The position numbers were made by a program, and so were the translations under genes. 64,000 bases of DNA, from assembly GCA_944351415.1 (NCBI GenBank), contig CALVPQ010000001.1, positions 13,540-77,539 of the forward strand, given 5' to 3'. The DNA comes from an uncultured Clostridia bacterium. GTDB lineage: Bacteria > Bacillota > Clostridia > Christensenellales > UBA1242. A model generated the notes under the pieces. That model was not told where the DNA came from and ran no database searches. It saw only the letters and a list, made by a program, of their open reading frames with translations. Of this stretch, positions 1-64,000 are shown piece after piece; positions within the stretch are counted from its first letter, which is position 1; each line of letters starts with the position of its first letter.

Positions 1-828
1 AGTTTAGAAAATAAATTTTCAAGAAAAAATATGCTTCACCCTAATAGACATACAGAAGAAGAGATAAAACATATTAAAGATTTGATTAAAAGAAATCCAC
101 ACATAGGACTTAATGAGTTGTATGGTAAATTAAGGCTATACTATGCTTATAATCGAAATCCTGCAAGCCTATATAGATTTTTGAGAAAACATGGTTGGTA
201 TGCTGAAGTAAAAAAGAATACTAAGTATATTCCGCAACCTTATGACACTCCAATTCATTTAGGTGAAAAGTGGCAACTTGACGTTAAGTATATCCCTAAA
301 AATTGTTATGTTGGAGAGTTTAAAGAAGAACGGAAATTTTATCAATATACAGTTATAGATGAAGCTTCGAGAGAAAGATTTATTTATCCTTACTTAGAAC
401 AAAATGCAACTTCCACTGTTGATTTTATTAAAAGAGCTATTGTTTATTTTGGTTACAAGCCTAATATCATACAAACTGATAATGGTGCAGAATTTACATT
501 TATAAGACAAACAAAACACGACCAAGAACATTTGTTTGATAAGTTTTGCAGACTTAACAATATAGAGCATAAAACAATAAAACCCAGAACTCCAAGGCAT
601 AATGGTAAAGTGGAACGTTCACATAGAAGTGATAATGAAAGATTTTATAAATGGTTAAAATTTTACTCTTATGATGATTTATTAAAACAAATGCAGGCTT
701 ATCTTAAACGTTCTAATAATATACCGACATCTGTGCTTTATCCCAGAAATGGTAAAAAGACAATATGGCTTTCTCCAATAGAAAAGCGAAAAGAACTGTT
801 GCTTTTAGACTGGGGTATTATTGAATGA
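1..828 (+). mobile_element. IS transposase gene (DDE / rve integrase-core type, IS481/IS3-like), 5' end cut by the window edge
   Basis: ORF 31..828. The frame stays open back to nt 1 (SLENKFSRKN precedes the listed Met), so the gene starts off-window. The strings YTVIDEASRE, IQTDNGAEFT and PRTPRHNGKVERSHR fit the D..D..E core of rve transposases. Confidence 0.8.
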
Positions 829-1219
829 TAAGACTTTATTTACCTTTATTATTTTATTATAATTTAATAAATAAAAAACTATGGTAACTTACCATAGTAT
901 TTATCATACAAAAATTTTGCGACTTCCCCTAGGGGAAGTATTTATTTTTATTATAAACATACTTATTTTTATTTATCTTTAATAAAATTTAATTTTTTTT
1001 AAAAAACTTGTGACAAACAGTTGACAATTCTTCAAATTAAAAAATTTAAGTTTTTAAAACTTTTTATATTTTATAGTTTAAAATATATACTTTAGCTACA
1101 TTTTATCTTTAAATATGCTAATTTACTTTAAAATTCGCACTGTTTTTGATATAATAAACTTGTGTGTGGAATTTGCACACCTTATTGATAACATACACTG
1201 AATTGAACTGGGAGTGATT

Positions 1220-2362
1220 ATGAAAATTGTTATTGTTTGTGATATATTAGGTAAGAAAAATAATGGAACAACCATTGCTTCTTATAATCTTATAAATTTT
1301 TTAAAAGCAAAAGGACATGATGTTAAAGTTATATGCTGTGACAACGATAAAGATGAAAATCAAGATGGTTTTGTGCTTTTAAGTCAAGTCAACCTTGGAC
1401 CACTGAATAAAATCGTGGAAAGAAATGGTGTAAGCTTGCCTTGCAGAGATAAAAAAATTATTATGAACACCATTAAAGGCTGTGATATTGTGCATATTAT
1501 GTTGCCTTTCCCTGTGGGTATAACCGCCTGCAAAATAGCTAAAAAACTTGGTAAGCCTGTTACTGCTGGTTTTCATTGCCAAGCAGAGCTTATTTCAAGT
1601 CATCTTGGACTTATGAACTGCGAGCCAGTTAATAGGCTTATCTATAAAGAATTTTATGAAAAACTTTATCAGTTTTGTGATGCAATACATTATCCAACTC
1701 AGTTTATTTGCGACGTGTTTGAAAATATTGTTGGAAAAACCGAACACTATATAATTAGCAACGGCGTTAATAAAGATATGGAGTTTAAAAAATGCGATAA
1801 ACCAGAAGAGTTCAAAGATAAGTTTGTTATTTTAAGCACTGGCAGGCTTTGCAAAGAAAAGGCACATATCATTCTCTTTAAAGCTGTGGCTCAAAGCAAA
1901 TATAACAAAAATATACAACTTATTATTGCAGGTCAAGGCCCACTTAAAAAAAAGCTAGAGAAATTTGCTGATGAAAAAATTGCTAATAAACCTATTATCA
2001 AATACTTTTCAAGAGAAGAAATGCTTGAACTTGTGAACTTCTCTGACCTCTATGTTCACCCTGCTGAAGCCGAACTTGAAGGTATTGCCTGTTTAGAGGC
2101 GATTGTTTGTGGGCTGGTTCCGGTGGTTTCTAATTCCAAAAAAAGTGCTACAAAAGACTTTGCTATAACTGATAAAAATTTATTCCAATACGACAATCCT
2201 CAGGAACTTGCTAGCAAAATTGACTATTGGATTGAACACCCTGAAGAAAAAGAAGAGTTTAGAACAAAATATATCCAATTTGGAGAAAAGTTTGAACAAG
2301 AAGAATGTATGAATAAAATGGAAGAGATGTTTTTGGAAACTCTAAATAAAAGAATAAAATAA
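1220..2362 (+). CDS. Family-4 (GT-B) glycosyltransferase
   Basis: GGGAG RBS lies 6 nt before the ATG at 1220; the listed start at 1214 is a GTG inside the RBS. The C-terminal EX7E-type region YVHPAEAELEGIACLEAIVCG and the N-terminal KIVIVCD...GTT fit GT4 enzymes. Confidence 0.75.
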   Translation: MKIVIVCDILGKKNNGTTIASYNLINFLKAKGHDVKVICCDNDKDENQDGFVLLSQVNLGPLNKIVERNGVSLPCRDKKIIMNTIKGCDIVHIMLPFPVGITACKIAKKLGKPVTAGFHCQAELISSHLGLMNCEPVNRLIYKEFYEKLYQFCDAIHYPTQFICDVFENIVGKTEHYIISNGVNKDMEFKKCDKPEEFKDKFVILSTGRLCKEKAHIILFKAVAQSKYNKNIQLIIAGQGPLKKKLEKFADEKIANKPIIKYFSREEMLELVNFSDLYVHPAEAELEGIACLEAIVCGLVPVVSNSKKSATKDFAITDKNLFQYDNPQELASKIDYWIEHPEEKEEFRTKYIQFGEKFEQEECMNKMEEMFLETLNKRIK

Positions 2363-2383
2363 TCTATCCCTTTAGGAGAAAAT

Positions 2384-3091
2384 ATGAAAGTTACAATCGT
2401 TGGAAATCACTGCACTTGGACAAAGGAATTATCAACAAGTTTTATCATTAATAGTGACACCCTTATTGATGTTCCACAAGGCTCTTTTAAAACACTTTAT
2501 AATGACTATGTTATGGACAAAATTGACAACATCTTAATTACTCATTTTCATAGTGACCATTTTGCTGATATTCATCTTATCATAGATATTTTTAATAAAA
2601 TGCAGGATAAAAAATTGAATATCTTAGCACCAAAAGGTTGCAGGGAACGATTGGTGCAACTTTTTAAAATTTTGGAAGTTGCATACCTTGAAAAATACTT
2701 AGATGATAATGTGACTTTTTATGAATGTGAAAATGGAAAAACCTATAAGATAGGCAATTATAAAATAAAGGCATACAAAGTTGCACATAAAAATCTTGAT
2801 GCTTATGGTTTTGTGGTTGAAGATAATCATATAAAAGTAGGCTTCACCGGTGACAGCTGTATGTGCAATAGCTTGCATAAAATTTTAAAACATTCAAAAG
2901 CCGTGTTTATTGATTGCTCATCTACATCTAAAAATAACAGTCACCTTTCTGTTGATGAAGTTGTTTCTTTGCAAAATGAATATAAAAACGTTTTAGTTGA
3001 ACCTGTGCATTTTGCAGAAGGTTCTGAAAATTTAGCTAAAAACACAAACCTTTTAAAGACATACCAAGGGCAAGTTATAGAAATTTTATGA
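2384..3091 (+). CDS. MBL-fold metallo-hydrolase
   Basis: HxHxDH motif (THFHSDHFAD), size 235 aa, RBS AGGAGA upstream. Confidence 0.75.
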   Translation: MKVTIVGNHCTWTKELSTSFIINSDTLIDVPQGSFKTLYNDYVMDKIDNILITHFHSDHFADIHLIIDIFNKMQDKKLNILAPKGCRERLVQLFKILEVAYLEKYLDDNVTFYECENGKTYKIGNYKIKAYKVAHKNLDAYGFVVEDNHIKVGFTGDSCMCNSLHKILKHSKAVFIDCSSTSKNNSHLSVDEVVSLQNEYKNVLVEPVHFAEGSENLAKNTNLLKTYQGQVIEIL

Positions 3092-3303
3092 TTAAATAAA
3101 AAAATATATTTTAAAAAATATAAAAATAAAATTAAAAAAATTAAAATAAAATTAAAATAAAAAAATAAATAAAAAATAAAAAAAAATAAATAAATTATTT
3201 TAAAAATGTATTTTTAAAATAAAAAAAATATCTGAAAAATTATTATTCAGATATTTTTTTACTTAATTTTTATTATTTTTTTTGTCAATTTTTTTTAAAT
3301 TTA

Positions 3304-5079
3304 TTATTTTATTAGTTTTTCCCATTCGTTTAGCATATCCTGCAAGTAATCAAAGCAACTTGAAAAAGTTTTTTCATCTAAAAGTTCACACCCTGAATTT
3401 TGCAGAATTTTTATAGGATTTTCACTGCACCCTGCAGATAAAAATTTTATATAATCCTTAGCTGCATTCTCTTTATTTGTTAAAACCCTATTTGCAAAGT
3501 GAATTGCTGAAATCATGCCTGTGGCATACTTGAAAACATAGAAGGCATTGAAAAAGTGTGGGATTCTTGCCCATTCATATTTAATCTCATCTATAAGTTT
3601 TGTTTTGCCAAAATATTTTTTATTCAAATCATAATATATATTGCAAAGTTTATCCTTTGTTAGTGGCTCACCTGCTTCGTGAAGCGAATGAATTTTTTCT
3701 TCAAACTCTGAAAACATAGTTTGTCTATAAATTGTGCCTTTAACTTCGTCAAAAAGCTTATTGTATAGTGCAATTTTCTCTTGCTTGCTATTTGAAATTG
3801 ATAAGAAATAGTTTATAAGCAATATCTCGTTTGTTGTGCTTGCAATTTCTGCAAGAAATATTGGATAGTATGCCTTTGCATAAGGTTGCTTTTTGTTTGA
3901 AAAGTATGTGTGCATAGCATGCCCAAGTTCGTGTGCTAAGGTGAAAACTGAATCAATATCTCCTTCAAAATTTGTCATGACATAAGGGTGCAACCCATAA
4001 ACACCTGTTTCGTAGGCACCTGATGCCTTATCTTTATTTGGGTAAACATCTATCCAGCGTTCATTCTTTGCTCTGTCTATAAGTTTAACATAATCTTCCC
4101 CTAATGGTGAAACAGCTTTCTTTATAATTTCAATTGCCTCATCATAAGTATATTTTTTCGATGAAGCATTGCCAAGGTCTGCCATGCTATCATAAATATA
4201 GAAAGTTTGAACACCTAGGAGTTGTTTTTTTATGTCGAAATACTTAAATAAAATTTTAAGGTTTTTGCTGACCTGGTCTATAAGCATATCATAGACTTTT
4301 TTATCTACTTCTTCTGACTTTAACTCTCGCTCGAGTGCTGATTTATATTTTCTGACCTTTGCAAAATAACAATCCGCTTTAACATCGTTTATATAGTTGT
4401 TTGCAAGTGTATTGATATATTTCCCAAACGTGCCATTAAGTCTTGTCATTACAGCCTTTCTAAGTTTTCTATCACTGCTTCTTATTAGGCTTGAATAATT
4501 TGACTGTGTAAGTTCATAAGTTTTTCCACTTGAGTCTTGAACTTTACCAAATTTTATATCAACATCTGCAAGCATAGACATATTACTTGAAAACCCAGAT
4601 AAAAATCCCATACCGGAAAGTAACTTCTCTTCACTCTTTGAAAGTTTATGTTTCTTATTCTTCTTTATATGCTCAAAATTTCGGTTGTAATCTTTGAAAT
4701 CTGGGTCTGAAATAATGTCGTCAAGTAAACTATCAGGAAGTTTGCTAAGTTCAGATGAAACAAAAGAGGTTTCAACTGAAATGTTATCAAGTATATTTGA
4801 AAGTTTTTCCGACATCTCTTGTCTTGCACTATCTGATAATACTTCGTCTGACCTTAAATGAGCATACAGCATAAGTGGTTCAACAAAATAAGAAAATTCC
4901 TCATCTAATTTCAAATATTCAAGTATAGCTTTCTTGTTATTAAGTTTTCCTTCAAAAGCTTTAATTTTAGGCAAATAATCATTTATCTTATCTATTTTTT
5001 GATAAAAGTCATTATCATCTTTACACAGCGGAGTTAAATCCCATGTAAATTTACTCTCTATCTCTTCTCTTTTTTTCAT
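3304..5079 (-). CDS. pepF: Oligoendopeptidase F (M3B family)
   Basis: 591 aa; zinc motif LAHELGHAMH; overall M3B-like layout. Confidence 0.85.
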   Translation of the reverse strand: MKKREEIESKFTWDLTPLCKDDNDFYQKIDKINDYLPKIKAFEGKLNNKKAILEYLKLDEEFSYFVEPLMLYAHLRSDEVLSDSARQEMSEKLSNILDNISVETSFVSSELSKLPDSLLDDIISDPDFKDYNRNFEHIKKNKKHKLSKSEEKLLSGMGFLSGFSSNMSMLADVDIKFGKVQDSSGKTYELTQSNYSSLIRSSDRKLRKAVMTRLNGTFGKYINTLANNYINDVKADCYFAKVRKYKSALERELKSEEVDKKVYDMLIDQVSKNLKILFKYFDIKKQLLGVQTFYIYDSMADLGNASSKKYTYDEAIEIIKKAVSPLGEDYVKLIDRAKNERWIDVYPNKDKASGAYETGVYGLHPYVMTNFEGDIDSVFTLAHELGHAMHTYFSNKKQPYAKAYYPIFLAEIASTTNEILLINYFLSISNSKQEKIALYNKLFDEVKGTIYRQTMFSEFEEKIHSLHEAGEPLTKDKLCNIYYDLNKKYFGKTKLIDEIKYEWARIPHFFNAFYVFKYATGMISAIHFANRVLTNKENAAKDYIKFLSAGCSENPIKILQNSGCELLDEKTFSSCFDYLQDMLNEWEKLIK

Positions 5080-5164
5080 ATCTAATTTCCTTTTAAAAAT
5101 AATGTTCTAAAACCCCTTGTAGTTCTTAATTTTTTCAAAATATTTTAACAAATGTATAACACAC

Positions 5165-5986
5165 TTACCTTATAAAATACTTTTCCATATAAAAGTATGA
5201 CCATGGTTTTGCATCTAAATCCGGCGGACAAGCAAAGGTCATTTTTTGTTTTGTGACTGGGTGAACAAACTCAAGCCGTCCAGCCCACAAGCCAAGATTA
5301 TTTGACTGTTTTGTCTTATCTCTGCCATATTTATTGTCGCCATAAAGCGGACAGTTGATACCTGCAAACTGCACTCTTATTTGATGCGACCTGCCACTGA
5401 CAAGTTTTACTTCGACAAGTGCAAGTTTATCTTTCGTTTGAAGAACCTTGTAGTTAAGCTCTGCTCGTTTTGCCCCTTGTTCACTTTGTGGTGCGAACCT
5501 GACAATATTGTTTTTTTCGTCCTTCTTGAGATAATTTATAAGGGTATTACTTCTAAGCTGTGGCACTTTTGTTGTGACTGCATAGTAAACTTTATGCATC
5601 TGGTTATTTCTTATTTGAGCTGAAAGTCGCTCTGCTGCCTTTGATGTTCTTGCAAAGACCATTATTCCACCTGTTGGCCTATCTAAACGATGAACAAGTC
5701 CAATAAAAGCTTCTCCTTCTTTATTATATTTTTCTTTTATATATTTTTTCACTTTAGTAAGCATATCTTCATCGCCACTTTTATCAGCTTGAGAAGGAAT
5801 ATTTTGTGGTTTGATTACAACAACTATATGGTTATCTTCGTATAGCACAATAAGTTCTGATTTTTTTGTAACTTTGCTCTGCTCTACATCTTTTAAACTT
5901 TCATTTTGTGATTGTTTTTCTTGAGTTATTTTTTCATTACTTTGCGATTTTTCTAAATTTTTTGTTATATTTTCATTTATTTCCAT
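5165..5986 (-). CDS. RluA-family pseudouridine synthase with a low-complexity N-terminal extension
   Basis: Catalytic motif HRLDRPTGG plus SGRSHQIRVQ; 10-nt overlap with the upstream gene. Confidence 0.85.
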   Translation of the reverse strand: MEINENITKNLEKSQSNEKITQEKQSQNESLKDVEQSKVTKKSELIVLYEDNHIVVVIKPQNIPSQADKSGDEDMLTKVKKYIKEKYNKEGEAFIGLVHRLDRPTGGIMVFARTSKAAERLSAQIRNNQMHKVYYAVTTKVPQLRSNTLINYLKKDEKNNIVRFAPQSEQGAKRAELNYKVLQTKDKLALVEVKLVSGRSHQIRVQFAGINCPLYGDNKYGRDKTKQSNNLGLWAGRLEFVHPVTKQKMTFACPPDLDAKPWSYFYMEKYFIR

Positions 5987-6846
5987 AATTTTAATCCCCT
6001 TGCTCCAGACGGCAATACAATTTTTTCTTCTGTAGGAAGCCCAATTTCATCAGCATCAATATTCCCTTCGCCAAAAATAAGTGTTAGCAAATTTTTTAAA
6101 ATGCTCGCCTGCAAACCCGTTGTATATGATGATATAAGCACAAAAAGCGGATTGTCTGAAAGAACCTTTTTAGTAAGCTCCATAAAATCATACAAGTTGT
6201 CTTCAAGTTTCCACATCTCACCATTTGTTCCACGGCCATAACTTGGTGGGTCCATTATTATTGCATCATAGAAATTGCCACGTCTTATCTCTCGCTCCAC
6301 AAATTTTTTGCAATCGTCTACTATATAACGTATATTTGTGATGCCATTGAGTGTTGCATTTTCTTTTGCACGTTCCACCATACCTTTACTCGCATCGACG
6401 TGTGTGACCTGCCCACCTGCCTTTGCACATACAACACTTGCTCCACCTGTGTAGGCAAAAAGATTTAAAACCTTTATCGGTCTTTTTGCTTCCGTTATTG
6501 CCTTTGTTATGTCATTCCAATTTACTGCCTGTTCTGGGAACAATCCTGTATGTTTAAATCCCATTGGTTTTATTATAAATTTTATACCCTTCCATTCTAT
6601 TTGCCATGATTCTGGAACATGGTTTAAAAACTGCCAATTTCCACCACCAGAAGAGGAACGTTTATAGTGACCATCAAGTCCTTTATATTTTGATAGGTCT
6701 TGTTTTGAATGCCATATAACTTGTGGGTCTGGACGAAGTAAAATATATTTCCCCCACTTTTCAAGTTTTTCACCATCTCCTGTTGCAAGCACTTTATAAT
6801 CCTTCCAATCGTCTGCTATTTTCATAATTCTTTCCTTAGTAGACAT
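5977..6846 (-). CDS. Class I SAM-dependent (rRNA-type, RlmI/RlmK-like) methyltransferase
   Basis: SAM motif I LNLFAYTGGASV and motif IV IIMDPPSYGRG. Confidence 0.75.
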   Translation of the reverse strand: MSTKERIMKIADDWKDYKVLATGDGEKLEKWGKYILLRPDPQVIWHSKQDLSKYKGLDGHYKRSSSGGGNWQFLNHVPESWQIEWKGIKFIIKPMGFKHTGLFPEQAVNWNDITKAITEAKRPIKVLNLFAYTGGASVVCAKAGGQVTHVDASKGMVERAKENATLNGITNIRYIVDDCKKFVEREIRRGNFYDAIIMDPPSYGRGTNGEMWKLEDNLYDFMELTKKVLSDNPLFVLISSYTTGLQASILKNLLTLIFGEGNIDADEIGLPTEEKIVLPSGARGLKLWK

Positions 6847-6950
6847 TATACCAAAATAGCTGATTTTTTACAATTAAATTTTACTATTTTAGTATTTGTT
6901 ATTGACGAACGTTGTGCTGTGTGATAAAATAAACATATAAGGAGTTTATT

Positions 6951-7619
6951 ATGGAAATAGAGAATATTAAATTTGCTATGTTTGAAATTTTTACTCAATA
7001 TAAACAAGGGAAAATTAGCAAAGAAGTGGCTGAGTATTTTGTGACCAAACTTGATGATTTTCAAAGGAAAAATGATGTTCAAAATTTATCGCAGGTTATC
7101 AATAGTTTTGAGCATGGTGAAATTGCTATTGAATTTGGAAATAATGGCAAACCTTACATTGCTGAAGAAGAGCATAGCAAGGAAATTCGTCAGTTATTCT
7201 TTATGCAACAAGGTGAAAAATACCCTGTTTATCTTGGTGATATTATAAAGCTTAACAAAAATGTTACAAAAGCACTAGGCTATTTCTTAGAACGAGGAGT
7301 TTATTCCCCTCCTCTTAGAACTTTACCTTGGAATGAACCTGACTATCAAGATGACAGACAAAGGTTTGCAAAACTTAGCACAAAGGAATTGAAAAAATAT
7401 CAGAATTATATAAATGAACTTATTACTAGCCGTAGTGTGATGAGATTTGGAAAGGAATGTTTGAGCAATATTGAACAGAAGAGATATGAGTATGAACTTA
7501 TTGAAAATTGGCAAAAAAATATGATTAAAAATTCTATGGCTTATAGAATTGATGCTTATGAGCTTGTTAGTAGAACTGGTGCTGAAAATGGCGCTTCTGT
7601 TGACAGTGAAAAAGAATAA
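6951..7619 (+). CDS. Hypothetical protein, paralog 1 of a tandem pair
   Basis: AAGGAG RBS; 222 aa. The N-terminus NIKFAMFEIFTQYKQGKISKEVAEYF parallels NIKIAMMELFDKAQKGEIKERVAVYF of the next gene. Confidence 0.65.
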   Translation: MEIENIKFAMFEIFTQYKQGKISKEVAEYFVTKLDDFQRKNDVQNLSQVINSFEHGEIAIEFGNNGKPYIAEEEHSKEIRQLFFMQQGEKYPVYLGDIIKLNKNVTKALGYFLERGVYSPPLRTLPWNEPDYQDDRQRFAKLSTKELKKYQNYINELITSRSVMRFGKECLSNIEQKRYEYELIENWQKNMIKNSMAYRIDAYELVSRTGAENGASVDSEKE

Positions 7620-7777
7620 GTTTGCTCGCTATATAAAATTAAGTTTAAATAATGATAAAAAACAGCATATATATGAAGCATAAAAATTGCTGTTTTTTAT
7701 TATTTTTTTCTGTTGAGTTTAATGTTGTTGACTTTTATGAGATTTTCTTATAAAATAAGATTATATAAGGGGGAAAA

Positions 7778-8422
7778 ATGAGACACATTAATAACATTAA
7801 GATTGCTATGATGGAACTTTTTGATAAAGCACAAAAAGGTGAAATTAAAGAACGTGTGGCAGTTTATTTTATTGAACATCTTGATGCCATTACAACAGAA
7901 CCAAATGAACTTTTGAAATCATATTCTCGAACAAGGGTGCTTACAAATAAAAATATCACAGATGTTGTGGAATACCTTGTTCCTGAATTGATTTTTGAAG
8001 ATGATAGAAAAGGTAAATTTTATCTAAATGAAATCAGACAGGCTGAAAATGCCAGGGATATTTTGTTTATGAAAGATGGAAAAAATTATATCTATCTTGG
8101 CTCGCTTATTGATATTGACGAAGATATAACAAAAGAAATATATATGAATATCGCAAAAGCTAATGAATCACCTTCTCTTTACAGGCAAGTGTATAATGAC
8201 AAGGCTTTATTTGATACACTTGATAAAAGATATATTGATAAATATCAAAAGTTTATTGAAAGAAATTTGCGATGTTTGAGTGCTATTGTTAATAAAGACA
8301 AAGAAAAAACTTATGAAAAACTTTTAGATGAACTTATTAAGAAACTTGAAAAACGTGAGCTCGTTCATAGAATTAAAATTATTGAAAACTTGAAAAATAA
8401 TGAAAATAGTGAAAATAAATAG
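7778..8422 (+). CDS. Hypothetical protein, paralog 2 of a tandem pair
   Basis: GGGGGA RBS; 214 aa. It shares blocks with 6951..7619, for example FMQQGEKYPVYLGDII versus FMKDGKNYIYLGSLID. Confidence 0.65.
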   Translation: MRHINNIKIAMMELFDKAQKGEIKERVAVYFIEHLDAITTEPNELLKSYSRTRVLTNKNITDVVEYLVPELIFEDDRKGKFYLNEIRQAENARDILFMKDGKNYIYLGSLIDIDEDITKEIYMNIAKANESPSLYRQVYNDKALFDTLDKRYIDKYQKFIERNLRCLSAIVNKDKEKTYEKLLDELIKKLEKRELVHRIKIIENLKNNENSENK

Positions 8423-8502
8423 AATTTTTAACGTTTTAATTGTGAAATTTTTGTATACTTTCGTTTAAAGCTTGGTTTAGGTTTATACTTCTAAAATAAA
8501 TA

Positions 8503-8541
8503 TAAAAAAAATACTCTAACTTTTGGTGTCAGAGTATTTTA
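8503..8541. terminator. Bidirectional intrinsic terminator between convergent genes
   Basis: Stem atactct/agagtat flanked by an A-run and a T-run. Confidence 0.6.
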
Positions 8542-8604
8542 TATTGAAATAAATTAGATAAATTAATGCTAATTATATAAATAAAATAAAATTTTATTAG
8601 CTTA

Positions 8605-11600
8605 TTACTTTATTTTAGCAATATAAACTTGCACTTTTGCTCCGTCAAATTCAAACTCCATTGAGTTTGTTCCACTTGCACCTAGTTTTACTTCATCACA
8701 AAGTGTTCCCTTCTTGATTGTGTCAGAATATTCAAGAAGTTTATCTGAAAGAGTTTTATCTCCGCTGAGTTCTATCTTTATATGATTTACAACCTCAAAT
8801 TCGCTTTCTTTACGGAGATTTTGCACTTTAGATACAAATTCCTTAACCATACCCTTTGCGATTAAGTCTGGAGTTAAATTGGTATCTAAAACAACGGTCA
8901 TTTCGCCATTTGTTTCGCTTGAGTAGCCTTCCTTATTTTTAAGCCCAATAAGAAGGTCTTCTTCGCCAAGGGATACAGCTTGACCATTTACAGTAAATTC
9001 AAGTTTTCCGCCATTTCTTACTTTTGTCACATTTTCAACACTACCTGCTTGGGCAAGATATTCCTTAATTCCACCTAGAAGTTTACCATATTTTGGCCCT
9101 ACAGTGCGGAGTTGTGGCTTAAGTTCGTAAGAAACAAACTCATCTGCATTGTGTAGTATCTCAATTTTTTCAACATTAAGTTCATCTTTTATAAGTTCTT
9201 GAAGTTCACTATCAAGAGCAAGTTCTTTGCTTGTGCATACAATAACCTTTGAAAGTGGCTGTCTGTTCTTAACATTACTTGCTGAACGGCAAGACCTTCC
9301 TAAATTCACAATTTCAAGAACCTTATCCATACCTTCGTTGAGACGTGAATCAATCATACTTTCATCAGCTTCTGGAAAACTGCAGAAATGCACACTTTCT
9401 GGAGCATTTTCATCAAGACTTCTTACAAGATTCTGATATATCTCTTCTGCCATAAATGGAACAAAAGGTGCAATAAGTTTGCTAAGAGAAACGAGAACTT
9501 CATAAAGAGTTTTATATGCAGCTTTCTTATCATCATTCTCTTCACTACCCCAGAACCTTTCACGCGACCTTCTTATATACCAATTTGAAAGTCTATCAAC
9601 AAATTCACTGATAGCAGCAGTTGGAGTTTTCATATCATATTTTTCAAGGCCTTCATCTACAACTTTTATAAGAGCATTATAATCTGAAAGAAGCCATTTA
9701 TCAAGAAATGTTAGTTTGCAATCCTTTAAACTATACTTACTTGGGTCAATTTTATCTATTTCAGCATAAAGAACATAGAAATAATAGACATTCCATAATG
9801 TGCCCATAAACTTACGTTGAAGGTCAACAAGGTTCTCTTCTATAAACGGCAAACCTTGTGCTGGATTGCAACTTGAGAAGAAATACCATCTCACACCATC
9901 TGCACCATATTTGTTAAGAACTTCCCAAGGGTCAACTCCATTTTTTAGACTCTTCGACATTTTAAGCCCATTTTTATCAAGCACAAGTCCGAGAACATTG
10001 CAGGCTTTAAATGGAGCTTTGTTAAATACCGCTGTATTGACTGTGAGAAGTGTGTAGAACCAGCCACGAGTCTGGTCTATAGCTTCACTGATATAATCTG
10101 CAGAAAATGCCTTCTTAAAGGTTTCTTGATTTTCAAATGGATAGTGATATTGGGCAAAAGGCATAGAACCACTATCAAACCAGCAGTCCATAACCTCCGG
10201 TGTTCTATGCATGGTCTTACCACAAACTGGGCATGGAAATGTTATCTTATCAAGGGTCGGCTTATGAAGGTCAAGCTCTTCTTTTATGCCTGATAGCGAA
10301 CGCAATTCTTCAACTGAGCCTATAACATGAACATGGCCATTTTCACATTTCCAGAATGGTAATGGTGTTCCCCAATAACGATTACGTGATATATTCCAAT
10401 CTATATTATTTGCAAGGAAATTACCCATACGTCCATTTTTTATATGCTCTGGTATCCAATTTATATCCTGATTGTTCTTTACAAGTTGGTCGCGTATTGC
10501 AGTAGTCTTAACGAACCATGCATCTTGTGCATAGTAAAGAAGTGGACTTTTACATCTCCAGCAGTGTGGATATGAGTGTTCTATTGGCTGAATTTTAAAC
10601 ATCTTATCTTCATTTTTAAGCTTTTCTATAATAAGTTTGTCTGCATCTTTAACAAACAAACCACCAAAGTCAGTTTTATCGCTCATCTTTCCGCTTTCAT
10701 CAACAAGTTGAACGAATGTTAAGCCATATTTTACACCCGCCTTATAGTCATCTTCACCAAAAGCTGGGGCAATATGAACAATACCTGTTCCATCTTCTGT
10801 TGTAACATAGTCGTCAACTATAACAAAATACCCTTTTTTGACTTCATCTTTAACATAATCAAAAAGTGGCTCATACCTGTGATACTCAAACTCCTTACCT
10901 TTCTTTGTGTAAAGTTTTGTATATGAACCTTCTTCAAAAAGTGTTGGTATAAGTTTATCAAGCATAATATAATTTTTGCCTTCAAAAGAAAGTTTTGTAT
11001 AATCTTCTTCTGGATTCATACAAAGTGCAACATTTGATGGAAGAGTCCAAGGGGTGGTTGTCCAAACAAGAAAATAGGTGTTTTCTTCCTCTAAGCTTTT
11101 TAGTTTAACATAAACCGAATTTTCTTTTAAAATTTTATAATTGTCACCATTTTCAAGTTCTGCTTTTGACAAACTTGTTCCACATCTTGGGCAATATGGC
11201 ACAACTTTGTGTCCCTGATAGATAAGCCCTTTTTTATCCATCTCTTTTAATGCCCAAAACACACTTTCAATATAGGAATTATCATAGGTTATATAAGGAT
11301 TATCCATATCAACCCAATAGCCAATCTTTTTGGTTAAATCTTCCCACATTGACTTATATTCCCATACCGATTTTTTGCAAAGGTCAATAAATTTATCTAT
11401 ACCATAGTTTTCTATATCTTTTTTCCCATTAAAGCCAAGTTTTTTCTCAACCTCAACTTCAACAGGAAGACCGTGGGTGTCCCACCCTGCCTTACGGTAG
11501 ATATAATAACCCTTCATTGCCTTAAAACGTGGGATAACATCTTTCATAGCCCTTGTAAGAACGTGCCCAATATGTGGTTTGCCATTTGCTGTTGGTGGAC

Positions 11601-11739
11601 CATCATGCAAAACAAAACTTTTATCACTGTTTTTATTAAAATCAAGTCCTTTTTTGATTATATTGTTCTCTTCCCAAAATTTTAAAATTTTTGCTTCATT
11701 TCCAACAAAATCTAGTTTAGAATCAACCTTTTTATACAT
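8605..11739 (-). CDS. ileS: Isoleucine--tRNA ligase
   Basis: HIGH motif (KPHIGHVL), KMSKS motif (LKMSKSLKNG), about 1040 aa. The start is set at the ATG at 11739, which is preceded by AGGAGAAAAT; the listed 22-codon extension lacks an RBS. Confidence 0.95.
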   Translation of the reverse strand: MYKKVDSKLDFVGNEAKILKFWEENNIIKKGLDFNKNSDKSFVLHDGPPTANGKPHIGHVLTRAMKDVIPRFKAMKGYYIYRKAGWDTHGLPVEVEVEKKLGFNGKKDIENYGIDKFIDLCKKSVWEYKSMWEDLTKKIGYWVDMDNPYITYDNSYIESVFWALKEMDKKGLIYQGHKVVPYCPRCGTSLSKAELENGDNYKILKENSVYVKLKSLEEENTYFLVWTTTPWTLPSNVALCMNPEEDYTKLSFEGKNYIMLDKLIPTLFEEGSYTKLYTKKGKEFEYHRYEPLFDYVKDEVKKGYFVIVDDYVTTEDGTGIVHIAPAFGEDDYKAGVKYGLTFVQLVDESGKMSDKTDFGGLFVKDADKLIIEKLKNEDKMFKIQPIEHSYPHCWRCKSPLLYYAQDAWFVKTTAIRDQLVKNNQDINWIPEHIKNGRMGNFLANNIDWNISRNRYWGTPLPFWKCENGHVHVIGSVEELRSLSGIKEELDLHKPTLDKITFPCPVCGKTMHRTPEVMDCWFDSGSMPFAQYHYPFENQETFKKAFSADYISEAIDQTRGWFYTLLTVNTAVFNKAPFKACNVLGLVLDKNGLKMSKSLKNGVDPWEVLNKYGADGVRWYFFSSCNPAQGLPFIEENLVDLQRKFMGTLWNVYYFYVLYAEIDKIDPSKYSLKDCKLTFLDKWLLSDYNALIKVVDEGLEKYDMKTPTAAISEFVDRLSNWYIRRSRERFWGSEENDDKKAAYKTLYEVLVSLSKLIAPFVPFMAEEIYQNLVRSLDENAPESVHFCSFPEADESMIDSRLNEGMDKVLEIVNLGRSCRSASNVKNRQPLSKVIVCTSKELALDSELQELIKDELNVEKIEILHNADEFVSYELKPQLRTVGPKYGKLLGGIKEYLAQAGSVENVTKVRNGGKLEFTVNGQAVSLGEEDLLIGLKNKEGYSSETNGEMTVVLDTNLTPDLIAKGMVKEFVSKVQNLRKESEFEVVNHIKIELSGDKTLSDKLLEYSDTIKKGTLCDEVKLGASGTNSMEFEFDGAKVQVYIAKIK

Positions 11740-11832
11740 AATTTTCTCCTTTTTTATTTTTCTTCCACATTTAATATACTTTTTGTTTGCAATATACTTT
11801 AGCACACGAGATAAAGCTGGGTTTTAGATAAA

Positions 11833-11889
11833 GAGCGAGCCGTGCGGGAGCGTCTTTTGGTGCGAACCGCGTGGCGAGCGGAGCGAAGC
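11833..11889. repeat. G+C-rich fragment carrying the GTGCGGGAG motif (partial copy of the intergenic repeat family)
   Basis: gagcgagccGTGCGGGAGcgtcttttgGTGCGAAccgcgtggcgagcggagcgaagc. The same 9-mer occurs at 13966 and 39595. It lies between the T-box terminator and the ileS start. Confidence 0.5.
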
Positions 11890-12030
11890 TAACTTTTAAA
11901 TATTTTTTTATCTTATTTAAAAATATAAAAAGTATCTAAAAGTTTAAATTTTTTGTTTATCTTTAAAGTTTTACTTTTTTTCACTTTAGTAATAAAAAAC
12001 TATTTAATAAGTATACTCGCTTATATTTTT

Positions 12031-12285
12031 TAACAAAAAGCCCATTAAGTTACAAGAACCTAATGGGCAAAACCACTTGTAATCTTATAGCCGAGCAAAC
12101 ACTCGCCCCTTCTATAACGGGAAAGCCCCGACAACCTTTACACAAGAAAACTTCTCTTTCATGGTTGCAACTCCGAAAGTGATAATCTTTAAGTCTTTCT
12201 TTTGCCTTTCACCAAAACGGCAACTCTCTATATGAACCTAACTTAAAAATCCTGTCTTTCATCAACGCATTTATTATTACTAAAC
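12031..12285 (-). promoter_or_regulatory. T-box leader (Ile specifier) with intrinsic terminator, upstream of ileS
   Basis: On the minus strand: stem I elements AGAGAG...GGTGAAA, AUC followed by A at 12183..12181, a T-box-like core acaaGTGGTtttgccc, and terminator gcccattag...ctaatgggc plus a U-run (12031..12068). Confidence 0.75.
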
Positions 12286-12292
12286 ATTATTT

Positions 12293-12321
12293 ATTTTAGT
12301 CACATAGAACACATTTGTCAA
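12293..12321 (-). promoter_or_regulatory. Sigma-A type promoter for the ileS T-box leader
   Basis: Minus strand TTGACA, 17 nt, TAAAAT. Confidence 0.6.
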
Positions 12322-12366
12322 TAAAATTTTTATATTTTCAAAAAAAGAGATGATAACATCTCTTTT

Positions 12367-13107
12367 TTAATATTGTTCAAGAATCTTTTGAGCTTCAGAT
12401 ACATTTGCACCTGTCATAATACCAAGTGGCATCTCAGTGTTAAGCCCATTCTTTGTAAAAAGTATTGCAAGAAGTTTGTGATTATTATAAAATTCATTTA
12501 AAGCCTCTTCTATTGAACAATCAGCTTTTTTTACAACATAATAATTGCTATTTTGAAGTGAAGAAAGCATATCTTCAATCTGCACATTGTCAAGAAATGC
12601 AGAACATTTTCCACCTGATATTAAAAATTGCCCCATAGAATTTAATATTTTTTGCCCATTTGCTACACCTATAAGATGATTTTCTTTGTATACTGGAATA
12701 TTACTGAAATTGGAACTTGCCATAAGTGTTATAACTTCTCTCATACTTTTGCCTGCATAAGTAATTACAACATTCTTTCTGCCGACTGTATCAAGCGCCT
12801 TTGGCGGAGTGGTGAGCAACTTTTCAATATGTTCTATATCTTCAACGACACTATCGTGTGGCTCTGCTATAATAAAATTTTCATTATTATTATGGATTAT
12901 CGCATTACGAAGTCTGCCATAATCAATAAGTTCATCTTCATATTTTCGAACAACGTAGTTCATAACAACACTTTTTCTTATTAAATCTGAAAAGCCCATT
13001 GCTCTATTTAGCCCATAACGTGTTTTTAAAGCATAATCTATATTATTATAAGCATCTAAAAATCTTTTTGCATTACTCTTTTGAAAATCTTTTTTCTCTT
13101 CTTCCAT
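12367..13107 (-). CDS. CBS-pair protein with an N-terminal HEPN-like (Swt1-type RNxxxH) domain
   Basis: GGAGA RBS. The N-terminal ~100 aa contain GRLRNAIIHNN (R67..H72). The C-terminal half has two CBS-like units (REVITLMASSNFSNIPVY...LIGV; IEEALNEFYNNHKLLAILF...PLGIMT). Confidence 0.6.
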   Translation of the reverse strand: MEEEKKDFQKSNAKRFLDAYNNIDYALKTRYGLNRAMGFSDLIRKSVVMNYVVRKYEDELIDYGRLRNAIIHNNNENFIIAEPHDSVVEDIEHIEKLLTTPPKALDTVGRKNVVITYAGKSMREVITLMASSNFSNIPVYKENHLIGVANGQKILNSMGQFLISGGKCSAFLDNVQIEDMLSSLQNSNYYVVKKADCSIEEALNEFYNNHKLLAILFTKNGLNTEMPLGIMTGANVSEAQKILEQY

Positions 13108-13238
13108 AAAATCTCCAAGCTGTATTAAATACTTCTATTATCATAACATATTTTTTAAAAAATACATACAAATTTTAGCGAATATTCAAAAATTTTTATC
13201 TTTAGAAGGAATTATACATCATTTCTTTAAAAAAATTA

Positions 13239-13267
13239 TTGCAATATTTATTGTTTTATGCTAAAAT
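13239..13267 (+). promoter_or_regulatory. Sigma-A type promoter of the SRP RNA gene
   Basis: TTGCAA, 17 nt, TAAAAT. Confidence 0.55.
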
Positions 13268-13271
13268 ATAT

Positions 13272-13545
13272 AAACCGAGATAGATGGAGAGTTAGCGGTG
13301 CTCTGTAACCCACAATCCGCTATAGTGGGATTGAACACTTGTGTGCGGTTTGATTTTGTCAAATATGTGTATAGGCTTTAGGCGATGAAATCAAGGTCTT
13401 ATGCAATCAAAATCTTTGAACCATGTCAGAGCCTGACGGCAGCATCATTAAGAAGACACTTTGGTGTGCCATAAGGTAGCTTTGGTGGAGTTTAAAGTTT
13501 ATAAGGCAGTTGGTGAAATCTTATCAAACCAAGTTCTCGGTCTTT
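13272..13545 (+). ncRNA. ffs: Signal recognition particle RNA, large Bacillus-type (with Alu domain)
   Basis: GAACCATGTCAG...GGCAGCATCATTAAG matches my recollection of the domain IV core of B. subtilis scRNA (GAACCATGTCAGGTCCGGAAGGAAGCAGCATTAAG). The 5' gttagcggtgctctgtaacc...atccgc is Alu-domain-like. The ends pair (accgaga/tctcggt). G+C is higher than in the flanks. Confidence 0.8.
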
Positions 13546-13554
13546 GACAACAAG

Positions 13555-13582
13555 AGGTAGGCAACTTGCCTACCTTATTTTA
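13555..13582 (+). terminator. Intrinsic terminator after the SRP RNA
   Basis: aggtaggcaa/cttgcctacct followed by tattttat. Confidence 0.7.
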
Positions 13583-13643
13583 TGATATAAATTTAGTAAA
13601 TTTGTGAACTTTATATAAAAAAAACAGCATATTTGCTGTTTTT

Positions 13644-13883
13644 TTACTTTTCTTTCTTTTCTGTTTTATTTATTTTATTTTCCATAGCTTTAACACCATC
13701 TTTAACTTTCTTTTCAATTTCGTCCATACCTTGCTCTGCCTTCTTTTCTATTTGCTTTGCAGTTTTTACTACTTTCTTCTCACCTTGAGCGAGCAATTCT
13801 TGTGTGCCTTGTGAATATTTGTGAAGAAGAGCACCTGTTAAAAGCCCCATGCTGAATCCTAAGAGCATCATTACATCTTTCAT
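13644..13883 (-). CDS. YtxH-like small membrane-anchored protein
   Basis: Start set at the ATG at 13883, preceded by GAAAGGGGG. It has an N-terminal hydrophobic helix followed by a K/E-rich helical region. Confidence 0.6.
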   Translation of the reverse strand: MKDVMMLLGFSMGLLTGALLHKYSQGTQELLAQGEKKVVKTAKQIEKKAEQGMDEIEKKVKDGVKAMENKINKTEKKEK

Positions 13884-13965
13884 TTTGTTCCCCCTTTCAG
13901 CATTAGTATGGGCAATAATAAAAATATTATACAATTTAAACCATATCTATTTATCTATAAATAAT

Positions 13966-14099
13966 GTGCGGGAGATTATAAAAATAATATAGATAAAGTA
14001 TGTGCGGGCAAAATATGCTTGCAGAAGTGCTGGCTTTTAAGTCAGCAAAAAACGATAGTTTTTTAAAATTTTGTTTAAACAAAATTTACTTCTGCAAGC
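13966..14099. repeat. Intergenic nested-hairpin repeat, copy b (with GTGCGGGAG 5' module)
   Basis: GTGCGGGAG at 13966 and TGTGCGGG at 14001. Arms are gcttgcagaagt (14017..14028) and acttctgcaagc (14088..14099), enclosing the hairpins gctggc-ttttaa-gtcagc and attttgttt/aaacaaaat. Confidence 0.7.
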
Positions 14100-14189
14100 T
14101 TTTTTATATATCAATAGTTAAAATTTATTCTTAATAAATGACTTATAATATTTCACAAAAAAACTGCATCTAAAAATGCAGTTTTTTTA

Positions 14190-14594
14190 TTACATTTCTT
14201 TAAGAGCTTTTTTCTCTTCACGTTCCTTTCTTTTATAATAATCTTCAACAGCATTATTGATTGCCTCTTCAACAATAACAGCTGAATAATATCTATCTTG
14301 AGGAATGGAGTTTTCAAATTGTTCTAAGATATCTTGACTTGTTAATCCTAGAGCTTCTTCAAGGCTCATACCCACAAGCATTTCACAGACAATATCACCA
14401 GCAACTATTGTGCTTACACCACCATAAGCTTTAAATTTTGCTGAATCAATCACACCATCTTCATCTACGAGAATATAGATTTTAACTATATCACCATATT
14501 TTTCATCGCTTGACTTTCCTGAACCATTAGCTCCGCGAAGCCCACCAGCAAATTTTGGTGACTTAAATCTTTCTAAAACTTCCTTACTATACAT
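14190..14594 (-). CDS. IscU/NifU-N-like protein lacking all three cluster-ligand cysteines
   Basis: It aligns by eye along its full length to IscU. However, ACGD becomes KYGD (Y33), YGCGS becomes YGGVS (G59) and HCS becomes YYS (Y103). Confidence 0.75.
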   Translation of the reverse strand: MYSKEVLERFKSPKFAGGLRGANGSGKSSDEKYGDIVKIYILVDEDGVIDSAKFKAYGGVSTIVAGDIVCEMLVGMSLEEALGLTSQDILEQFENSIPQDRYYSAVIVEEAINNAVEDYYKRKEREEKKALKEM

Positions 14595-14596
14595 AA

Positions 14597-15772
14597 TTAT
14601 TTCCTCCCTGCTTTAGTTACTGCTGAGATAGCTCTTAGTTGTGAAACTGCCTTTTCAAGAACTTCAACAACATAATCAAGGTCACTTCTGCTTGTGTTCT
14701 TTCCAAAAGATATTCTTATTGAAGATTTAACAATATCGTTATCTAGTTGCATAGCTTTTAAAACATGAGAAGGTTCTGCTGAGTTTGAAGTGCAAGCTGA
14801 GCCGATTGAAACTGCAACACCCTCCATGTCTAGTAGCATAAGAAGTGATTCATTATCAACCATATCAAAGGAGATATTTAAAATTCCATTTATTTTTTGG
14901 TGTGGGTGCCCATTTACAGTGACATATTCAATTTTTTCTTGAATATTTTTAAGAAGGTAATCTCTTTCGCTTCTTAGTTTCTGTTGATTGATTGTCATAT
15001 CTCTGACTGCAATTTCAACCGCCTTACCAAAACCAGCAACAGCAGGCACATCAACTGTTCCACCACGTTTTCCACGTTCTTGATTACCACCTGCAATAAG
15101 TGTGTCTATTCTTATGCCATTTTTAAGATATAAACAACCAACCCCCTTAGGTCCATAAATCTTATGTGCAGAAAGTGATAGAGCATCAATTTCCATATCT
15201 TGAACATCAAGTTTAATTGCACCGATTGCTTGAACTGCATCTGTGTGGAAGATGATGCCATAATCATGAGCAATTTTTGCTATTGCTTTGATATTTTGAA
15301 TGGTTCCTACTTCGTTATTTACAGCCATGATTGAAATAAGAGTGGTATCCTTTCTGATAGAATGTAGAAGTTCTGTTAAATTAACAAGTCCTGTTTTATC
15401 TACAGATACATAAGTTATATCATAACCTTCTTCTTCAAGTTGTTTGCACGCATCTAGCACTGCTTGGTGTTCTATAGTGCTTGTTATGATATGTTTGCCT
15501 TTATTTGAATATGCATGAGCAATACCTTTTATTGCCCAGTTATCCGCTTCTGTTCCGCCTGATGTGAAATATATTTCATTTGATTTTGCTGCATTGATTG
15601 CATGAGCAACACGGTCTCTAGCACGGTCTACAATTGCGCTAGCTTCACGCCCATAGCTATGAAGAGAATTGCTGTTACCATAAATAGCATTGTAACATGG
15701 GAGCATCTCTGCAAGCACTTCACTTGAAACAATAGTTGTTGCTGCGTTATCTAAATAAACTCTTTTACCCAT
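14597..15772 (-). CDS. nifS: Cysteine desulfurase (NifS/IscS type)
   Basis: PLP-lysine motif SAHKIYGPKG; active-site loop SIGSACTS; 391 aa. Confidence 0.9.
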   Translation of the reverse strand: MGKRVYLDNAATTIVSSEVLAEMLPCYNAIYGNSNSLHSYGREASAIVDRARDRVAHAINAAKSNEIYFTSGGTEADNWAIKGIAHAYSNKGKHIITSTIEHQAVLDACKQLEEEGYDITYVSVDKTGLVNLTELLHSIRKDTTLISIMAVNNEVGTIQNIKAIAKIAHDYGIIFHTDAVQAIGAIKLDVQDMEIDALSLSAHKIYGPKGVGCLYLKNGIRIDTLIAGGNQERGKRGGTVDVPAVAGFGKAVEIAVRDMTINQQKLRSERDYLLKNIQEKIEYVTVNGHPHQKINGILNISFDMVDNESLLMLLDMEGVAVSIGSACTSNSAEPSHVLKAMQLDNDIVKSSIRISFGKNTSRSDLDYVVEVLEKAVSQLRAISAVTKAGRK

Positions 15773-15937
15773 AATAAACCCCTTTTGTCATTTTTAATTT
15801 TATCACGAGTGGCAAGTAAAGTCAATAGCAAAAATATTTTATTTTATAAATTAAAGAAAAAAATAAAAAAAAGAAGTGTTTTTTTTTGAAATTTTAATTA
15901 TTTTTTTTAAATTTTCAATAAAACACTTCATTTTTCT

Positions 15938-16243
15938 TTACAAATATTTTTTAAGAGTTTCTTTTAATTCTTCCCCTTGCCATACTCCAATATGTTTTTC
16001 TTTCTCTTGGCCATCTTTAAAAATTATAAGAGTTGGAATTGACATAACACCAAAGGAGCGAGCTAAATTTGGGTTCTCGTCAACATCAACCTTGACAAAG
16101 TTGACATTCTTTTCGCTCTCTTCCACTTCATCAAGAATTTGCCCCATCATGCGACACGGCATACACCAAGTCGCAAAAAAGTCTACGAGGGTTACTCCGC
16201 TTTTAATTTCATTATCAAACTCTTTCTCATTTATAATCTTCAT
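15938..16243 (-). CDS. trxA: Thioredoxin (active site WCMPC rather than WCGPC)
   Basis: 101 aa; FFATWCMPCRMM; thioredoxin-fold length and layout. Confidence 0.85.
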   Translation of the reverse strand: MKIINEKEFDNEIKSGVTLVDFFATWCMPCRMMGQILDEVEESEKNVNFVKVDVDENPNLARSFGVMSIPTLIIFKDGQEKEKHIGVWQGEELKETLKKYL

Positions 16244-16304
16244 AATCTTCTCCTATCCTTTCTAAACTTAGTTTAGCATTTTTAAATTCTTTTGGCAAAT
16301 AAAT

Positions 16305-16976
16305 TTAGCTTTTTATTATTTTATTAACAACAACACTTGCTATTGTTATTCCACAAGCTGCTGGGTAGTAGCTTATGCTTCCAATCACACCTTCAACCCT
16401 TTGCGGCTTGCTATCACAAGTGACAACGTCAAGTGACTTAACACCCGCCTTGCGAAGTTCATGACGTATAACCTTTGCAAGTCCGTCATCGTGGGTTTTA
16501 TAAATATCTGTCAGATAAAAATGTGGCACATCATAGCGATTGCCTGCACCCATAGCTGAAATTATATTTATATTATGCGATTTACAATAAATTATAAGTG
16601 CTACTTTATCCTTAGTGCTATCAATTGCATCTACAACATAATCAATATCTTTTATATAAGTTGAAAGATTGTCTTGGCAAATTCTGTTATTGACTATTTC
16701 TATTTGCATATTTTGATTTATTGACAAAAGCATTTCTTTTATAACTTCAACTTTTGCTCTTCCTATTGTGTTTTGAAAGGCAACAACTTGACGATTAAGG
16801 TTGCTTGTAGTTACAACATCAAAATCTATAAGTTTTAATTTTTCCACCCCTGCTCTTGCAAGCATGAGTGCAACATAACCACCCACACCTCCAACACCTA
16901 TAACTGCAACTTTTGTCTGAGCAAGTTTTTCAATATTTTCCTTTCCAATTAAAGCTTGAGTTCGTGTTTTATCCAT
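16305..16976 (-). CDS. tcdA: tRNA threonylcarbamoyladenosine dehydratase (ThiF/E1-like)
   Basis: Rossmann motif VIGVGGVGG plus D..D...SNLNRQ. Confidence 0.75.
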   Translation of the reverse strand: MDKTRTQALIGKENIEKLAQTKVAVIGVGGVGGYVALMLARAGVEKLKLIDFDVVTTSNLNRQVVAFQNTIGRAKVEVIKEMLLSINQNMQIEIVNNRICQDNLSTYIKDIDYVVDAIDSTKDKVALIIYCKSHNINIISAMGAGNRYDVPHFYLTDIYKTHDDGLAKVIRHELRKAGVKSLDVVTCDSKPQRVEGVIGSISYYPAACGITIASVVVNKIIKS

Positions 16977-17016
16977 TTTTATCCCTTTATATTTAATTTT
17001 TATATTTTAAAATAAA

Positions 17017-17166
17017 TCCGCTTGAAAAGACTGCCGAAAGTGCAAACCTTTTAGGGTTTGCTGTTTTGCTTTTTTAAAGCAAAACAAAAATTTTAAGATA
17101 TTAAAATTTACTTTCGGCAGTCCATAACAACCACAAATATCTGAGATTTATGGTTGCAGTAGCGGA
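17017..17166. repeat. Intergenic nested-hairpin repeat, copy d
   Basis: Arms gactgccgaaagt (17029..17041) and actttcggcagtc (17110..17122). Inner hairpins are gcaaacc-tttta-gggtttgc and gttttgc-ttttttaaa-gcaaaac. A flanking hairpin lies at 17128..17156 and an outer pairing tccgct/agcgga closes the element. Confidence 0.7.
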
Positions 17167-17194
17167 CTTTATTATGCTTTTTATTTAGATTTGA

Positions 17195-18490
17195 TTATAA
17201 AATATATTTTTTAAGGTCAAATTTTTTCTTTGTTTCTTTAAATGCATTTTGAACATATCCTCTATCAATTTTAACTGTAGTTAGTGGCAATTCGTCTGAT
17301 GCATTGAAAGAAATATCTTCAAGTAAGCTTTCCATTATAGTATGGAGTCTTCTTGCACCTATATTTTCGCTTGTTTCATTTTCTGTTGCTGCCATATCTG
17401 CAATTTCATCAAGAGCATCATCTGTGAATTGTAAATCTATATTATCAACCTTCAAAATACTTGCGTATTGTAGAGTAACGGAGTTTTTAGGTTCTGATAA
17501 AATACGCTTAAAGTCTTCTTTTGTAAGGTTATCAAGGTCAACTCTTATAGGAAATCTTCCTTGAAGTTCTGGAATCATATCTTCAATATTTGAAACATGG
17601 AATGCACCTGATGCAATAAACAAAATAAAGTCTGTTTTTACATTGCCATATTTTGTTGCAACTGTGCTTCCTTCAACAATAGGAAGTATATCTCTTTGAA
17701 CACCTTCTCTTGAAACATCTTGATTGTTAGAGCCTCCGGCTTTACCTATAATCTTATCAATTTCATCAATAAAGATAATTCCCTCTTCTTCAGTTCTTCT
17801 TATAGCTTCAGCATAGACATTATCTTTATCAATAATACGGTCGCATTCTTCACTTGTTAAAAGTTCTCTTGCCCTTGCAACAGACATTCTTCTTTTTTTG
17901 TGGCGTTGTGGCAAAAGTCCATCAAAAACAGAACCTATATTTATCTCTGGCCCACCTATCGCCACCATCGGCTTTTGATTATCAAGCACAGAAACCTCTA
18001 TTTGTTCACTTTCAAGTTTACCTGCCCTTAAATCTTCTGCAACTAAAGTTTTATCAACTGCAATATCGCTCGCCCTTCTTGTGTCGCATATAGCATCAAT
18101 AAGTTTGCTTTCAACAATTGGGCTTACTTTTGACTCAATTTCATGAGATTTTTCGTCTTTAACCATTCGGACTGCAACTTCAACAAGGTCGCGAATCATG
18201 CTTTCAACATCTCTGCCCACATATCCAACTTCGGTATATTTTGTTGCTTCAATTTTGATAAATGGAGCCTTTACCAGCTTTGCAAGACGTCTTGCAATCT
18301 CTGTTTTACCAACACCTGTTGGACCACGCATGATAATATTTTTTGGTGTTATCTCTTCTCTAAGTTCTTTTGGAAGTTGACTTCTTCTGTATCTATTTCT
18401 TAAGGCTATTGCAACTGCTCTTTTTGCCTTTGACTGACCAATTATATATTTGTCAAGTTCTTCTACTATCTGTCTTGGAGTTAAATTCAT
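17195..18490 (-). CDS. hslU: ATP-dependent protease ATPase subunit HslU
   Basis: Walker A GPTGVGKTEIARRLA; N-terminal LTPRQIVEELDKYIIGQ; 431 aa. Confidence 0.95.
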   Translation of the reverse strand: MNLTPRQIVEELDKYIIGQSKAKRAVAIALRNRYRRSQLPKELREEITPKNIIMRGPTGVGKTEIARRLAKLVKAPFIKIEATKYTEVGYVGRDVESMIRDLVEVAVRMVKDEKSHEIESKVSPIVESKLIDAICDTRRASDIAVDKTLVAEDLRAGKLESEQIEVSVLDNQKPMVAIGGPEINIGSVFDGLLPQRHKKRRMSVARARELLTSEECDRIIDKDNVYAEAIRRTEEEGIIFIDEIDKIIGKAGGSNNQDVSREGVQRDILPIVEGSTVATKYGNVKTDFILFIASGAFHVSNIEDMIPELQGRFPIRVDLDNLTKEDFKRILSEPKNSVTLQYASILKVDNIDLQFTDDALDEIADMAATENETSENIGARRLHTIMESLLEDISFNASDELPLTTVKIDRGYVQNAFKETKKKFDLKKYIL

Positions 18491-18491
18491 C

Positions 18492-19031
18492 TTACACCTC
18501 CTCTACTGTGATATGGTCATTTGTGAATACACAAATTTGACCTGCAATTTCAAGTGCCTTCTTGGCAATCTCTTTTGCTGAAAGTTTTGTGTTTTGTTTT
18601 AGTGCCTTTGCCGCAGCAAGAGCATAGTTTCCGCCTGAGCCAATTGCACAAACATCATCATCTGGCTCTATAACTTCGCCTGTGCCTGACACAATCAAAA
18701 GTTGTTCTTTATCGGCAACTATCATCATTGCATTGAGTTGTCTTGCTGCCTTATCTTCTCGCCAAGTGCCTGCAAGCTCTACCGCACTTCTCATAAGGTT
18801 ACCTGAAAATTTGTTGAGCATATTTTCAAAACGCTCGCAGAGTGAAAAGGCATCTGCAACCGACCCTGCGAAGCCAATCACTACTTGGTCATTATATATT
18901 CTTCTAACTTTATGGGCATTTGACTTGAAAATAACACTTTCGCTCATGGTGACTTGTCCATCACCTGCTATTGCTATCTTTCCATCTCGTTTTACACCGC
19001 ATATTGTTGTTCCCTTAAACATGCTTTCCAT
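18492..19031 (-). CDS. hslV: ATP-dependent protease subunit HslV
   Basis: N-terminal TT nucleophile context (FKGTTICGV), GDGQVT, GSGG. The true start may be Met4. Confidence 0.9.
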
Positions 19032-20268
19032 GTAAATATTCCTCCTTAAATCTTGTAAGACTTTCTACCGACCTATTAAATAGTTTTTCTAAAAATGTTG
19101 GGCTGGCAATATCGTCTTTTGTTTGTATTATATCATAATTTTCACGATTAACATTCTGTTTTAGTAAACTTGTTGAAATTATCTTATGTGATAATAGCCC
19201 AATAAAACTTGATTGTGGCAGACTGAGCATCTGCATATCATTATAATATTTATAGACATTCATTGCAGTCATAAAACCGCTTGCTATACAATCATAATAG
19301 TTATGAAGCCCAAGAATTGAACCAGCAAAGAAAACGTTTTTATCCTGTTTTGATTGGTTAAACTCATTTATCACATATTTTGCATTCAAATATACAGCAT
19401 CTTCTACTTCTGATTTTTTTATAAGTGCCGCATTTTCAAACCCTTTTATACTTTTTATAATTTCAAGTTGCCTTGCCTCGTCTAGCTTTGATGATATGCC
19501 CTCTAAAATATATCCATGTTCTGACTTTTTTAAGCTTATTACTGCATAAGGTTTTTCACTTACATCTTCAAGATATATTGGCATAAGTGAATAAGCCCTT
19601 AAAGCATCTCGCCCTTTCCATGCAAGGTCTTCTATGGTATGTTCACAAAAATTGCAACGCTTGCCACCAAGTTCATTTATAACCTTGACAATCGTGTTAA
19701 CAAATTTAAGATATTCGTTGTAGTTAAGTGGAAGATATAAATGTTCGCTATCCCCCTTCTTTATCTTTAAATAGCTCTCATCTATTCCATTAACAATTGG
19801 ACATACCATCTGTTTGTTAAAGCATCTCATTGGACCATATTTTTGAAGAAGAAAATTGAACATCTTTTCATCTGTATTTGAGCCTGTTGCAATCACATTT
19901 ATCTCTTTTGGATTTAATTCTGATATACAAGCTTCAAAATACTCAATATTTTTGTTGTTTCTGACTAGTTCCTTTCCATACTGCAAAATGCTTTTAGCAT
20001 AGCAACCTGGATAGCCCTCTTTTCTTAGTCTTTGTTCTTCTTTAATTAGCGGAGAGCCAAGGTAGATTAGCTCTTGTTTTAAAAGCTCGGTCCAAAGTTC
20101 TTCTTTCTCACATTCTTTTTCATTTCGACATCTTGCACAGTTACATTTATAATCTTTATGAATATCAAACAGATGCACCTTAACACCATGCCCTGCAAGA
20201 AAAAGTGCACATTCAACACCTGCAAACCCACAGCCTATAACATTCACTACTCGCTGATAAAAATTCAT
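19015..20268 (-). CDS. trmFO: Divergent TrmFO-like FAD-dependent tRNA methyltransferase homolog
   Basis: FAD motif [18 protein letters not shown] and [20 protein letters not shown] align by eye to B. subtilis TrmFO. The conserved topA-trmFO-hslVU gene order supports the call. Confidence 0.6.
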
Positions 20269-20489
20269 AATTTATTTAACTCCTTATAGTCTTTTATCTT
20301 TTCAGTTAAAAGACTATTAAAGTATATTGCATTTCGCTTTTATTACGAATATGAAAAATGCAATAAAAATGTGAAAAAGCTTAAACTTTGTCGTTTTTTG
20401 ACGCTTTACATATTTATTTTAGCAAAATATTTGATTTTTTCAAATTATATTTCAATATTTTAAAGTTTTAGGCAATTTTTATTGATTAA

Positions 20490-20520
20490 AATAAAAAAGT
20501 TATGAAAAACTCATAACCTT
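20490..20520 (-). terminator. Intrinsic terminator after topA
   Basis: Minus strand ggttatga-gttt-ttcataac followed by ttttttat. Confidence 0.65.
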
Positions 20521-22608
20521 TTATGACTGTTGTTCATTATCTTTTATAAAGTCACATTCATTATTTGAACACTTTATTTTTTTGCCCTTTATGACAAGTG
20601 GACTTGAACATTTTGGACATTTATCCCCTGTTGGAATGTCCCAACTCATAAACTTGCAGTCTGGATAGCGAGAGCATGAATAGAAAATTTTGCCCTTCTT
20701 GCTTCTTCTCTCTGTCATATCACTGCCACATTCTGGGCACCTGCCAACTTTTTTGACAACTGTTTCAAGTGGACGAGCATTTTTGCATTTTGGAAAATTA
20801 GAACAAGCCAAAAACTCGCCATATCTTCCATTTCTTATAACCATTTTCCCGCCACACTTTTCACAGATTATATCAGTTTCTTTTGGCGGTTCTTTCATGG
20901 TAAGTGAACTTGCATCTGCCCTGCCAAGTAGCCCCTCAAAGCCATTCCAAAAGTTAGATACAACTGTATGCCAATCCTCATCTTTGCTTGCAATATCATC
21001 AAGGCGTTGTTCCATAAATGCAGTAAATTTAACATTTATCACACTTGAAAAGAATTTCTCAAGGTATGTTGTTATTTTTCTGCCAAGTTCTGTTGGCTTT
21101 AAATAACGTCCTTCTTTTTCAGTGTAATGTCTTGATGCAAGCACTGTGATTGTTGCAGCATAAGTTGCAGGTCTGCCAATTCCCTTTTCTTCCATTGCTT
21201 TAACAAGGCTTGCTTCTGTGTATCTTGCTGGTGGTTTTGTGAACTTCTGCTCTGGTGTAAGTTTACTTAGAGTTAGATCTTCCCCTTCTTCAAGTTTTGG
21301 AAGTTTCCCTGCCATGCCTTCGTTTTTCTCTTCTTCAACAAACTCTTTATATACTTTGGTATAACCTGGAAACTCCATTGTTTTGCCTGTTACTTTAAAG
21401 CCATAATCTGCACAATCAAAATTTACCGATACATTTGAGTATTCAGCTTCGCTCATCTGACTTGCTAAAAAACGCTCGTAAATCAGTTTATAAAGCCTAT
21501 AGTTATCACTGGATAAAGTTTCTTTTGCCATGTCTGGTGTGATGTCCATTGTGATAGGTCTGATTGCCTCGTGTGCATCTTGAGCATTTTCTTTTGTGTG
21601 ATATATATTAGGTTTTTCTGGAACAAACTCACTGCCATACTTCTCTTTTATAAAGTCAAGGCAGGCATTTTGTGCGTCCGTTGACACACGAACAGAGTCT
21701 GTTCTTATATATGTGATAAGGGCTATCTTGCCCTCACCCTTAATATCTACTCCCTCATAAAGTTGCTGTGCCGAAGATGTTGTTCGGCTTAGGCTCATGC
21801 CAAGTTTATTAAGTGCATCTTGTTGCATAGTTGATGTTGTGAATGGTGCTGGGGCATGAGATTTCGTTTTACTCTTCTTGATTTCTGTTATCTTAAAATT
21901 TTTGTCTTTTATATCTTCTATAAGTTTATCAACTTCTTGTTTGCTTTTTGGAACAAACTTCTTCTTTTTATATGTTGCAAGAGTGGTCTTTATTTCACTG
22001 GTATCCTTTTTTAAAAAGGCATTAACCGTCCAAAACTCTTCTGGAACAAAGTTTTCAATCTCTTTTTCTCTATCAACAACAAGTTTTAAGGCAACTGATT
22101 GAACACGACCTGCGCTAAGCTTTGGAGCTATCTTCTTGCATAAAATTGGAGAAAGTTTATAACCCACAATCCTATCAAGCACTCTTCTTGCCTGTTGAGC
22201 ATTAACAAGTTTAATGTCTATTTTTCTAGGGTGCTCTAGTGCTTTTGATACCGCTTTTTTTGAAATTTCGTTGAACTCTATTCGGCAGGTTTTATCTGGC
22301 TTAAACCCTAGAATATTTGCAACATGCCAAGAAATTGCTTCACCTTCACGGTCTGGGTCGGTTGCAATCAACACCTCGTCTGCTTGGGCTGCTTTCTTTT
22401 TGAGCTCGTTTATAAGCTCTTTCTTATCTGGCACAATTTCATATTTTGGTTCAAAGTTATTTTTTAAATCTATACCAAAAGATTTTTGCGGAAGGTCTCT
22501 TATATGTCCCTTTGTTGCAAAAACTTCATATCCACTTCCTAGATACTTTTTTAATGCCTCTCTTTTAAATGGTGATTCAATTATAACTAATTTCAATTTG
22601 TCCTCCAT
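20521..22608 (-). CDS. topA: DNA topoisomerase I
   Basis: Toprim (VIIESPFK, DPDREGEAISWH), catalytic Tyr region ITYIRTDS, and C-terminal Cys4 zinc ribbons (CEKCGG...C..FPKC and others). Confidence 0.95.
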   Translation of the reverse strand: MEDKLKLVIIESPFKREALKKYLGSGYEVFATKGHIRDLPQKSFGIDLKNNFEPKYEIVPDKKELINELKKKAAQADEVLIATDPDREGEAISWHVANILGFKPDKTCRIEFNEISKKAVSKALEHPRKIDIKLVNAQQARRVLDRIVGYKLSPILCKKIAPKLSAGRVQSVALKLVVDREKEIENFVPEEFWTVNAFLKKDTSEIKTTLATYKKKKFVPKSKQEVDKLIEDIKDKNFKITEIKKSKTKSHAPAPFTTSTMQQDALNKLGMSLSRTTSSAQQLYEGVDIKGEGKIALITYIRTDSVRVSTDAQNACLDFIKEKYGSEFVPEKPNIYHTKENAQDAHEAIRPITMDITPDMAKETLSSDNYRLYKLIYERFLASQMSEAEYSNVSVNFDCADYGFKVTGKTMEFPGYTKVYKEFVEEEKNEGMAGKLPKLEEGEDLTLSKLTPEQKFTKPPARYTEASLVKAMEEKGIGRPATYAATITVLASRHYTEKEGRYLKPTELGRKITTYLEKFFSSVINVKFTAFMEQRLDDIASKDEDWHTVVSNFWNGFEGLLGRADASSLTMKEPPKETDIICEKCGGKMVIRNGRYGEFLACSNFPKCKNARPLETVVKKVGRCPECGSDMTERRSKKGKIFYSCSRYPDCKFMSWDIPTGDKCPKCSSPLVIKGKKIKCSNNECDFIKDNEQQS

Positions 22609-22642
22609 TTGCGGATTATCCGCTTACTATCGTGTGCCTTAG

Positions 22643-22913
22643 GCACTTTACTATCATTCAGTATGTTTGTAACTTCTAGTTTATAACTTCATAAGAGCAT
22701 TGATTACTCTTATTTTTGAAACTTACTTGGTTATGCTAAATAATTCACCCTTTATGGGGCCCCTTAATTAGAAGGTAAGCTTTTGCCCACAAAGTCAAAG
22801 ACTTTGCAGGTGCCAAGGTCGGGAAACCAAAATTCTGGCACTTAAGAGAGCGGCCATTCAATATATACTTTCAGACCACTTTGCCGGGCAGTCGCTCAGC
22901 ACTTATGCTGGTG
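22643..22913 (-). ncRNA. Unassigned structured-RNA candidate between dprA and topA
   Basis: It contains no ORF and looks markedly G+C-richer than the flanks. Several hairpins are present: gtgcca...tggcac, ctgcaaagtc-ttt-gactttgtgg with G-U pairs only on the minus strand, ataagag...ctcttat, gtgcc-tta-ggcac and gcgga-tta-tccgc. Confidence 0.35.
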
Positions 22914-23999
22914 TCACCCTAGTGTTATCATGCCACCTGGCAACCTTTTTATTATCCCACGAATTTCAAGCGTTGTCAAATAAGTGTTAAATAGACTTAT
23001 ATTCAATCCACAATTTTTTGTTAAATAGTCTATATCTTTCATACCATCTTCAAGCAGTGATACGATTGCTTGCTCCTCTATTGAAAGCTGTTGAGCCATC
23101 TTTTTTGAACTTTTTTCTTCAATATTATAATCTTGCAGTATATCTGATGGCTTTGTTACGCACTGAGCCTGCCCTGTTTTGATAATCTCGTTAGTAAGTT
23201 CACTTGCCAAACTATCAATATTGCCTGGAACTGAATATACGTTTTTACCATAGTCTAGTGCAAAATCCTTTGTATGCATTGTTCCGCTTTTCATGCTTGC
23301 TTCGGTTATTAAAACTCCATCACTTAGCCCGGCAAGTATACGATTTCGTTGTGGAAAAGAATATTTGGTAGCTTTTTTATTTGGGCTATACTCACTTAAA
23401 AGCAAACCTTCCTTTGCTATTTCATCTGCAAGTGATTGATGCTCTGCTGGGTAAATTTCATGTAGCCCTGAACCAAGCACGGCAATAGTTTTGCCACCAA
23501 CCTCTAAACATTTTCTATGTGCTATACTATCAACACCATAAGCAAGTCCACTTACAATAACAACCCCTGCAGATGCAATATCTTTAACAAGCCTTTCTGT
23601 TGCCATTCTTCCATAAGCGGTAGGTTTCCTTGTGCCAACAACGGCAAGTGATTGGTGCTTAAGTAAGCTTATATCACCTTTGCAAAATAAGAAAAATGGT
23701 GCATCGCTTAGTTCTTTTAGTTTTTCTGGATAATTTAAACTATATTTTGTAAGCAAGATTATATCATCATTTAAAAGGTTGTTATAATAATTTTTTATAC
23801 GTGTTAGGTCTGCCCTTTCCTTCATTTTTTCATGATTTTCTTTTGAAAGCACTTTTTCATTAAACTTATTTTTACAAAAATGTTTTAAAGAAATATCATC
23901 TCCAAGTGCTTCTATAATCTGTTGATTTTTTAAATATGTATTATCAAACATTGATAAAAATATTAAAAAATTTTTTATTTCACTGTCTATTTCTATCAT
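22914..23999 (-). CDS. dprA: DNA processing protein DprA (Smf)
   Basis: GLAYGVDSIAHR and FPQRNRI motifs. The start is uncertain: ATG at 23999 or GTG at 24038. Confidence 0.85.
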   Translation of the reverse strand: MIEIDSEIKNFLIFLSMFDNTYLKNQQIIEALGDDISLKHFCKNKFNEKVLSKENHEKMKERADLTRIKNYYNNLLNDDIILLTKYSLNYPEKLKELSDAPFFLFCKGDISLLKHQSLAVVGTRKPTAYGRMATERLVKDIASAGVVIVSGLAYGVDSIAHRKCLEVGGKTIAVLGSGLHEIYPAEHQSLADEIAKEGLLLSEYSPNKKATKYSFPQRNRILAGLSDGVLITEASMKSGTMHTKDFALDYGKNVYSVPGNIDSLASELTNEIIKTGQAQCVTKPSDILQDYNIEEKSSKKMAQQLSIEEQAIVSLLEDGMKDIDYLTKNCGLNISLFNTYLTTLEIRGIIKRLPGGMITLG

Positions 24000-24096
24000 T
24001 AATTTCCAACCTTTTAAGACTTTTAGACTCTTTAACACTAAATTTTAACTAAAAAACAAGCAATTTACAAATATTTTTGCATTTTTTTTGAAATTT

Positions 24097-25632
24097 TTAG
24101 TTATTCCAATATTTTCTATCAAGTGTTCTATAAGAAATTGCTTCAGCAACATGGCGGGCTTCAATATTCTCGCTGCCGTCTAAATCAGCAATTGTTCTTG
24201 CAACTTTTAGAATTTTATCATGAGCACGTGCAGAGAGTTTTAGCCTATCAAATGCATTTCTGAGCATATTATCACCCATAGCATCAAGCTTACAATATTT
24301 TTTTGTCATGGCTGGGGTCATCTTTGCATTACAATATATTTTCTCCCCCTTATAGCGCTCAAGTTGCATCTGTCTTGCCCTGTCAACTCGCTTCTTTATA
24401 TCTGCTGAACTTTCTTCCTGCTGTTCACTTTTAAGCTGGTCATAGGTGACATTATCAACTTCAATATGTATGTCAATCCTATCCATTATTGGCCCTGACA
24501 ATTTTGAAAGATATTTTGATATTTGACCTGGCGAGCAGTGACACTCTTTATCTTTTGAACCATAGTTGCCACACGGACATGGATTCATGCTTGCAATTAA
24601 AGTAAATGAAGCCGGATATGTTATTGTGGCATTACTTCTTGCAACTGTGATAACACCATCTTCAAGTGGTTGACGGAGAGTTTCTATTGTGTGGCGTGAA
24701 TACTCTGGAAACTCGTCAAGAAATAAAACTCCATGGTCCGCAAGGGATATTTCACCTGGCTTGCTGTTTGCACCACCACCTGTTAAACTGACTGTGCTTG
24801 CTGTGTGATGTGGACTTCTGAATGGTCTTGTTGAAACTATACCTTGTTTTAAGTCTAGTTCCCCTGCAATTGAATGTATTTTTGTTACTTCAAGCGCTTC
24901 TTCAAAGGTCAAATCCGGCAAAATAGACGGAAAGCATTTTGCAAGCATACTTTTTCCGCTTCCTGGTGGCCCTATCATTAAAAGATTGTGCCCACCTGCA
25001 GCGGCAATCTCTAGGGCACGTTTTGCCATTGCTTGACCTTTAACATTTGAAAAATCCATGCCACTTGTGGAAGATGTGCGTAAAACATTATAATCACAAG
25101 TCTCTATTGGCTTTAATTTTTTATCGCCACGTAAGAACTCCACAGTTTCAATAAGCGACTTAACACAATAAACCTCTATACCTTCAATATAACTTGCTTC
25201 AATTTTATTTGCATAAGGCACAATAAATTTTCTAAATCCAAGTTTTCTTGCTGATATTAGAAGTGGTAAAACACCACGCACTTGTTTAACTGAACCATCA
25301 AAAGAAAGCTCACCAACATAAACGTATTCCCCTTCATTCTTAATTTTGTTCTCATCATTACATGATAAAATAGATACTGCAATAGCAAGGTCATAGAGTG
25401 CACCTTCCTTTTTTATATCAGCAGGTGCTAGATTTATTGTTATTCTTTTTATTGGATATTCAAATCCACTATTTTTTATTGCTGAGCGAACTCTTTCCTT
25501 TGCCTCCTTAATTGCAGTATCTGCAAGCCCGACGATTTCAAAATGTGGCAGACCATTGCTGACATCTGTTTCAACATCAATAGGTTCACCTTCTATTCCT
25601 TTAAGCCCAAAGCTTTTAACTTTAGCAAGCAT
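24097..25632 (-). CDS. comM: YifB/ComM-family Mg-chelatase-like AAA+ ATPase
   Basis: Walker A GPPGSGKSMLAK, LFLDEFPE, and an N-terminal Lon-like domain; 511 aa. Confidence 0.9.
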   Translation of the reverse strand: MLAKVKSFGLKGIEGEPIDVETDVSNGLPHFEIVGLADTAIKEAKERVRSAIKNSGFEYPIKRITINLAPADIKKEGALYDLAIAVSILSCNDENKIKNEGEYVYVGELSFDGSVKQVRGVLPLLISARKLGFRKFIVPYANKIEASYIEGIEVYCVKSLIETVEFLRGDKKLKPIETCDYNVLRTSSTSGMDFSNVKGQAMAKRALEIAAAGGHNLLMIGPPGSGKSMLAKCFPSILPDLTFEEALEVTKIHSIAGELDLKQGIVSTRPFRSPHHTASTVSLTGGGANSKPGEISLADHGVLFLDEFPEYSRHTIETLRQPLEDGVITVARSNATITYPASFTLIASMNPCPCGNYGSKDKECHCSPGQISKYLSKLSGPIMDRIDIHIEVDNVTYDQLKSEQQEESSADIKKRVDRARQMQLERYKGEKIYCNAKMTPAMTKKYCKLDAMGDNMLRNAFDRLKLSARAHDKILKVARTIADLDGSENIEARHVAEAISYRTLDRKYWNN

Positions 25633-25776
25633 TATTTTCCCCTTTTATTTATGATTATAATAAAAAGTCTGTTATTTTACAAATAAATTACTTTATTTTA
25701 AAATTATAAAAAAATAAAAGACCTTCATTTAGATGAAAATCTTTTTTAAAATCTGATAAATATTTAAAACATCTTT

Positions 25777-26460
25777 TTATTCTCTTGATTGTTTTTCTTT
25801 AATCCTTAATTTTTTTAAATTTTCTTTTTCTTCTTTGCTGACTCTATATGAATCGCAAACTTTTTGTATTGTTTTATTCCTTACAAAGGCATCATCAAGG
25901 TTTTGCAAAAATTTATACATAAAATTATAATCATAAATAAAAGCTTCGCTATAGCACCATGCCTTAGCCATTTTCACATAATAGTCTTGATTTTTAACTT
26001 TATCAATTTCAGTTATAACATTTTTTAAGTTATCTTTTAGTTGGAACCTTAAAAGCCATACAATACCAAATCTAATTTCATAAGGCTCTTCACTCTTAAG
26101 TAGAGAGTAGAAAAATTCTTTTTCGTTTTCAAAGCCTTTAAGTCTTACAACTATAGTGTCGCACGCACCCCAATTATCAATAAAAGGAAGTAGAAATTTA
26201 AGCAAATTTATCTTTTCTTTTATTGGCAACTTTGAATAAACAATAAAAAAGCCTGAAAGAACAATTTCCTCATAGTTATCTCGTGGCAATTGATAGAAAT
26301 CTACATCAATTTTTACCAGCTTTTTTGCAAAATTTTCAAGTGTTTTTGTTTTGATGCCATTAATTTCATATTTGGTGCTGATTATTCCCATATCAAATAT
26401 AACCTTTTTTGCATCTCCCTCTTGCTTAATAAAATCTTTTATCATTTCACTTACTTGCAT
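25777..26460 (-). CDS. DNA alkylation repair (AlkD-like HEAT-repeat) protein
   Basis: NWGACDTIV and WLLRF strings are typical of this family. The start is set at the ATG at 26460, after AGGTGA. Confidence 0.55.
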   Translation of the reverse strand: MQVSEMIKDFIKQEGDAKKVIFDMGIISTKYEINGIKTKTLENFAKKLVKIDVDFYQLPRDNYEEIVLSGFFIVYSKLPIKEKINLLKFLLPFIDNWGACDTIVVRLKGFENEKEFFYSLLKSEEPYEIRFGIVWLLRFQLKDNLKNVITEIDKVKNQDYYVKMAKAWCYSEAFIYDYNFMYKFLQNLDDAFVRNKTIQKVCDSYRVSKEEKENLKKLRIKEKQSRE

Positions 26461-26655
26461 ATATTTCACCTATAACTAGCATTAGTCTAATAAATAGATA
26501 ATTTTTTGTCAAATATTTCATAAAAAATGTATACTTAAGTTTATTTTAACACTTTTGGCTAATATTGTAAAATAATATGTAATTTTGTAAAAAAATATAT
26601 AAAATCATTTTGTAATAATGATAAAACTTACTATAATTAATTTCGGAGTTTAAGT

Positions 26656-27090
26656 ATGAATTTTGAACATTTTATTTTAGAAAAAGAAGTTGCACTTTAT
26701 CTTTTAATTTTAAAAATATCACCAAGTTTAAAGGGATATAGCTATATTATGAGTGGTGTTTGCAGAATAGCTCAGGACATAACCAAAAAATATAATATGA
26801 CTAACCGTCTGTATAATGAAATATCACAAGAATTTAGTGTTAATAAAAATTTGATTGATAGAGCTATGCGTCATGCAATAGAAGTAAGTATAAAAAGAAA
26901 TGGAATTTCTGATTTTGAAAAGTTTTCTTCTTTTGATTTTTCTTCTGATAAACCTACTCCACGTGAACTTCTTACCATTCTTGCTGAAAAGGCTATTTTG
27001 GATAAATATTCGTCTATAAATAAGTTCTATCAAGAGTGCACACAAACCCTTGACAAGGAAAAGGACCCTTTGCCATATAATTTATGGTAA
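26656..27090 (+). CDS. Stand-alone Spo0A C-terminal (DNA-binding) domain protein with no receiver domain
   Basis: GGAG RBS. KGYSYI...LYNEISQEF...RAMRHAIEV...KPTPRELLTILAEKA parallels the Spo0A strings IKGYQY...RAIRHAIEV...KPTNSEFIAMVADK. Confidence 0.65.
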   Translation: MNFEHFILEKEVALYLLILKISPSLKGYSYIMSGVCRIAQDITKKYNMTNRLYNEISQEFSVNKNLIDRAMRHAIEVSIKRNGISDFEKFSSFDFSSDKPTPRELLTILAEKAILDKYSSINKFYQECTQTLDKEKDPLPYNLW

Positions 27091-27192
27091 AAACTTCTTC
27101 TTCAATAAATAAAACATACATTAATCTTATATATTTTCAAAAAATCTCTCTTTTTTAGAAAATATTTTTAAATTTAAACGTTTTTTATAAAA

Positions 27193-28068
27193 TTAACAAT
27201 TACTTATCAATTTTAATCCATATTTATAATTGGTCTTTATCTTGCTTGCCAAAATACTCTCACATTCTATAGACTCTGCAAGTATGTTCCCTGCTTTTAT
27301 GTTTTGACATATTAAATTAGCACAAAAAACATCTTCATTTTCTGCATATAAATTCTTAATATTGAGATTTCTTGCCTTTAAACATTTTGCTTTGATAGTT
27401 AGTGATGGATAGTCTATATCAAACTCTAATATGCTATCTTGATTAAATTTAAGTGTATCATTTTCAAAAACAAGTTCTTTTTTACATTCTTCAAAAGAGT
27501 GGTATTTTTTAAAATTTTGATAGCCTATTGTTTTTTCATAAATGCTAAAATCTTTTTCAACTTGGTTTCTAAATGCACGTGCTGTGCTAAAATATTTTAT
27601 ATATCCTTCTGGGGCGACAAACTTTGTTTTTCTTAAAACTATTGTTCTATGCTCGTTTATATTTAAAATATTTTTAAATTCTTTTAGCGAACCTATTTCT
27701 TTTATTAGATATGGGCTGATAATATAGCTTTTATCTGTTTTAAATGTGAAAGCATAAAACTCCCCTAAATTTAAACGACAACTAAGAAGTTTGAAAAAGT
27801 CAAAAAAACCAAAAGAAGAAAGGGCTTTATCGTTGACAAAAGCGGTATAACACTCAATATTTTTCTTGATTTCATCATAAATTCTTATTGTGACAATATC
27901 AATCTTCCCAAGATATTTTTCCTTTTCTAATGCCTGCTTAATTTCTTTATAGCTGTTTTCTGAACTTTTCTTTAATATTATAACTCCATTTTCGCTTAAA
28001 TTATCTATAAAAAAATCTCTATAAGTTATGCAAAAATATTCCAAACCACCATAATAAATATTCTTCAT
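27193..28068 (-). CDS. Hypothetical protein (291 aa)
   Basis: The ATG directly abuts the upstream stop (GGGGAATAGATG), indicating translational coupling. I recognise no motif. Confidence 0.6.
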   Translation of the reverse strand: MKNIYYGGLEYFCITYRDFFIDNLSENGVIILKKSSENSYKEIKQALEKEKYLGKIDIVTIRIYDEIKKNIECYTAFVNDKALSSFGFFDFFKLLSCRLNLGEFYAFTFKTDKSYIISPYLIKEIGSLKEFKNILNINEHRTIVLRKTKFVAPEGYIKYFSTARAFRNQVEKDFSIYEKTIGYQNFKKYHSFEECKKELVFENDTLKFNQDSILEFDIDYPSLTIKAKCLKARNLNIKNLYAENEDVFCANLICQNIKAGNILAESIECESILASKIKTNYKYGLKLISNC

Positions 28069-28383
28069 CTATTCCCCCAGAACTTCATAATCTATTAAAA
28101 AATTTTGTTTTTTGAAGTTGATTTTCGCCTGTTTATCACCAATTTCCTTTGTGCTTATATCTTTAATAATGGTATAAGTAAACTCATTATCTTCTAACAT
28201 TTTAAAATTAGCAGGAATAACCCAGTGCATAATGCCAGTGATAAATTCTTTTGCGTTCAAACTTAAAATTATTTGCGAGTCAGTATAAGCTAGTATTTCG
28301 ACTTTTGAAAGAGTGATTTCTTCGTTCTGTTTAAACTTATTTGGCGACATTATAACCTTGGTTATTGATAACTCTTTTTCCAT
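28069..28383 (-). CDS. Hypothetical protein (about 105 aa)
   Basis: Start set at the ATG at 28383, after GGAGAAAAAG. The listed longer ORF runs through a terminator hairpin. Confidence 0.55.
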   Translation of the reverse strand: MEKELSITKVIMSPNKFKQNEEITLSKVEILAYTDSQIILSLNAKEFITGIMHWVIPANFKMLEDNEFTYTIIKDISTKEIGDKQAKINFKKQNFLIDYEVLGE

Positions 28384-28400
28384 CTTTTTCTCCTTTTTAT

Positions 28401-28614
28401 AACAAAAAATAACCCATATCTTAACGATATGGGGTTTGATTATATTGATTTCTATATTTATTTCCACATCGTCTGGCTTATTGCCATTCCTCTTTACCAC
28501 CATTGCCAAAGGGCTGGTTGGTCTGAACATCATCGAGAGGAGCTCTTCGTTCACGTCTTTATGTGTTATTTAATTGTTGAAAAAATAGTAGCACAAAACT
28601 GCTAAAAAAGTCAA
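28401..28614 (-). promoter_or_regulatory. Promoter plus a ~130-nt leader with intrinsic terminator (candidate attenuator/riboswitch, class unknown)
   Basis: Minus strand TTGACT, 18 nt, TACTAT (28614..28585). The leader is G+C-enriched. The terminator is ccccatatc-gttaa-gatatggg plus ttatttttt (28401..28434). Upstream cgatgtgg can pair with the terminator arm ccatatcg. Confidence 0.4.
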
Positions 28615-28643
28615 GTAATTTATAAAACTAGTTAGTTAAAAGC

Positions 28644-30464
28644 TTATTTAACAGTATATTCAATATAAAATTGGTAGCCAAAATAAGATACTATTACATA
28701 TTTTGTGCCAACAGTTGAAACATCAATTCCACTGATTATATAAATATTAGGTGTTTGAATTGATAAAAAAGAATAAAAATACTGTTCAAATACCTCGCCA
28801 TCTTCCATAGTAAACTCGGCTGTAAATGAGCTGGTATAACTAGGGCTATTCTTGTTATAGGCTGTAGGGATAACCGCATACTGAACCTTATCTAAATCCA
28901 CAACATAATACCTTATGCTTACCTCGTGCCCATTTACATTTATTTTTGCAAATTGCTCACCAGCAGTAGATGTATCTATATCTTCAATAATATCATCTTC
29001 AGTCAGTCCAACATAAAATACATTTTCACCAGTATTTGGATTATATAAATAAATATCTTGTTCGATTAATTTTGCATAACCATTAAGCAGAATTGGATTG
29101 TCTCTTGCACCCTTTTCCACATAGCCACTTGTTATGTTGACATCATTTACCATGTATTCAAACTCTAAAGTCCTAAAATGATATGTTAAACTGAATTTAT
29201 AAGTTCCTATTTTTTCTGTTATAAGATTCTTAACTGAAAAATCTGTGTCTGAAGTTAGATTTTCCATTCCTGTGTTGCCATTTATATCTGTCCAAGAGAT
29301 AACAATACCTTTTTCTTCAATAGAACTATCTTCTCCAAACTCAAAAGTTGGAATATTGTTTATAGTGAATGTTTCAATATCTGAATTGACTTTATACCTT
29401 ATACCATCAGTTTTCCCTAAAACTTCACCATTATGGTCCATCACAACCAAACACATTGTTGAGTAGTATGCTCTATCAGCATTTTTTGCCTCTTCAGCAG
29501 CCATCTCTAATGTATAGGTAAAATTTGGTGTAATAACAACTCCACTTCCAAAATCATTATTTAACAGATAAAATCCACTTACCATATTTGAAGAAATGTC
29601 GACGATTTCATCTTCAAACTGTTTATCTGCATATTGAATAAGAAGTTTGCCTGTTCCAGCATCGAAATTTTCACCATATCCATACTCAGTTTTAATTGCT
29701 CCTATAACTTTGACTGCTTTGATTACTTTCTGGGTGAATTTTGCATATAGCACATTATCTTTATTTTTTAGCATATCATTGCTAATTCTATTTGGAACTG
29801 GCTCGGTATAGGCATAATCGTAGAACCAGCCATCAAAATGATAAAATGGAACATCTGGCTGATAGAGAGTTATTCTTTCGCCAACCGCAACAACATCACT
29901 TATTTTATCAAAAGTTACCCCTATATCATTATAATAGTATATTGTTTTTGACGTTTCCCATCTTGGATATAAATATACTTCGTTATAGCTGTCAGCCTCA
30001 ACAACTGTTTCTATTGTATAAGGCTTTGTTAATTCGATGTCTACACACCAGCAATCAAAAGTATAGCCATCTCTTGTTGGAGTTGGAAGCACTATATCTA
30101 GACTATCAAGATAAATGTCGTCAAAATTATCATCACTAACAAACACTAAATTGACTTTTTTAAGCCATTTTGCATATAAGGTTAAGGAATTGTTATCTAT
30201 ATATGAGTTTAAATTTGATTGTTCAAATTTCTGCTCCCAGGTGCCGTCATCTTCATACCAGCCACCAAAAAGATATTCTTCTCTTGTTGGCTCTGGCAAA
30301 ATAAGGGCGCTATCTTGAGTATATTCTATTGGACTGCAAGCAGTTCCACCATTACTTTCAAAGTTGATTGTAAGGCTATCATCTTTGCACGCTGTGAAAA
30401 GTATTCCGCTAAACAGCATAAGACACACTGCCGCCACCACAGACAAGAGTTTTATATTTTTCAT
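28644..30464 (-). CDS. Surface lipoprotein with Listeria-Bacteroides (InlB B-repeat / Flg_new-like) repeats, paralog A
   Basis: Signal peptide plus lipobox (LFSGILFTAC). Repeats of type NGGT..SPIEY...LPEPTREEYLFGGWY and PTRDGYTFDCW. Confidence 0.75.
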   Translation of the reverse strand: MKNIKLLSVVAAVCLMLFSGILFTACKDDSLTINFESNGGTACSPIEYTQDSALILPEPTREEYLFGGWYEDDGTWEQKFEQSNLNSYIDNNSLTLYAKWLKKVNLVFVSDDNFDDIYLDSLDIVLPTPTRDGYTFDCWCVDIELTKPYTIETVVEADSYNEVYLYPRWETSKTIYYYNDIGVTFDKISDVVAVGERITLYQPDVPFYHFDGWFYDYAYTEPVPNRISNDMLKNKDNVLYAKFTQKVIKAVKVIGAIKTEYGYGENFDAGTGKLLIQYADKQFEDEIVDISSNMVSGFYLLNNDFGSGVVITPNFTYTLEMAAEEAKNADRAYYSTMCLVVMDHNGEVLGKTDGIRYKVNSDIETFTINNIPTFEFGEDSSIEEKGIVISWTDINGNTGMENLTSDTDFSVKNLITEKIGTYKFSLTYHFRTLEFEYMVNDVNITSGYVEKGARDNPILLNGYAKLIEQDIYLYNPNTGENVFYVGLTEDDIIEDIDTSTAGEQFAKINVNGHEVSIRYYVVDLDKVQYAVIPTAYNKNSPSYTSSFTAEFTMEDGEVFEQYFYSFLSIQTPNIYIISGIDVSTVGTKYVIVSYFGYQFYIEYTVK

Positions 30465-30581
30465 ATTTTTCTCCAGTTTTTGATTGAATAATTAAAGTTT
30501 TAAAGTTAATATTTCTGTTTTGTATTATCTATCTTTAATAAAAGTTAAAAATACTTGGTCTAAAGTTCTGTTATTAACAAA

Positions 30582-32351
30582 TTATCTAACTACATATTCA
30601 ACATCAAATATTTCCCCATAGAAATATACCTTTACATAATGGGTTCCAGAAGTTGTTGTGTCAACGTTTTCAATAATACAACAATAATCATCATAGTAAT
30701 CAAAGCTTTGTCTGAAAGTCACCCCATCTTCCATAGTTATTGTGGCTTCAAAAAAGTTGACTTCATCTTGTTGCTCATAAGTTCTTATGACTTTTAATTC
30801 TTGAATTTGCTTAAGAGCAACAACATAATATTCTATTTCAACTTCATTACCACTTATATTTATTATTGCAGTGTTATAGCCAGCAGTAGATGTGTCTATA
30901 TCTTTGATAATTTGTGTTTGAGTAAGTCCATCATAGTTTATATGCATATTTGTATCTTCATTGACTACATATATATCTTGGTCTAGTAAAGATGTTCGAG
31001 TGTTTAATAATATTGGGTCATCGTAGGAACCTTTATCCACATAACCCCAGGTTATGTTTGTATCATTAACTGTATATTCAAACTCTATGGTTCTATAATG
31101 AAAACGAAGAGAAAACTTAAATGTTCCAATTTTATTTGTTGATAGGTCTGAAGTATAATAATTTAAGTCCTCATCATTTAAAAATTCTATCTTCTGCCCT
31201 TGCTCGTCTGTCCAAGAAACAGCAATCCCCTTATTTTCTAGAGATACATACTCTCCAAATTCAAAAACTATTTCTTTATTTATGGTAAATGTTTCAATAT
31301 CACTTTTTACTATGTAATCAATACCTTGTGCTGTTTTTGCTATTTGAGTTCCTCTGTGGTCAAAAATATAAAAATTTACCGAGCCTAAATATACTTCATC
31401 ATTATCAAGTTCGTTATCATATAAATAATATCCCCTTTTCCCTTTATCTTGAGGATAAAATCCTTGAACCATAGCATCAGTGATTTCAACCACTTCATCT
31501 TCATACTGCTCATCTTTATAATTAATAAGCAATCTTGCAGTGCCTGCATCAAAACTTTCACCATATTCATATTCAGTTTTAATTGTTCCTATAACTTCAA
31601 CCCTTTCAATTTCTTTTTGTGTAAATTTTGCATATAGCACATTGTCTTTATTTTTTAGCATATCATTGCTAATTCTATTTGGAACTGGCTCGGTTAATTC
31701 AGAATCAAAAAACCAACCATCAAATTGATAATATTTTATAATAGGTTGATAAAGCATTATGCTTTCGCTAACTTCCACAACATCACTTGTTTTTTCAAAA
31801 GGTGCATCTATATCACTATAATAGTATATTGTTTTTGACGTTTCCCATCTTGGATATAAATATACTTCGTTATAGCTGTCAGCTTCAACAACTGTTTCTA
31901 TTGTATAAGGCTTTGTTAATTCGATGTCTACACACCAGCAATCAAAAGTATAACCATCTCTTGTTGGAGTTGGAAGCACTATATCTAGACTATCAAGATA
32001 AATATCGTCAAAATTATCATCACTAACAAACACTAAATTAACTTTTTTAAGCCATTTTGCATATAAGGTTAAGGAATTGTTATCTATATATGAATTTATG
32101 TTTGATTGGTCAAATTTCTGCTCCCAGGTGCCATTATCTTCATACCAGCCACCAAAAAGATACTCTTCTCTTGTTGGCTCTGGCAAAATAAGGGTGCTAT
32201 CTTGAGTATATTCTATTGGACTGCAAACAGTTCCCCCATTGCTTTCAAAGTTGATTGTAAGGCTATTATCTTTGCATGCTGTGAAAAGTATTCCGCTAAA
32301 CAGCATAAGACACACTGCCGCCACCACTGACAAGAATTTTATATTTTTCAT
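30582..32351 (-). CDS. Surface lipoprotein with Listeria-Bacteroides repeats, paralog B
   Basis: It has the same signal peptide and lipobox. The first ~175 aa are almost identical to paralog A, and the C-terminal two thirds are divergent. Confidence 0.75.
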   Translation of the reverse strand: MKNIKFLSVVAAVCLMLFSGILFTACKDNSLTINFESNGGTVCSPIEYTQDSTLILPEPTREEYLFGGWYEDNGTWEQKFDQSNINSYIDNNSLTLYAKWLKKVNLVFVSDDNFDDIYLDSLDIVLPTPTRDGYTFDCWCVDIELTKPYTIETVVEADSYNEVYLYPRWETSKTIYYYSDIDAPFEKTSDVVEVSESIMLYQPIIKYYQFDGWFFDSELTEPVPNRISNDMLKNKDNVLYAKFTQKEIERVEVIGTIKTEYEYGESFDAGTARLLINYKDEQYEDEVVEITDAMVQGFYPQDKGKRGYYLYDNELDNDEVYLGSVNFYIFDHRGTQIAKTAQGIDYIVKSDIETFTINKEIVFEFGEYVSLENKGIAVSWTDEQGQKIEFLNDEDLNYYTSDLSTNKIGTFKFSLRFHYRTIEFEYTVNDTNITWGYVDKGSYDDPILLNTRTSLLDQDIYVVNEDTNMHINYDGLTQTQIIKDIDTSTAGYNTAIINISGNEVEIEYYVVALKQIQELKVIRTYEQQDEVNFFEATITMEDGVTFRQSFDYYDDYCCIIENVDTTTSGTHYVKVYFYGEIFDVEYVVR

Positions 32352-32545
32352 TTTTTTCTCCTATTTTTGATTATACAATAAAATTATTTAAAAGTAAATA
32401 AAAGCCGTTATCTTAGCATTATAAAATTAAAAATGAAAGAGCAAAGATTATTCGCACCTATATAATTTATCTGTTATATGTTTAAAAATAAAAAATTAAG
32501 ATAATTTAAAAGACATAGCAAGGTAAATTTGCTATGCCCTATAGT

Positions 32546-32620
32546 TGGTGTTCCCAACAGGACTCGAACCTGTGACTAGCCCTTAGGAGGGGCTTGTAAT
32601 ATCCACTTTACTATGGGAAC
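32546..32620 (-). tRNA. tRNA-Arg (anticodon CCU)
   Basis: Minus strand GTTCCCA...AGCCC-CTCCTAA-GGGCT...GGTTCGAGTCC...TGGGAACACCA. The cloverleaf is readable, the anticodon loop is CU-CCU-AA and CCA is encoded. Confidence 0.9.
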
Positions 32621-32810
32621 TTGTTTTTTGTATTTTTAGTTTTTTATTTTCATCTATATTATTATTGCAAATTTAAAATGAAAATTATCTTAACAAATAA
32701 TATTATATCATATTAAAATACTTTTTCAAATATTTTTATTATAAAAAAACTTTTTATTTTAAAAATTAATTGTAAATTTATTAAATTTTCTTTATTTATT
32801 TAATAATTTT

Positions 32811-32838
32811 ATAAAAATACCGACTTTTTGAGTCGGTA
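32811..32838 (-). terminator. Intrinsic terminator closing the DUF11/Cys-rich operon
   Basis: Minus strand taccgact-caaaa-agtcggta followed by tttttat. Confidence 0.75.
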
Positions 32839-32856
32839 TCTCTATCACCACGTAAA

Positions 32857-33150
32857 TTAAAATCTTCTTTTGCAAAATCTCTTTTTACGATTGCAACAGC
32901 AATTGCATCTTTTGCTTATGCAATTATTTTTAAAAAATGGGTTACATTTTCTATTGCAACAATCACTAAAATCATTGCAACAAGGATTAAAATAACAGCC
33001 ACAATCAAAATCAAAGAAAAAACAAATTGTTGTTGGCGGAGCTGGTGGTATAGGCTCTGTTATAACTGTTTGAACAACATTACTGTTAAATGTTGAAGGT
33101 ATACCCTGCACTAGCACCGTGACATTTGATGAATTGTTAATTATTTTCAT
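32857..33150 (-). CDS. Small extremely Cys-rich basic protein (97 aa, 14 Cys in the last 56 residues)
   Basis: AGGTGA RBS 10 nt after the upstream stop. The C-terminus is ICFFFDFDCGCYFNPCCNDFSDCCNRKCNPFFKNNCISKRCNCCCNRKKRFCKRRF. No signal peptide. Confidence 0.65.
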   Translation of the reverse strand: MKIINNSSNVTVLVQGIPSTFNSNVVQTVITEPIPPAPPTTICFFFDFDCGCYFNPCCNDFSDCCNRKCNPFFKNNCISKRCNCCCNRKKRFCKRRF

Positions 33151-33160
33151 AGAAAATCAC

Positions 33161-33931
33161 CTAGTTTATAAGTGCTTGAAAATCAACTGTTACACTTCCT
33201 CCGGGTGCTATGTCAGGAAGCGAGAATGAACTGATTGGGTTATAACCTGGATAAGATACATTGTCTATTTTTACTGAATCAGTTACAAAGGTAAGACCTG
33301 CCTCTAATATATCTGAAAAGACAACATCTGTTACAGTTTGGCTGCCTGCATTGGTTATAACTGATTTATAATTTAGCACTTCTCCCTTGATTGCCACTGT
33401 TTTATCCACGCTCTTAACAACATTTAGTCTTGTTGAAATTACTGCAAAGGTTACAGTATTTGTGTTTTCAGTGAAATCACGCCTGCCAAGTTCTGTGTCT
33501 ATGCTATAGTTTACTGTGCCGTAGTTATCAACTGTGTCTTGAGTTTTTGGATTATCTGCTATAACAGTGTAAACTATGCTTGTGCTTGCACCAACTGCAA
33601 GGTCTGGGAGTGAAAACCCTGCAACAATATCATAGCCAGGGTATGCCACATTGTCTATTATAACAGTTGATGGCACGTGCGTGGCACCTGCTGCCAAGGT
33701 ATCATTGAAAAATAAGTTCTTTATAACATAATTTGTGTTATTTGTTAAAACTATTGTTTGAGTTGTGCTATCACCTTCTCCAATAAATGCTGTAGGTGTT
33801 GTTTTGACTTTGCTAAATGTGGTGGAAATTATTTCTGTTGTGACTATATTACTATCTCTTTGCCCTGGAACAGTTGAACCATCTGGCAAAACTGATAGAT
33901 AACTTACGCTTGATTGATTTGGTATTAACAT
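33161..33931 (-). CDS. DUF11 (conserved repeat domain) protein with two repeats; leaderless and Cys-free
   Basis: AGGAGA RBS. Repeat example: VVKSVDKTVAIKGEVLNYKSVITNAGSQTVTDVVFSDILEAGLTFVTDSVKIDNV. Confidence 0.7.
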   Translation of the reverse strand: MLIPNQSSVSYLSVLPDGSTVPGQRDSNIVTTEIISTTFSKVKTTPTAFIGEGDSTTQTIVLTNNTNYVIKNLFFNDTLAAGATHVPSTVIIDNVAYPGYDIVAGFSLPDLAVGASTSIVYTVIADNPKTQDTVDNYGTVNYSIDTELGRRDFTENTNTVTFAVISTRLNVVKSVDKTVAIKGEVLNYKSVITNAGSQTVTDVVFSDILEAGLTFVTDSVKIDNVSYPGYNPISSFSLPDIAPGGSVTVDFQALIN

Positions 33932-33940
33932 TTTTATCTC

Positions 33941-35644
33941 CTAATTTACTTGAACTTGAAAAATTATTGTTTTTACTTGACCGATGCTTAAATCACCTAT
34001 ATTTATTCCATTTTCTGGATTTTCGCCAGGCATATTCACACCGTCAACTGACACAGAATTTGTAACAAAAGTTGTTCCAGTTGGGATTGGGTCTGTAAAT
34101 ACAAAATCTATTGCATTCAAGTTTCCATTATTTGTTATAAAACTTGTATAGGTTAGAATTTCTCCGCTTAAGGCAACTGTTTTGTCAACTATTTTAACAT
34201 TATTGACTGCTTCTTCTAGGATAAATACAGAAACAGGGTTGCTTGCTTGTTCTAGCTCTACTGTAAAATTTGGAAAAGGTTCAAATTCAAAACTTACTAT
34301 TGCGGTGTTTATTGCTGGATTGGTAAGTGGTAGAGTTATTGCCCTTAAAAGATATTTTACAGTTTTTGTCTGATTAGGCATTATCGTGCCTAAAGAAATT
34401 GGGAAAGAACCAGGTTGTGAAACTCCATCTATTTCAATTGAACCGCTAACCAAGCTTAAACCTGCTGGAATTGGGTCGGCAAGAATGACATCTGTTGCAT
34501 CAAGCTGCCCTGTGTTTGTTACTTGAATGGTATACTCCACATCTTGCCCAACAAAGACTGCCGCATTTGAAACTGACTTTGTGACAGTAAGCGAAGCACC
34601 AAGAGAATCTATTTGAGTTGCAAGTGCATTTGGCACATATAAATCACCTGAACTTGTGAACCTAAATAAGGCACTTGTTTGAGAAGGTTCAAGCTGCGGA
34701 GAAATATCAACGGCGGTGATGTCCCACCCCTGTCTACCTGCACTTACACCTGTGCCTGCAGAAGCATTAGCATTTCGTGAGCCAAAAGTTCCTGTTACAT
34801 CTATTACCCCATTTTCATCATTTATCTGTGATGCAAAAAAGTTATTAGCTGGATTATTTGGTCCAGAAATTATAGCAAGTGAGCCTGCATCTTTGCCAAA
34901 TAAAAATTGGTCACCAGTAAGCACGGCATCACCTTCTTGTGCACTGATATATACCTTGCCTGAAATTGGAAGAGCAGAAGGAGTTGTAAAACCAGAGAGT
35001 GTTGTGTCGCTAACAGGAGTTGTTGGACCTACAACCGCACCACCTACCCACAAAGTTAAGTTTCGTATAATTTCACTGTCGTTTTTGTATACTACTGCAA
35101 GTGTCCAGCCCGCATGATTTGTTTGAGTAGTTTGATTATCATTTGCAATCAAAAGTGCAGGAACACCAAGCACTGAATATGTGCCGTTAAGCGAATTTGA
35201 AACTATACTGGTAACGTCTGCCGTTCTAACATAAAACCCCAAATTAAAACCGCCCTGACTTGGAATTAAAAAATTCTGCGAAGTGGTTGCATCAGGTGAA
35301 ATGCTGTTTAAATTGCCATCTGCAACCAACGTGACAGGATTATCTATCACGTTTGAAATATTTTGAGTTTGAGATTGGTAAAGTCCGCCCCATACAAGCT
35401 CTGCATGAAGCACAGTGCTACCAATAGGAAGAGTAAGAACCGCACTTGAACCATTTTGCAAATAACTTGCAGTTGTTCCTGTTGGAAAGTTTGAAAACTG
35501 CGTGTTATTAAGTGATGTGAAAGCACCGATTGAACCAAGTGCACCAGCTGAAAGTGAATTTGAAATTTTACTCAGTCCTAAAGTATTACCTATAAAACGT
35601 ATACCACCTCGTTCTATTGTTGTATAACGTTGCAAAAAAGCCAT
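33941..35644 (-). CDS. DUF11-repeat protein with a ~340-aa N-terminal domain; leaderless and Cys-free
   Basis: AAGAGGAA RBS. Two C-terminal repeats (LTVTKSVSNAAVFVGQDVEYTIQVTNTGQLDATDVILADPIPAGLSLV...; VKIVDKTVALSGEILTYTSFITNNGNLNAIDFVFTDPIPTGTTFV...). The N-terminal domain contains HAGWTLAVVY and GRQGWDITAVD. Confidence 0.7.
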   Translation of the reverse strand: MAFLQRYTTIERGGIRFIGNTLGLSKISNSLSAGALGSIGAFTSLNNTQFSNFPTGTTASYLQNGSSAVLTLPIGSTVLHAELVWGGLYQSQTQNISNVIDNPVTLVADGNLNSISPDATTSQNFLIPSQGGFNLGFYVRTADVTSIVSNSLNGTYSVLGVPALLIANDNQTTQTNHAGWTLAVVYKNDSEIIRNLTLWVGGAVVGPTTPVSDTTLSGFTTPSALPISGKVYISAQEGDAVLTGDQFLFGKDAGSLAIISGPNNPANNFFASQINDENGVIDVTGTFGSRNANASAGTGVSAGRQGWDITAVDISPQLEPSQTSALFRFTSSGDLYVPNALATQIDSLGASLTVTKSVSNAAVFVGQDVEYTIQVTNTGQLDATDVILADPIPAGLSLVSGSIEIDGVSQPGSFPISLGTIMPNQTKTVKYLLRAITLPLTNPAINTAIVSFEFEPFPNFTVELEQASNPVSVFILEEAVNNVKIVDKTVALSGEILTYTSFITNNGNLNAIDFVFTDPIPTGTTFVTNSVSVDGVNMPGENPENGINIGDLSIGQVKTIIFQVQVN

Positions 35645-35742
35645 ATATTCCTCTTAAAATCACACATACCCCTATTATCAGTCTATGGAAAGAGTTTTAA
35701 TTTGTTAAAAGATAAGAAAAAACTTTGTTAATTTTATTTTTT

Positions 35743-35784
35743 AAAAAAAATACATGGGAAAACTTAAAATTCCATGTATTTTTG
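35743..35784 (-). terminator. Intrinsic terminator after the secreted-protein gene
   Basis: Minus strand atacatgg...ccatgtat followed by tttttttt. Confidence 0.7.
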
Positions 35785-35800
35785 TGATTTTTATTTTGAT

Positions 35801-36688
35801 TTAATAATCAGAAATTGTTATAGTAAAAGTTGTATCTTGTGTTAAAGTATACCAGCCTAAAAAATCATAAGCGTTACTACCAAGTGTTCCGCTAAAACCA
35901 GCATTAGAAGATAAGTTGATAGTATATTGGGCTGTTACTCTAGTAGTAACATTTCTGTAGTTTGTTATCGCTATAGTTTCTACATTATAAAGAATAATTT
36001 GCTTTTGTGTATAGCTTTCAAATGCATCAAAAGGTGTCACATCTGACGAGTTATTGATAGCAACACCAAGTTCCTTAGAATATTGTAGATAACTATCATC
36101 TACAATATTTATTGTTGCAGTATAACCGCTACCTTGTTCTATGCTTGTGAGCGATAGGTCAAGGTCAAACGTGCCTGTGATGTCGCTGTTTTTGTTTGAC
36201 ACTGTAAGTGTGAAAGTAAATGTGCCTGTTCCGCCGCCTGTGATTGTTTTATTGGTGGTGTTTCCTTCAAAGGTTTCTGAGTTATATTCTCTTGCAACGT
36301 TTACACCTGTGATATTGGTGTTGTCTGTCAGAGATACTGATATTGCTCGGCCACTAGCAAGGTTTTGAATATTTATTGTCACCGTGATTGGTGATGCTGA
36401 TGAGTCGAAGTTAAGTGGCACGGAAGTCCAATCATCTGGCATTGAAACCGCTCCATCTGTTGTGTCTACAGTTATATGTATTGGTGTTAAATCTTCTGCG
36501 GTGGTTGTGTGCTCGGCTGTGCCAACATAACTTCCTGTTATATCCGCATACACGGAACTTGCCGTAAATGAAACATTGCCGCCGACATTCAAATTTATAT
36601 TTTGTGCGGCAAAGACACTAACAAAAAGCATACTTAAAACTAGCACAAAAGCTGCAATACATGAAATCAATTTTACTTTTAAACTCAT
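35801..36688 (-). CDS. Secreted T/S/N-rich beta-type protein of unknown function
   Basis: Start at the ATG at 36688, after AAAGGAG. The Sec-type signal is MSLKVKLISCIAAFVLVLSMLFVSVFAAQ. Confidence 0.65.
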   Translation of the reverse strand: MSLKVKLISCIAAFVLVLSMLFVSVFAAQNINLNVGGNVSFTASSVYADITGSYVGTAEHTTTAEDLTPIHITVDTTDGAVSMPDDWTSVPLNFDSSASPITVTINIQNLASGRAISVSLTDNTNITGVNVAREYNSETFEGNTTNKTITGGGTGTFTFTLTVSNKNSDITGTFDLDLSLTSIEQGSGYTATINIVDDSYLQYSKELGVAINNSSDVTPFDAFESYTQKQIILYNVETIAITNYRNVTTRVTAQYTINLSSNAGFSGTLGSNAYDFLGWYTLTQDTTFTITISDY

Positions 36689-36773
36689 AATTTTTTCTCC
36701 TTTCATTGCATATTATAGTTAGGCGTTACCTAATTATCAATTAAAATTAGGTAGAAACTAATATAATATTGTT

Positions 36774-36983
36774 ATGAATAAGGAAGATGTCATCAAAAAG
36801 AACCTTAAATTTGAGATTGAACATTGCGGAAAAAGCAAAACTGAGATAGCAAAAGAACTGGGCATATCAAAGCCTACCCTATCGCAGTATCTTTCTGGCA
36901 AGATTCTTCCTTCTCTTACCACTTTTGCAAAGCTTTGCGAAATTATTGATTGCTCTGCTGATGACATATTGGATTTAAAATAA
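36774..36983 (+). CDS. XRE-family helix-turn-helix transcriptional regulator (69 aa)
   Basis: KSKTEIAKELGISKPTLSQYLSGK is a typical HTH_3 core. It is divergent from the secreted-protein gene. Confidence 0.8.
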   Translation: MNKEDVIKKNLKFEIEHCGKSKTEIAKELGISKPTLSQYLSGKILPSLTTFAKLCEIIDCSADDILDLK

Positions 36984-37068
36984 GGCGAAATACAATCCAA
37001 GTTTAAAAAGCATATAAATCTATCTAATAATCATAAAAATATATAAAAAATAAATAAAACTTATAAAT

Positions 37069-37102
37069 AAAAAACCTTATGTTTTTATACATAAGGTTTT
37101 TA
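37069..37102. terminator. Bidirectional intrinsic terminator
   Basis: accttatgt/acataaggt flanked by an A-run and a T-run. Confidence 0.7.
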
Positions 37103-37105
37103 TGA

Positions 37106-37456
37106 TTATTTGTTGTCTGCAGATTTGATTTTTGCAGCTTTTCCAGTGAGTTCTCTTACGTAGTAAAGTTTTGCTCTTCTTGGTTTACCCTTTCGAACAA
37201 CTTCAATACTTGCAACAAGTGGTGAATGAAGTGGGAATGTTCTTTCAACACCAACACCATTAGAGATTTTTCTAACAGTGAAGCTTTCTCTTGAACCACC
37301 ATTTTTTCGAGCAATAACTACACCTTCATAACCCTGGATTCTTTCTTTGTCTCCTTCCTTGATTTTAACACCAACTCTAACAGTGTCGCCGATATTAAAT
37401 TCAGGAACTGACTCTTTCATATTTTCCTTTTCAATTTGGTCAATAATGTTAGCCAT
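37106..37456 (-). CDS. rplS: 50S ribosomal protein L19
   Basis: 116 aa; FNIGDTVRV...[16 protein letters not shown]...TFTVRK. Confidence 0.95.
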
Positions 37457-37517
37457 TGTTTTTCTCCTTTTAATAAAATTTTATAATGTGCCTAGCCAGC
37501 ACAAGGTTTTGTGAGAT

Positions 37518-37712
37518 TTAGCCTCTCTTTCTTGCACGTTTGCGAGCGGCTTCTCTTTTCATTTTCTTAGCAACACTTGGCTTATAGTAAGCTTCTTTTC
37601 TTCTAATATCGCCGATAATTCCGTCTTTTTGGCATTTTCTTTTAAATTTCTTTAAAGCACTTTCAAGACTTTCATTTTCGCCTACTTTAACAGTTGTCAA
37701 ATTTCTCACCAC
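37518..37712 (-). CDS. rpsU: 30S ribosomal protein S21
   Basis: 64 aa; ENESLESALKKFKRKC...YYKPSVAKKMK. Confidence 0.9.
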   Translation of the reverse strand: MVRNLTTVKVGENESLESALKKFKRKCQKDGIIGDIRRKEAYYKPSVAKKMKREAARKRARKRG

Positions 37713-37793
37713 CTTCTAATTTTAAAGTTCCTTACTATTATATAAATTTAATAGTCTATTGTCAAGAATTTTTGAAAAATAATTTTTTGTTTT

Positions 37794-39095
37794 TTAATCT
37801 TTTATAGCCTTTATTTTTGCTTTTACACCATCTTTAAAAGGCTGTTTAAATTTTACTGAAACAATCCTATCTATTAGATTGCCATAACTTTTAATTGCAT
37901 TATTATCTTCTATATAACATCTTATATAATTTTCTGTGTAGCCTGTGTAGAAACCATCTACTTTTTCTTCAATAAGCACTTTTCCTTCTTTATTCTTTCT
38001 TATAAAATCTGCCTTTAATTTGTTATTAAGTTCATTTAATCTTTCATAACGATTTTGCTTTATTTGTGGTGGCAAGTCTTTATAAAGTTTTGCAGCCACC
38101 GTGCCTTCTCTCTTTGAATATTGAAAGATATGTAGTTGAGAAAAGCCCACTTCTTTGGCAAAATTATAAGTTTCTATAAATTCTTCTTCACTTTCATTAG
38201 GAAAGCCAACAATTATATCAGTTGTGATTCCTGCAAGCGGAAAATATTTCCTTATCAGGGCAACTGATGCTTTAAACTCTTCGGCACTATAATGACGATT
38301 CATTCTTTTTAACACACTATTTGAGCCACTTTGAAGTGAAAGGTGAAAATGTGGGCAAAAGTTATTTAGTTTGCTCAAGCCCTGCACAAAATCTTCACTA
38401 ACTAAACTTTCTTCCATTGAAGAAAGGCGAAGCCGTTTACCGAAGCTGTCAAGTTCTTCAAGCAGTGTGAGTAGTGACGGCTTATCATCTATTTTATAAT
38501 CAGTTACATTGATACCTGTGAGAACTATCTCCTTTATATCGTCACTGAGCGAAGAGACTTCATTTATAATTGAGAATATACCACGAGACCTGCTTCTTCC
38601 CCTTAAATATGGTATTATACAGTATGAACAAAAATTGTTACACCCATCTTGCACCTTTATATAGGCTCGAGTGCGCGACTGTTTTGCAAAAAGGTCGTCC
38701 TCATAATCTTTTGGAAGTTTTGTAAGTCTTACTTGATTTTTTAATTTCCTTTTATCACCGTTTGCAAGCTTGGTGATATAATCAGATATTTTAATTTTCC
38801 CTGCAGTGCCAAAAACATAGTTTACACCTTTTTCAATAAACTGTTGGCTGTTCTTCTGACTTGCACAACCACAAACAAAAAACTTAGCTTGTGGATTAAA
38901 CCTTCTGCAACGAGCTATCATCTGACGTGATTTTTTCTCAGCTTCACTTGTTACAGCACAAGTATTTATAACATAAATATCGGCAGGCTCTAGTTTTTCT
39001 GTCGTTTCATATCCTTTAAGGGATAAATTATAAATAAGTGCATCACTTTCGTATTTATTGACCTTGCACCCGAGCGTCATAACACATATTTTCAT
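37794..39095 (-). CDS. mtaB: tRNA methylthiotransferase MtaB (radical SAM, MiaB-like)
   Basis: N-terminal TLGCKVNKYESDAL and radical-SAM CNNFCSYC. It neighbours rpsU, as in Bacillus. Confidence 0.85.
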   Translation of the reverse strand: MKICVMTLGCKVNKYESDALIYNLSLKGYETTEKLEPADIYVINTCAVTSEAEKKSRQMIARCRRFNPQAKFFVCGCASQKNSQQFIEKGVNYVFGTAGKIKISDYITKLANGDKRKLKNQVRLTKLPKDYEDDLFAKQSRTRAYIKVQDGCNNFCSYCIIPYLRGRSRSRGIFSIINEVSSLSDDIKEIVLTGINVTDYKIDDKPSLLTLLEELDSFGKRLRLSSMEESLVSEDFVQGLSKLNNFCPHFHLSLQSGSNSVLKRMNRHYSAEEFKASVALIRKYFPLAGITTDIIVGFPNESEEEFIETYNFAKEVGFSQLHIFQYSKREGTVAAKLYKDLPPQIKQNRYERLNELNNKLKADFIRKNKEGKVLIEEKVDGFYTGYTENYIRCYIEDNNAIKSYGNLIDRIVSVKFKQPFKDGVKAKIKAIKD

Positions 39096-39208
39096 AGCGG
39101 AAATAGTTTAGCAAAAATTATTAGAAAAAGCAACAATAAAATGATTTTATAATAAATTCAACATTTTTCTTATTCTTTATGCTATAATTATCTTGTAAAG
39201 GCTATAAA

Positions 39209-39571
39209 ATGAAAAGTTATCATGATATTTTACAAGATTTGAAAAAATCAACTTTTAGAAGTAAATTTAAACTTAAAGAAAAGGATTTTGATTATATAAA
39301 ACAAAAAGGGCTTGACACAATAAAAAGTCATGCCTATGACTTTATTAAAAAGCGACTTGCACCTGAAAAAATTTTAAATGATGGAAAGCAAACACCTATG
39401 AAGGGACACCCTGTTTTTATTGCCCAGCATGCTACGGCTACTTGCTGTCGTGGCTGTCTTGAAAAATGGCATCATATTCCACAAAATAAAAAGTTAAATG
39501 AAAATGAAATAAATTTTATCGTAGAGCTTATTATCACTTGGATTGAAGAGCAAATCAAATATATAAAATAA
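39209..39571 (+). CDS. DUF4186-family protein
   Basis: HPVFIAQHATATCCRGCLEKWH is the signature I associate with DUF4186. Confidence 0.65.
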   Translation: MKSYHDILQDLKKSTFRSKFKLKEKDFDYIKQKGLDTIKSHAYDFIKKRLAPEKILNDGKQTPMKGHPVFIAQHATATCCRGCLEKWHHIPQNKKLNENEINFIVELIITWIEEQIKYIK

Positions 39572-39594
39572 AACAATATTTATAAATTAACTTA

Positions 39595-39748
39595 GTGCGG
39601 GAGATATAATAGGATTTTTATGTGAAGTTTGTGCGTGAAATAAAAGGCGAAAAACATTTTTGTTTTTCAAATAAAAACAAAAAAAAGCATTTTTTCTAAA
39701 AAAATGCTTTAAAAAAATGCGAGAAATCGCATTTTTTTGTTTTTCGCC
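39595..39748. repeat. Intergenic nested-hairpin repeat, copy c (with GTGCGGGAG 5' module)
   Basis: GTGCGGGAG at 39595 and TGTGCGTG at 39630. Arms ggcgaaaaaca (39646..39656) and tgtttttcgcc (39738..39748) enclose three A/T-loop hairpins. Confidence 0.7.
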
Positions 39749-39791
39749 AGTTATATTAAAATATTTCAATTAATTGTTACTCTTATGCCAA

Positions 39792-41741
39792 TTAAATATC
39801 TTCAGCAAGGAACATTCTTTTAAACTTTTCATTTTTATTAAATAGTTCTTCAAAAGTTCCGCTATCTATAATTTCTCCTTCATCTAAAAAATATATCTTA
39901 TCAACATTTTTTATTGTTGAAAGTCTATGAGCAACTATAACAATAGTGCTTGAGCCTTTCATATTATCAATACTTTGCTTGATATGTTCTTGAGCTAAAT
40001 TATCAAGTGAGCTTGTGCTTTCATCGAAGAGTATAATACTTGATTTTCTTAGCATAGCTCTTGCTATAGCAAGACGTTGACGTTGCCCACCTGAAAGCTT
40101 AATTCCACTTTCTCCGACAATTGTTTCTATTCCCCCTGGGAGAGTATCTATAAATTCTTTTAAATAAGATTTTTCAATAGCATCTTCAAGTTCTTTATCT
40201 GTTGCATCGGCTTTTGCAAGCAATAAATTTTCTTTTATTGACATATCAAAGATATAAGGAAATTGGTTGACAAGTGAGATATTTTTTCTAAGAGTTTCTT
40301 TTGAAAGTTCATTGATATTAACACCATCAATTAAAACCTGTCCACTATCAACTTCAAACATCTTAGACATTAAACTTAATATTGTTGATTTGCCACTGCC
40401 TGATTTCCCCACAAAAGCAACTGTGGTGTCTGGCTCTATAGTGAAAGATAAGTTTTGAAATACATTTTTATTTTTTATTGTTTCACTTTTATCTTCAACT
40501 TTATTTAAGTCGTCTTTATCTTTAAGTTTATCTGTATAGCCATAGGCAACATTTTTAAATTCTATTTTACCTTCAACATTATCAAGATTAATATTCCCAA
40601 ATTCTTCTACTGAAAATTTATTATTATCAAAAAGGTCAAATATTCGCTGTCCGTAGATTGTTACGTCATTTTTTATATCTAACATTGCACTTGTTTGCAT
40701 GATAAAGTTATTAAAACTTCCCCTATTAGAATATATAATCATATATGATGCAAAAACTAAAAGTCCTCTTTCAAGAAGCACAACTCCTAGGATAATTGCC
40801 CCCATTGACGCTAAAATATAGATTAAGTTTCGCAATTGATTTAAAGATTGGTTTTGCATTGAACGTTTATAATTGAAGTTATTATAATCATCATAATAAT
40901 TCTCGGTTGTAACTTTAAGTTTTTCTTCTAGTCCAAGCGATTTTACATCGCGTTCACTTTTAACTATCTCTGTTGTTAATGAATTTATTTTATCATATTT
41001 TTTATTTGAAATTTTAATATTTTTTCCACGCAATTTAAGTCTATATTTTTCAACAATAAAGTTAGCTATCATTCCAGCAATAAGAATTAAGCCAACAATA
41101 TAATTTATTGTTATTATATAGATAGAAATTATAAGTGCCCTTACAGCTCCACCAAAGAAATCAACTACACTTACAAGTTGATTTATCATTCTATTAGGGT
41201 CATTTACAATTCTTTGAACAAAGGTCCCTGTGTTGTTATTTGAATATGTGCTTGCCGAAAATTTGAAAGCTTGATATGCAAGGTCATTATTGAGTTGTGA
41301 AATTATTTTAGTTGAAAACCTAAGATATATTGTGTTTAAAATAAAAGTTAATAATCTTTCAAGAACAAATAATGATAAAACTATTACAAATTCTATTATT
41401 GCTTTTTCAAAAAGTCTGCTTGCTTCTTCCCCTGATGCAGATATTGCCTCAGTGACATCTGCAATTGCATTTGCAGCAATAATTGTATAGAATATACCGG
41501 TAACAATCATCACAATAGTGAAAAATGCATAAAGAAAAATATGTAGTTTATAATTTTTGAGGTAGTGCCATAGCGATGGGATATTGTTTTCCTTTCTATA
41601 TTCTCTTCTCTCTTTCCAAGACATTTTTTGCTGTTTGTTCTTTAATTTTTCTTCTTTTTTTGCTGTTTTTTGCGATTTTTTATCTATTTCTGAGCTTTCT
41701 TCGTTCTTATTTTTAAAATTTTTTTCTTTTTCATTTTTCAT
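39792..41741 (-). CDS. ABC exporter, fused permease/ATPase (MsbA-like)
   Basis: GGGGGTG RBS. Six-TM N-terminal half, Walker A GKSGSGKST, signature LSGGQRQR, Walker B IILFDEST. Confidence 0.9.
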   Translation of the reverse strand: MKNEKEKNFKNKNEESSEIDKKSQKTAKKEEKLKNKQQKMSWKERREYRKENNIPSLWHYLKNYKLHIFLYAFFTIVMIVTGIFYTIIAANAIADVTEAISASGEEASRLFEKAIIEFVIVLSLFVLERLLTFILNTIYLRFSTKIISQLNNDLAYQAFKFSASTYSNNNTGTFVQRIVNDPNRMINQLVSVVDFFGGAVRALIISIYIITINYIVGLILIAGMIANFIVEKYRLKLRGKNIKISNKKYDKINSLTTEIVKSERDVKSLGLEEKLKVTTENYYDDYNNFNYKRSMQNQSLNQLRNLIYILASMGAIILGVVLLERGLLVFASYMIIYSNRGSFNNFIMQTSAMLDIKNDVTIYGQRIFDLFDNNKFSVEEFGNINLDNVEGKIEFKNVAYGYTDKLKDKDDLNKVEDKSETIKNKNVFQNLSFTIEPDTTVAFVGKSGSGKSTILSLMSKMFEVDSGQVLIDGVNINELSKETLRKNISLVNQFPYIFDMSIKENLLLAKADATDKELEDAIEKSYLKEFIDTLPGGIETIVGESGIKLSGGQRQRLAIARAMLRKSSIILFDESTSSLDNLAQEHIKQSIDNMKGSSTIVIVAHRLSTIKNVDKIYFLDEGEIIDSGTFEELFNKNEKFKRMFLAEDI

Positions 41742-41841
41742 TCACACCCCCTATTGAAAAACAAAAATATTTTATCAAACAAAGAGGGGTTTGTCAATAT
41801 AGAAAAAATTAAATAACACAATATTTTTTGAATTTTATGTA

Positions 41842-41929
41842 GCGAAAAAACAAATTTAAAATTATATTTTAAATTTCAGAAAATTTTTCTTCTGAAGCGA
41901 ATTTTTTTTAAAATTCGCTGTTTTTTCGC
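41842..41929. repeat. Intergenic nested-hairpin repeat, copy g
   Basis: Arms gcgaaaaaaca and tgttttttcgc. Inner hairpins are cagaa...ttctg and gcgaattttt...aaaattcgc. Confidence 0.65.
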
Positions 41930-41953
41930 CACCCTTTATATATTCGTAATAGG

Positions 41954-42625
41954 TTAAGCACCAATTTCGCTTGTAGAATCTTCGCTGGCTGACTCTACAA
42001 TTAATAATTTTTGTCCTGAAACTTCATAAGCTATTCTTTCTTCAAAAACACCACTACTTACTTCTTTTTTATAAACTCTTGATTGTATTCTTCCAACCAA
42101 ATTCACCTTTGTTCCTATTTTTTGATTTTGCATAAGACATGCATTTCTTCCCCATAAAATACATGGCAGATAATCAGATTTATTAAAATTAAGTCTATTA
42201 ACAGCAATAAGCACATCACAAATCTGTCTATTAAAAGGTGTTATGCGAAAAGTTGGGGCTTTGCAAATATACCCCACAAGTTGTAAGAGATTTGTGTTGT
42301 TCTCAGGCAAATTTTTTATTTCTAAAACTTCTTTGACAAAGAAAGAAAGTATAAGTCTGCTTTTCCCATCAACAACCTTATTGTATGAACGTAGCTCTCC
42401 GCCAAAAGCAAGTTCTTCACCCTTTTGTAGAGATAATTTGAATGCTTTGATAAGTTTCTCTGAAATGGTGAAAGGGAGAATGTCGACTGTATCTGATAAT
42501 CTTTCAACTTCAAGTTTGCCTTCATAAAATTTTTCATCTTCAATTTCAAATTTTCCGTCTATTGACACAAGTTTTCCAGCAATTTGACCATAGTTATTTG
42601 ACTTTAATGCTATTGTATTATTCAT
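41954..42625 (-). CDS. SSB-like protein with two tandem OB-fold halves and no acidic C-terminal tip
   Basis: The C-terminal half LVGYICKAPTFRITPFNRQICDVLIAVNR...DYLPCILWGRNA...GTKVNLVGRIQSRVY resembles the SSB OB fold. The N-terminal half has a similar beta-rich pattern. Confidence 0.5.
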   Translation of the reverse strand: MNNTIALKSNNYGQIAGKLVSIDGKFEIEDEKFYEGKLEVERLSDTVDILPFTISEKLIKAFKLSLQKGEELAFGGELRSYNKVVDGKSRLILSFFVKEVLEIKNLPENNTNLLQLVGYICKAPTFRITPFNRQICDVLIAVNRLNFNKSDYLPCILWGRNACLMQNQKIGTKVNLVGRIQSRVYKKEVSSGVFEERIAYEVSGQKLLIVESASEDSTSEIGA

Positions 42626-42637
42626 AATTTTCTCCTT

Positions 42638-43402
42638 TTAATTTTTATGTTGTTCGCCATTTGCATCTATTGTAAAAGCCTCGCTATAGATAAGCTGCCC
42701 AACACTTGTTACCTTATAACCTTTCATTGTGAGCCAATCAAGAGTAAGTCTTAGTGCATCGCATACATTTTCTGCATTGTTATGCATGAGAATTATTGAA
42801 CCATTTTGAACTTTCTTCATAACTCTATCTGTGACTTGACTTGCTGAAAGCCCTTTCCAATCAAGAGTATCTACGTCCCACTGAACAGCTTGAAGCCCTA
42901 GTTCTTCGCAGGCATTTATGAGAGTATTATTGTATGAACCATAAGGTGGTCTGAACACTTTAATTTCCTTGCCTGTGATTGCTGTTATTTTTGAAATTGA
43001 CGTTTCAAGCTCACTTATAATAGTGGCTTTATCAAGTTTTACCATGTCTGGGTGTGTGTTTGAATGAGTGCCTATCTCAAAACCTGCTTCGTCTATTGCT
43101 TTTACCATTTCAGGATAATCATCAACCCAAAAACCCACTAAGAAGAAAGTTGCTGTGACATTATACTCTTTCAATATATCAATTATGCCTTGTGTTTTGT
43201 CGGCACCCCAAGCAGCATCAAAAGAAATTGCAACTTGTTTTTCTGGGGTGTCAACTCGGTATATAGGCACAAGTCTTGATGACGTGCCAAACCAAACTTG
43301 AGCAGCCGAGCCACCTTCAAAAGAGATACAGAGCAAAACCACGACAGCAAGCATAGCTAAAATAATTTTAATGGTTCTTTTTTTGATTACACAAAATGGC
43401 AT
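42638..43402 (-). CDS. Polysaccharide deacetylase (NodB/PdaA-like), membrane-anchored
   Basis: N-terminal TM helix, then ISFDAAWG, HSNTHPDM, FRPPYG and ILMHN NodB-type motifs. Confidence 0.8.
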   Translation of the reverse strand: MPFCVIKKRTIKIILAMLAVVVLLCISFEGGSAAQVWFGTSSRLVPIYRVDTPEKQVAISFDAAWGADKTQGIIDILKEYNVTATFFLVGFWVDDYPEMVKAIDEAGFEIGTHSNTHPDMVKLDKATIISELETSISKITAITGKEIKVFRPPYGSYNNTLINACEELGLQAVQWDVDTLDWKGLSASQVTDRVMKKVQNGSIILMHNNAENVCDALRLTLDWLTMKGYKVTSVGQLIYSEAFTIDANGEQHKN

Positions 43403-43832
43403 TGCAAACCTCGCTTTTAATAATAAAATATCTTTTCAAAATATCAAATTAGAAATTTGTTTGAAAATGTTGGAAAATTGTTAAAAATGTCGAAATTTGA
43501 AAACTTTAAAAACATTATTATTTTTAAGATTTCTTTTATACACTTCTAGTATATTTGTCTATATTATTAAATATGAATTTTTTATCAAATTTTTTGATAA
43601 ATAAAAATATGGAAGAAAATAACTATCACATAAAATTAATTTAAAATTCAATAAATGGATTATTAAATGAAAAAGTTTATAAAAAAAAACAAATACAGAC
43701 TTTGTATTTGTTTTTAATATTAAAATTAAATATATTTATTGATACATAATAAAAATGTATATAGAAATTTTATTTATAAAAAAACAGAAAATAAGATTGC
43801 TAGTATTTAAAATTATTTTTATAAAGACAAAA

Positions 43833-46313
43833 TTATATCATTTTATTGATTGTAAAGAAATTCTTTTTGATTATTTCATTGCCAGTTGCAAGTCTTTCTG
43901 TTTCCGGCAATTTCTTTGTGTCTAGTGGCAGAATTTTTAAACCAAAGTCAACTGCAAGTATAGCATTGTTTGTGACGTCACAAGCATAGAATACATTTTG
44001 GCAATTTTTCGCAAAGGTTATATATTTAAGCCCTTTACGATAACGTTGAGCTATTGGAAATTCTTTTACTGGGATTTTCTTTATATAGCCATTATCAGTG
44101 ACTACAATAATATGAGAAAAGTCAACTTGTTTTGCAAAGATAACACTGTCCCCATCGTCAAGGTTTATTCCCTTCACACCACCAGAAATACGCCCTTGTG
44201 TTGGAATATCCACCTTATCAAAGTTGAGTGACATACCCTTTCTTGTAAGCATAAGGATAGATTTGCCATTTTTATCTATTTCAACATTCTTTACTTCATC
44301 ACCATCATTTAGTTTGCAAACTTGATAGAAAGACTTATTAACTATAAGCTCTTTTGCTTCGCTCTTTTTAACCATGCCATATTTTGTCATGAATAGAATT
44401 GAGCCTTCTTGAGTTGCCTTCATTATCTTGACAGGCACTTCATTCAATACAACTGATTTATCTATTGATAAAAGTGACACACCTTTATCTCTCCACTTAC
44501 ATTCTTTGATTTGTGAAACTGTGGTCTTGATGGCATTACCATGACTGGTGAATATAAGTATTGTGTCGCCACCTGCCAAATTTTCAATTTGTATTGGAAC
44601 GTCATTAATTGTTGAATTATCAGTTAAATTCTTTTGTGACATTGAATAATTTTTTGCTGTTACTTTCTTTATTGTGTTGCCTGCTGTGATTGCCACAACA
44701 TAATCCTTATCATTATCTTCGCTATCTTCGGCTATTGTTTGCAATACAATTTCAGCATCGCTTGTGATTTGTGAGCGACGTGGGTTATTAAAGTTTTTCT
44801 TTATCTCTGTAAGCTCTTTTTTAACCACATCAAATTGAAGTTTTTTAGAAGAAAGTATTTCTTCATACTCTGCTATTCTTCGCTTAAGCTCTGCTAGTTC
44901 TTCTTCAAGTTTAGTTACTTCAAGGTGAACTAGCCTTGCAAGACGCATATCAAGTATAGCCTGGGCTTGACGTTCTGAAAGATTAAACTTATCTCTTAAT
45001 CTTTGCTTTGCCTCTGTTGTGGTTGAAGATTTTTTTATTATCTTTATAACTTCATCAATATTTTTTATCGCTATAAGTAAACCCTCAACAATATGTGCCC
45101 GTTCTTTGGCAATATTAAGGTCATATTTTGTTCGTCTTACAATAACTTCTCTTTGATACTGTGCATAATATGAAACTATTTCAAGCAAATTAAGTTGTTT
45201 TGGCTTTCCACCTGCGATGGCAACCATATTTATACCATAAGAAATCTGCAAGTTAGTTGCTTTAAAGAGAAGTTCGAGAACTTTCTTTGGATTTGCTTCT
45301 TTTTTTAGCCTTATCACGGCACGCATACCCGTTCTATCAGATTCATCTCTAATTTCAGTAATCGCCGAGTATTTTTCTTTGTTTTGTTCTTTAAGTTCAG
45401 CAATTTTCTGAAGAAGTTGAGCTTTGTTAACTTGATATGGAAGCTCAGTTATAATAAGGCTACATTTATCTCCAGTTTTTTCAACTGACACCTTTGCCCT
45501 TATAAGAATTTTACCCTTACCAGTTTTATAGGCTTGTTCAAGCCCTCCATCGACGTCTATAATCTCACCGCCCGAAGGAAAGTCTGGGGCTTTTATAAAA
45601 CGCATAAGTTGTTCTATTTTGATATTTGGATTATTTATATAAGCCACAACACCATCTATTGCCTCTCCTAAGTTGTGTGGCGGTATATTTGTTGCAACAC
45701 CTACTGCAATACCTGTTGCGCCATTAACAAGAAGGTTTGGAAACCTGCCAGGCATCATATCTGGCTCTTTGAGTGTGTCATCAAAGTTTAAGCTCCACCT
45801 TACAGTGTCTTTTTCAAGGTCGCGCATAAGCTCCATGGCAAGTGGTGTGAGCCTTGCTTCTGTATAACGCATAGCAGCAGGACTATCACCATCAACAGAG
45901 CCGAAGTTTCCGTGCCCATCTACAAGCGGAGCTCTCATCACCCAATTCTGAGCCATACGACACATTGCATCATAAACTGAGCTATCACCGTGTGGGTGAT
46001 ATTTACCAAGGCAATCACCAACAATTCTTGCTGATTTTCTGTGAGGTTTATCTGGTGTTATGCTGAGTTCTAGCATTGAATAGAGTATCCTTCTTTGAAC
46101 TGGCTTAAGTCCATCTTCAACACGTGGCAAAGCCCTATCCATAACAACAGTTTCTGTGTATGGAATCATTGAGTCATGCAGAACTTCGCTCATGTCTTTA
46201 TAGATTATACCTGTTGTGCCGTCTGAATCTTCTGGCACAGCAACATCATCTTCTTGATTTTCATCTTGACTATCATACTGCATTTTTTCCTGTTCAAAGT
46301 TGTTATCTTGCAT
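43833..46313 (-). CDS. parC: Type IIA topoisomerase subunit A, ParC-like (GyrA not excluded)
   Basis: [20 protein letters not shown] and catalytic [11 protein letters not shown] could not find a GyrA-box (QRRGGKG-like) in the C-terminal domain. There is an acidic ~40-aa N-terminal extension. Confidence 0.7.
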
Positions 46314-46397
46314 AATTTCTCCTAATTATCTTCGTTTTTTGCTATTTTTTATTATAAATTTAATTAAATTCTTGCTTTTTTACCTTAAATAATATTT

Positions 46398-48350
46398 TTA
46401 CATTTTTTTATAATTTTTCATAAACTCATCTTCTCGGTCGAAGTTTGCATGCTCATTGATATACTTCTTTCTTGCCTCAATATCATCTCCCATAAGTGTT
46501 GTTACCATCTTTTCAGCCTCTGCCGCATCATCTATAGTCACTTGAACTAGGTTACGTTTTTCAGGGTCCATAGTTGTCTCCCACAACTGTTCTGGATTCA
46601 TCTCTCCTAGCCCTTTGTATCTTTGTAAATCATAATTTCGCCCTGCCCGAGCAGTTGCCTGTGGAAGCTCTTTATCAGAATAAACATACTCTTCATAGCC
46701 TTTTTTTGAAACTCTATAAAGTGGTGGAAGTCCAATAAAAACATGACCATCATTGATAAGTTCTCTCATATACCTAAAAAAGAAAGTTAAAAGTATTGCT
46801 CTGATATGTGCACCATCTTGGTCGGCATCACTTAGAATTATAACTTTATTATATCTTAAACTTGATAGGTCAAAATCCTCACCAATACCTGTGTTAAGTG
46901 CTGATATAATTGTTCTTATCTCTTCATTTGCAAGCACTTGGTCTATTCTCTTTTTTTCAGCATTGAGAGGCTTGCCCCTAAGTGGAAGGATAGCTTGATA
47001 GCGTCTATCACGACCTTGTTTTGCAGAACCACCCGCAGAATCACCTTCCACAATAAATAGCTCTGACTTTTCTCTATTCTTTGATGTTGCGGCTGCAAGT
47101 TTTCCAACCAAATTAAAATTTTCAGCTGAGTTTTTTGCTCGTGTCAGCTCTTTTGCTTTTTTTGCAGCTTCTCTTACCTTTGCAGCACCTTTTGCCTTAT
47201 TGACAATAACTTCTGCAGTTGTTGATAGCTTTTTGTCTTTCAATAGCTCTGAAAGTTTTTTTATTGTTAAATTTTCAACAAGAGTCTTTGCCTCTGGATT
47301 GCCTAGCTTTGTTTTTGTTTGCCCTTCAAACTGAACATTGTTCATTTTTACATTTAAAACAACTGTAAGCCCTTCTCTGAAATCTTCACCGAGCAAATTT
47401 TGTTCCTTTTCTTTTAAAAAGTTATTGCTACGTGCATATTCGTTCATCACCTTGGTGAAAGCAGAACGAAAACCAGTTTCATGTGTTCCACCTTCTATTG
47501 TTGGAATATTGTTTACATACGAGAATGAGCTTTCTGTGTAACCATCTGTATAGATAAAGGCAACTTGAAGGTCAAAATTTTTATCTTCCGCTTCAAAGTA
47601 TACTGGCTTGTTAAAAAGTTTATTTTTCCCTTCAACAAGGTATAGAACAAAGTCTGCTATACCACCTTCATAGTGATATTCTTCTTCCCTGTCGCTACTT
47701 TGGTCAATAAGCTTTATCTTTAAACCTTTGTTTAAAAAGGCAAGTTCTCTTGCACGATTGCATATTGTTTCAAAATTGAATTTTATATTACCGAACATAT
47801 CACTATCTGGAAGGAAAGTCACCTTTGTTCCTGTTTTCTTAGTTTTTCCAACCATTTTTAAAGGTTCTACTGGCACACCACTATGCGTTTTTCCGTTTTC
47901 GTCTGTGAATGAGTGAAAACCAATATAATATTCCTTGCCATCTTTATAAACTGTGACATTACACCACTTTGAAAGTGCATTTGTAACTGAAGCACCAACG
48001 CCATGAAGTCCACCAGAAAATTTATAGTTATCAGTGTTAAACTTTCCACCTGCATGCAAAGTTGTATAGACAACCTCAACACCTGATTTGTGAAGAGTTG
48101 GGTGTTCGTCAACTGGTATACCACGTCCATTATCTTCAACCGTGGCAGAACCATCAGTGTTGAGAGTGATTGTTATGGTATCACCATAGCCATTTGCAAT
48201 TTCGTCAATAGCATTATCAACTATCTCCCATAAAAGATGGTGCATACCCTTACTGCCTGTTGTGCCTATATACATACCTGGGCGGAGTCTGACTGCTTCA
48301 AGTCCTTCAAGCACAACTATATCTTTTGCATTATATTTTTGTTCTGACAT
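46398..48350 (-). CDS. parE: Type IIA topoisomerase subunit B, ParE-like (GyrB not excluded)
   Basis: GHKL ATPase (LWEIVDNAIDE, GLHGVGASV) and Toprim (EGDSAGGSA, PLRGKPLN); 650 aa. Confidence 0.7.
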   Translation of the reverse strand: MSEQKYNAKDIVVLEGLEAVRLRPGMYIGTTGSKGMHHLLWEIVDNAIDEIANGYGDTITITLNTDGSATVEDNGRGIPVDEHPTLHKSGVEVVYTTLHAGGKFNTDNYKFSGGLHGVGASVTNALSKWCNVTVYKDGKEYYIGFHSFTDENGKTHSGVPVEPLKMVGKTKKTGTKVTFLPDSDMFGNIKFNFETICNRARELAFLNKGLKIKLIDQSSDREEEYHYEGGIADFVLYLVEGKNKLFNKPVYFEAEDKNFDLQVAFIYTDGYTESSFSYVNNIPTIEGGTHETGFRSAFTKVMNEYARSNNFLKEKEQNLLGEDFREGLTVVLNVKMNNVQFEGQTKTKLGNPEAKTLVENLTIKKLSELLKDKKLSTTAEVIVNKAKGAAKVREAAKKAKELTRAKNSAENFNLVGKLAAATSKNREKSELFIVEGDSAGGSAKQGRDRRYQAILPLRGKPLNAEKKRIDQVLANEEIRTIISALNTGIGEDFDLSSLRYNKVIILSDADQDGAHIRAILLTFFFRYMRELINDGHVFIGLPPLYRVSKKGYEEYVYSDKELPQATARAGRNYDLQRYKGLGEMNPEQLWETTMDPEKRNLVQVTIDDAAEAEKMVTTLMGDDIEARKKYINEHANFDREDEFMKNYKKM

Positions 48351-48594
48351 ACTTTCTCCCTAATTATTATAAATCTATCTTTATTTATTATAACATAAAA
48401 AGCCTTTTTTAACAATAGTTTTTACCCCTTTTATTCAATCTTTATAACAAAAAATAGTTATGTTTTTGTAATTGAATTTAATGTATAAAAATTCATATAT
48501 ATGCATATTTATACATTATTTTGTATAATGATAAATGTGTCGAATTGTGGCATATTTTGTTTAAAGATGAGTAGAATACATCTAGGAGATTTTT

Positions 48595-49650
48595 ATGAAA
48601 ACTATTGTTTTAACAGGTGGTGGAACTGCTGGGCATGTCTACCCTGCTCTTGCAGTTTATGAAAGGCTTGATAAAGATTACGTTGTTCACTATATTGGTG
48701 GAAGTGGTATTGAAAAAGATATTCTTGCAAAAGAAAAAGATATTATCTATCACCAAATTGACACAGTTAAGCTTGAGCGGAGATTTACACTGAAAAACTT
48801 ACTTATTCCTTTTAGACTTTTAAAAGCGGTGCGGGAAGCTAAAAAAATTTTAAAAGAGATTAAGCCTTGTTGTATATTTTCTAAAGGCGGTTTTGTTGCC
48901 GTGCCTGTGGCTATTGCTGGAAGGAGTTTAAAAATTCCAATTATTAGTCATGAATCTGACTTTAGTATGGGGCTTGCAAATAAGATTATTCTTAGGTGTT
49001 GCAACTTTATGTGCACTGCTTTTAATGATACCGCAAAGACTTCTGAAAAATGCATGTTCACTGGGCAACCTATAAGAGATGTTCTTTTTAAGGGCAATAA
49101 AAAGAAACTTGAATTTTATGAGAAATTGGATAAAACTAAGGGCAATTTACTTGTTGTGGGTGGCTCAAGTGGGGCTAAATTTATAAACGACAAGGTTATA
49201 AAAAATATTGATAGACTTACAAAAAACTTTAATGTTGTTCATATAACTGGCAAGCAAAACGTTAAAAAAATAAGCCACCCTGACTATTATCAAATTGAAT
49301 ATGCTGATAATATGGGTGACTATCTTGACTATGCTGATATTGTGCTTTCACGGGCTGGCTCGGGTGCAATAAATGAATTTTTAACCTTCAAAAAGCCTAT
49401 GCTTTTAATTCCCCTTTCGAAAAAGTGTTCACGTGGCGACCAAATTGAAAATGCAAAATTATTTTCTTCTTTGGGTTATGCCGATATACTTCTTGAAGAA
49501 GATTATGATGATAGTCTATTTTTAATAAAACTTAATAATTTATATAAAAATAGAGAAAAATACATTAAAAACACGGAAAAAATGGCTAAAAACGATGCTT
49601 GTGACAAAATTATTGCATTAATTAAGCAAGTTGAATTAAAAAATAATTAA
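48595..49650 (+). CDS. murG: UDP-GlcNAc:lipid I N-acetylglucosaminyltransferase MurG
   Basis: GGGTAGHVYPALAV and the C-terminal RAGSGAINE. Confidence 0.85.
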   Translation: MKTIVLTGGGTAGHVYPALAVYERLDKDYVVHYIGGSGIEKDILAKEKDIIYHQIDTVKLERRFTLKNLLIPFRLLKAVREAKKILKEIKPCCIFSKGGFVAVPVAIAGRSLKIPIISHESDFSMGLANKIILRCCNFMCTAFNDTAKTSEKCMFTGQPIRDVLFKGNKKKLEFYEKLDKTKGNLLVVGGSSGAKFINDKVIKNIDRLTKNFNVVHITGKQNVKKISHPDYYQIEYADNMGDYLDYADIVLSRAGSGAINEFLTFKKPMLLIPLSKKCSRGDQIENAKLFSSLGYADILLEEDYDDSLFLIKLNNLYKNREKYIKNTEKMAKNDACDKIIALIKQVELKNN

Positions 49651-49717
49651 AGTAAAACCTTTTTATTTCTATAACCTTGAAATAAATCTTATTTAATAAA
49701 ATTAGAATATATTATAT

Positions 49718-51637
49718 TTACATTTCTACAAATTTTGTTTTAAGGTAGACAAGAAAATCATCTAAAGTTTCAAAAGAAAGATTTTCATATTCTTTATATT
49801 CACATAACTCTTTCTTTGTTATGGCTTCTAAGAAATCCTTTATAGTTGCCTTGATATAATAACCGCCACCTTTTGATGGACTTGAAAAACTTAAGAGAGA
49901 TTTTTCTCCGTTTCCATCTACATCAACTTCAACACTTAAATCAAAATGAGAAATGGCATTTCTGATTGCTTTTACAATAAGCATTTTGTCCTCTAAACTT
50001 TCACCTTTTCTATACCTTCCATTTTTATTTTTAAATTTTGGAATAAATGTGAATTTTGAAAAATCTAAAGCCTTTAAAACTTCTTGCGCAAGATTATCTT
50101 CAATATCTTCTGCAAACCTATTTTGTATTAAATTAAGATAGGCAATAAAATAACAAATAAAAAGTTGCGCTTCACGTTCTTGCAAAAGTAGTAGGTTTGT
50201 TTTTAAATTTTTATTTTTACTTACTGGAGGTGTATCATCTGTTATAATACCTATTGCTTCACTTATTAGATTTTGCATACCACTCTTCTGAATTGCTATA
50301 CCCTTTGTGTCACCATTAATTTTAAATATATCTTCATTTATGTATATATTTTTATCATAAAAGTTAAATAAAAAATTTAAAGATTTTTTAATTAATCTAC
50401 AACTTTCATCATTAGTTGCCCCCAAACCTTGCGGAAGCAATTTTTTTATTAATTCTGTATTACAAATTTTATGGCTTTCAATCGTTGCCTTAGGAAATCC
50501 CTCTTTTAAAAGCTCCATCACCTCTTCATTGTCTATATAGTCGTAAGCTTTATAACCATTAACAACACGATATATAACTGCAATATAGAAAGATTTATCT
50601 TCGTCTTTATTTGGTATAACGGTATAGTGATAAAGATTGCTAAGATATTCAGAAATTGATTGATTTGCATGAATTTTTGGTGTCAATACAAAATCCCAAT
50701 CTGACGCTTGTTCATCATCATAATCTACCATCTGATGCATAACATTTAAAAATAAATCATCAACCACTATTGCTCTTGGTTCGCTTTCGTTTGTTATAAA
50801 AACTAAATTTCTGCAAATAAAATTACTTTGAACTATATTGCATGCAGAAAACTCTTCATGTCCTGCGATACAATCTCTTAATTTTTTCATTATAATTCCA
50901 GCATCATAGTTTTCATCTATTGAGCCATCTTTTTTTACCACCATAAAGCCAGGTTGTTTTTCTTGCAAGTTTTTATATTCTTCATAGGTGCCATTATCAA
51001 AAAATTCTTTAGCAACAAGTTGTCCATCAATTAATAGATAGTCTATAATATATCTTGAAAGCTCCCTTTTATAAATTAAATTTGATGTGAAAACACTTAA
51101 ATGAACTTTATATAAATTTTCTTTTATCTTTACAACCCCTAGACTTTTCAATAGTGCTTCTGTTTTTTCTTTACTACAAATAGTAGGAAATCTAAAATTA
51201 GCAAGAATTTTACTTGACGTTCTTATATTACCATTATAAAGTTCATTTGCCGGTTCAATTTTTAAAAAACAATCTATAACTTTATCTCTTTTCTCATATA
51301 CGTTAAACATATCATAAAAATTGCCAATATTTTTTTTGAACAACTTTAATGATTTGATTGAAGGAGATTTTATAAAATCCTTAAACAAAGGATTGTCGTA
51401 ATCTTCAGCATCTGCCCCATCTTTCATCATACTCCCAAGAAAAAAACTTTTTTCTTTGCAAGCTATAGCAAGCTTATTAAGAGAACTTTCATCTTCTTCA
51501 ACAGAATATGTTATTAAAAAGCGGAAAATTCTTAGAGCATCACACAAAAAATCTTGCTCCGCTTGTGTGAACCTGTTTTGTTTGGTATTATTATTGTTAA
51601 TTTTTTCAATCAATTTATAAATGGCTTCACTTCTCAT
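49718..51637 (-). CDS. Large orphan protein with a C-terminal HEPN-type RNxxxH motif (and a weaker internal Rx5H)
   Basis: Start set at the ATG at 51637, after AAAGGAG. KAIRNAISHFD is encoded at 49963..49946, which I verified codon by codon. KKLRDCIAGHEEF is encoded at 50878..50858. There is no signal peptide or TM segment. Confidence 0.6.
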   Translation of the reverse strand: MRSEAIYKLIEKINNNNTKQNRFTQAEQDFLCDALRIFRFLITYSVEEDESSLNKLAIACKEKSFFLGSMMKDGADAEDYDNPLFKDFIKSPSIKSLKLFKKNIGNFYDMFNVYEKRDKVIDCFLKIEPANELYNGNIRTSSKILANFRFPTICSKEKTEALLKSLGVVKIKENLYKVHLSVFTSNLIYKRELSRYIIDYLLIDGQLVAKEFFDNGTYEEYKNLQEKQPGFMVVKKDGSIDENYDAGIIMKKLRDCIAGHEEFSACNIVQSNFICRNLVFITNESEPRAIVVDDLFLNVMHQMVDYDDEQASDWDFVLTPKIHANQSISEYLSNLYHYTVIPNKDEDKSFYIAVIYRVVNGYKAYDYIDNEEVMELLKEGFPKATIESHKICNTELIKKLLPQGLGATNDESCRLIKKSLNFLFNFYDKNIYINEDIFKINGDTKGIAIQKSGMQNLISEAIGIITDDTPPVSKNKNLKTNLLLLQEREAQLFICYFIAYLNLIQNRFAEDIEDNLAQEVLKALDFSKFTFIPKFKNKNGRYRKGESLEDKMLIVKAIRNAISHFDLSVEVDVDGNGEKSLLSFSSPSKGGGYYIKATIKDFLEAITKKELCEYKEYENLSFETLDDFLVYLKTKFVEM

Positions 51638-51788
51638 ATAAACTCCTTTAATTTCTATTGCAGAATTTTGTATAGGTTCAGTATAACTTTTTTCTTGTCT
51701 AAACATCAAACTTTTTATGCATTTTTTTAAACTATTACTTATTTAATTAGAGCCTGATAAATAAAAAATTCAGCAAATTTTGCCGAAT

Positions 51789-52943
51789 TTATATAATATT
51801 TTCTAGTAACCTTTTAAATTCTGGATAACCAAAGCCTTCTAAATTTTTATTGTAGGTTATTTGTTTACAACTTCGCAATAATAGCCTTTTCACTTCTATT
51901 GGCTTTAGTTTTTCATTCTGCTCAAGCAAAAGTGCACAGAGCCCTGCTATCATTGGTGTTGCAACCGATGTTCCGCTTAAAACCGTGTATGGCTTTTCTA
52001 TCCCACAAGAGATTATGTCTACAGATGGAGCAATAAGGTCTGGTTTGAAACGTGAAAAAGCCGGACCACGCGATGAAAACTCAGCCACTTCAAAAAAATT
52101 TTCATTATAAGAATCTAAATCTATGCGATTGTCATCAAAACCGCCAACAGTGATAATTTGGCTTGAAACACCAGGGCTTTTTATTGTTTGAAATTCAGGC
52201 CCACTATTACCTGCTGCTGCCACAACAACAATTCCCTCTCTCCATAATTCTTCTGCACCTGACATGATAGGGTCATTATGCCCTAATGGCTCACTACCAA
52301 AACTCATACACACAACCTTGATATTATATTGCTTATGATTAAGATACACCCATTCCATTGCATTCAAAATCTTGTCAGCTGATGCCTCCCCAAGCCTGTT
52401 AAGTGCCTTTAATGAAATTATGTTAGATTGCGGAGCTATACCACTAAACCTGCCACCAGAAAGTGCACCATTTCCACTGCACACCCCTGCAACAAACGTG
52501 CCATGCCCATTATCATCATAAATTTGCTCTTTTTCGTTAACAAAATCCTTGAAATATTTTATCCGCTTCTGCCCAATACAAAAATCGCCATGTTCTATTA
52601 TCCCTGTATCAATAAAAGCAACTGTTATATCTTTACCTGTTAAAGGAACATCATCGCTTTTCAAAATCTTTTTTGCTATATTCATAAGAACTGATGCCGT
52701 GCTGACTGAAGAGATAAACTTAACTTGGCTTAATTTTGAAAGTTCTGCTATTTGTTTTCTGTTTGCAAGTATTCTGAATGATTTTATGAATAAATACTCA
52801 TTTAAAATTTCTATTTTTCTATGTATTAAAATTGCTTTTAATCTTTTGTAATCATAAGCACGAACTATGCACTGCGATTTTTTATCGTCTTGTAGAAATT
52901 CAACTATATTTAATAATGTTTTATCTATTTTGTAGTTTATCAT
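51789..52943 (-). CDS. Leaderless S8 (subtilisin-like) serine peptidase with an I9-like N-terminal prodomain
   Basis: Catalytic triad contexts AFIDTGI, HGTFVAG and SGTSVATPM. No signal peptide. It is followed by a terminator-like hairpin at 51757..51788. Confidence 0.85.
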   Translation of the reverse strand: MINYKIDKTLLNIVEFLQDDKKSQCIVRAYDYKRLKAILIHRKIEILNEYLFIKSFRILANRKQIAELSKLSQVKFISSVSTASVLMNIAKKILKSDDVPLTGKDITVAFIDTGIIEHGDFCIGQKRIKYFKDFVNEKEQIYDDNGHGTFVAGVCSGNGALSGGRFSGIAPQSNIISLKALNRLGEASADKILNAMEWVYLNHKQYNIKVVCMSFGSEPLGHNDPIMSGAEELWREGIVVVAAAGNSGPEFQTIKSPGVSSQIITVGGFDDNRIDLDSYNENFFEVAEFSSRGPAFSRFKPDLIAPSVDIISCGIEKPYTVLSGTSVATPMIAGLCALLLEQNEKLKPIEVKRLLLRSCKQITYNKNLEGFGYPEFKRLLENII

Positions 52944-53230
52944 TTTAAGCTTTCAAGTATCCTTTTCATGTTTTGATAATTTTCTTCTGATAATGAACCG
53001 CGTAGGCTCTCAATCATACTTTCAAGCCTTGTGTAATCAAAAGTGCCTGCCTGCTTTTGCTTAGTTACTTCTTTCAATAATTCTCCATTAAGTTCTGCTG
53101 ATGACATATCTTTATAAAAATTGTATTTTTCTATAACATCTTTTTCTGTTATATTGTCTTTTTCCCCTCTATTTTGTTCGTTCTCTGTTTGACTATGTTC
53201 GTGTGTTTTAAAATCTGATAATCTCCCCAT
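52940..53230 (-). CDS. Small hypothetical protein translationally coupled to the S8 peptidase
   Basis: AGGAG RBS; ATGA stop/start overlap with the peptidase gene; 96 aa, charged and helical. Confidence 0.6.
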   Translation of the reverse strand: MGRLSDFKTHEHSQTENEQNRGEKDNITEKDVIEKYNFYKDMSSAELNGELLKEVTKQKQAGTFDYTRLESMIESLRGSLSEENYQNMKRILESLK

Positions 53231-53339
53231 AACTTACTCCTAATTCAATATATGCACACTGAGACTTACAATTTCATACAAAAATAAATTAAGTTATCTA
53301 TCTTAGCAACTTTTTCATTTTTTTTGAATATAACTTAAT

Positions 53340-53786
53340 ATGGATAATTCTGTTTTTGAAATACTTTCAAAAATGCTTGTGGGTAATTTTAATTCTGGTG
53401 CTCAGAATTTTTCACAGCAAAATAGTCAAGTTGCTCAAAATATGCAAAACTCACAAAAAAATCATGCTTCTTCCTATTATCCTGATGAAATTTTTTCAAA
53501 TATAAAAAATCAAAACAATACAGATGACCAAAATAACACACAAAATGGTGTTAATACTCAAGGATTTATACCTAACTCTGATAAGGCGTTTGTAGGTCAA
53601 GCTAGTGGAGAGCCATTTAATCAAAACAACCTTATGTCTATTCTTTTATCTATGCTAAGTGGAAACAAAAATTTACCTTTTGCAGATGCAATTTCAACTT
53701 TAACAAGACAAAATAAAAGTGATAGCAAAAGCAAAGATAATGATTTACAAGAAAAAAGCCCACCAAGTGATGAAATTATTTTATAA
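53340..53786 (+). CDS. Q/N-rich hypothetical protein
   Basis: A 148-aa open frame in a stop-rich AT genome. It has no clear RBS and a low-complexity composition. Confidence 0.45.
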   Translation: MDNSVFEILSKMLVGNFNSGAQNFSQQNSQVAQNMQNSQKNHASSYYPDEIFSNIKNQNNTDDQNNTQNGVNTQGFIPNSDKAFVGQASGEPFNQNNLMSILLSMLSGNKNLPFADAISTLTRQNKSDSKSKDNDLQEKSPPSDEIIL

Positions 53787-53821
53787 CTTTTACTTTTAAT
53801 CTATTGTGGAGCTTTTATATT

Positions 53822-53860
53822 AAAAAAGTATGTTTAAAAGAATATAAACATACTTTTTTA
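53822..53860. terminator. Bidirectional intrinsic terminator
   Basis: aagtatgttta...taaacatactt flanked by an A-run and a T-run. Confidence 0.7.
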
Positions 53861-53861
53861 T

Positions 53862-54320
53862 TTAATTTTCTTTATCATGATAATACTCAAAAGCTTGGAG
53901 GGAATTTATAGCCACCCTGATATTGGGCGGACAAGCTGATAAAATCAAATCATACTTGTGTTTTGTTGGCACTTCAATATTCATTTCATTTTCGCCAGCA
54001 ACAAATGTTAAATAATAGCCACCACGACCTTGATATGTTTGCTTGACTTCAGTTATATCAGTCCATTTCATAAATAAAATTTCTTTCTTGAAGCGAGTAA
54101 AGCTTATTCCTTCTTCACTGAAAGTGACTTTAATAGATAATGATACCATAGTATAAATGAAGGTAAACACAAAAAGAACTGCAAAAGTCAATAACACAGA
54201 CCAATATCCACTATCTAAGATAGTGGCAACAAGAAAGCCAATAGTTCCTGCTAAGAAAAATAGAACAAAGACAATAAGTGTAATAAGGGCGGCAAAATTT
54301 TTATAAAATGTTGTCTTCAA
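53862..54320 (-). CDS. Two-TM membrane protein with a cytoplasmic beta-rich (bPH-like?) C-terminal part
   Basis: Two long hydrophobic helices in residues 10..65, spaced 11 nt from the upstream ATPase gene. Confidence 0.6.
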   Translation of the reverse strand: MKTTFYKNFAALITLIVFVLFFLAGTIGFLVATILDSGYWSVLLTFAVLFVFTFIYTMVSLSIKVTFSEEGISFTRFKKEILFMKWTDITEVKQTYQGRGGYYLTFVAGENEMNIEVPTKHKYDLILSACPPNIRVAINSLQAFEYYHDKEN

Positions 54321-54331
54321 AGTATTCCCTT

Positions 54332-55015
54332 TTAATTTTTATCTTCGGCTTTACTTTTTTCATCTAGACTATCTACAATTGAGCCATCTTTAAAATATAT
54401 CTTTCTTTTGCAAAGTTCACTGACAATATCTTCTTTTGTTGTTGCAACTATTAATGTTGTTTTTTTAGTTTTAAGCTGTTTTATTAAATCAAAAACGACC
54501 TCTTTAACCGGTTCTGAAATCTTATCAAATATATTATCTATCATAAGAAGCTCAAGGCTTGGTCTTAATGTAAGTCTAACCAAAGATAAAACATACTTTT
54601 CTTCTAGAGTAAGTTCTTTTATTTTTGTATCTTTTATTTTCTCAAGAGAAAATTCAATTATAGTGCTATTTATTTTATTCTCAATTTCTTTGTCTGTGTA
54701 TTCCCAGCCCTTTAAAATATACTTAAAGTTTTCGTAAACTGATTTTTTTTCTAAAAATACAGGTGTTGCTGGAACGTAGCCAGCATTTATATCAGTTTTA
54801 AAATTAACTTTATCAAGTGGAATATCTTTTATATACACTTCACCCTTTGTGAGTTTTTCAAGTTTTGCAAGAATCCTTAAAAGACTGGTCTTACCGCTTT
54901 CATCTTCACCAATAAAAGCCACACTTTCACCAGAATTAATATCTATGTTCACATCATAAAGTGCATAAAATTCTCGAGTATATCGAAGAAATAAATTTTT
55001 TATTTTTATCATCAA
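54332..55015 (-). CDS. ABC-type ATPase homolog with degenerate catalytic motifs
   Basis: Walker A is intact (GEDESGKTS). The signature reads LTLEEK instead of LSGGQ, Walker B reads LLMIDN (no catalytic Glu), and there is no H-loop His (VATTKED). Confidence 0.7.
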   Translation of the reverse strand: MMIKIKNLFLRYTREFYALYDVNIDINSGESVAFIGEDESGKTSLLRILAKLEKLTKGEVYIKDIPLDKVNFKTDINAGYVPATPVFLEKKSVYENFKYILKGWEYTDKEIENKINSTIIEFSLEKIKDTKIKELTLEEKYVLSLVRLTLRPSLELLMIDNIFDKISEPVKEVVFDLIKQLKTKKTTLIVATTKEDIVSELCKRKIYFKDGSIVDSLDEKSKAEDKN

Positions 55016-55092
55016 AAAGCTCCTTAAAATAAAAACATTTTATAATATTAATATACTATAAAATAAAAAAAAATAAAAGCAATTTTTTGCCT

Positions 55093-55626
55093 TTATTTGA
55101 TTTTTAATGTTTTTTGACTGGATATTGGTTCACTTCCAACTAAAATTTGACCTGTGCCTTGACTGTTTTCTTCGATGTCGCCAACAACAACTCGCAGGGT
55201 TATTTCTAAAGTTGAGTCATAATTAAATAAATAGGTTTTCCCTGTTATATCTTTGAACTTTTCAAAACTTTCTTCCCCCGCTTTGTCGTTTGCCCTGCAA
55301 ATAAGAGCCGTCAAAGAAAACCATTCATCATAATCGTCAATATCTAATGTTATTTTATCTTGATTTTCTTCCCAAAAGATTAAACTGCAAATTTTATCAC
55401 ACTTTATTTGCACATCTACATATTTTTCTTCCACTCTACTATCACTTAAAAAATTTATTCGCACAGCATAATTTTCACTTCCAGCTGACGTTATTTCTGA
55501 AATTGTTGCACAATTAAGTTGTGTGGAATTTTCACAAGAAGGCAAAAAAATTGTAGTTAAAAGCAAAAAAGTTGCAACAAGTAATATAAAAAGTTTGTTT
55601 TTATGTTTATATAAAATATTTATCAT
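55093..55626 (-). CDS. Putative lipoprotein of unknown function
   Basis: Signal peptide with lipobox-like IFLPSC; 177 aa. Confidence 0.6.
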   Translation of the reverse strand: MINILYKHKNKLFILLVATFLLLTTIFLPSCENSTQLNCATISEITSAGSENYAVRINFLSDSRVEEKYVDVQIKCDKICSLIFWEENQDKITLDIDDYDEWFSLTALICRANDKAGEESFEKFKDITGKTYLFNYDSTLEITLRVVVGDIEENSQGTGQILVGSEPISSQKTLKIK

Positions 55627-55689
55627 AAACCACCCTTTATATTATTATTGACATGATTTTTATTTTTAAAACAAAAAAGTTATTGTATT

Positions 55690-56046
55690 TTAAAATGCAT
55701 TTTCTATATGATTAAGTTCCTGCCCAACTATTTCTATAACGTCAAATCTGCAAGGACAAGCTGTAAGTTTATTTTCTATCAAGAATCTCTCTGCAACTTT
55801 CCGAATTTTATTTTGTTTAAAAAAATTTACTGCTTCGCTTGGTCTGCCATAAGCTATTGTATCTCTTGCTTTTACTTCTATAAAGATTATTGTTTTATCT
55901 TTGCTTGCAATAATATCAATTTCACCTAGCTTATTTTTATAGTTTTGCTCTATAATTTTATAACCTTTTTTCTTTAAATAATTTTTTGCGAAAGTTTCTC
56001 CACTGACACCTAAAACCTTGTTTAATTCTTTCATTTCAAAGTCCAC
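55690..56046 (-). CDS. yraN: YraN-family (UPF0102) endonuclease-like protein
   Basis: GETFAKNYLKKKGYKIIEQNY...GEIDIIA...IIFIEVKAR. The start codon is uncertain (GTG at 56046 or ATG at 56034). Confidence 0.8.
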   Translation of the reverse strand: MDFEMKELNKVLGVSGETFAKNYLKKKGYKIIEQNYKNKLGEIDIIASKDKTIIFIEVKARDTIAYGRPSEAVNFFKQNKIRKVAERFLIENKLTACPCRFDVIEIVGQELNHIENAF

Positions 56047-56120
56047 TCTTTATAAAATTAATTATTTGAAACATTTTTATGATAATTCTGATATTTTTTA
56101 TTTTAATTTAAAAAATTGCT

Positions 56121-64000: not shown

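What the first reader, a model, noticed from the sequence alone, without database searches (positions are those of the whole stretch)
13966..14099. Family of intergenic nested-hairpin repeats whose closing arms differ between copies while staying perfectly complementary (at least six copies in 64 kb)
Seen in sequence. There are six intergenic elements of 88-128 nt with the same architecture. An 11-16 nt closing stem encloses two or three short perfect hairpins with A/T loops, and an AAAATTT-type tract usually precedes the right arm. The copies (left arm / right arm) are listed below.
- 14017..14099: gcttgcagaagt / acttctgcaagc
- 17029..17122: gactgccgaaagt / actttcggcagtc
- 39646..39748: ggcgaaaaaca / tgtttttcgcc
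- 41842..41929: gcgaaaaaaca / tgttttttcgc
- 57051..57155: ttatgccgagaagtta / taacttctcggcataa
- 63700..63827: gctggcggaag / cttccgccagc
The arms share a recognisable core (GC[CA]GA[AG]AAGT) but differ between copies. Every difference is mirrored in the partner arm, so all arms are perfectly complementary. The inner hairpins also differ in sequence but keep their positions, for example gcaaacc-tttta-gggtttgc, gccttgc-ttta-ggcaagg and gcttgaac-aaaattt-gttcaagc. All copies sit in spacers of housekeeping operons: iscU-like/ytxH, hslU/tcdA, the DUF4186/ABC convergent spacer, SSB-like/ABC, trmD/rbgA and lepA/hemW. Inference. Conservation of structure rather than sequence is unusual for a transposase-driven MITE. 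It fits either a structured RNA or DNA cruciform family (mRNA stabiliser, processing or termination module, protein landing pad) or a self-propagating palindromic element. I do not recognise it as BOX, RUP, REP/BIME, ERIC or Correia.
Basis: seen in the sequence. Interest (0 to 1): 0.7.

Follow-up and report, generated by a model that had tools for sequence, protein, structure and literature searches.

The report
Four-helix palindromic intergenic repeat family
An uncultured gut Clostridia genome carries an apparently undescribed family of ~100-bp intergenic repeats that each fold into one closing stem plus exactly three perfect hairpins, and related species keep this fold while the sequence changes, through mirrored substitutions and indels.

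Summary
All six elements are at the stated coordinates with perfectly complementary 10-16-nt arms. They are the only GC-containing perfect inverted repeats of this kind in the window.

Each copy has exactly three inner hairpins, not "two or three". The same holds for all 14 family members I found, a four-helix junction (z -6 to -12).

The arms are homologous, with consensus ~TG[GC]CG[GA]AAG, and every difference is mirrored. There are 329 Watson-Crick pairs and only 7 G.U, with no strand bias.

Orthologous copies exist in related species: c6 in L196, c3 and c4 in L199, and possibly c7 in L197. They keep all four helices through compensated substitutions, including A.T>T.A swaps, and through mirrored indels. 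Other relatives have 8-23-nt empty spacers or plain terminators at the same sites.

I found no target-site duplications, no match to the neighbouring integrase or prophage, and no Rfam, plasmid or phage match. No copy is present in some strains of the species and absent in others.

Best reading: a new REP/BIME- or bcr1-like dispersed palindromic element. It sits where terminators sit and is built from terminator-like hairpins. Its pairing is kept by a strand-symmetric, DNA-level process or by selection. Function and any mobilising enzyme remain inferred.

The parts
14017..14099 (-). Copy c1. Arms GCTTGCAGAAGT/ACTTCTGCAAGC (12 bp) enclose three hairpins. It lies between the iscU terminator (14157-14188) and a promoter-like site for the next gene.
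   Evidence: (z -7.6). One stem SNP separates strains.
17029..17122 (-). Copy c2. Arms GACTGCCGAAAGT/ACTTTCGGCAGTC (13 bp) enclose three hairpins. It sits inside a 218-nt hslU-tcdA spacer that is 8-21 nt long in four related lineages and 90 nt without an element in a fifth.
   Evidence: (z -11.2).
39646..39748 (-). Copy c3. Arms GGCGAAAAAC(A)/(T)GTTTTTCGCC enclose three A-tract/stem/T-tract hairpins. It is the only hairpin module I saw in the convergent DUF4186/ABC-exporter spacer. The orthologue is L199:9812-9914.
   Evidence: (z -9.2).
41842..41929 (-). Copy c4. Arms GCGAAAAAACA/TGTTTTTTCGC enclose three hairpins. It lies 24 nt after the SSB gene stop and upstream of a strong promoter-like site (TTGACA-17-TAAAAT, 41797->41769). 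The orthologue is L199:7597-7694.
   Evidence: (z -6.3).
57051..57155 (-). Copy c5. Arms TTATGCCGAGAAGTTA/TAACTTCTCGGCATAA (16 bp) enclose three hairpins, in the trmD/GTPase (rbgA-like) spacer.
   Evidence: (z -11.6).
63700..63827 (-). Copy c6. Arms GCTGGCGGAAG/CTTCCGCCAGC enclose three hairpins, the middle one long and irregular, in the lepA/hemW spacer. The orthologue is L196:2382-2510, with identical arms.
   Evidence: (z -8.2).
13935..14016 (-). A ~75-nt tail next to c1, on the 3' side in the gene direction. It carries the boxes CCCGCACATACTT and ATCTCCCGCAC. A paralogous tail lies next to c3.
39572..39645 (-). The paralogous tail next to c3, with boxes CACGCACAAACTT and ATCTCCCGCAC at the same spacing as at c1: GTGCGGGAGAT begins 51 nt from the element in both. 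It is conserved in L199.

Best explanation
**What it is.** These are members of an apparently undescribed family of dispersed intergenic palindromic DNA elements, 83-129 bp long. The family is confined to a small clade of uncultured, AT-rich gut Clostridia (Christensenellales-like).

**Anatomy.**
- A closing stem of 9-25 bp has a GC-rich outer half and a purine-rich inner half (..GCG[GA]AAG).
- Inside it are exactly three hairpins, so a single strand folds into an almost gap-free four-helix junction.
- Most inner hairpins have the A-tract/stem/T-tract form of bidirectional intrinsic terminators.

**Shown.**
- The elements are inherited vertically at fixed intergenic sites.
- They are occasionally gained or lost between species.
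- They evolve by mirrored substitutions and mirrored indels, so all four helices stay Watson-Crick perfect.

**Inferred.**
- They are REP/BIME- or bcr1/Correia-like non-autonomous repeats that settle where terminators are tolerated.
- They are co-transcribed with their neighbours and act as composite terminators or 3'-end protecting modules.
- Their pairing is kept by a strand-symmetric, DNA-level process: hairpin-templated correction by intrastrand template switching, and/or selection for hairpins that can extrude. RNA-only selection looks less likely.
- The mobilising enzyme, if there is one, is unknown.
For: **Family and fold**
- All 14 elements have the same topology, with z -6 to -12 for the eight folded against shuffles.
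- The arms are homologous and covary, with 0 of 500 shuffles matching.
- The model R1 finds only family members in the window and in 1.6 Mb of other loci.

**Strand symmetry**
- There are 329 Watson-Crick pairs against 7 G.U, the same on either strand. The core arm columns show no one-sided change.

**Conservation in orthologues**
- c6 against L196: the arms are 13/13 and 11/11 identical while the flanks are about 65% identical. The GC hairpin shows four compensated transition pairs, and the base of the middle hairpin shows A.T>C.G.
- c3 and c4 against L199: overall identity is 83%, the same as coding DNA. There are five compensated pairs, including A.T>T.A swaps, and several mirrored indels. 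All helices remain perfect.

**Gain and loss**
- The hslU-tcdA spacer is 8-21 nt in relatives with 85-94% HslU identity.
- lepA-hemW is 23 nt in L197.
- L199 has an extra element after rplS.
- L200 has plain terminators on both sides of the ABC gene.

**Position**
- 10 of 11 independent sites lie downstream of a gene's 3' end. c3 is the only hairpin module I saw in its convergent spacer.
- Inner hairpins score as terminator-like.

**Precedent**
- Compensatory change that preserves a cruciform-like fold is reported for the mobile repeat bcr1 (PMC3184786).
Against: - No transcript data are available, so termination and stabilisation are inference.
- c8 lies in a divergent promoter spacer, where no 3' end is expected.
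- c1 follows a separate canonical terminator, and the L199 orthologue of c4 is followed by one. The element is therefore not simply 'the' terminator.
- No mobilising gene was found in about 95 kb of the species' DNA.
- No copy is present in some strains and absent in others, so present-day mobility is unproven.
- Template-switch correction is a known mechanism in E. coli but is untested here. Selection alone could also give compensated changes.
- Four of the four unambiguous GAAGT-type copies share one orientation relative to transcription. If real, that hints at a strand-specific role.
Confidence: 0.5

Rival explanations
1. It is a purely RNA-level cis-acting element. The four-way junction would be a structured part of polycistronic or 3'-UTR RNA, for example an RNase III or RNase Y processing site, a block to 3' exonucleases, or an attenuator. 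Pairing would be kept by ordinary purifying selection on the transcript.
For: - Compensated changes in orthologues are the classic signature of a functional RNA.
- c1, c2, c5 and c6 all have the same orientation relative to their co-directional genes.
- The imperfect hairpin flanking c2 has a G.U that pairs only on the gene-sense strand.
- c2 lies inside an operon.
Against: - Only 2% of pairs are G.U, with no strand asymmetry.
- The A-U/G-C switches in the arms show no G.U intermediates.
- A.T>T.A swaps and mirrored indels are frequent.
- There are no conserved loop or junction nucleotides, which functional RNAs usually have.
- c7 and its possible orthologue in L197 have opposite hairpin order.
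- c8 is in a divergent spacer.
- The element is dispensable at the same sites in close relatives.
Confidence: 0.25
2. It is a signal or substrate that works on single-stranded DNA. The folded four-helix junction would be recognised on ssDNA, for example as a primase or primosome entry site like the three-hairpin complementary-strand origin of phage G4. Alternatively it would be the substrate of a structure-specific HUH/Y1 or tyrosine recombinase that also spreads it.
For: - The helices are strictly Watson-Crick and strand-symmetric, and the junction has no gaps.
- The number of hairpins is constant at three.
- There are no target-site duplications, as with ssDNA transposition.
- Most oriented copies share one orientation relative to the strand on which nearly all genes lie.
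Against: - No candidate enzyme gene was seen in the sequence I could reach.
- The adjacent inovirus-like prophage, which has a G2P-type Rep, carries no element and is absent from strains that do have the elements.
- The parallel with the G4-type origin rests on my memory, not on a test.
Confidence: 0.12
3. It is an ordinary MITE: a deletion derivative of an insertion sequence, moved in trans by a DDE transposase that binds the terminal inverted repeats.
For: - The terminal inverted repeats are perfect, the elements are about 100 bp, they lie only in intergenic DNA, and presence is patchy between species.
- An rve-type integrase gene lies at the left edge of the window.
Against: - No target-site duplications at any of eight copies.
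- The GC-containing arms have no match within 2 mismatches in the integrase/prophage region.
- Copies cannot be aligned to one another.
- The arms differ between copies, which does not fit binding by a single transposase.
- No copy is present in some strains and absent in others.
Confidence: 0.06
4. It is a chance or local by-product: independent clusters of terminator hairpins in AT-rich spacers that happen to be bracketed by an inverted repeat. There would be no family.
For: The inner hairpins look like ordinary terminators, and the genome is AT-rich.
Against: - Shuffles give no motif hits against 4 observed.
- The arms share a core.
- Several copies share an AAAATTTT hairpin.
- All 14 elements have three hairpins.
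- Low-GC relatives have none in 21-kb stretches.
Confidence: 0.02

Closest known systems
bcr1 (and bcr group A/B) interspersed repeats of the Bacillus cereus group
   Same: A Firmicutes intergenic repeat of ~100-155 bp that is patchy between relatives. It is reported to keep a cruciform-like fold through compensatory base changes (PMC3184786).
   Different: bcr1 copies are similar in sequence, are flanked by 5-bp direct repeats, and fold differently. Here there are no target-site duplications, the copies cannot be aligned, and the fold is a strict four-helix junction.
REP/BIME and REPIN elements (mobilised by RAYT transposases)
   Same: Dispersed extragenic palindromes downstream of genes with no target-site duplications. 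Roles proposed for them include termination, mRNA stabilisation and protein binding.
   Different: REPs are single imperfect hairpins of 20-40 nt with a conserved GTAG or CGTC head, are similar in sequence within a genome, and cluster in alternating orientation near a RAYT gene (PMC3733652, PMC2817692). None of that is seen here.
Correia (Neisseria), ERIC, RUP and BOX elements
   Same: Small non-autonomous intergenic repeats that fold into stable structures. From memory, they are co-transcribed and affect termination, processing or mRNA stability.
   Different: Those are sequence-defined families with consensus inverted repeats and, for Correia and RUP, target-site duplications. They fold as one long hairpin, not as three hairpins inside a closing stem.
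Integron attC sites
   Same: Recombination sites defined by structure rather than sequence. From memory, the two arms are complementary but differ between sites, and the central part can be branched.
   Different: From memory, attC needs RYYYAAC/GTTRRRY core sites, extrahelical bases, a cassette array and an integrase. Here the stems are perfect, the core sites are absent, and the neighbours are housekeeping genes.
Bidirectional intrinsic terminators
   Same: Individual inner hairpins have the A-tract/stem/T-tract form. The elements occupy spacers where relatives have plain terminators.
   Different: There are three hairpins in tandem, enclosed by a conserved GC-clamped stem. One copy lies in a divergent promoter spacer.

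Membership tests
MITE (transposase-driven element with terminal inverted repeats) | Target-site duplications flank each copy | tested here: not met
   No direct repeats flank any of the eight copies.
MITE (transposase-driven element with terminal inverted repeats) | Terminal repeats match the ends of an autonomous IS in the genome | tested here: inconclusive
   There is no match to the only integrase/prophage region within reach. The rest of the genome could not be searched.
MITE (transposase-driven element with terminal inverted repeats) | Copies are near-identical in sequence, and presence varies between strains | tested here: not met
   Copies share only 11-12-nt A/T runs. Every strain that covers a site has the element.
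REP/BIME (RAYT-associated) | A single 20-40-nt imperfect palindrome with a conserved GTAG or CGTC head | tested here: not met
   The elements are 83-129 nt with four helices, and no arm starts with GTAG or CGTC.
REP/BIME (RAYT-associated) | A RAYT (Y1 transposase) gene flanked by the repeats | not testable with these tools
   No Y1_Tnp domain appears among the genes listed for about 95 kb.
bcr1-type repeat | Sequence consensus of ~155 bp with 5-bp direct repeats | tested here: not met
   There are no direct repeats. I did not compare directly with a bcr1 sequence.
Integron attC | R''/R' core sites RYYYAAC and GTTRRRY at the ends of the arms | tested here: not met
   The arms read ..GCGGAAG/CTTCCGC.. 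with no GTT core.
Integron attC | Lies in a cassette array next to an integron integrase | tested here: not met
   The neighbours are housekeeping genes: hslU, iscU, trmD, lepA and SSB.
Any Rfam 15 RNA family | A covariance-model match at the gathering score | tested here: not met
   Only SRP RNA and one tRNA are found in the window. Nothing overlaps c1-c4 with E below 0.2 in searches reporting matches up to E=5.
Intrinsic terminator | A GC-containing hairpin followed by a T-run | tested here: inconclusive
   One inner hairpin each of c2, c3 and c4 passes the scan, on the + strand only. Others have too few G-C pairs. Function was not tested.

The most novel reading that the evidence does not exclude
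The family may be a 'fold-inherited' selfish DNA. It would be a four-way-junction element whose two halves of every helix are repeatedly re-templated from each other by intrastrand template switching or hairpin repair. The sequence would then drift freely while the fold persisted. Spread would depend on a still unknown enzyme that recognises the junction shape rather than a sequence.
Probability: 0.2. Interest if true: 0.85.

Novelty: new variant of a known kind. Interest (0 to 1): 0.6.

Why it matters
Dispersed bacterial repeats are normally defined by sequence. Here the fold is what persists. The architecture is fixed at one stem plus three hairpins, pairing is near-perfect on both strands, and orthologues in related species differ by mirrored substitutions and mirrored indels.

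That makes the family a clean natural system for asking whether palindromes are kept by selection or by templated self-correction. It can also address how terminator-like modules spread in reduced, AT-rich gut genomes.

In practice, the elements are strong secondary structures that can break assemblies. They also mark a clade of uncultured Clostridia and are missing from Rfam.

Tried and rejected
- **Decayed copies.** A scan allowing 1-2 arm mismatches gave 305 chance-level hits, mostly in genes. None had a structured interior apart from the six known copies.
- **Target-site duplications.** None found.
- **Match of the arms to the neighbouring integrase/prophage.** Only A/T-run matches.
- **Rfam.** Nothing at gathering score or up to E=5.
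- **BLAST of c7 against plasmids and c2 against phages.** No match.
- **Viral contig scan with the hairpin-plus-arm motif.** 89 hits, none with a complementary left arm, so chance.
- **The one metagenome scan, using the c6 arms.** 43 hits, all in contigs of 48-76% GC. I judged these unrelated.
- **First exact-protein look-ups.** These failed because the longest ORF was not the called gene.
- **"Species-specific family".** I held this view. It was overturned by L196, L197 and L199.
- **Structured regions in L032 and L058.** A tRNA and plain terminators.
- **Covariance model with default filters.** It recovers only 3 of the roughly 9 family members in the loci searched. It is specific but insensitive.
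- **Automated tally of helix changes for the c6 pair.** It failed because the sister element folds differently, so I counted that pair by hand.

Full report

Yes.

An exhaustive scan for perfect inverted repeats (arm >=10 nt, loop 30-170 nt) returns them with arms of 12, 13, 11, 11, 16 and 11 nt. They are the only repeats with arm >=11 nt and GC >=0.36. Everything else is A/T-only or a 10-12-nt match inside a gene.

With RNA or DNA energy parameters, every copy adopts the same minimum-energy fold: a closing stem that encloses three hairpins. Junction bases are almost all paired. Z-scores run from -6.3 to -11.6, and 0 of 200 dinucleotide shuffles fold as well.

The motif joining the last hairpin to the right arm, AAAATTTTN{7,12}AAAATTTN{0,4}CTTYYSS, occurs four times, all on the + strand. 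None is expected from shuffles.

Allowing one or two arm mismatches brings in only chance-level hits with unstructured interiors. A covariance model scored without filters finds only c1-c5 at E<0.01. c6 is missed because of its long middle hairpin, and the next hit (E=0.08) lies inside a gene.

The window therefore holds exactly six copies and no visible decayed ones.

**2. The organism and further copies**

The window is 32% GC, with nearly all genes on the - strand.

Exact-protein look-ups place it in an uncultured gut Clostridia species assembled many times in ENA, Logan and NCBI data, for example GCA_947856345.1. Its nearest named relatives are Christensenellales-like MAGs such as Candidatus Caccovivens.

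The 10 kb beyond the right edge of the window holds two more copies:
- c7 (L087:2843-2938, arms GTTTGGCGGAAGC) lies in a convergent spacer.
- c8 (L087:4219-4318, arms GTCAGAGAATGA) lies in a divergent spacer.

That makes 8 copies in about 74 kb of chromosome. There are none in the 9-kb prophage to the left.

**3. Are the copies one family?**

BLAST sees only 11-12-nt A/T runs between copies. The arms do align, however, with consensus about nnTG[GC]CG[GA]AAG[T/C]. Five copies share an AAAATTTT..AAAATTT hairpin whose tip differs in each copy but always pairs.

I built an arms-only alignment and counted pairs on it:
- 92% of cells pair.
- 12 of 13 pairs change on both sides.
- The core columns show no one-sided (G.U) change.
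- 0 of 500 shuffles reach these values.
- Sliding the partner columns gives 36-45% pairing.

I made this alignment symmetric about the junction, so the high pairing is partly by construction. What it adds is homologous columns that switch A-T to G-C with no intermediates.

Across all helices of the eight copies there are 329 Watson-Crick pairs and only 7 G.U. The count is the same whichever strand is folded.

**4. Related species: orthologues, empty sites and turnover**

*Empty sites*
- The hslU-tcdA spacer that holds c2 is 218 nt here.
- It is 21, 15 and 8 nt in relatives with 94%, 89% and 85% HslU identity.
- It is 90 nt without an element in a 91% relative.
- No element of this architecture occurs anywhere in those 6-21-kb loci.

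*Orthologues*
- **L196** (HemW 81% identical) has an element in the lepA-hemW spacer that aligns with c6, flanks included. The arms are identical, 13/13 and 11/11, while the flanks are about 65% identical. The AAAATTTT hairpin carries two uncompensated changes in the sister. The base of the middle hairpin shows A.T>C.G. The GC hairpin differs by four compensated transition pairs plus one mismatch.
- **L199** (ABC exporter 87% identical, coding DNA about 83% identical) has orthologues of both c4 and c3. Each is about 83% identical to the window copy, no better than coding sequence, yet all four helices remain perfect.
  - In the c4 closing stem the changes are A.T>G.C and A.T>T.A.
  - In the c3 hairpins they are T.A>C.G, A.T>T.A and T.A>A.T.
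  - There are several mirrored indels, for example TCAGAA/TTCTGA against TCAAGAA/TTCTTGA, and A7/T7 against A6/T6.
  - The exceptions are one bulge and one G.U.
- If roughly 15 substitutions and 5 indels per element fell at random, I estimate about a dozen broken pairs. At most two are seen.

*Turnover*
- L199 also has an element after rplS (L199:12575-12691), where the window has a plain terminator.
- L200 (81%) has plain terminators on both sides of the ABC gene.
- L197 (HemW 63% identical, GCA_944372465.1) has two members.
  - One has a 25-bp perfect closing stem and sits in the same convergent spacer as c7. It shares c7's GAAGC junction and AAAAATTTTGAA hairpin, but its hairpins are in the opposite order.
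  - The c5, c6 and c8 sites of L197 are empty.
- Whether that L197 copy is a true orthologue of c7 that has inverted, or an independent insertion, cannot be decided.

*Within the species*
- Every strain has every element.
- The only variation is one stem SNP in c1, two SNPs at unpaired positions of c6, and one loop-length change in c5.

**5. What it is not**

- There are no target-site duplications.
- The GC-containing arms have no match in the rve integrase/prophage region.
- Rfam gives nothing at gathering score, and nothing overlaps the elements with E below 0.2 in searches up to E=5.
- c7 has no match in the plasmid collection and c2 none in the phage collection.
- Pattern scans of the viral and JGI metagenome collections returned only hits I judged to be chance.
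- The model R1 finds only family members in 1.6 Mb of loci from many phyla.

The defining features of MITEs, REP/BIME, bcr1 and attC that I could test are not met.

**6. Position and likely action**

Ten of eleven independent sites lie downstream of a gene's 3' end, in co-directional or convergent spacers. c8 is the exception.
- c4 lies 24 nt after a stop codon and upstream of an 11/12 promoter match.
- c1 lies between a canonical terminator and a promoter-like site.
- c3 is the only hairpin module I saw between two convergent genes.
- Relatives have plain terminators at the c3 and c4 sites.

Most inner hairpins have the A-tract/stem/T-tract form of bidirectional terminators, and one inner hairpin in each of c2, c3 and c4 passes the terminator scan.

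I infer that the elements are co-transcribed and act as composite terminators or protectors of mRNA 3' ends, as proposed for REP, ERIC and Correia elements. No transcript data support this yet.

**7. How is pairing kept?**

Compensated change in orthologues shows that pairing is maintained. The pattern of that change looks DNA-like:
- G.U pairs are almost absent.
- There is no strand asymmetry.
- A.T>T.A swaps occur, and these cannot pass through a wobble intermediate.
- Indels are mirrored.
- The junction has no gaps, and no loop or junction nucleotides are conserved.

From established work on quasipalindrome mutagenesis in E. coli (my knowledge, not tested here), intrastrand template switching copies one arm of a hairpin onto the other. 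That would produce exactly these features without RNA-level selection.

It does not explain the constant three-hairpin plan, the conserved arm core, or the identical arms in orthologues. Those point to an added constraint: a protein that recognises the arm or junction, or a requirement for function.

I therefore rank the readings as follows:
- A DNA-level palindromic repeat with terminator-like side effects: 0.5.
- A purely RNA-level element: 0.25.
- An ssDNA signal or enzyme substrate: 0.12.
- A plain MITE: 0.06.
- Chance: 0.02.

**8. Novelty**

Dispersed structured intergenic repeats are a known kind. Compensatory change has been reported for bcr1 (PMC3184786).

What I believe is new is the combination of a fixed four-helix architecture, near-perfect strand-symmetric pairing, copies that cannot be aligned to one another, and orthologues that differ by mirrored substitutions and indels. 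My literature searches found no description of such a family.

I class it as a new variant of a known kind, with interest 0.6.

Noticed in passing
window 13935-14016 and 39572-39645 (also L199:9915-10001): c1 and c3 share a ~75-nt tail on the same side, although their bodies cannot be aligned. It carries two boxes, C[CA]CGCACA.ACTT and ATCTCCCGCAC, at identical spacing, and GTGCGGGAGAT starts exactly 51 nt from each element. It could be part of a longer mobile unit, an outward-facing promoter, or a preferred insertion site.
   Followed up: partly
window 1-~1000; L103:1-9609: The window starts inside an inovirus-like prophage with Zot, a G2P-type replication protein and a 328-aa rve integrase whose C-terminal 265 aa are window 31-828. 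Strains L105 and L106 lack it and instead carry tandem 133-aa genes, six of them in L105. No four-helix element lies inside it.
   Followed up: partly
window 2384-3091 (+): The metallo-beta-lactamase-fold protein beside the prophage carries a precomputed Pfam hit to Anti-Pycsar_Apyc1 (PF23023) in the contig gene tables. It may be a phage anti-defence gene.
   Followed up: no
L087:5030-5590 (about 5 kb beyond the right edge of the window): A tandem duplication of a ~265-nt, GC-richer, strongly folding segment that ends in a terminator-like hairpin. There is no Rfam gathering hit. It may be an unannotated small RNA gene present twice.
   Followed up: partly
window 17014-17022 with 17161-17170, and 17128-17156: c2 sits inside a larger imperfect stem (AAATCCGCT / AGCGGACTTT, one bulge), together with an extra 11-bp hairpin whose single non-Watson-Crick pair is G.U only on the gene-sense strand. 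This may be an older layer of structure in the inserted spacer.
   Followed up: partly
L010:~5655-5725 and L012:~6086-6160: Relatives with 70-72% HslU identity carry a different nested hairpin (ATATCTTGTGG..CCACAAGATAT with an inner hairpin) in the same hslU-tcdA spacer. Its ATATTTGTGG motif recurs in the extra hairpin beside c2.
   Followed up: no
window 923-940: A perfect palindrome, ACTTCCCCTAGGGGAAGT, just downstream of the integrase gene. It has the family's GGAAGT/ACTTCC arm motif in the reverse arrangement. It may be coincidence.
   Followed up: no
window 13275-13540 (+) and 32549-32620 (-): A large bacterial SRP RNA (165 bits) on the strand opposite to nearly all genes, and a single tRNA.
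   Followed up: no
L199:7700-7740: In the sister species a canonical terminator hairpin (AACGCTAAAAAATAGTGCATTTTTTAGCGTTTTTT) follows the c4 orthologue. The window has no such hairpin at that position, so the element and plain terminators can coexist or replace each other.
   Followed up: partly

Follow-up and report, generated by a model that had tools for sequence, protein, structure and literature searches.

The stretch of approximately 300 nt that separates dprA from topA in the genome of an uncultured Clostridia bacterium (designated G000 in our work) is considered, with a probability of roughly 0.72, to be an insertion confined to a small clade and composed of decayed modules of a lineage-specific repeat, which is most likely carried as a tolerated passenger. 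The locus lies within a contiguous stretch of 64,000 nucleotides (“the window”) that was analyzed at its full length, and to which all coordinates refer unless another contig or locus is named. Read along the minus strand, the order of modules is an A unit directly after the dprA stop codon, then the 3’ half of a larger element, and finally two units ending in UAA-loop hairpins.

The spacer is flanked upstream by dprA (22914..24038, minus strand), whose TGA stop codon (22914..22916, minus strand) is supported by C-terminal codons that align codon for codon with those of relatives, and the insert starts immediately 3’ of this codon (22916-22914). The topA gene is also located on the minus strand, where it is listed as an ORF from 22608; given a TTG start (see below), the spacer extends to about 22597. 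The original prediction for this region, which proposed either a structured non-coding RNA (6S-like or novel) or a regulatory leader of topA, had described the spacer as being devoid of any ORF of 60 codons or more, and indeed the only one comprises 38 codons (22745..22861, minus strand). The G+C enrichment that it reported is equally evident, with a value of 0.487 at 22775-22924 (the highest within the surrounding 6 kb) versus 0.17-0.21 for the spacers nearby (20300-20524, 23825-24124 and 25625-25849). All of the stems that it listed are present in the minimum-free-energy fold, which is predicted to form a chain of short hairpins with an energy of -87.6 kcal/mol, compared to -76.9 +/- 4.9 kcal/mol for dinucleotide shuffles (z = -2.2), 1 out of 100 of which reaches the energy of the spacer. 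Its observation that extra G-U pairs are available on the minus strand only also holds for the U-G and G-U pairs of the hairpin at 22810-22786. The comparison with Rfam that had been suggested for this region was performed, and the spacer is without a family match at the gathering score (the best hit in a permissive scan having E = 9), the SRP RNA and one tRNA being the only families recovered from the 64-kb window.

The start of topA and the end of dprA were then located in 29 other genomes of the same genus. The dprA stop codon is positioned ~5-10 nt from the topA ribosome-binding site in 26 of these 29 genomes, the other three having an unrelated AT-rich spacer of 75-150 nt. As regards the nearest relatives by TopA identity, G113 and G173 (each 96%), the spacer of the former is 48 nt in length and without similarity to the insert, while that of the latter is 320 nt in length, being composed of A units right after the dprA stop codon followed by a complete element in the opposite orientation, such that only the first module (the A unit) is held in common with the insert. 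Considering the absence of a spacer in 26 of the 29 genomes, the unrelated 48 nt in G113 and the differing content in G173, the region is therefore an insertion rather than a conserved leader or a 6S-like gene. Neither presence nor covariation of the insert was found in the orthologous dprA-topA spacers, and this lack of conservation is the outcome that the original prediction had itself named as speaking against it; the idea of a dedicated, conserved topA leader is rejected on the basis of the orthologous spacers. It follows from this comparison that the spacer gained repeat DNA within a small clade, consisting of this species and its sister species, and was remodelled afterwards. The A unit is retained in G173, and the locus has therefore held repeat DNA since prior to the split between G173 and the species analyzed here.

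The module set was recognized from a sensitive BLAST search against the genus, which returned partial multi-copy matches in G113 and G173, followed by reading of the corresponding loci and of the genome to which the window belongs. To describe the parent family, 34 copies were gathered around a conserved terminal hairpin (named M3), of which 17 were aligned (alignment A4). Intact elements range from 146 to 330 nt, and the hand-drawn structure contains the helices P1a, P1b and P2, a variable P3 hairpin, P5 and the terminal hairpin. P1a pairs the first six bases of the element with a CCUCCCAA segment and includes a conserved G-U pair, and the overall fold consists of a closed 5’ domain (P1-P2-P3) and a 3’ domain ending in the conserved hairpin. 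When this structure is imposed on A4, 91.5% of cells are paired, compared to 34-60% with slid partners; furthermore, ten pairs change on both sides and the covariation score amounts to 0.191 versus 0.086 for shuffled alignments, with 0 of 500 shuffles reaching the observed score. Optional hairpins, such as the so-called H hairpin and the A unit, each occupy a fixed insertion point of the element. The elements have a G+C content of 0.39-0.49, compared to 0.31 for the genome, and a search with Rfam (gathering and permissive) of the window and 15 related loci retrieved only tRNA and SRP RNA, leaving the elements unmatched.

The start of the elements is located 0-3 nt past the upstream stop codon in 11 of about 12 co-oriented loci (those after ychF and secA among others), and 2 nt past the CCA end of a tRNA-Glu in two loci. 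Co-orientation with the upstream gene is seen for about 14 of 22 copies, several being antisense to both neighbours. The A units occur singly or in tandem arrays of 2-4, and often directly 3’ of tRNA genes, such as tRNA-Leu(CAG) in G000 and G113, tRNA-Arg(UCG), and a tRNA-Leu on contig C27.

Within the insert, the first module is an A unit (22841..22913, minus strand), which was delineated by aligning 15 copies found in G000, G113 and G173 (alignment A2). It opens with a 5-bp hairpin (22910-22897), the sequence of which varies, and further comprises a conserved motif of the GCGAYUGUCYG type, an AU-rich stem-loop and a conserved CCGCUCUC motif. The first of these hairpins covaries in the 15-copy alignment, and RNAalifold returned no fold of the A unit past it.

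The second module (22737..22840, minus strand) corresponds to the 3’ half of the stop-codon-abutting element, truncated at its 5’ side, and was identified by a match to a covariance model of the element’s 3’ half (named R1) and by its colinearity with a copy in G173. The top match of R1 across the whole 64-kb window is 22832-22737 (minus strand) with 20.4 bits and E = 0.007, which is weak when compared to the 51-110 bits of intact copies and the 51-105 bits of the clearly matching G000 copies. The same stretch is colinear with, and over 139 nt 70.5% identical to, the G173 copy located after ychF (E = 1.2e-11 in the genome search). It contains the UUUUGGUUU segment and, as an insertion, the H hairpin; its terminal M3 hairpin (22763-22743) has diverged, and CCCGACC stands in place of the canonical CCUCCCAA. 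Everything between the first bases of the element and the P3 hairpin is missing, P1b and P2 are without their 5’ strands, P1a has lost its CCUCCCAA strand and the 3’ domain is shortened; a complete 5’ domain (P1a, P1b, P2 and P3) is thus not present. Judged by these features, this copy is a truncated and decayed derivative of the element.

The H hairpin within this module (22786..22810, minus strand), as predicted by the minimum-free-energy fold and compared among 10 homologues, has an 11-bp stem with U-G and G-U pairs and a UUU loop. In the 10 homologues 96% of cells are paired, pair 9/17 being AU in five and GC in four, and pair 4/22 is a G-U in 8 of the 10; given this retention of the G-U pair together with the AU/GC covariation, the hairpin is thus a sense-strand-specific structure. 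The following AT-rich linker (22683..22736, minus strand), for which no homologue was found, folds into a local 7-bp hairpin (22712-22706 : 22697-22691). Finally, 22611..22682 (minus strand) is occupied by two so-called M5 units, in each of which a conserved lead of the ACGAUA type precedes a hairpin of 5 bp and a UAA loop (hairpins at 22646-22634 and 22623-22611). Over 52 nt this region shares 90% identity with the terminal part of the G113 array located after tRNA-Leu(CAG), and similar units of ~50 nt are repeated 5’ of a promoter in contig C21 of G000 and contig C43 of G173.

The distribution of the family was assessed with three types of query. The M3 pattern matched 6 of 154 genus genomes, with a reversed control pattern matching 0, and gave two matches, at chance level only, in 400 genomes across the order. 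A composite motif, consisting of the conserved CUCCCA segment and the M3 hairpin, was scanned over 185,579 species genomes and was found in three uncultured-Clostridia MAGs only, plus two matches in unrelated phyla that we take to be due to chance. The R1 model yielded a best E below 1e-13 in each of nine strong-carrier genomes, whose strong copies number 6 in G000, 11 in G010, 7 in G074, 2 in G096, 21 in G100, 15 in G113, 4 in G127, 9 in G133 and 11 in G173. At E <= 0.001 the model matched 29 of 151 genus genomes, about 20 of which, beyond the strong carriers, are weak. Carriers are interleaved with non-carriers when ordered by TopA identity, and the distribution is therefore patchy. According to these searches the family is restricted to some nine species of a single genus, with 4-21 copies per genome, and is practically absent elsewhere. 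This composite repeat family is apparently unpublished.

Evidence regarding conservation and turnover was obtained from sites that are orthologous among carriers. The copy located after secA is orthologous in G000, G113 and G173, and between the latter two it differs at 3 of 176 positions, compared to 22 of 70 fourfold-degenerate sites of secA itself, the element being about 18 times less diverged than these sites; the sequence 3’ of this element is unalignable between the two genomes. The family as a whole thus shows signs of selection, and the label of passenger may be wrong for intact copies, and possibly for the copy described here. At the site matching window 5097-5168 (minus strand), a 70-nt spacer, G113 and G173 carry full elements, accompanied in G173 by three A units, whereas the window genome holds only a 19-nt relic of the terminal hairpin (5107-5125). 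At one orthologous site the G113 variant differs from that of G000 and G173 and resembles another G113 copy, which suggests conversion or replacement. As a separate observation, a 265-bp unit with an intact element is present as a perfect tandem duplicate after a gene end at C1:81568-82042 of G000, outside the window.

No vehicle for mobility emerged from the same genomes. The ends of 17 or more copies are without terminal inverted repeats, no target-site duplication is visible in the flanks of copies, and none of Y1 transposase, TnpB, IS110, DDE_Tnp_1 or reverse transcriptase is common to carriers, DDE_Tnp_1 being absent from those examined. Among five carrier genomes a gene of the rve family is present in G000 and G010 only, while tyrosine recombinases, present in all carriers examined, are not consistently associated with the elements, a single recombinase being found in G173 alongside 11 copies. 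Several specific origins were rejected on similar grounds: a derivative of IS200/IS605 (PATE) or a TnpB omega-RNA, since PF01797 and PF07282 are absent from G000, G113, G173 and G100; an IS110 bridge RNA, there being no IS110 gene in carriers; a retroelement, as reverse transcriptase is found in G113 and G100 only; and an origin from phages or plasmids, as neither the window insert, compared by blastn with phages, nor an intact copy, compared with phages and plasmids, produced a match. The window itself contains, at 262-594 (plus strand), an ORF of 328 codons that matches the rve integrase core PF00665 with 62 bits.

The expression of topA would be expected to proceed through the insert. The ATG at 22608, given as the topA start in the ORF list, overlaps the ribosome-binding site GGAGG (22605-22601, minus strand), and the real start is most likely the TTG at 22596-22594 (minus strand), as judged from alignment with relatives. 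Neither the ribosome-binding site nor this start codon is sequestered by the last hairpin of the insert, which stops 5 nt short of the ribosome-binding site. A promoter-like site, consisting of TTGACA, a 17-nt spacer and an extended -10 sequence TGnGATAAT, is located inside the 3’ end of dprA (22951..22979, minus strand), with 11 of 12 matches to the consensus plus the TG, and is likely to be the topA promoter, with a predicted start near 22944. Its hexamers are conserved in the dprA 3’ ends of the relatives examined, third codon positions included (this stretch being also coding), which suggests that an internal topA promoter within dprA is genus-wide. We infer that the insert is carried on minus-strand transcripts, which would either read through from dprA or start at this promoter, and that it would form a structured topA 5’ UTR of ~350 nt, with topA still being expressed by read-through. 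There is no credible intrinsic terminator on the minus strand of the insert; considering the absence of a convincing terminator together with the free ribosome-binding site, the insert is therefore most likely a tolerated passenger. Any effect it might have would be structural, acting on mRNA stability or processing, by analogy with what has been proposed for BOX, BIME and ERIC repeats.

A rival reading is that the family is a functional structured RNA located at the ends of coding regions and tRNAs, for instance as a protective or processing cap for 3’ ends or as a switch that might be opened by the terminating ribosome, and that the window copy, in spite of its divergence, would remain active on either the 3’ end of dprA or the 5’ UTR of topA. 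The covariation-supported, strand-specific fold with its conserved G-U pairs, the start 0-3 nt past the stop codon in 11 of about 12 co-oriented loci, the co-orientation of about 14 of 22 copies with the upstream gene, and the secA copy that is about 18 times less diverged than fourfold-degenerate sites are all in keeping with such a role. Against it stand a window copy that is deprived of the 5’ strands of P1 and P2 and of the canonical CCUCCCAA, and that scores at 20 bits, as well as several copies which are antisense to both neighbours (including the one between dprA and topA in G173), the patchy occurrence within the genus, and the orthologous site in the window where merely a terminal-hairpin relic is retained; for the dprA-topA locus we regard this reading as unlikely. 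The separate proposal that the intact elements constitute an undescribed class of functional structured RNA in small-genome gut Clostridia, maintained by purifying selection at orthologous sites and not being a selfish repeat, is put forward tentatively and with a low probability. In one conceivable mode of action the terminating ribosome would melt P1 and thereby free its 3’ strand, a CCUCC segment resembling an anti-Shine-Dalgarno sequence; conceivably, the element could alternatively cap the upstream RNA and thereby set where its 3’ end lies. A self-cleaving ribozyme of the HDV or hatchet type, with cleavage at its 5’ side, was also considered because the element starts exactly at gene ends, and is not supported, the helices being nested rather than pseudoknotted and without match to any ribozyme in Rfam.

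Co-option of the insert as a regulatory leader of topA (for example by sensing supercoiling or temperature, or by binding a protein) would fit its hairpin-rich nature and its sense-strand position between the promoter-like site and the topA ribosome-binding site, yet is rated as quite improbable: the insert is missing in G113 and in >25 further species in which this promoter-like site and ribosome-binding site are maintained, the content at the site differs in G173, there is neither a terminator/antiterminator pair nor sequestration of the ribosome-binding site, and no riboswitch family is matched. An independent small RNA gene, be it a diverged 6S RNA or a new sRNA, is highly improbable. The insert does resemble 6S RNA (RF00013) in being non-coding, structured, of a similar order of length and enriched in G+C (as are the structured RNAs of the window), and 6S was indeed undetected in the genome; nonetheless, it lacks a covariance-model match, conservation in relatives and the rod-with-bubble fold, its own fold being a chain of short hairpins rather than a rod with a central bubble, it is not bracketed by a promoter/terminator pair, and it is homologous to dispersed repeat modules. 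The accompanying check of housekeeping RNAs located RNase P (type A) and tmRNA elsewhere in the genome, whereas 6S (RF00013) was undetected in all 25 genus genomes searched (G000 and 24 others); of 16 further families belonging to this order, 14 did have it. Either 6S has been lost from the genus, or it has diverged past recognition, and since this absence is genus-wide, an insertion private to one or two species cannot account for it. The 6S-like identity that had been envisaged is accordingly abandoned, and the broader notion of a structured non-coding RNA survives in part: the region is non-coding, has a strand-specific structure and derives from an RNA-like structured family absent from Rfam, while it is no 6S-like or other housekeeping RNA gene. 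A decayed protein-coding remnant is scarcely credible, as nothing beyond the 38-codon ORF at 22745..22861 points to it, and every segment that has a homologue matches non-coding modules, whose stems vary by compensatory changes and whose indels bear no relation to a reading frame. For this locus the outcome is mainly that a false lead has been removed, there being no hidden 6S RNA or topA riboregulator in the dprA-topA spacer; the locus itself is of modest interest, its parent family being the worthier subject.

An insertion of decayed repeat modules finds its closest known analogues, as far as resemblance can be taken, in composite repeats such as pneumococcal BOX. The BOX repeat of Streptococcus pneumoniae, described together with RUP and SPRITE, is a composite interspersed repeat in which boxB is tandemly variable (Croucher et al. 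2011, PMC3049150). Like BOX, the family described here is built from distinct modules, one of which varies in tandem number (A units from 1 to 4, corresponding to boxB), has extensive secondary structure, is intergenic, is present in few closely related species, and shows slow turnover with decay at some sites. BOX lies within transcribed regions and the present family is probably placed likewise. In contrast to BOX, however, the family has neither terminal inverted repeats nor target-site duplications, no IS with matching ends and no transposase common to carriers; it is G+C-rich relative to a genome of 31% G+C, its intact element adopts a long-range closed multi-helix fold that starts at stop codons or tRNA CCA ends, and there is no sequence similarity between the two.

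The REP/BIME repeats of enterobacteria are comparable in that they are mosaics of hairpin units and linker motifs, placed 3’ of stop codons in spacers that are co-transcribed, as is presumed for the present family. Whereas the mobilisation of REPs depends on RAYT (Y1/HUH) transposases, no Y1 transposase is present in carrier genomes, the units being moreover longer and not simple palindromes. REP/BIME are known to affect mRNA stability (PMC3049150 background). MITEs, the defining features of which include terminal inverted repeats, target-site duplications and AT-richness (PMC3049150), are represented by Correia, ERIC and the bcr1 repeat of the Bacillus cereus group, and like these the repeats studied here are short, multi-copy, non-coding and highly base-paired. 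MITEs are co-transcribed with neighbouring genes, as is presumed for the present repeats; the family is, however, without the terminal inverted repeats, target-site duplications and AT-richness of MITEs. With its fold, its abutment to stop codons and tRNA ends and its conserved ortholog, the family sits awkwardly between a selfish mosaic repeat and a functional RNA. The carrier organisms have genomes of about 1 Mb, a size at which purging of non-coding DNA would be expected. If the family is functional it would represent a new kind of 3’-end RNA element, and if it is selfish it would have spread without a recognisable transposase.

Reading of the loci also revealed arrays and partial duplications related to these modules. 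Arrays in which 2-4 A units follow one another in tandem start immediately past the CCA of tRNA-Leu(CAG) and tRNA-Arg(UCG), at the very next base, as seen in G000 on contig C12 (L063:2312-2500) and contigs C5/C33 (L072:1-75, L071:1130-1272), and in G113 (L045:1735-1940). Several contigs end inside such arrays, and the copy numbers are therefore lower bounds. Pseudo-copies of tRNA 3’ ends, present once or twice after tRNA-Leu and tRNA-Glu, were found in G000 on contigs C27 (L064:3380-3690, minus strand) and C18 (L069:~920-1230, minus strand) and at the start of C3 (L073:1-200), as well as in G113 (L060:1250-1340). In each of them the T arm, in reverse complement, comes first; next are a conserved GGUUCG...GGGUUCCC segment and a hairpin of the H type, and the pseudo-copy closes with the authentic final 15-18 nt of the tRNA, CCA included. 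The conserved core is common to different tRNAs, and the flanks match the respective tRNA. At C21:13100-13700 of G000 and L061:1490-1900 of G173, three iteron-like repeats of ~50 nt with UAA-loop hairpin ends are located 5’ of a strong promoter, and are followed by a leader and a small ORF, which we tentatively read as ribbon-helix-helix-like. Contig C21 is chromosomal, since it carries sufC, sufD, fhs and holB, and in this contig an A unit is inserted into the leader hairpin, the same hairpin being intact in G173.
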